NCBI GenBank assembly: GCA_032718475.1
Contig: JAUCBJ010005418.1
Location: forward strand, 1-33,240
DNA from: Nemertoderma westbladi
Lineage: Eukaryota; Animalia; Xenacoelomorpha
Length of the DNA stretch: 33,240 bases
Reading direction: 5' to 3'
Position numbers and translations under genes: made by a program. Of this stretch, positions 1 to 33,240 are shown in pieces; position 1 is the first letter of the stretch; each line of letters opens with the position of its first letter. The notes beneath the pieces are model-generated. The model was not told the DNA's origin and did no database searches. It worked only from the letters and a program-made list of their open reading frames with translations.

Positions 1-828
1 TATTTTTATATTTTAGAAACTGTGATTTTGTATATTTTATAGACTTAAATCCCATTTTCTGGGAGCGGTGTAAAAGCTTCTGTGGGATATAACTGGCCCC
101 TTTTGCTTCGCAATCCAGTTTCCCCCCAGGCGCTGGAATACTCTAAAAAGGTTCTCTAACTGTATATATATTCCCCTCGCCCGCAAGGTACCGTTACAGG
201 TGTTTTAACGGACATAAAAGTCATTCTGCTATATACGTGTTTTGGCGGACATGGTAAGGCAAAAAACCTGTAATGCACCAACTACCTTTCACAGCTTAGC
301 CGTGATGATTCATATTACGACATCTAACAGCTGGTTGCTGACATGGAAACAGCCATTGGATGCATGGTTCTTTGTTTGGCTTGAGCCAATCAGAGCGATT
401 TTTCCTGTCGACGTGTAGCTTTTCGGTCGATCATAAGGAGAGTGTTCAGTCTTACTGCTTTTACTTGATACTTTGTTGTTATTGCTGTCTAAGCCAGAAA
501 CACCGGCTTTTTGGGAAGAACTCTAGTAAAACTGCTTAGATTATAGAAAGTATAACTGTTACCGGCGGTGTTACCTCACTTAATTTAACTGCACTAATCA
601 TATTGTTTGTACTGCTATTTAACGTCAGTTATTAATTGTATCTATTTGTTGATGGAAATATTGCTCTTTGGAGAATACGGATAAATCACCCAAAATTCCC
701 AATTTCTTGATACACTACAGGTTAGAGAGGCGGGCTATATATAACAATTGCGATTTATATCAATGTGGTGTGTATTGAATCTAATGTTATTTAGTAGACA
801 CTACCTGAGTCAATTGCTGTTCTCTTTA

Positions 829-975
829 TGTGTGATCAAATATACTGACGGTCGGCAGAATAGTGTGCATGATTGTGAGTGTGATGTGACTGGTAACAAA
901 GCATTTCCTAAAGAATGCGACTTATACTTTAATCATAAGCCTTATCGTTGCGTTTAGTATAAGTCCTAGCTCTGT
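829..975 (+). pseudogene. Possible degenerate copy of the Cys-rich exon family (cf. 6667-6888)
   Basis: CVIKYTDGRQNSVHDCEC...ECDLYF has the same spacing as CRGPLCQGIYGDHVSCPC...ECDVLL (second Cys replaced by Thr); stops follow. Confidence 0.3.
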
Positions 976-1301
976 TTAAATAGATAGAGCGCCACGTCCT
1001 AAAGGAACTGTTAATATTTCCCGAAAGTTAATAATATCTGTCAGAAATTAATTATTAACGATCTATCGAATAATACAGTAAGTTTACACTGCAACCTTAC
1101 ACTGCAATAATAAAATCTAAGCATCCGAATTCAGCCTCCCGGGTGTAGATCCATCGGGTGAATGATCGCGCATGGGCTGGCTTCGGCTAATGTTTTGTTT
1201 ATTAGCATAAAATATTGTCGTATGCTAAAGGTGTGTTAATTAACTAAAAGACATATAAATTTTGGCAGGTTAAACTGCTAAAGGTCTTCAAAAGCGCGAA
1301 C

Positions 1302-2293
1302 AGTTGGCTACATTAATGCCAACATTATTGCAAAATGTTTTATTGTTGGATTACTCTCTGTCAGTCACCCCTTCAGAACATTGTATAGGGAATTTACTTT
1401 AGTTTACTCTACTGTGCCATTCAGCTGAATGGATTTGAGCGATTGCCAAGTTACAGAGTTGGATCATTCTCTGACCATAGGCAAAGACATCAAATCTTTT
1501 TAAAAATATACTTTTTCCATGTTTTTTTTCTGACCAAAAATTTCAAAAAAAAATTTTTCGTAGCCACTACTGCCAATCGATTCGCCATCAAAAATAACGC
1601 AAAAAATTTTTTTTGCAAAATTTTAAATTACTGTAAATTTTTGGCGACTGGGGGGGGTCAATTTTTTTCGATCCGCTATAACTCCGGAACGCTTTATCCA
1701 AATTCGATGGGGTTTTCATTTTCAACTTAATTAGATGTCCTCTTTCAGCCTATCCATGTTTCCAAACCCCAAACAGCGCCGTTCAAAAAATAATTTTTTC
1801 CAGTTCTAGAATTTTACAAATTTAAAAAAAGTTGCAGTATTTTATTAACGCCTTTACGGAATTCGATAGCGTTTTCGATTTTTATATTAAACGCAATATC
1901 CTGAATCTCACTAGCCTAGTTTCGCGTCACCAACGCCAAGACTTCATACTTTTTGAGGAAAATTTTTCTAGAATAATTTTTATTTAATTACATTTATCGC
2001 GATTTCTTATTACTGGTTGCACATGAATTGATGGAGTTTTCAATTTATTAACTAAACACGATATCGCGCATCGCACCAGCGTGGTTTCGAAATTCCAAAA
2101 CGAGGTCTTCACTAGTTGCAGGTCGATTTTGTTCTAGAATTGAGTAACTAATAATAGATCGAATTTATTAATAATTATTGTATGAAATATGATTGTATTT
2201 TTACATAATTATTAGTTCTATAATAATTCTCGTTGTCTCTTTTATTTGAAATAAAAAGTCGGTTCCTTATCGGGCCGCTAGGCCCGTCACTAG
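1302..2293 (+). mobile_element. Non-autonomous Helentron/Helitron2 (DINE-1/HINE-like) element, unit 1, 5'-truncated
   Basis: Nearly identical to 2792-3784; ends with subterminal IR TCGGTTCCT (2259-2267), hairpin CGGGCC-GCTA-GGCCCG (2271-2286) and CTAG (2290-2293). Confidence 0.7.
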
Positions 2294-3784
2294 TTAGGAA
2301 CCGAGAGGTTCATTACTGTAAGAATTGTTGGCTGATTGATTGACTGGCTGGCTGGTTAATCTATAGCCAAAACTACTCTAACGATTTTGATGAAATTTTC
2401 ACAGCGGCTAGATACCGCGATTCTAAGGTCCCTGGTATGTTCCGCTATTTCGTCCATGAGCCGTGGGCTCGAAAAATGGACATAAACGAAAAAACGCCAT
2501 AGGCGCAATGGTAAAATAACACCAATAACAGCTGGTGTCGTGATGAAAAATGGCTTATGTAATGGATTTCTACACAAGGCTTAGTATAAATCGATGAGGT
2601 TGCCAAGATTATTGTACTCAGTACACCCATACTGTTTGTTTAGGCCCTAGGACACTCTGTCAAAGCAAATATTAACTGGTTGCTTTAGTTTGAAATCTAA
2701 TATCGCCTCAGCTGAATTACTCTTCCCAATGCATTGTATGGGAATATCTCACTCTGCTAATGTAAGCTGAATGACTGTTACTTACACAGTGAGTTGGCTA
2801 CATTAATGCCAACATTATTGCAAAATGTTTTATTGTTGGATTACTCTCTGTCAGTCACCCCTTCAGAACATTGTATAGGGAATTTACTTTAGTTTACTCT
2901 ACTGTGCCATTCAGCTGAATGGATTTGAGCGATTGCCAAGTACAGAGTTGGATCATTCCCTGACCATAGGCAAAGACATCAAATATTTTTAAAAATATAC
3001 TTTTTCCATGTTTTTTTTTCTGACCAAAAATTTCAAAAAAAAATTTTTCGTAGCCAGTACTGCCAATCGATTCGCCATCAAAAATAACGCAAAAAATTTT
3101 TTTTGCAAAATTTTAAATTACTGTAAATTTTTGGCGACTGGGGGGGGTAAATTTTTTTCGATCCGCTATAACTCCGGAACTCTTTGTCCAAATTCGATGG
3201 GGTTTTCATTTTTCAACTTAATTCGATGTCCTCTTTCAGCCTATCCATGTTTCGAAACCCCAAACAGCGCCGTTCAAAGATTATATTTTTCTAGTTCTAG
3301 AATTTTACAAATTTCAAAAAAGTTGCAGTATTTTATTAACGCCTTTACGGAATTCGATAGCGGTTTCGATTTTTATATTAAACGCAATATCCTGAATCTC
3401 ACTAGCCTAGTTTCGCGTCACCAATGCCAAGACTTCATACTTTTTGAGGAAAATTTTTCTAGAATAACTTGTATTTAATTACATTTATAGCGATTTCTTA
3501 TTACTGGTTGCACATGAATTGATAGAGTTTTCAATTTATTAACTAAACACGATATCGCGCATCGCACCAGTGTGGTTTCGAAATTCCAAAACGAGGTCTT
3601 CACTAGTTGCAGGTCGATTTTGTTCTAGAATTGAGCAACTATTAATAGATCGAATTTATTAATAATTATTGTATGAAATATGATTGTATTTTTACATAAT
3701 TATTAGTTCTATACTAATTCTCGTTGTCTCTTTAATTTAAAATAAAAAGTCGGTTCCTTATAGGGCCGCTAGGCCCGTCACTAG
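2294..3784 (+). mobile_element. Non-autonomous Helentron/Helitron2 (DINE-1/HINE-like) element, unit 2, complete (1491 bp)
   Basis: Starts TT-AGGAACCGA with 5' hairpin GAACC-GAGA-GGTTC, then a short GATT/GACT/GGCT microsatellite and CGATTTTGATGAAATTT; ends with inverted TCGGTTCCT, GC hairpin and CTAG (3781-3784). Confidence 0.75.
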
Positions 3785-4624
3785 TTAGGAACCGAGAGGT
3801 TCATTACTGTAAGAATTGCTCGTGACTGACTGGCTGGCTGACTGACTGATCTACAGCCAAAACTACTCTAACGATTTTGATGAAATTTTCACAGCGGCTA
3901 GATACCGCGATTCTAAGGTCCCTGGTATGTTCCGCTATTTCGTCCATGAGCCGTGGGCTCGAAAAATGGACATAAACGAAAAAACGCCATAGGCGCAATG
4001 ATAAAAACACCAGCTGGCACTCATGAAAAATGGATAGAGATGGCCTAGTAATGCTATTCTATAGGAATGGCCACCTAACAAGGAAATGCTTTCTGTGCCA
4101 AGTATTATCCTCACTCTACAACTCAGACAGTAAGCAAACATAAGCTGTGGGCTTCTAATGTATTACATCATAAGCTGATTGCTCTCCCAATAGCCCTCAC
4201 ACACTCACTGAATCGAATGAAATCGAATATCTATTAGCTTAATGCGAATAGCTGGTAAGCTGAATGCCATTTTAGTTATTGTGTACTGTTGATTGCAGTG
4301 TTGACTGCTATGTTGTATGTATTTAATTAAAATAATTTTGTAGAGGGAAGTTAATTTGGGATTACTTTCTATCAGATATAAGCAAAGCTGTTCAATGGGG
4401 TGGGTCATGGGACCCAAATATAGTAGATTATGCATGGCAAACATTAATAAAATCATTCAGTCAACCTGTAGGGTATTTGCTTAGTTAACTCTACTGTGCG
4501 AAAAACGAATTTATAATGTTACCCATACTTCAGGTGAATGAATTTTTAGATATTTGTACTGAAGGCAAGGATTTCTGATATAATTAAAATACAAGACAGG
4601 GGGCTTGTTTCGATATATGTAGTT

Positions 4625-4860
4625 GCGCCCTTCTAGCAGCACGTGAGATAATCAAGTAATAGACACAATGTTTGACTTTGTCCCTTCGAGCAGCACGTGA
4701 GTTTTGCTTTGAACCTTCGATATATGTATTTGCGCCCTTTGAGCAGCACGTGAATTACATCAAATAATAGACACATTGTTTGACTTTGTCCCTTCGAGCA
4801 GCACATGAGTTTTGCTTTGACCCTTTGATATATGTTTTTGCGCCCTTCGAGCAGCACGGG
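4625..4860. repeat. Minisatellite, ~108-bp dimeric unit
   Basis: Core CCCTTCGAGCAGCACGTGAG occurs 5 times about 54 bp apart (~4628, 4682, 4735, 4790, 4843); intervening segments alternate A/B. Confidence 0.9.
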
Positions 4861-4871
4861 GAGTCGACTCA

Positions 4872-6500
4872 GACCAAGCCGAGCCGAGCCGTGCCGAGCC
4901 GAGCCGAGCCGAGCCGAGCCGAGCCAAGCCGAGCCGAGCCGAGTCGAGCCGAGCCGAGCCGAGCCGAGCCGAGCCGAGCCGAGCCGAGCCGAACCAAGCC
5001 GAGCCGAGCCGAGCCGAGCCGAGCCGAGCCGAGCTGAGCCGAGCCGAGCCGAGCCGAGCCGAGCCGAGCCGAGCCGAGCCGAGCCGAGCCGAGCCGAGCC
5101 GAGCCGAGCCGAGCCGAGCCGAGCCAAGCCGAGCCGAGCCGAGCCGAGCCGAGCCGAGCCGAGCCAAGCCGAACCAAGCCGAGCTGAGCCGAGCCGAGCC
5201 GAGCCGAGCCAAGCCAAGCCGAGCCGAGCCGAGCCGAGCCGAGCCGAGCCGAACCAAGCCGAGCCGAGCCGAGCCGAGCCGAGCCGAACCGAGCCGAACC
5301 GAGCCAAGCCGAGCCGAGCCGAGCCGAGCCGAGCCGAGCCGAACCAAGCCGAGCCGAGCCGAGCCGAGCCGAGCCGAGCCGAGCTGAGCCGAGCCGAGCC
5401 GAGCCGAGCCGAGCCGAGCCGAGCCGAGCCGAGCCGAGCCGAGCCGAGCCGAGCCGAGCCGAGCCGAGCCGAGCCGAGCCGAGCCGAGCCGAGCCAAGCC
5501 GAGCCGAGCCGAGCCGAGCCGAGCCGAGCCAAGCCGAACCAAGCCGAGCTGAGCCGAGCCGTGCCGAGCCGAGCCGAGCCAAGCCAAGCCGAGCCGAGCC
5601 GAGCCGAGCCGAGCCGAGCCGAGCCGAACCAAGCCGAGCCGAGCCGAGCCGAGCCGAACCGAGCCGAACCGAGCCAAGCCGAGCCGAGCCGAGCCGAGCC
5701 GAGCCGAGCCGAGCCGAGCCGAGCCGAGCCAAGCCGAGCCGAACCGAGCCGAGCCAAGCCGTGCCGTGCCGAGCCGAGCCGAACCGAGTCGAGCCGAGCC
5801 GAGCCGAGCCGAACCAAGCCGAGCCGAGCCGAGCCGAGCCGAGCCGAGCCGAGCCGAGCTGAGCCGAGCCGAGCCGAGCCGAGCCGAACCAAGCCGAGCC
5901 GAGCCGAGCCGTGCCGAGCCGAGCCGAGCCGAGCCGAGCCGAACCGAGCCGAACCAAGAGGAGCCGAGCCGAGCCGAGCCGAGCCGAACTGAGCCGAGCC
6001 GAGCCGAACCGAGCCAAGCCGAGCCGTGCCGTGCCGAGCCGAGCCGAGCCGAGCCAAGCCGTGCCGAGCCGAGTTGAGCCGAGCCGAGCCGAACCAAGCC
6101 GAGCCGAGCCGAGCCGAGCCGAGCCGAGCCGAGCCGAGCCGAGCCGAGCCGAGCCGTGCCGAGCCGAGCCGAGCCGAGCCGAGCCGAGCCGAACCAAGCC
6201 GAGCCGAGCCGAGCCGAACCAAGCCGAGCCGAGCCGAGCCGAGCTGTGCCGAGCCGAGCCGAGCCGAGCCGAGCCGAGCCGAGCCGAGCCGAGCCGAGCC
6301 GAGCCGAACCAAGCCAAGCCGAGCCGAGCTGTGCCGAGCCGAGCCGAGCCGAGCCGAGCCGAGCCGAGCCGAGCCGAGCCGAGCCGAGCCGAGCCGAGCC
6401 GAGCCGAACCGAGCGAAGCCGAACCGATCCGAGCCGAGCCGAGCCGATCAAGCCAAGTCGAACTTAATCGTGCCCAATCGTGCAAGACCGAGCCGAGCTC
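4872..6500. repeat. (GAGCC)n pentanucleotide microsatellite, ~1.6 kb
   Basis: Directly visible, with AAGCC, GAACC, GTGCC and GAGCT variants. Confidence 0.99.
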
Positions 6501-6666
6501 GTTGTCTCTTTTATTTGAAATAAAAAGTCGGTTCCTTATCGGTCCGCTAGGCCCGTCACTAGTTTTTAATATCAAAATTAAATTGGTCTATTACAAAAAC
6601 TTTTTATTTATAAACTTAAAACACCGTATAACGGAAAATATTATACTTTCAGTAGGGAATACTTAC

Positions 6667-6888
6667 AACCATATCCTCCTCCGCAATAAACAGGTTACTG
6701 AATCCAACCGACGAAAAGGGGATAGGTATTAACCTATCCCCATCTTTATCATACAGGTCTAATAAGACGTCGCATTCTATTATCCACTGTTTAAGCCCCA
6801 CCTTGGATATGCGGAAACAAGGGCAAGATACGTGATCTCCATATATGCCCTGGCACAATGGCCCACGGCAATTGTGAACCATTTTTGC
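6667..6888 (-). CDS. Internal exon (74 codons) of an unknown Cys-rich, putative Zn-binding protein
   Basis: tttag| acceptor and |gtaagt donor, phase 0/0; AKMVHNCRGPLCQGIYGDHVSCPCF...WIIECDVLL...FSSVGFSNLF (C-x4-C-x9-C-x-C). Confidence 0.6.
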
Positions 6889-7239
6889 CTAAAGGTAAAT
6901 AGTTTAATATTCAGATAAATACTAAATATTGCATTAAAATAATTAGCTCGACACATATTCCATTATACGTTGCAGACTCATTCCATGTAAAGTGCGGGAC
7001 ATTCGTACGACTTTTTGTGCATACTTTAGCACTGTACATCAAGATAATGAACTAAAATATTATAATGCTTGTGTTTCTTACAAAAACTATTATTAGTTCT
7101 TTATAAAAAAGCAGTATGGAAAACCTTCAGCAGTTTATGTCTCAGAATTATTGCTTCAAAAAATTTTAAAGTGCGGGACGCGTACGAAAGTGAAATTCCA
7201 AACTGTCAAATTCTTTGCTAAAGTTAGTAAATTCAGCCA

Positions 7240-7416
7240 ACGAAAAGGGATAGGTATTACCCTATCCCCATCTTTATCATAAACGTCTAATATTACGTCA
7301 CATTCAATTATCCATTACCTCTGCCCTACCTTTGACGTGCGAAAACAAGGGCAGGATGCATAATCGCCATAGATTCCCTGGCATAATGCCCCAAGGCAAT
7401 TATTAATCATTTTTGC
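7240..7416 (-). pseudogene. Duplicated, disabled copy of the 6667-6888 exon
   Basis: ~6705-6975 is duplicated at ~7237-7503; reads AKMINNCLGALCQGIYGDYASCPCFRTSKVGQR*WIIECDVILDVYDKDGDRVIPIPF, with an in-frame stop and truncation. Confidence 0.7.
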
Positions 7417-7611
7417 CTAAACGTAAATAATTTAATATTCAGATAAAATAATAAATAATGCATTACAATAATTAGCCCGACACATATTCCATTATACGTT
7501 GCATAGAAGTATATATTATGAATTAAATAGTATCATTTAACCCTTTCGGTACCTAACTGGAAAATATTCAAACCCCCAAGTGCCCAACTCTAATTCATGA
7601 ATTTCTGAAGG

Positions 7612-8215
7612 CTATCAGTCTTTCTGTCAGTTTGTCTGTCAAGACTTTAGAAATAATAAAATCTATTAACTTTCTCGCTATGGAGCTTTTCCTTGTCAAG
7701 GATTTCATTTCCGCTGTCAGTTTTTACTTTTGACACTATCCAGAGTGTCTATCGGTCTGTCTGTCAATCTGTCCGTCAAAAGTATAAGGAATCACATTAG
7801 CTAATTATAATTCTCGCTATGGGGGTTTTGTTGGTCAAGGATTTTACTTCCGTTGTTGGTTTTCACTTTTGAGTCTATCCAGATTGTCTGTTGGTCTGTT
7901 TGTCGGTTTGTCTGTCGGACTGTCCCTCCGTCAAAACTATATGGAATCACATTAACTAATTAAAATTCACTCTATGGGGGTTTTCATGGTCAAGGATTTC
8001 ATTTCCGCTGTGATTTTTCACTTTTGACCTAATTCAGACTGTCTGTCGGTCTGTTTGTCAGTCTGTCTGTCCGTTAAAAATATACGGAATCACATTAGCT
8101 AATTAAAATTATCTCTATGGGGGTTTTCCTGGTCAAGGATTTCATTTTCTCTGTCAGTTTTGACTTTTGACCCTATCCAGACTGTCTGTCGGTCTGTCTG
8201 TCGCTCAGTCTGTTT
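7612..8215. repeat. Tandem repeat, 4 copies of ~140-155 bp with (GTCT)n tracts
   Basis: Anchor TATGGGGGTTTT..GGTCAAGGATTTCATTTCCGCTG (with variants) at ~7679, 7818, 7972, 8116. Confidence 0.85.
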
Positions 8216-8649
8216 AGACTTTTTTGTTTACGCTGTTTATTCAGTTAAGGCCTACCTTACTGCAGACTGCCTTATTCTGTTATTGCAAAAGTCTGGGAGT
8301 CTGTAAGCAGTTCTGCAGTAGCAGTAGGCCTACCGTTGTTAAATTACAGTAGATACAAGCTGAAATGCGTCGCTAACATATAGAAGCATGTACTTAAGAG
8401 TCCAACAACATTTTCCCTTCTTAGAAATCAAATAAATTTCATGGAAAAGACGTGTGTGTCATGGCGCAATACCAATGGAACAGACGTATGTGCCCAAGTG
8501 ACCAAACTCTAATTCATGTTTGTATTTGTATTTGCATTTGTGTTTGAATTGAACATTTTTCGACCACAGAACTTATAAAGTGCTAACTCAACGACATTGC
8601 ATTGATTATAAAATACAGTTTAGTTGAGTTTAAGTCTATTTGGCGTCTG

Positions 8650-9610
8650 ATCTCATCCACAACATATTGGATAATGTGTTTGCTTTGAATATTTCGCGAC
8701 AGCAAAAATTGTCAATGCTAACTGGAAGAGAATGTTTTATGGTAATACATTGATTGTCTTAAATTCGTTTGCAATTAAGCATTCAATTTAGCCACCAGTA
8801 GCACAATCATGTCGTCTATGTTTCCCTTTTAATAATTACATTTCCTTAGGCTGTGGTTAAAGTTTCTTTTGCAGCATTTACAACAGTAAATTTTAATTTC
8901 AAAAACTATTTTTTTTTATTAATTTGAGTTGACCTGATAATGGAATTGTATAAAATTAATAATTTTTAAAATTATATATCATATCTCTTACAAAGGTCCT
9001 ACATGATTCTAGTATAGGCCTATGTTAAAGTGAAGCGGGGGGAATAACATTACACATACAGTACAGTAAGTACGTAATTAAGCTCGATTTCTCCTGCCGG
9101 GGTATTATTAAATAACTAAATTTGAGTTGAGCTGATATTGTAACTACTGTAGGAAAATTATGTAATCATAAGGCATTTAGGCTGCGCTGGTTCAAATCTT
9201 AAAAAAGTCATTCCACAATTTTTCATTTTTATAAAACACCTCATTATATTTTATTTATAAGCAAATCGGTTTTATCAGTTTTAATCCGATAGGACATAAC
9301 ATGTCAGAAAAACAGTAATGTACAATATCTTAAATTGGTCGTAGATTCAAATTACTCAATAGGTGGATACTATCGTTTTAAAAGCCTATTTATAATTATT
9401 CTACTAACTAAGAAAGAGTTAAATTCATTGAAAGTGAAAATTTTTTAGGTGTTTTCTCAATAAATTAATTGCTAAATAAAATAATATGCATCATATAAAG
9501 AGACAAGCAATGTAATTTCCAAAAGCAAGTTTTCGAATTAGCACTTTATAAATTCTGCTATCGCGAAATATTCAAAACAAACACACTATCCAATATGTTA
9601 GCGATCAGCC
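8650..9610. mobile_element. Possible MITE/foldback remnant bounded by ~65-bp imperfect inverted repeats
   Basis: AACATATTGGATAATGTGTTTGCTTTGAATATTTCGCGA (from 8661) is inverted at ~9561-9599; a degenerate direct copy lies at ~8540-8600. Confidence 0.45.
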
Positions 9611-9635
9611 AACATATAAAATAAAGCAATATGTA

Positions 9636-10283
9636 TTTAGGAGCCCGCTTGACAGCGGGATACTTACTGTAAGAATCTTCAGGATACATTACACTGACTG
9701 ACATACTGACTGATAATTATCTAGGTTAAGGCACTTCCTGCCTGGCGATTTTGATGAAATTTTGCAAGTACATTGCTTTGGTGGTTCATAATCGCGTTAC
9801 AAAATTTCAGATCGATTCTATGTGTGGTATTCGATATATTTAGTTTTTTGACATTGTTTTGTCGCGAAATTAAAAGCAATGGTAAAATAACAGCTGGTGT
9901 TCATGATGAAATATGGCTCAATATGTTATACACAGTCATAGAAAAACGTGTTGGTTGCCAAGTTTTACTAGTAGTCTATAAGGAAAGGCAATGTTTACTC
10001 ACACATAAGCTGTTGGTTTCTAATGTATTACCCCATAAGCTGATTGCTCTCCCAGTGCTTCCTAAGGGTATATCTACAATAACGTTACTCACTCTGCTAT
10101 GTTAGGGGGTGGATCAGGAGAATGAATTTTAGTTACACAAAGCAGTGTGTTGTGTCCTATTGCAGTCGATACTCACTGTGGATTGCAAAATGTTTTATAG
10201 TTGACCTACACTATAATACAGTAGTTGCATGTATTTAAGGAGCCCGCTCTGGCTTACTGCCTAACTTAGCAGTAATACCTATA
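9636..10283 (+). mobile_element. Diverged DINE-1/HINE-like element related to the units at 2294-6562
   Basis: TTAGGAGCCCGC start with hairpin CCCGCT-TGAC-AGCGGG; shared TTACTGTAAGAAT, (GACT)n, CGATTTTGATGAAATTTT and CATAAGCTGATTGCTCTCCCA; 3' stem-loop TTACTGC...GCAGTAA. Confidence 0.55.
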
Positions 10284-11389
10284 TTACATATTCACATATT
10301 AAAAATATTCTTATTTTTTTTATTACATACGATTTTTTAGCTGAAGCATTAATAGTGTAAATTAATTTAATTATATTTTAATACCATTACTACATTGGCA
10401 TACTGTAAGATAAGTTTTAATATTTCTTACAAATAGTGGTGCGAGCATAAATCAAATCACGCAAATTTAAAAGAACCGCGTGTGTTGTCATAGCAAAGTT
10501 TCAGTTTTTATTATGTGGGACGAGCCACAAAGTACTGCTGAGAAAGACTGAAAGGTTTAAAGACTGTATGTCAACAATGTTATTATTATTATAGTCTGCG
10601 CCACAAACAGAATATGCCAAATAATTAAATTAGAAATATGAATTTCAGAAAAATAACTATCGGACTTGGCTGAAGAAATCGAATTATAATCCACTTAGTT
10701 TGTTATATTGATGATATTATTACTCTCTGGGAATGTGTTGGAATGGGAGATTGTAAATTATTATTGAACAGTAAATATTACATATCCCATAAAAGTCGTC
10801 ATAATTAATTGTGTAGAAACAATTGTTCACCTTCTCGTTTAGATTAATTAGTAAATAAATAAATTAGTTTAGATATTTTCTGTTAGCGAATTTATTTCGA
10901 ATAATAAAAAAGTGTGTAGGCCGATTGTATGGTTGTTTAATTTGCGTTATGATTTTTCGCCATGACCTAGACTTCTATTAATTGTTAAATCGAATGGTTT
11001 TCAAAAAGAAAGGTAACCGTACCTGTACTGGTAAATCTAACTTGTTATTTATCTGGTTGTGAATCATGGGCATTTTCTTATAAATATTCGGTTGTTAGTG
11101 GCAGCAAAGTTTCATTTTTTATTATGAGGGGCAAGCCACAAAGTCAGCTATGTATCATCACACCATTTAGACAATTGTTTAGTTTAGTATTGGCTAGGAT
11201 TCTTCCCCCTGGGCTCCTTCCAGCCAGCTTGCTGGCTCTCTAGTTGTTAACAATGTAATGTATTCGCGTTAGCACTTTAATATTACATAAAATAATATCC
11301 AAAACAAACAAACTAGTCGTATATAAAATTTACCATATAAATAGCCATATATATTGGCCAAGCGATGTTCTAACCCTATATTATGTGTA

Positions 11390-12810
11390 TGTTATTATTT
11401 ATCCGGTTTGTCGATCTACGCGTCCCCGCCGTGTGTGAAAGGTAAAAGAGTTTGTGTTGTTCGTCGTATATAATGTTCGGGTATATAAGTAGATATAGAT
11501 AGTGACCGTAATATAGAGTTGTATATGGAACGCGGGAGACGGTGATTGAAGTCCTGGTACTTCCCTAGCTAAACTAACCTAACTAACACCAATAACACAC
11601 TGAGATAACTGAATAACTGATTACTGGGTAACTGCTAATATATTGCACGGTTTGGCCTTGCTACAGTACCTAGTCGATGCTTCCCCCCCTGATTGGTTAA
11701 TATCCCTGTTGGCGCCCTTTGGAGTGTTTCCGTTCACTCCAGCTATTCTCTCTGTGTCAGGGGAGTAACCCCTGACCCTTATTGTGCGTTCTCCCTTCCC
11801 ACTTTGTTGGGGAGACACGAGTGGTTGATTACCCAATCTCGTGGCCCCCAATATTGCTTATCGGCTTGCTTTGTGGGGTGTTAGCGGGATTGAATAAGCT
11901 AACACTCCCCCCATGCTATCTTCCTGGTGAGAATATAGCATCCACCTAAAGGGCGCTACAATCCCGCTGGATCCCGATCTAGCATCGGGTGTGGGGTGGT
12001 ATTATTTTCTCTCGGAGCTGGCTTTCCAGGCCGCTCCCTATGGGTATGATAACGCTACCCTGTTCGCCTGGCGTCCCATGTTGGGCCGATCGTGCATTCC
12101 TCTCACACGATTTTTGTTTCCCCAACACTTTCGCCCTGACTCTACTCTTTTCTCACCCAGATTATCCTCTACTTCTCCTCTCTCCCGCTCTAACTCTCGG
12201 ACTTCCCCGTCCCTTACTCTGCCTCTATTCCTCTCTCCCCATGCTCGAATCGCATCCGCACTCTCTCCGCACTCCGCACTATTATTCCGTCCCTCAACCC
12301 CTCTTTTACTACCTTATCCCTTCTGACGAATCTCACCCCCCCTCCCGTGCCGTCGCACTCAAGAAGTGTGAAATCGTCTGGCATCTCGTCCATAGTGCCA
12401 TAGTCAGTTGCCCCCCCCCCCCCCCCCCGTCCCAGTAGCTAATTGAGAAAGGTTGTATGACTATAGTACTTACTTCGAGCATATATATTTCGTAGATTAC
12501 TGATTGCTACGTACGTACATACAAATTGCACTTATTTTGATTATTTAGATTAATTAATAGTTCGCACGTAAGTTTCAGTTTATCCCTCCTGACTTTGGGA
12601 ATCTGTCTATCTCTCTTGAGATGGTTCCCTCCCTGGGTCGTTTCCTGGTTACTGTCGCCCTTCTGGGATCTGTCTTCTGTCTTCGGACTCTCGCCGCCAC
12701 CTCCTTACTGATCCCGGTGGTTGGCCCCTTGGGTGCTGGTGTTATCAGCTCCCGATATCGCTTCACGGGCGGCCCCTCCGAGTGGCCCTGTTGTCTCCCC
12801 CTGGTGGCAT
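11390..12810 (-). mobile_element. 3' remnant of a second LTR retrotransposon (ORF tail, purine-rich UTR, PPT, LTR ~11390-11904)
   Basis: Minus strand GGGGGGAG-TGTTAGC (PPT then LTR start at 11904); candidate end ...TAACA at 11390 (alternatively 11366); basic ORF tail ends at 12575. Confidence 0.5.
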
Positions 12811-13784
12811 CCCATAAAACAAAGCACATACCAACTGATTTAATTCGCAATAGTTTAGAAGGAACTGCTGATATAGACTTTCCATTTCCACGGTTTGCTT
12901 GCCACACACAAGCTGTAGAGAGGATTGTTAAACTTGTCACTGAGGTTTCAGTGGCCGTGTGAGGGTTTACAAGACGAGATGGAGCAATTCGCAACAAGCT
13001 GAGATCTTACTCTAAGATGAAGAGCTTCGAAAGCAAGAAAGACTACATGGTCTAATCTAATATACTTTAACTGAGCTCTCTGACAGATACCACACAAACC
13101 TACTGTATATTTATACTAGAATATTTACTTTGGGTTTTAATCAAACATTGATATTATAATACTTTAGTTAACTCTTAAATATGTTTACATATTTAGTTTA
13201 TATAAAGGGATTGAAACATGAAATATTCAACAAACAATTAACATATTAACAAATTTTTTATACCTTGGAATTTCAACAGCAAATCATGCTTATCATTCAT
13301 TCTACCCCATGTAAATCGACCATTATGATTTAAAAGAGCACAAATATGGCTCCATAGGGCCACAGAAGTGCATCAAATTCAGATTTACTAATTTCGGATA
13401 ATTGCAGCTTATCACACTTATTATGCAGCTTCACCGGAGTATGTTTTTGGACATAAAAAACGACAAAATTGAGCTCAGTGAACAAAATATTGTCCCTAGC
13501 GTACAGAAATTAAATATTTCATAACTAAATCGACTATTGCGCTTCGAATGAGACTAAAGTGAGCTCAAGGGAGTGAATAGAAGCGCTAAAACCTTCAAAT
13601 AGACTGACCGTTTTCAAATGCATTATCGCGCCTCTACTTTTCAAACTTCAGAGGCTTTGGGGGGGAGCAAGGACTTAATCAAATTAAAAAAATATTTTGC
13701 ATGCATATTTCTAAAGCCCATGTGCCACTTTTTAGCACTAGCCATTCTTTGATTTCCAACTTTTGCAAAATTCGATCCACCCTA
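12811..13784 (+). mobile_element. 3' end of a hAT-superfamily (hATm-like) DNA transposon with a disabled transposase C-terminus (~12820-13055)
   Basis: FPRFACHTQAVERIVKLVTEVSVAV*GFTRRDGAIRNKLRS...FESKKDY; CHTQAVER..KLVTE is a recognised transposase C-terminal motif, here with premature TGA at 12960; terminus CACCCTA at 13778-13784. Confidence 0.65.
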
Positions 13785-13822
13785 TATATACAGACCAATA
13801 TTATTTTGGAAAATTTACCAGT

Positions 13823-14153
13823 GGATGATGATGATCGGCTTGCACTAGGGTGCAGTGCCAGCGGCCCCAGAAACATAGCGCCCCCAGATCTTGCGGTCAG
13901 CCATACAATTTCCTAATTCATTCCTGTTCTCAAGTCCTGTGTCCTTGAGCAGGCGTTTGAGGAAAGTCATTGGCTGTCCACCACGTCTATTCTCGCCAGC
14001 AGGCTGCCACAGCACAAGGTTGTGTACAGGTTGATTCTGCCGGCGGAAACAGTGCCCAGCAAGCATTAGATGGCGTTTCTGCAGGGTGATGCTAGGTCTT
14101 GGCAATGAGATGCTACCATATTTATATAACACCTCATTGCTTATGTGTGCATC
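13823..14153 (-). mobile_element. 5'-truncated RTE-like LINE, 3' end
   Basis: HISNEVLY...RHLMLAGHCFR..QPVHNLVLWQP..NRRGGQPMTF...DTGL...EL..CMADRKIW matches the C-terminus of RTE-type ORFs; short (ATC)n tail just after the stop. Confidence 0.75.
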
Positions 14154-14157
14154 ATTT

Positions 14158-14230
14158 GGTCGGTTCTGCCGGAATGCGGTGCGGTCTGTTCTACAGGAAG
14201 GCGCTCTGTTGGTCGGTTCTGCCGGAAGGG
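14158..14230. repeat. Short subterminal-type direct repeats GGTCGGTTCTGCCGGAA (2 copies plus a variant)
   Basis: At ~14158 and ~14211, variant GGTCTGTTCTACAGGAA at ~14183; abuts the LINE truncation point. Confidence 0.6.
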
Positions 14231-14535
14231 GACTGTTGGTTAATTTTATTAATTGATTAATAGATGTCTGTTATTTATTAATAGATAAATTGTCTGTTAT
14301 TAAAGATTTGTTAATAGAATACGTGTCATATAAATAATTTCAGATTTTTAAGTTTGAGGATGTTCTCAAATTCAGTTTCAAACTATCAGAGTGATACTAC
14401 AACATGTCTGCCATCATTACATTTACCTCTGTAATAATATCGACTTTACTTTTTCTGTAGGCCTAATAAACTTATAAATAAATACTATGATCTATAATAT
14501 TACAAGTAATAAATAACCTTATTAAAATATTGTAG

Positions 14536-15382
14536 ATGGAGGTAGCTCTACCATATGTATGCGGTTCGCAGATCGCCGACAACACTGTAATGCAGGCAGT
14601 TATTCTTTCTGTTAGCTATTGTCCAGCAAGGAAGAAAGAGGCAGCTGGAGCACCAACTGCCAAAAAACAGCGCACTTCATATCACACGCTGTTGTTCGCC
14701 CTGTAAGTTAATAAAATATTTAATAATTATATTGAAATTGAAATTAATACCTTTTTTGAAATAATATGTTACCCACTTAATATACATTTAACAGATGTGA
14801 AACACAGGATTCGATTTTCAGGAATTATAAAAATACCATAGCATCATTTAGACTGTTAAATTACAATTTAGCTTGACCAAAATTACCATAAAGTAAAATA
14901 TATCACGTTTTACTGTAGCTGAACATATATTTTATAAAGATTAAAAGATTTTATAAATACTGAAATATATTAACAATAAATAACATTTGAACCCTAATAA
15001 TTATAATTATTTTTACACTACTGCACTAACATTAATATTTTTGGAAATTTATTCAGATATTTAATTAGTGGCGAGACATTTGCCATGTTGGCTGAGCATC
15101 CCCATACTACGGCGTTATATTTTCACTCTGCTGGAGTTGGCGTCGGATCGTTCATACGGATAGTAGAACCAACAACCACTGGAAACACGATTGTTAATCT
15201 AACGGTGATACCCCAAACAAACACGATTGTTAATCTACCAGTGATTACCACGGACGCGAAGTTGGAGCTGATGAACGACCCGCCGACAATACCCCCAGTA
15301 TCGAGTCTTCCATCCCTCATAGGCTCATCGAAGGAACTCAAAAGGCTTTTACATGCGACTAGAATCATTGCAGTTACAACGG
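14536..15382 (+). CDS. Unknown spliced gene, paralog A (exons 14536-14702 and 15057-15382), putative OB-fold-like protein
   Basis: GT-AG phase-2 intron (CT|gtaagt...cactaac...ttcag|A) joins ...SYHTLLFAL to YLISGETFAM... in frame; a gtgagt donor follows at 15383; homologous to 19749-20494. The fold is inferred. Confidence 0.65.
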
Positions 15383-16331
15383 GTGAGTTTATTGTCATGT
15401 TTATTCTTTAATGTCATAACTCAACACACAGTTACTAAAATTAAAAATAATAGTATGTTGTAAATGTATATAACAATGTTCTGAATTTGTAATATAGAAT
15501 ACTAAATACGAAAGCTGTACCTGCAAAATATTCTTGAGAAAAAGCAAACTACATTGAACGCAATCTATAGTTTTTCATTTTTTCAATCTGATATATTTAT
15601 TATAGTGGTCATTTTGTGGCTAACAGTCTGACAGTTGGTATCAGACCATCTATGTATCTGACAGTTGCAGTTAGCGCACTAGGGGTCCGGTAAATCCTTA
15701 CCCCATGGGCTGTTACCTCTCTGACTGACAGCGCAACAGCCCCTTGCTGTATAGGGAAAAGGGCCCATTATGAATAATCAATAGGCCTACAGTCAGTCGG
15801 GCACTTTTGCAAATTTGGCCTTAGTTCAAATTTGGACTCTGATTTTCAAATTTGTACTTTTAAGTACAAATTTGGCATTAACTTTGAAAGCAATGCTTAC
15901 ACAGTGCTTAATTGTGCATTGCGGCATCCAAAACTTTGATTACCGGTATCTAAAGTCTTATTAAAAATTAAAATATTTCACCATGTGTAAAAAAATTTCA
16001 CCATGTGTGCGGCATATGGGAAATATTTATAATTTTCGAAAGTTCAAATTTGAACTCAAATGCCAATATTGTACTTTACTGCTGTATGTTAGCGCTAGGC
16101 TCTACCGGTACAGCACTAGGTGCTGCATGCCGGTACTAATTATGTATAGGCTACTTTCACTGTCTGACTCTCTGCCTGTACTTCAGTAGTATGACTGCAT
16201 AACCTACCAGTCAGTGCCAGAACTGCAAAACTGCATCATACATGCATTGCATAGGTTCGCCTATTCTGCTATTGGCCTTACATTTCCACTCTGAATTTAC
16301 AGATTTAAACGATTTAAACCACATATTTGCA

Positions 16332-17271
16332 ATGGAAGATATGGAAGATGTCCAACTATTGGAATGCGTGGCTGGACTGGTTGGTGCTGCAGCTGCTGAA
16401 GCTGATGCAGTTCCTGTTGAGGACTCTGGGACCGGGACTACCGATATTGATATATGTGTTACGTCTAAAGGAACCAGTACAAGCCAAACTAATGTGACTT
16501 CAAGCATTGGCGTTTCTGACCAGACCTCAGCCTCTGGGCTACTTCAGACGGTTGCGGGAAGCACAAGTCCCAGAACCACGGCTAAGACCAGTACCCCTGC
16601 GAAACGGCACTATAAGAAACGGGAGCCGTTTCCGACACCAAAACGGTCAAGTATATTTACCAAGAAATGCCGTCAACTCCTTACTGATGCGGAAATTATG
16701 CACTACCAACTAAGAGCACATGTATCCGTTTACATCGAGAACGAAAAATCAACTATCAAGCGATTTTACACCAGTTCGGAGAGAGCGGAGTCAGTTAGGA
16801 AGAAGCTAATGATGGATACTAGCTCTGGGACATATTCGCGAACCTCCAGTCCCTGTGGTAGTGGGGGTCAAATATCAATTCTCTCAGATGAAAGCGCTTA
16901 CGTACCTCTCCCATCGCCAATAAGTCGTCGTAAATTTGCTTCGAATTATACTCAGACCGATCACCATAAGACTGTGACTTACCAAGATGCAAAGGTGCAG
17001 ACTGATACTGTCAGGTCTGGGTGGGTATACGGCCACCGGAGCGGGTGCTATTGACCCAATGAAATGTGCCATATGCGGCAATACTTGGAGAAGTGGAAAC
17101 GGGATCGACGAGTGGATTGGCTGCGATAAGACTTCAGGGAGAAAGAAATGTCAGCGCTGGATTGAGGCCAGCTGCATTGGCATTGAGGTGAGAACTGAGC
17201 GAGATAGACTGAGTCTGAAAAACGTAAAGTGGTTTTGTGCGGACCACCAAGTGCAAAGGAAAAGGCATTGA
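16332..17271 (+). pseudogene. Ser/Thr-rich protein with C-terminal PHD-like finger, frameshifted
   Basis: CAICG...EWIGCD...CQRWIEASC...KWFCADH is a PHD pattern with the central His replaced by Glu; it lies in a different frame from ORF 16242-17054, with the shift between 16987 and 17054. Confidence 0.6.
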
Positions 17272-17526
17272 TAACTTTTTATAATTACCAATTTATATTA
17301 TATATTATTTCATATTATTTACAGATAATATACATAGGCAATGTTTGCATTCACTAATACATATTCGAAAGAATAGATTCTTGGTCTCTGGTTTTGTGCG
17401 GACCACCAAGTGCAATGGAAAAGGCATTGCTAACTTTTTATAATTACCAATTTATATTATATATTGTATCATATTCTTTACAGATATATATAGGCAATGT
17501 TTGCATTCACTAATACGTATTCGAAA
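17231..17526. repeat. Tandem duplication (~160-bp period) of the PHD gene 3' end
   Basis: GGTTTTGTGCGGACCACCAAGTGCAA...ATTCGAAA at 17231 and again at ~17390. Confidence 0.9.
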
Positions 17527-17904
17527 TAATAGGGAAGGAATCCATTTAGCAATTGGCCAGAATTACTTAAGCAATATTTTGTACGGTAATTAGAATAAGT
17601 ATTAAGTATTTTTTATATAATAATTATTTTGTGGTTTGCAATTTAAATTTACTTCGTAATAATTATTTTATAGTAAATTCGTTTCTATTTTTGAAGGGCA
17701 TAATAATTAACTTAAGCAATATATTTATATTTAGCAATATACAATACATATTATGCATGCATCAATAAATATTAATATTACATTATTTTGTTGATTATCA
17801 GAATTATCCGAAGATCAGTTAATAATACTTGGAAATTAACCCTTCAAAACCCTTAATTTACAATGTATAATACATAACGCATGATACATGCGTATAATTC
17901 ATAC

Positions 17905-18760
17905 GTATAATACATGGTATGATCTCTCCTTCACTATCAGCATCATCTGAGGCATAACAAAAACTCAGGTTCCTCCTACAACCTTTGTCCTCAAGGACAG
18001 AGTCGCTTCAAGGATGACTGAACAATGGGTAGTAGGGGAAGGCAAGTTTATCATTGAAGGTGATGCTGAAAGTGAAGGAAGATCTACAGCAATCTGCCCC
18101 TCATTAAGGTCTCCGTTGCCAATACCAGTGGGGCTGGTTGCAGTCGCAGTACTGGTAATAGTCTGACTAGGCCTACAACTTGCAGCATAACCGCTATTAG
18201 TGGAACTAGTAGTTCCCAAGCTAGTGGCACTAACAGTGGTACTGATTGGCACTCTAGATGGAGCTAGAAGTACCACAAATATCAGCTACCAAAACCCCAG
18301 CACAAGCAATGGAGCCTCTGATACCACTACCTGCCTGACTTCCTACATTTCTATATTTTATAAAGTCATTGCCTCTTAATGATATAACTTTGTTTAGCCC
18401 TTATCACCTTTTTTACCTAGCCGCGAAATAACCCAATCAGACAATACTTCAGCCCCCGCCCCAACATTGTTTGCACCCATAATTTGCCTAACTACTGTAT
18501 AAATAGAATCTTCTAGATTATTGATGACCTTTGTAGATTTAGATTGGGACTGTGCTTCTTTAAATTCTTGCATTCGTAGTTTGGATTCTTCTTTACTTAA
18601 ATTATGAACTTTCTGAAGATGTGTAGGGAGGTACTTCTGTGGCCTAGTGGGATCGCAGATAGTGCAGTCGTATATATAGCGGATTGGTTTCGAAGGAATA
18701 ACTTTGGAGGGTCCAGTGCCAGTTGGGGTAGAATCATCTGAATCAGAATAAGACTTTAGA
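17905..18760 (-). pseudogene. Decayed gene with one C2H2 zinc finger and an S/T-rich tail
   Basis: Open frame ~18760-18394, absent from the ORF track, contains CTICDPTRPQKYLPTHLQKVH (18666-18604); continues through frameshifts into ORF 17965-18276. Confidence 0.55.
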
Positions 18761-19748
18761 TAAGAAAGAATGGAGAGTGAAAAAAGCCTATTCCTAAACC
18801 TATTCTTAAAACCTATTCTAGGTAGGTGGGGTGCAGTGCCGGATTAAGCCTCAGATGGCCCTAAGGCACATTTTAGTAATTTCCAAAAATGGCCCGAAAA
18901 TTGATATTTTTCCGCAAACCCTTTCAAAAGAAAAAGCTGCTAAAAACAACTGAAATTGTGAAAATGTTGCGAAGGAAATATCAAGTTTTTTTGTCGGATT
19001 ACTGCGTGCAAATAAGTACTAAGTACTTTAATAATAAGTACTTCGCAAAAATAGTTTTCATCAAGAATTTTGAACATTACTAAACGGCATATTATGCCTA
19101 TAAATCCTTTGCTATAAAATGTGTAATGGTTTTGGTAGAACTTCTGAAGCTTTAATTTTTAATATATCAATGGGGGACCATTACCCCAAATCTATTTGTT
19201 TTATTTATAAAGCTACTATTCTGAAACTTTAATACAATTATCTGTGATCTTATATATACTATTAAATAGCTAGCTTCATAAACTCTTTGTTCGAAAAATA
19301 TGGCACTTTTTGAGCAGGTCGGTTTTTTCAAAAATTCTATAAATTTGTGGCATTTCTATGTAAATTAGCTCATGTTTAAGGATCTGTAATACCCTGCATT
19401 TAAGTTCTTGGTCCAAGACTTTGGTAAAATGGACCTAAAAAATGTAGGCTATCTTCTATGATGATTTTAGCACAAAATTATTGTTTTTGAAAAATTTAGG
19501 GGGGTTTTAGTATTTCCGGGCTATATTTTGAGAATAAATATTTTGTGATAGACAAAGTGTAACAGTTACAAAATCGGTTCTAGAAGATCCAATGGCCATG
19601 TTTTAACCCTTTCCGGCCGACTGTATATTTTTGTATACACTGAATTTATTTCACTACGAATTGCATAATTTTAACTAATTATAGTTGGTTTATAGTCATT
19701 TATTATTTGTATTTATATTATATATATAAATATATATAATATTTATTA

Positions 19749-20494
19749 TTAGATTATAGTCATTTCATCGTTCTCCGGTTTGCAGTCGGTGACGAAGACG
19801 TTTACAGTTGGTGCGGCCAACACAGAACTTGAGTTGCAATTTAGTAGAGGAATGTTATGGTTCCTCTTTCCTCGGAATGACGGTTCCATTAGTCGTACGG
19901 CCGCACCAACGACAAGCCCAGCGACAAAGAACCGATCGCTGTCTATTCCCCTTTGGTTTATAAGGGCGAAGGTTTCACCCGAAGAGAGATCTCTAGAGAC
20001 AATATAAAATAAATAATGTACTATTCTATATCTCATGACAATTAGAATTTGTTATTTACATTACATCTACTCATTCACTAATAGCTCATTCGGTAAAGCG
20101 CCTAACTTTAGACCTAGAATTAATGAGTCATTACTTTATTTTTATTGTGGAAAATTATGTAATCCCGCCCTGGAAATAAATATTTTATTATCTATTATTT
20201 ACAAAAACCTATACTTATTCTTTATAATATTTCATATAAACGTATACAATAGTGTAAATAAAATTTTGATACCTACATAAACATAAATTATCACATATTA
20301 TATAGAAACACTTACATCATGAACACCATTGTGTTGTAACTTAGTCGAGGTTTTTTGGACGGCTGTTCTCCTTTTCTGTCCCTTTTCTTTTTCACTCCGT
20401 TAGATACATGCAGTATCACAGCTTCCATGAAGGTGTGAGTCGAAGTCCCTCCCCTGGCCACTACTGCTTTAAGTTCAGTTGGAAGATTATTCAT
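19749..20494 (-). CDS. Unknown spliced gene, paralog B (exons 20494-20316 and 19992-~19749), probably 3'-truncated
   Basis: Phase-2 intron AT|gtaagt...tctag|A gives MEAVILHVS...KKPRLSYNTMVFMI-DLSSGETFAL...GLVVGAAVRLMEP...NIPLL, colinear with paralog A. Confidence 0.65.
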
Positions 20495-20513
20495 TATATT
20501 ATAAGGAGATTAA

Positions 20514-22066
20514 CCCTATTAAACCCGGGGGGGGGTCAATATGACCCCCCCCGTGGTTTTTTTATTATAATTCTGAAACAAACGCAGTTGGGAATCTGAA
20601 ATTTTATGACTTTTCCTAAAAATCTATTGTCTTCCTAGTAGTGAAAACCGTTTTCAAAAATATTGGGTACTTTTCGAGTTATAGCACCATTTTTTAACCC
20701 TACTTTTGGCACTTTTTTTGAGACGTTTTTTGAAAATTACATTTCATTAAATATGAATTGTAACATCTCTAATTTTGATTTACACCGGTTTTTTGGTGTT
20801 AGAAATTTGATGGAACTCATATCAATTGATTTAGAAATTTCAAACTTGTATTTTTCGGCGGGTACCAAATTTTGGTGCCAGCACCAAATTTTGAAATAAG
20901 TCAATTTTGTAAATTGAACGTTTGAAACTTGTTTTTTACGCAATTTGGGTTTTTTGGGTTTCTGGATTCGATGAAATATATACGAGTTGCACCAAGCGTA
21001 TCAAACTTGTATTTTTCGGTGCTGTGTGCAAATTTTGGTGCTAGCACGAAATTTTGAAAATCCATTCAATAGATAAAATTGCTTGTGACAATTTATTTCT
21101 TGCGTTTTAGAGGTTTATGGCTGTTCTGAATTCAATTGAAAATATAATTATCGAACTAGACATCTCAAACTTGTATTTTTCGGATGTGGGTGCAAAATGT
21201 GGTGCTAGCACCAAATTTTGAAAACCATCAAATATATCAATTGATTGTGTTACCTTGTTTCTTGCGTTATACGGGTTTGTGATGGTTCTGAATTCAATGG
21301 AATCAGTAAAAATTTCATAAGAGTTCTCAAACTTGTATTTTTCGCCGGTGGGTAAAAATTGTTGTGCCAGCACCAAATTTTGGAAAATATGCAAATTGAT
21401 AAGTAGATAGTATCACCTTGTTTCTTGCGTTATACGGGTTTATGAGGGTCCTGAATCCGATGGAATCAATAAAAACAGCACTGGACATCGCAAACTTGTA
21501 CTTTTTGGTGATGGGTACGAAATTTGGTGCTGGCACCAAAATTTGAAAAATTACGCCGAAAAACACAAGTAGCAATGATCTGGCATATTAGAAATGTATT
21601 CCATTAGAATCAGCGCCCTCGAAAACCTGAAAATGTGAATTTATAGCATCGTAAAAGTGAATTAAAAATTTTGTGTTCTAACTGAAAAGTGCTGGTTACT
21701 TGTTTTTTTCATTTTTTTCCTACGCAGAGAGGACTAAACAGCCATTTATAGTAATCATATCATTTTTTAATATTTTCCAATGTATTTTGCACCCCAGAAA
21801 ACCTGTATTGAAAAATAATTAGCCGAAAATGTAACTTTCAAATTTGGTGAAAATTGTGCACTACTTGTAATTTTGGTGCTGCAATATAACCACCCCAGTA
21901 CATTTTTTCGAAAATTTTTTTTTTCGGTCGGATCCAGACAAGTGATACCTACGTACAAACAAAAAATCAGACGTTTTCGTAAATATTTGTAGATTTTAGA
22001 GGGGGGGGGTCAATATGACCCCCTCCCGGTATTTGTACAACATTTTATAGCCCGGTACTAATAGGG
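20514..22066. mobile_element. piggyBac-like non-autonomous element (MITE)
   Basis: TTAA|CCCTATTAAACCCGGG ... CCCGGTACTAATAGGG|TTAT (13/16 TIR match); palindrome GGGGGTCAATATGACCCCC near both ends. Confidence 0.7.
20840..21545. repeat. Five ~163-bp tandem units inside the MITE
   Basis: AAACTTGTATTTTTCGG...AAATTTTGGTGCCAGCACCAAATTT (with variants) at ~20842, 21003, 21167, 21329, 21492. Confidence 0.85.
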
Positions 22067-22099
22067 TTATAGATTAAATTAAATGAGTTTAAGTAAATA

Positions 22100-22510
22100 T
22101 TTCTTAGTATTGCTAATTCTTAGTATAAATACAGAAAGATCTACTGTATAAATACAGAAAGATCTATTGTATAAATACAGAATAATAGGCATCATATTGC
22201 CCTGAATTGATTACACCACGCCGATATATTTATATGTAACTTTAATATGTAATGCGATCGACACTGCCAGATATTTTCCAGGTATTTATTCCTTCTACTA
22301 ATAGATATTAGTTTTCTTAATGATTTTATGAAATTCTTGTAATCTTACTCTTATTTTTTTTCCTGTATTTTATATTTATGTCATATATATCTTATATGTT
22401 TCTTATGTATATTGTATCTTATATGAATCTTATATGAATCTTATATGTATCTTATATATCTTGTATCTTATATGTATCTTTTATATATCTTATCTATCTT
22501 ATATTCTCAA
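22100..22510. repeat. AT-rich simple repeats
   Basis: GTATAAATACAGAA x3 (~22103-22182) and (TCTTATATGWA)n (~22390-22505). Confidence 0.75.
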
Positions 22511-22897
22511 TCTTAAAATTTAATACAAATTAATCTCACTATAATATATTATTTAGTAATGATTCTGTCGGCTGCTCTGACCTTATAGACCTATATCTTT
22601 TAAGAACTATAATACTTATATTTACTATATCCTTATATTACTATATCGTTATATTATTACTATAGCTCAGTATTATATTTTATACGCCTACTCTATTTAT
22701 AATATATAACATTTGTTTACTATCTGTTTAAAATATTTTTAAATGTGGTTGATTTTCAGAATTACTATGTAAGCTTAAGTTATAATTATGTAATAGTAAT
22801 TACGAAAACATAATTATTGTGTCATTTATGCCTGCTAATATAGTACAATGTCATATAATTTTGCACCACTTTCACTACTAGTAATGGTTTTATAACT

Positions 22898-23150
22898 ATG
22901 TGGGGCGAGCCACGAAGTGAGCGAAGCCTTAGAATATGGGTGCCATTGGCGATTTGTTGTCAAACTTGGCACGTTATGTAGTGCGTCAAAAGCTTAGAAA
23001 GAGTCTGAAGTTAGGTCAAAAAGAAACTAACACAACACGGCACTACATGAGGACAATTATTGTGTTGAAGACTTTTTACTAACGGCAGACAACTCGTTAA
23101 TGTTTCCCACATGCTAAAGGCTTTGCTCACTTCGTGCTCCGCAAAGGCCT
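22898..23150. mobile_element. Short element with 18-bp inverted repeats (HINE/MITE-like)
   Basis: CACGAAGTGAGCGAAGCC (22911) / GGCTTTGCTCACTTCGTG (23119); a related TATGTGGGRCGAGCCAC motif occurs at ~10512 and ~11123, and CACTTCGTG at ~24400. Confidence 0.4.
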
Positions 23151-25049
23151 CATGAACGTCATGATCGTGTCATTGTTGATAATTTAGAATATTATACTGT
23201 AGCGTTGCGGCGCGAATAATAGAACGAGGGAAATTAAAGCTTTAATGTGCTAATTATGAACAATATCGAATCTCATTTTATTTATTTGTTGGGTATTATT
23301 TCTAGTTATATACTTAAACTTTCTAGAACAACCTAAAAATGACGCGATGACATACTGCATATACTGCAAATGCATTTTTTAATTCAACACAAAATTTATT
23401 TTACAGAAATAAATAAAACATTTATATGATGTAGAGTACTAAGTGTTAAAAATAATGTAGAATTGTTGTGGCACAGACACGAAATATGACATAACTTTTG
23501 ACTGCATGCATGGATTTTGCTAGAATTACGTGCAAAACTTTTATACGTCAATGGTTTTTCAACGTATTTAATAAAGTTTAAATAATTTCACCAAAAATAT
23601 TTTCTTAACTTTTTTGCAAAGTAAAATGAATCGAGCTCGTATATTAGTTACATATAAAACATAGCACAGCATAACATTTTGAATGTAACTGAACAACATA
23701 CTGTGCTGTAAATATACAATGGTAATGTGATATCAAACAATTAGACACATTAAACTTAAATCGGCAGTGGCACAGTCATGTTGAAAGTATAGTATTAGTT
23801 ATTCCCACTGTAGTCTGTAGCGAAGCTAGTGTTTTGGGTTTTTGGAAATAATGTAAATGCCGTTTTTATATTGATACAAATCGCCGATTGAGATAACTAT
23901 GCAAGGAATTAAATATGCGATGAATGAACTATGCAATGACAATTTCCTAAAAATATGGGTTAATATAGATTTGGCATTATTATGTACCGGTATATCAAAC
24001 ATTTTTTGGATCAAATGGAAGAACATTTTTTAAAAACATTCAGTCAAGTTGAAAATTTGTAGGTATCAATATGAGCAAAAGTTGAGATTTTTGAGAGACT
24101 TTCAGACACCATCAGTGCAATGGTCTCCCGCTAGAGGGCCACATGTCTAAACATTAAATGCCCTCCCATTTCTTTGCTTTTAATCCGTTTAAGCTGAAAC
24201 TTGGCAGATATGTATTAGACCATTAGCTGTGACTTTCAAAGGAGGCGAATCCATCTGCAGTTCTCCAGTCTGCCGCTAGAGGGCCAAAGGTCTGAAAGTG
24301 AAATCGTGACAACGACGACAACTATTTGCATAAATTGACCCACCCCCTAACAGTGTCAATTCGCTAAGGCTCCGCCAACTAAGTGCTGCGCGAAGGCCCC
24401 ACTTCGTGTTTACTATGTAGACTTTGTTCAACCTAAACAACTTAAGTCAGATTAACAATATTATTCTGTAAAATTTCTAAGCAATGAGTGGTATGAATAA
24501 AGCTGATCTTCGAACTATGGTTCTGTAATTAAATTTTATTACTTCAAAATTTATAGGGATTTACCAGTGAAAGAAACCTAGAATCCATTATCACAATGTA
24601 ACAGTATCAATAACCATATCTATTCTATGTAGATCATAAGGGAGACATCCTTGATTCATATATTATAATTTCCGAGCTGAAATGTTTCGGTGACTATAAC
24701 TTTCAGACTTCGTATTATGTACAAACGACTGAGTAGTATATTTTAATATTAATGGGTTACTGGTATATAGAACAAGTGTACACTGGGAGCGAAAATATAT
24801 TACATAAAATTTTGAGTAATATAAAATTAACGAGTCCAGTTCGTCTCCCCTCGTGTCAACCGACCCATACCCCCATCCTTCCCCCTCCTTCCACGCGTTT
24901 CCCTTTACCTCGTGGGCTTTCGTCAAGTATATATTCCGTGTGGGTCCACCTTGGTGGGAAGAAACATTTTTTAAAAACATTCAGTAAGGGCGGCGTTGAG
25001 TGAGGTGAATTCGCCGCCCCTCCAAAGGACGCAGTCTACATACTGAACA

Positions 25050-26990
25050 CGTAGTTACTGCGAAAACGGTGCCCCCCCCCCCCCCCCCCCCGCATTCGAC
25101 CTATTTCCCGAGGTACGATTTTCTTGATTTTTTGAGGGGGGACGCATAATGCCAAAAAAATAAGATTCTTCAGAGCTTTTAGCGAATCTATCGTTTTGAC
25201 CGACATGACGGACAATTGTCTTGTTTTTTTGTCTTTTTTTCACTAGGACTCTTAAAAAACCTCTATTTGACGCATCCAGAGACACCGAGAATCGAAAGAG
25301 GGGGTCTAAATTAGACGTTTCCACTTCTTGGAATACCCCGCCTCTGGGCTTGTTTTCCGTCTATTGTCCGTCAAAGTTGAAAAAACGGACAAAATGACTT
25401 TGCGGGATCCGTAATAACTCGGCTACTATTTATCGTACGCGAACGAAAGTAACACGGTTGCAACGATGACGAGTGGGTCTACCTTCGTATCGAATGGGGG
25501 TAAGAGATTTATTAAAATTTCGGGTGGAAAAAGGGGCCGTAAATTTGTACGTTTTTGTCCGTCTTTTTTCGAAATTTCATTTCCGAAATGTTTAATTTGA
25601 CAACGCGGGTAGGATTCCACTAATTCTTTTTTGAAACTCGTAGAAGACCATTGGGGCTACGTTCCTATCGAGTGGGGGTACAACAAATATGTCGACAATA
25701 GGGGCCAAAGAGGGCCAGAATATGAAAAATAGTTTTTATCGAATATTTGTTTCTTTTTCACTTTAGTTGGTTAAGGTACATTTTATACGGTTAATATCGA
25801 TACGGGGAATTCAAATATGCTATCGGTTTTGCTCCGCGGACGCTATTAAAAAAATGAGGGCCAAAAATAAAATTTCGCCCTTCACACTCGCTTCGCGGGA
25901 AATCGTCTAGCTCGAAAACTACTTAACTTACGGCAGATTTGTTTACACAGACTTATAGTGCGTTAAATTATCTATCTAACAGCGTTAGTTACAGCGCATT
26001 AGCTTTTATACAACTGGTGCGGCAGACGATCGTGTTAAATAAAATATTTAAAAAAAGGGACGAAAAAATTTTTTTTTTAATAAATCGCTACTCTATGATA
26101 ATCTAGCGTATTGCGCCAAAAGTACATTTAAAATTTAGCAAATTACCTCCGCTATCTTTTTTCTTAACATTTATAATTAAAATTACGAATTTTAAAGGTC
26201 GAAAAATATCACGTAATTTTGGCGCTTTTTTCATTTTTTTTTGGGGCCAAAAATGACCCCCTCTCAAAAGATAGAAAAAAAAATTACGGCAAAGAATATA
26301 CCAATTTTATTGAATTTGGACCACCAGAGCCGAAGTTAGAGCGATTTTAGTGAAAATATAAAAAAAAAATTTTTTACAAAAAATTAAGAATGGTCAATAT
26401 TGGATTTCGTACCCGCGAACTTAGGTTTCATTAACGTGATTGATAACCACTAGACTATGTGACCAAGTGAATTTGAAATTTTCGAGTGACTATTTTAAAA
26501 CATCAATACCTTTGGTTCTATTGTGCCGTTTGATCTGAAACTTTTTTCATTGGATAGAGGATAGATTTGTAGTGTGTGAAATAGGATACAACTTGGGAAA
26601 AGACGCATGTGCACTTAGTGCAAAATTCACTTAAATAGTGGACATTTTGTCGATAATTCAAACAGTATTATTTCAAGTTCTATACATCCTAGAATGTTAG
26701 TTTCTGGGTTAAAATGTAGTTTGGGGTGATTTCTAACTATAATCTTAACATTTGTTTATCTTTTTATGTCTATAAAGTGACTTAAAATGTCCATGAATAT
26801 GGTCCAAAATCGCAAATGTCGCGATTTATTAAATTGGATTTTTTACACTTTTAGCAACAGACACTTGATTATACACCATCGTAGATCGGTAGAGGATAGA
26901 CATAAGTGTGTTAAATAGGAACCACCTTTAGGATCCGCTAAAGTGCACTTGTGCAAATGTGTGCAAATGTGCAATTTTTTTAAATAAGGT
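25050..26990. mobile_element. Probable non-autonomous DNA-transposon remnant(s)
   Basis: Non-coding with homopolymer runs and dispersed direct repeats (~25480/25657 CTAC.TTC.TATCGA.TGGGGGTA; ~26555/26890 TAGAGGATAGA...GTGCACTT). Termini not resolved. Confidence 0.35.
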
Positions 26991-27352
26991 CAAATTGTGT
27001 ATTATTGGGTTCTTTTCGTTGCAGATAGTTTATTTTCATATTTGTATGTTGTTTGTGTTGCCGTTATCCCGACACCAGGAGGGAAAAACGCCGATGCTGG
27101 AGACGTGACTTTACAGACCACGGAGTCCCGGCCAGTCACCGGATATTGATTGTGGAGAAGGAATAATTTCTGAGATGCAAGATTGCGGGTGAGGAAAAGC
27201 TGCATTGGTTGGATATACTCTTTAATGTAACTTCCTACAGTTGAACCCTGATTGATAATTAATTGGGCTTCCCCAAATCAATATACACCAAATATTCACA
27301 ATAATTATACACGACAATATAAATCCCTACAGTATATTATTTAATTACCCAC

Positions 27353-28234
27353 TGTTCGCTCAGATTTTAGCCTAACTAATGTTCCCCAGATTTTCCCTCG
27401 GTCCTAGTCTTAGTGCCGTAGTGTCGGTGTCGGTCGACCCTGTTGCGTGTCTGTTCCGCCCCACCCGAACCCCGAAGGGATCGATCATCGAGAACCAGCA
27501 CGGCTTGGATAAGGGTCGGTCCAGTCGGTAGACTCTGTCGCTTATCCGTCCCACCCCTCCCGAACCCCGAAGGGATCGATCATCGAGAACCAGTATGGCT
27601 TGGCTAGGGGTCCGTTGGTTCATCGCAGAGACCCAACCAACTAGGCTTTCCGAGTCCTTATTCAGGCTCGTAGTCGCTTCGGCAGCCGAGAATCTGCTCC
27701 GAACAGTCGGTAGGCCAGTAGCGTCCAGTCCTTTGTCTTTCGACCTTGTCGCATGTCCGTCCCACCCCTCACGAACCCCAAAGGGATCAGTCATCGAGAA
27801 CCAGTACGGCTTAGCTAAGGGGGCTGTCATTTCCCGTCGCGAATCCCTGGCACAAGCAGCATACTTTCCGATGTCCTTTTCAGGCTCGTAATAACTGCTG
27901 TTGGCCAGGGGCCGCTAAGGGCAGTCCTTGTCCTTTAGGCCTGGCGCATTACCAAATCCACCTCTACAGGCAGCAGGAAGTTGGCCAGGGCCTAATAGTA
28001 CTCAGGCTAACCTGAATACTGCTTAACTTTGCCTCCCACCCCTGGCCCTTATAAACATGAAATTATTCCCGTACCCTGTAAGTTGCCCCAATGTTCGCCC
28101 ATAAATCGCCCCCAGTTCATAGAATGTGCCCAAAACCCATAGTCCCGCACCCAGTAGTGATATCGGAATAATCATTTTAAATAAATACAAAAAATATTAA
28201 ACTCGCGTTATGAAAAGTTGAAATACCGCGAACA
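27353..28234 (-). repeat. 3' LTR (882 bp)
   Basis: 7-bp perfect terminal IR TGTTCGC...GCGAACA; TATA-like TTTATAAG at ~28050(-); three internal copies of CGAACCCCRAAGGGATCRRTCATCGAGAACCAG-like sequence. Confidence 0.85.
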
Positions 28235-28235
28235 G

Positions 28236-28243
28236 TCCCCCCC
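28236..28243 (-). promoter_or_regulatory. Polypurine tract
   Basis: GGGGGGGA then C then TGTT on the minus strand, immediately before the LTR. Confidence 0.8.
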
Positions 28244-28410
28244 AATGACCTTCGTGAGGTCTATCGGTAGATTGAGTTTGCGTAGGTCATTCCCAATATA
28301 AAAAACCCAAATTTAATATTGCATAGTCTTAATTAATTTGGCCTAGAGTTTATATATATATATGTATAAAAATAAATGTTCAATAAATGTTCCTGGAATA
28401 TCCCGGTTCA

Positions 28411-29245
28411 CTATTTCTTTCTCTGATACGCCTTTCGCCTCTTCGCCCGTCGACTCTCGTCGATCGCTAGAGCTGGAAGGGGAGCGTCAACATCCATCGT
28501 GAGCAACGCTTCGGCTTGTCTCCTGGCGGCTCTTCCTAAAAGAGCGTTCGCATAGTCGTTCCGGACGTCCACTTTTATATCCGACCCGATTTTAATGACG
28601 TCGAAGTTGAAGACTTCGAGTCTTTTGGATTTTCGGAGGTAGTAACCAGATCGCTCCGGCTGCCTGCACTTCCTGTCTGGGTGTCGGGAATATTCGACAC
28701 ACCAATACCAAACCATCCAGGGTTCCGAGGACGACGACCAAGGATCGACCGTATTCTTTCGCCCCGTACTTTTCCTGGATGTCATCGCGATTCTGGATGA
28801 TCAATATACATTCCTCTCGTAGCATCGCCGTACACTCTGACAGGTTTCCCCAGTGGGCGAGGTACGTACTCTTGTCGTCGACGAAACTTTGACATCGCGC
28901 CAATGCAATCGCTTTCGAGGTGGGCGTCGCGTTTCCCTCGTTGTCGTATATCAAACATCGGGATTTGTAGACGCTTTGCCGGAACGTTTCCCAGAATGAC
29001 GACTCGTCCCCTCCGGTTGCCTTTGCGTTCCGAGTTCTTTTCAGTCTCGTACTTGCATCGGACAACCGGAGCTCTCGTAGGTACCGGGAATCCGGTCCCT
29101 CTCGCGCGGTGAATTTAACGACTCGCACATTCTCATTTATCAGGGCATTCCAATTCGTATCAAAGTTAGGGGATCCAGGTTGCAGATATTCCAGTAGATC
29201 TATCGTATTACGTAATTCGCCGATAATTTGGCGATTTGGGTCCAT
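28411..29245 (-). pseudogene. Extra ORF of the BEL/Pao element: putative DEDDy (WRN/EXD/Mut-7-like) 3'-5' exonuclease, frameshifted near 28625
   Basis: CLIYDNEG (ExoI DxE), VVVLGTLDGLVLVCRI, LLPPKI, then in the second frame DVIKIGSDIKVD (ExoII-like); no clear ExoIII motif and no signal peptide. Confidence 0.5.
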
Positions 29246-29774
29246 ATTTACGATTATGTCCGTTGCAAATTAGATCAGTTAATTATAAGTCCAGAAAGTC
29301 TGAAACTATAGTGATTGCAGAATAATTCGGTTTATTAAATAACATTGCTATATAGGCATCTACCATCTATTGCTAATACATTCAGCATTTGCAGTTACTA
29401 TAGCTATACATTAATATCCAACCAGTTTTGACTTTTTATGTCCTCTTCTTTTTTTCAATTCTTTTATTAATACATTTTATACATTTTTTTGTCTTTTTTC
29501 CATTTCTCATTATTATTTCATTTCACATTTCATTATTTCAACATATATTTCATCATTTAGTTCCACCATTTATTCTCGATTTTGTTTATTTCCACATCAT
29601 CATTGGGGTTATAGCCCCCCGGCTATCATCATTTGTTATAAGCGCAGCACCAGGGTGCGCATCATTACATTTTCATCACCATACGCGTCATCATTCGGTT
29701 TATAGTAGAGTTGTCTGTTTTTTTTCATCATTTCCAACTACATTCAATCATCATCTTTGGTAGATTTTTGTTGT

Positions 29775-30200
29775 GGAAGGGGTGTTACGCGGCAATCTGG
29801 GATCTACAGCTGGACTCGTTACACCGCCTACGCCCCAAACTGCGCACGTAACGGACAATGAAGATGCTGGGAGTGAAGTCACGTGGAATGCACCAGGGAC
29901 CCACCAGAATAACACTCCCAACAACATAAAGCTCAGCCGACGAAGTCATGTGGGATGGGGTTACGCAACATTCTGGGATCTACAGCTGGACTCGTTATAC
30001 TGCCTACGCCCCAAAATCCACGCAACGGTCCCACCAGAATAACGCGACTGAGAACATAAAACCTCTATCGTCGAAGTCATGTGGATGCACCATGGACCCA
30101 CCAGAATAACGGGATAGAGGGGGTGTTGCGCGGCAATCCGGGATCTACAGCTGGACTCGTTACACCGCCTACGCCCCGAACTGCGCACGCAACGGACAAC
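29775..30200. repeat. ~170-bp tandem repeat (about 2.5 copies) in the retroelement 3' region
   Basis: GGGATCTACAGCTGGACTCGTTAYACYGCCTACGCCCC at ~29799, 29975 and 30140. Confidence 0.9.
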
Positions 30201-30468
30201 ATAACATACTACAATGGATACAATGAATTCCACTTCAAATCTTTACCATTTCCAATAATCCAAAACCGTTGGTCCTGATGACCAAAATCAGGGTAAACAA
30301 TACATAAACGACCCTGCGTCAGTCGAAACATCTTCAGGGTGACGCTGGACTCCACATAACACACGAGGAAACACAAATACCATTGCGTGGTTACAGTTGT
30401 TTAAAGGGGGGTCCATTTACATTGTCAGTAAATCACAGTTTAAAGTTTGTCAACAGGATGAGAAGGGT

Positions 30469-32913
30469 TTAAACGGGTTTATCATTGTCACCAATCTCCG
30501 CAGCAGGATCCTGAGTAGGGAACTTATCACCTCTCGTAGAGTCACCGCTGTCATTGCCTTCAAGAAGGCACAGCCTCTGGATAGGGCGTTGGTAGTAGCC
30601 CTTTGCCGTTCGTATCGTCACAGTCCTCGCAAGTCCGTCTTTGCTCGGGTGTATTGCCGCGACTCGCGCCACAGGCCAGTGGACGCAGTCTTTGAGATCT
30701 TCTTTTACTAGTACCATGTCGCCAACTGCGACATTCCTGTAGGTGTTGTTCCACTTCCTCCTGGTCCGGAGGGTTATGAGGTACTCCTGGGCCCAGATTC
30801 TCCACCAATGCGCTGCCAACGCTTGGGCCTTCTTCCAATTTGTATGTCTCGCGATATCGCTGGGATCCGGAAACATGGTCTCTGGGAGAACATGGGTTTT
30901 GGGTCTCCCCAGTAGGTGGTTAGGCAGAATTCGCAGAATGTTGTGCGGAGGGTGTCATGGGTTACCCGGGTGTCTCCTAGAGCGGCGCGCATGGACCGTT
31001 TCACTAAGTCGATCAGTTTCTCCCTTACCCCGCTTGTATGGGGTGCTAAGGGGGTCTGGAAGTGCCACTGTATCTGGTGTTCCTTCCAGACTTGGGATGC
31101 GGTGTTGTCAGTAAACCATCCCTCGATCGCCTCTCTAAGTTCTCGTTCTCCTCCCACAAAGTTTGTACCATTATCGGAATACATGTAGCGACATGTCCCG
31201 TTGTTCGCCACGAACCGACGCAGAGCGTTGATGAATGCGTGTAGCGTCAGGTTTACCACAATGTCTAGGTAGATTGCCCTAGACCTAAGGCAGGTGAAGA
31301 TGGCTCCCCAGCATTTGATGTTGGATCGCCGTTCGATGACCGTAAACGGTCCGAAGCAGTCCACTCCGGTGACGTAGAACGGTGGGGAATCTGCTTGTAG
31401 ACGGGTGGCTGGTAAGTCGGCCATCTTTTGGGTGAGTGGTGGCGCTAGATATCTTCTGCAGGTAAAGCAACGTTTCAACACTTTCCGGATCAGTGGCTGG
31501 ATGTGGGTGATCCAATATCTTTGTCTTATATTAGCTATAATCCAGTTCTGTCCTGCATGATGGTTTTCCTCGTGACATCGTTGAATTAATAGCTTGGCTA
31601 GTGTTGACGTTCCGGACAGAAGCGCCGGGTATTTAACCTCATATTCGACCGGGGCGTTTGCCATCCGGGTATTCAGTCGGATCAGTCCGTCCTCTCCCAT
31701 CATTGGTCTCAGCTGGTAGACTGGGCTGTCCGGTTTCAAGGTTTTGCCCGCACTAAGTTGTTCCCACTCATCGGGGAAACTTTCTCTCTGGACATATCCA
31801 ACGATACTCTTCTCCACGATAATGAGTTCTTGTATACTCCGTTGAACTATCGGTTTGTTGTCTTTCCACCGTAGGAAGTTGTGAAGGGTTATAATGTGGT
31901 GGATGAGCCGTCTCATTGATGAAGTTCGCTCGATCAACAGATGTAAAGACGCCGCTGGTTGAGTGATCGTCGCGACGTTATAGTGCCGGCCCGAGTCCTT
32001 TGCAGGCTCAGTCAGACAACTATAAATTTCCACTGCGTTGCTTCTATGGACTTTACGGATCTCTTTATCATCCTCGGAGTATTTTCCGCTATCGAGTTCG
32101 GGGTCGAATCGGGTACTCCATGTTAATTGTGGCTGCTGTAGGAATTCCGGGCCTGTAAGCCAGAGTTTGCTTTTACCGAGTTGTTTTGGGGTGGCGCCTC
32201 GGCTTGATAAGTCCGCTGGATTTTCTTTCCCGTTCACGTGGTGCCACTGTTCCCGGCCGGTACACTGTTTAATCTCCGTGGCTCGGTTCGCAACAAACGT
32301 AGTGTGACGCCGTGATGGAGAGTGGAGATAATAGAGAACTATACTCGAATCGACCCAGAAGTGTTGAGATTCGATGGGGATTCGTAGGTTCCGCATGACC
32401 ATGCGATTCTGTCTTACTGCCCAAACTGCAGCCTGTAGCTCGAGTCTTGGAATCGTTGCTACGAATTCCCCGGATACTGTCTTAGCTTTAGAAAATAAGA
32501 AGCTCGTATCGCCGTTTCCATCGTTGCTTAGTCTTCGTAAGAAGGTGACTAGGCCAATTCCGGTATTCGAAGCATCCGAGAAGGTATGGAGCTGGAAGAT
32601 ATCGGTGGGTAGTTTATCGAGGAAGAACGGTCGAGGTATCCGCATAAGATGTAGGTGTTCGAGCTGCTCCATCCATTTTCTCCATTTGACGCTGAGGTGT
32701 GGGGGGAGTTCTTCGTCCCATCCCAGTCCTTCTATCCACATTTCCTTAATCAGGTTCATTCCGGCCAAGGTTACTGGAGATATGAAATTTAGTGGGTCGA
32801 AGATGGCGCTTTTTATCGACAAACATCCCCTTTTTGTCATAGGCTTGGGTAGGGGTTTATATTTGAAAATGAATTCGTCTGATTCTATGTCCCATTCAAT
32901 CCCGAGTACACGG
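30469..32913 (-). pseudogene. pol: BEL/Pao pol (Peptidase_A17/RNase H-like region, H2C2 integrase Zn finger, rve core, DUF5641) with a deletion/frameshift at ~30925
   Basis: IFDPL, LHTFSDAS, TIPRLELQAA, FWVDS, ENPADLSSRG, HEENHH...C..C, GVDCFGP, SDNGTNFVG; FCE is fused to PNHLLG in another frame (NSRPL segment missing); WAQEYL...VGDMVLV...WPVARV...DGLARTV. Confidence 0.95.
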
Positions 32914-33240
32914 TGACGAATGTATATGTGGGGCTGCGCATTAATATTGGAGTGACATGCGGTCAAGTATAACGTATGTGTATTCAGATATTATAAGAAG
33001 AGCAAACCAAGCATTAGGCCTAGATGAAAAGGGCAGTACAGAATTCAGAAGGCAGTATAAGTACTGGAATACTATACATACTTACTTCCTGGTTTCCATA
33101 GGTTGCCAAGCAACGAAAGGCGTTGTTAAGCAACGATATAAACAACTGAGTTTGTGGTATGAACTAAGTACGCCTAAAATAAACTGTCACCGCACAGCGG
33201 TGAAAAAAAAACGGTTTTCCTAGGCTGTCAAGCAACGGAA

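Follow-up and report, generated by a model that had tools for sequence, protein, structure and literature searches.

On its minus strand, at 33000-27056, the window (the whole stretch of 33,240 nucleotides that was analysed) carries a BEL/Pao LTR retrotransposon (Belpaoviridae) of which the 3' part is present. A third open reading frame, called ORF3 below, occupies the env slot of this element between pol and the polypurine tract (PPT). ORF3 is a real gene present family-wide, and the pattern of differences among its copies suggests that the protein was maintained by purifying selection in active lineages. Our preferred reading, to which we give a probability of about 45%, is that ORF3 encodes a captured and strongly diverged DEDD 3'-5' exonuclease of the EXD2/WRN type that would trim RNA 3' ends. 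Among the parts of this reading, descent from a DEDD exonuclease is probable, nuclease activity is somewhat short of an even bet, and an anti-silencing role is improbable.

Structure of the BEL/Pao element

The pol remnant (30774..32990, minus) comprises the end of reverse transcriptase (RT), the RNase H region and integrase; its ORF at 32990-30774 has Pfam matches to Peptidase_A17 (1.2e-38) and Integrase_H2C2 (6e-9). The C-terminal end of pol (30469..30954, minus) was identified from the ORF list and a Pfam match to DUF5641 (1.4e-30). It lies in a different frame from the rest, with a pol frameshift near 30920-30955. The best 120 of 2732 pol relatives are 34-38% identical to it, contain PF05380 in all 120 cases and come from molluscs, a ribbon worm, echinoderms, fish and coral, among others. 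The element lineage has no close relative on record.

Downstream of ORF3, a polypurine tract G7A (28235..28243, minus) is followed by a 3' LTR of 1179 bp (27056..28234, minus) that starts with TGTT, ends with AACA and contains internal 95-bp repeats. The TG...CA termini and a size inside the 0.2-1.2 kb range of BEL/Pao elements could be established for the 3' LTR only, and its outer end is supported by contigs of the flanking repeat, which stop at 27052-27055. The Pao-type Pol domains, the PPT and the LTR together bear out the assignment to BEL/Pao made in the preliminary description.

The window copy is 5'-truncated near 32900-33000, where the cover by contigs of the family drops, and positions 32914-33240 are covered by an unrelated low-depth contig. 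Since the family cover ends there, the window copy lacks gag, protease, most of RT and the 5' LTR. Pol and ORF3 are separated by a non-coding spacer (29306..30468, minus), delimited by self-blastn and sequence inspection, which contains degenerate direct repeats at 29772-30199 and an AT-rich stretch at about 29310-29760. The repeats have an 83-nt core, are 94% alike and lie 341 nt apart; many copies have joints in this region. They could represent an RNA structure or enhancer repeats.

The number of the 95-bp tandem repeats of the LTR (27420-27890) varies among copies. The insertion site of the element is a different and more abundant repeat at 26500-27055, with a summed depth about 10 times that of pol. 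One contig of run X1 jumps from 27857 to 29025 and skips 1167 bases, which comprise most of ORF3 together with the PPT and the beginning of the LTR; it corresponds to a deleted copy. Elsewhere in the window, a satellite of about 1.7 kb with a 5/10-bp unit (GAGCC-type) and a strong strand skew occupies 4733-6450, and a cluster of MITE- or foldback-like inverted repeats of 25-55 nt is found at 20866-21545. A minus-strand ORF at 13845-14270 ends in what looks like the C-terminal tail of a LINE reverse transcriptase. A stop-free, Ser/Thr-rich frame of 283 residues on the plus strand (16203-17054) may be an exon or the remains of a transposon.

Organization of ORF3

ORF3 extends on the minus strand from an ATG at 29245 to a TAG at 28411. 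Its 835 nt equal 277 codons, a stop and one additional base, and hence imply one frameshift, in agreement with the earlier description of an ORF of about 277 codons with a single frameshift. The start codon has A at -3 and G at +4, and the codon GC profile resembles that of pol. Piece A (28621..29245, minus; residues 1 to about 209) was delineated by ORF translation, the block model described below and an AlphaFold model. It contains a putative ExoI motif D101-x-E103 within LIYDNEG (codons checked), an insert of about 60 residues, a beta-hairpin at residues 168-187, VVLGTLDGLVLV, and an LPPKIQ block that includes LPPKI. Piece B (28411..28612, minus), defined by ORF translation, carries IKIGSDIKVD as part of the ExoII-like VIKIGSDIKVD (28599-28567, minus), followed by a basic tail (RRAKRRKAYQRKK) and the stop. 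All motifs quoted in the preliminary description are thus present in the order that it gave, as is the basic tail.

The frameshift site (28613..28620, minus) is marked by loose contig ends at 28613 and 28621. It is private to the window copy, since the contigs that bridge 28613-28620 are unshifted in all four runs. Beyond this frameshift, which had been named before, the window copy has a second lesion at 28531..28537 (minus), located by loose contig ends on both sides in run X4 and on one side in X1 and X3. Other copies carry at this site at least about 85-95 letters that are absent here (the loose ends in X4 measure 84-96). The coding frame continues unchanged across the gap, and six of the seven differences downstream of it are at third codon positions. 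The gap begins some 10 residues downstream of ExoII.

A candidate splice acceptor, TTTCAG (29300..29305, minus), stands 55 nt upstream of the ATG of ORF3, which is the first ATG after it. The hexamer occurs 31 times on both strands of the window (22 expected). The minus strand of the window has 16 matches, of which the candidate is one, so its placement has a probability of roughly 5% by chance; inside the element it is the only minus-strand match. The acceptor proposed in the preliminary description is thus present as a candidate, and no splice joint was seen.

The position of ORF3 in the env slot could suggest a small env-like or membrane protein, and an internal window of piece A (residues 168-186) reaches a hydropathy of 2.08, above the usual transmembrane threshold. 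This stretch is, however, modelled as a beta-hairpin (pLDDT about 75). The hydropathy scan of the window copy found neither a signal peptide nor a C-terminal anchor at either end, as had been described earlier, and the best 19-residue window in piece B scores 0.89. With only 277 codons in the window copy and no match to viral folds, we consider an env-like protein very improbable.

Conservation among copies of the family

Parts of the stretch are contained in five runs from four studies. The 601 bases at 28380-28980 are covered by 542, 287, 6 and 2 contigs from runs X1, X3, X4 and X5, respectively. The summed depth over ORF3 is of the same order as that over pol, depth being no measure of copy number, and none of the contigs listed joins ORF3 to pol.

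Variation was assessed on the 40 of 44 variant rows that were listed; leaving out three inside the frameshift break yielded 37 differences between the window copy and other copies. Third codon positions account for 24 of these (p 9e-5), with 16 of 26 in piece A and 8 of 11 in piece B. Among the listed sites whose variant is shared by some of the copies, 21 of 25 are third positions and none second positions (p 3e-7). Sites private to the window copy, at which nearly all other copies differ from it, show 3 of 12 at third positions (Fisher p 8e-4 against the shared sites). Because the shared sites are biased towards third positions and the private ones are not, we infer purifying selection on the protein in active lineages and neutral decay of the window copy, broken as it is, after its insertion. 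Within the same 40 rows, no variant affects the codons of D101, E103 or the K, G and D of ExoII. On the points raised earlier for other copies, ORF3 is present in them, coding selection is supported, and D101/E103 are free of variants in the 40 listed rows.

A broken frame with no homologs could also be an ORF that arose by chance, or a piece of host DNA found in this one decayed copy only. This possibility, of negligible probability, is refuted by the 542 and 287 contigs from two studies and by the third-position bias; the pol-like codon GC profile also speaks against it.

Similarity to DEDD exonucleases

The preliminary description read ORF3 as a DEDDy exonuclease. The order of motifs expected for the EXD2/WRN type was recovered by a block model, while profile and fold comparisons gave no hit. 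The window copy, with its two lesions, has no match in Pfam, NCBIfam, PHROGs or PDB sequences. No relative was found among 5.8 billion proteins of 119-380 aa or in viral and metagenome contigs, and the two matches among 1.84 billion representative proteins are both repeat proteins. An HMM built from 51 PF01612 sequences left piece A of this copy unscored and gave piece B a score reached by 78 of 1000 shuffles, and hhalign on the same copy was not significant. AlphaFold yielded a pLDDT of 30 for the whole ORF3 read through with X. For residues 90-209 in single-sequence mode, the best model reached 62.8 and the other four 52-36. In the best model a strand ends at D101 and a hairpin forms at 168-187, as the motifs require; a fold search with it, viral folds included, gave no match. 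Thus none of Pfam, our HMM, hhalign and the fold search provided the match to an RNase H-like DEDD fold proposed earlier as a check, and we do not assign ORF3 to PF01612 as a member.

The ordered five-block model was derived from 40 EXD2/WRN-like domains, with 11 RNase D/NrnC-like rows held out; the PF01612 domains had been collected from bacterial genomes and by searching for homologs. In ORF3 it selected CLIYDNEG, RSLVVVLG, LVLVCRI, LPPKIQKT and VIKIGSDIKVDV, and so fell on the four motifs noted before. The score of 27.7 bits exceeds all 500 shuffles (maximum 21.3) and all 504 pol chunks (maximum 13.1). It falls inside the range of the held-out DEDDy sequences (15.8-37.8, n=11) and far under the minimum of 79 among members. 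These p-values are generous, because the choice of the DEDD family preceded the test of the blocks. Nearly all of the signal comes from ExoII, which alone scores 15.6 bits (0 of 2000 shuffles as high) and fits K-[IV]-G-x-x-x-x-x-D; the four blocks of piece A alone are reached by 89 of 2000 shuffles. The ExoI block contributes 0.5 bits and requires about 60 residues after D-x-E, compared with 9-12 in the EXD2/WRN family, in accordance with the insert described earlier.

These results leave room for an orphan accessory protein that has no kinship with DEDD nucleases and whose ExoII-like block resembles theirs by chance. The empty protein, library and fold searches favour this explanation, as does the fact that only one of six blocks is significant alone. 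Against it, the arrangement of four blocks, in order and in spacing across the frameshift, exceeds all shuffles and natural decoys, and the LP and ExoII blocks flank the break at the distance usual in the family. DEDDy cargo also has a precedent, described in PMC5408684. The short list of known ORF3 cargoes helps the prior for DEDD. We consider an orphan origin somewhat unlikely.

A second alternative accepts DEDD ancestry and supposes a pseudo-nuclease that binds RNA without cutting it, like EXD1 or Maelstrom, and serves as an adaptor for element RNA or as a decoy of the piRNA pathway. EXD1 and Maelstrom are inactive DEDD derivatives according to PMC5408684. The basic tail would suit such a role, and the ExoI of ORF3 is weak and ambiguous, with its large insert. 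A rival register for ExoI plus hairpin exists at residues 25-59 (29173-29069, minus; SPNFDTNW, VRVVKFTA, SRYLREL). It has normal spacing and an Asn replacing the catalytic Glu, and 68 of 2000 shuffles score as high; it is due to chance or is a degenerate duplicated half-domain. No ExoIII (YxxxD) was found by motif and block search in the window copy, as the preliminary description had reported. ExoIII stands 60-78 residues past ExoII in the EXD2/WRN family. Since the gap at 28531-28537 opens so soon after ExoII, the absence of ExoIII here is no guide to the state of the family, and the motif may sit in the missing stretch. The invariance of D101, E103 and the ExoII Asp in the listed rows also argues against loss of activity, and we regard a pseudo-nuclease as unlikely.

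Possible function of ORF3

Under the preferred reading of ORF3 as an exonuclease, an identity that is plausible but unproven, the protein would be translated from its own ATG at 29245. The template would be a subgenomic RNA whose probable splice site is 29300. The product would be soluble and, being no part of Gag-Pol, could act in trans. The basic tail may carry it to the nucleus or onto RNA. Two-metal exonuclease chemistry is established for EXD2/WRN-type enzymes; in ORF3 the two metals would be bound by D101/E103, the ExoII Asp and an ExoIII predicted to lie in the missing stretch. Such activity could trim RNA 3' ends in trans, the most likely targets being RNA ends involved in host control, either small RNAs or the element's own transcripts.

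A more far-reaching version would make ORF3 of this high-copy BEL/Pao family an active captured 3'-5' exonuclease, expressed from a spliced subgenomic RNA, that destroys or trims piRNAs or siRNAs. It would then be a suppressor of germ-line silencing, and a second LTR superfamily would have acquired this class of cargo on its own. We consider this version quite improbable.

Comparison with known systems

The function of non-env third ORFs in LTR elements is a standing question, and a family with many divergent copies and clear purifying selection on ORF3 would offer a testable retrotransposon accessory gene. Should ORF3 prove to be a nuclease, LTR superfamilies have captured exonucleases more than once; should its substrates be small RNAs, it would be one of the few counter-defences encoded by an animal transposon. 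If it is unrelated to DEDD enzymes, it would be an orphan protein under selection, without relatives in the collections that were searched.

ORF3 shares with EXD2, WRN-exo and Mut-7 (PF01612) the order of a putative ExoI, beta-hairpin, an LP-x-x-hydrophobic block and a K-[IV]-G-x-x-I-x-x-D ExoII. It differs from them in having no Pfam match, a score of 27.7 bits against at least 79, the long insert and, in the window copy, no ExoIII.

The closest parallel is provided by the DEDDy ORF3s of the Juno and Vesta LTR elements and of Terminons in bdelloid rotifers, detected by HHpred (PMC5408684; the account is repeated in PMC5718144, PMC6431247 and PMC6338049). According to PMC5408684, their intragenomic evolution is near neutral, and their activity or usefulness has never been demonstrated; the authors propose a role in RNA 3'-end processing or silencing. 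Like them, the ORF3 described here is a non-env, enzyme-like ORF located 3' of pol, with no coiled-coil or transmembrane domain. In the rotifers, however, HHpred homology is strong and the invariant residues (DEED) are intact, whereas here the likeness is near noise, the 60-residue insert is present and ExoIII is not seen; this comparison is one of features. The carriers also differ, being BEL/Pao here and other LTR lineages in Juno and Vesta. The latter are Ty3/gypsy-like.

By term counts, the word exonuclease is absent from the available text of PMC3118150, PMC554778 and PMC6238403. A literature search confined to main texts found no exonuclease ORF of a BEL/Pao element in print. Malik et al. 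reportedly described in 2000 an additional, RNase D-like domain in BEL/Pao-group Cer elements of C. elegans. If this is correct, exonuclease cargo in BEL/Pao already has a precedent.

The ICTV profile of Belpaoviridae gives gag, pol and env-like genes only (PMC8742986), and Tas and Cer7 are examples with an env-like ORF (PMC8742986 and PMC554778). The element described here resembles Tas and Cer7 in its Pol domains, its PPT, an LTR of 0.2-1.2 kb and a third ORF preceding the PPT, and is distinguished from them by a third ORF that is not env-like.
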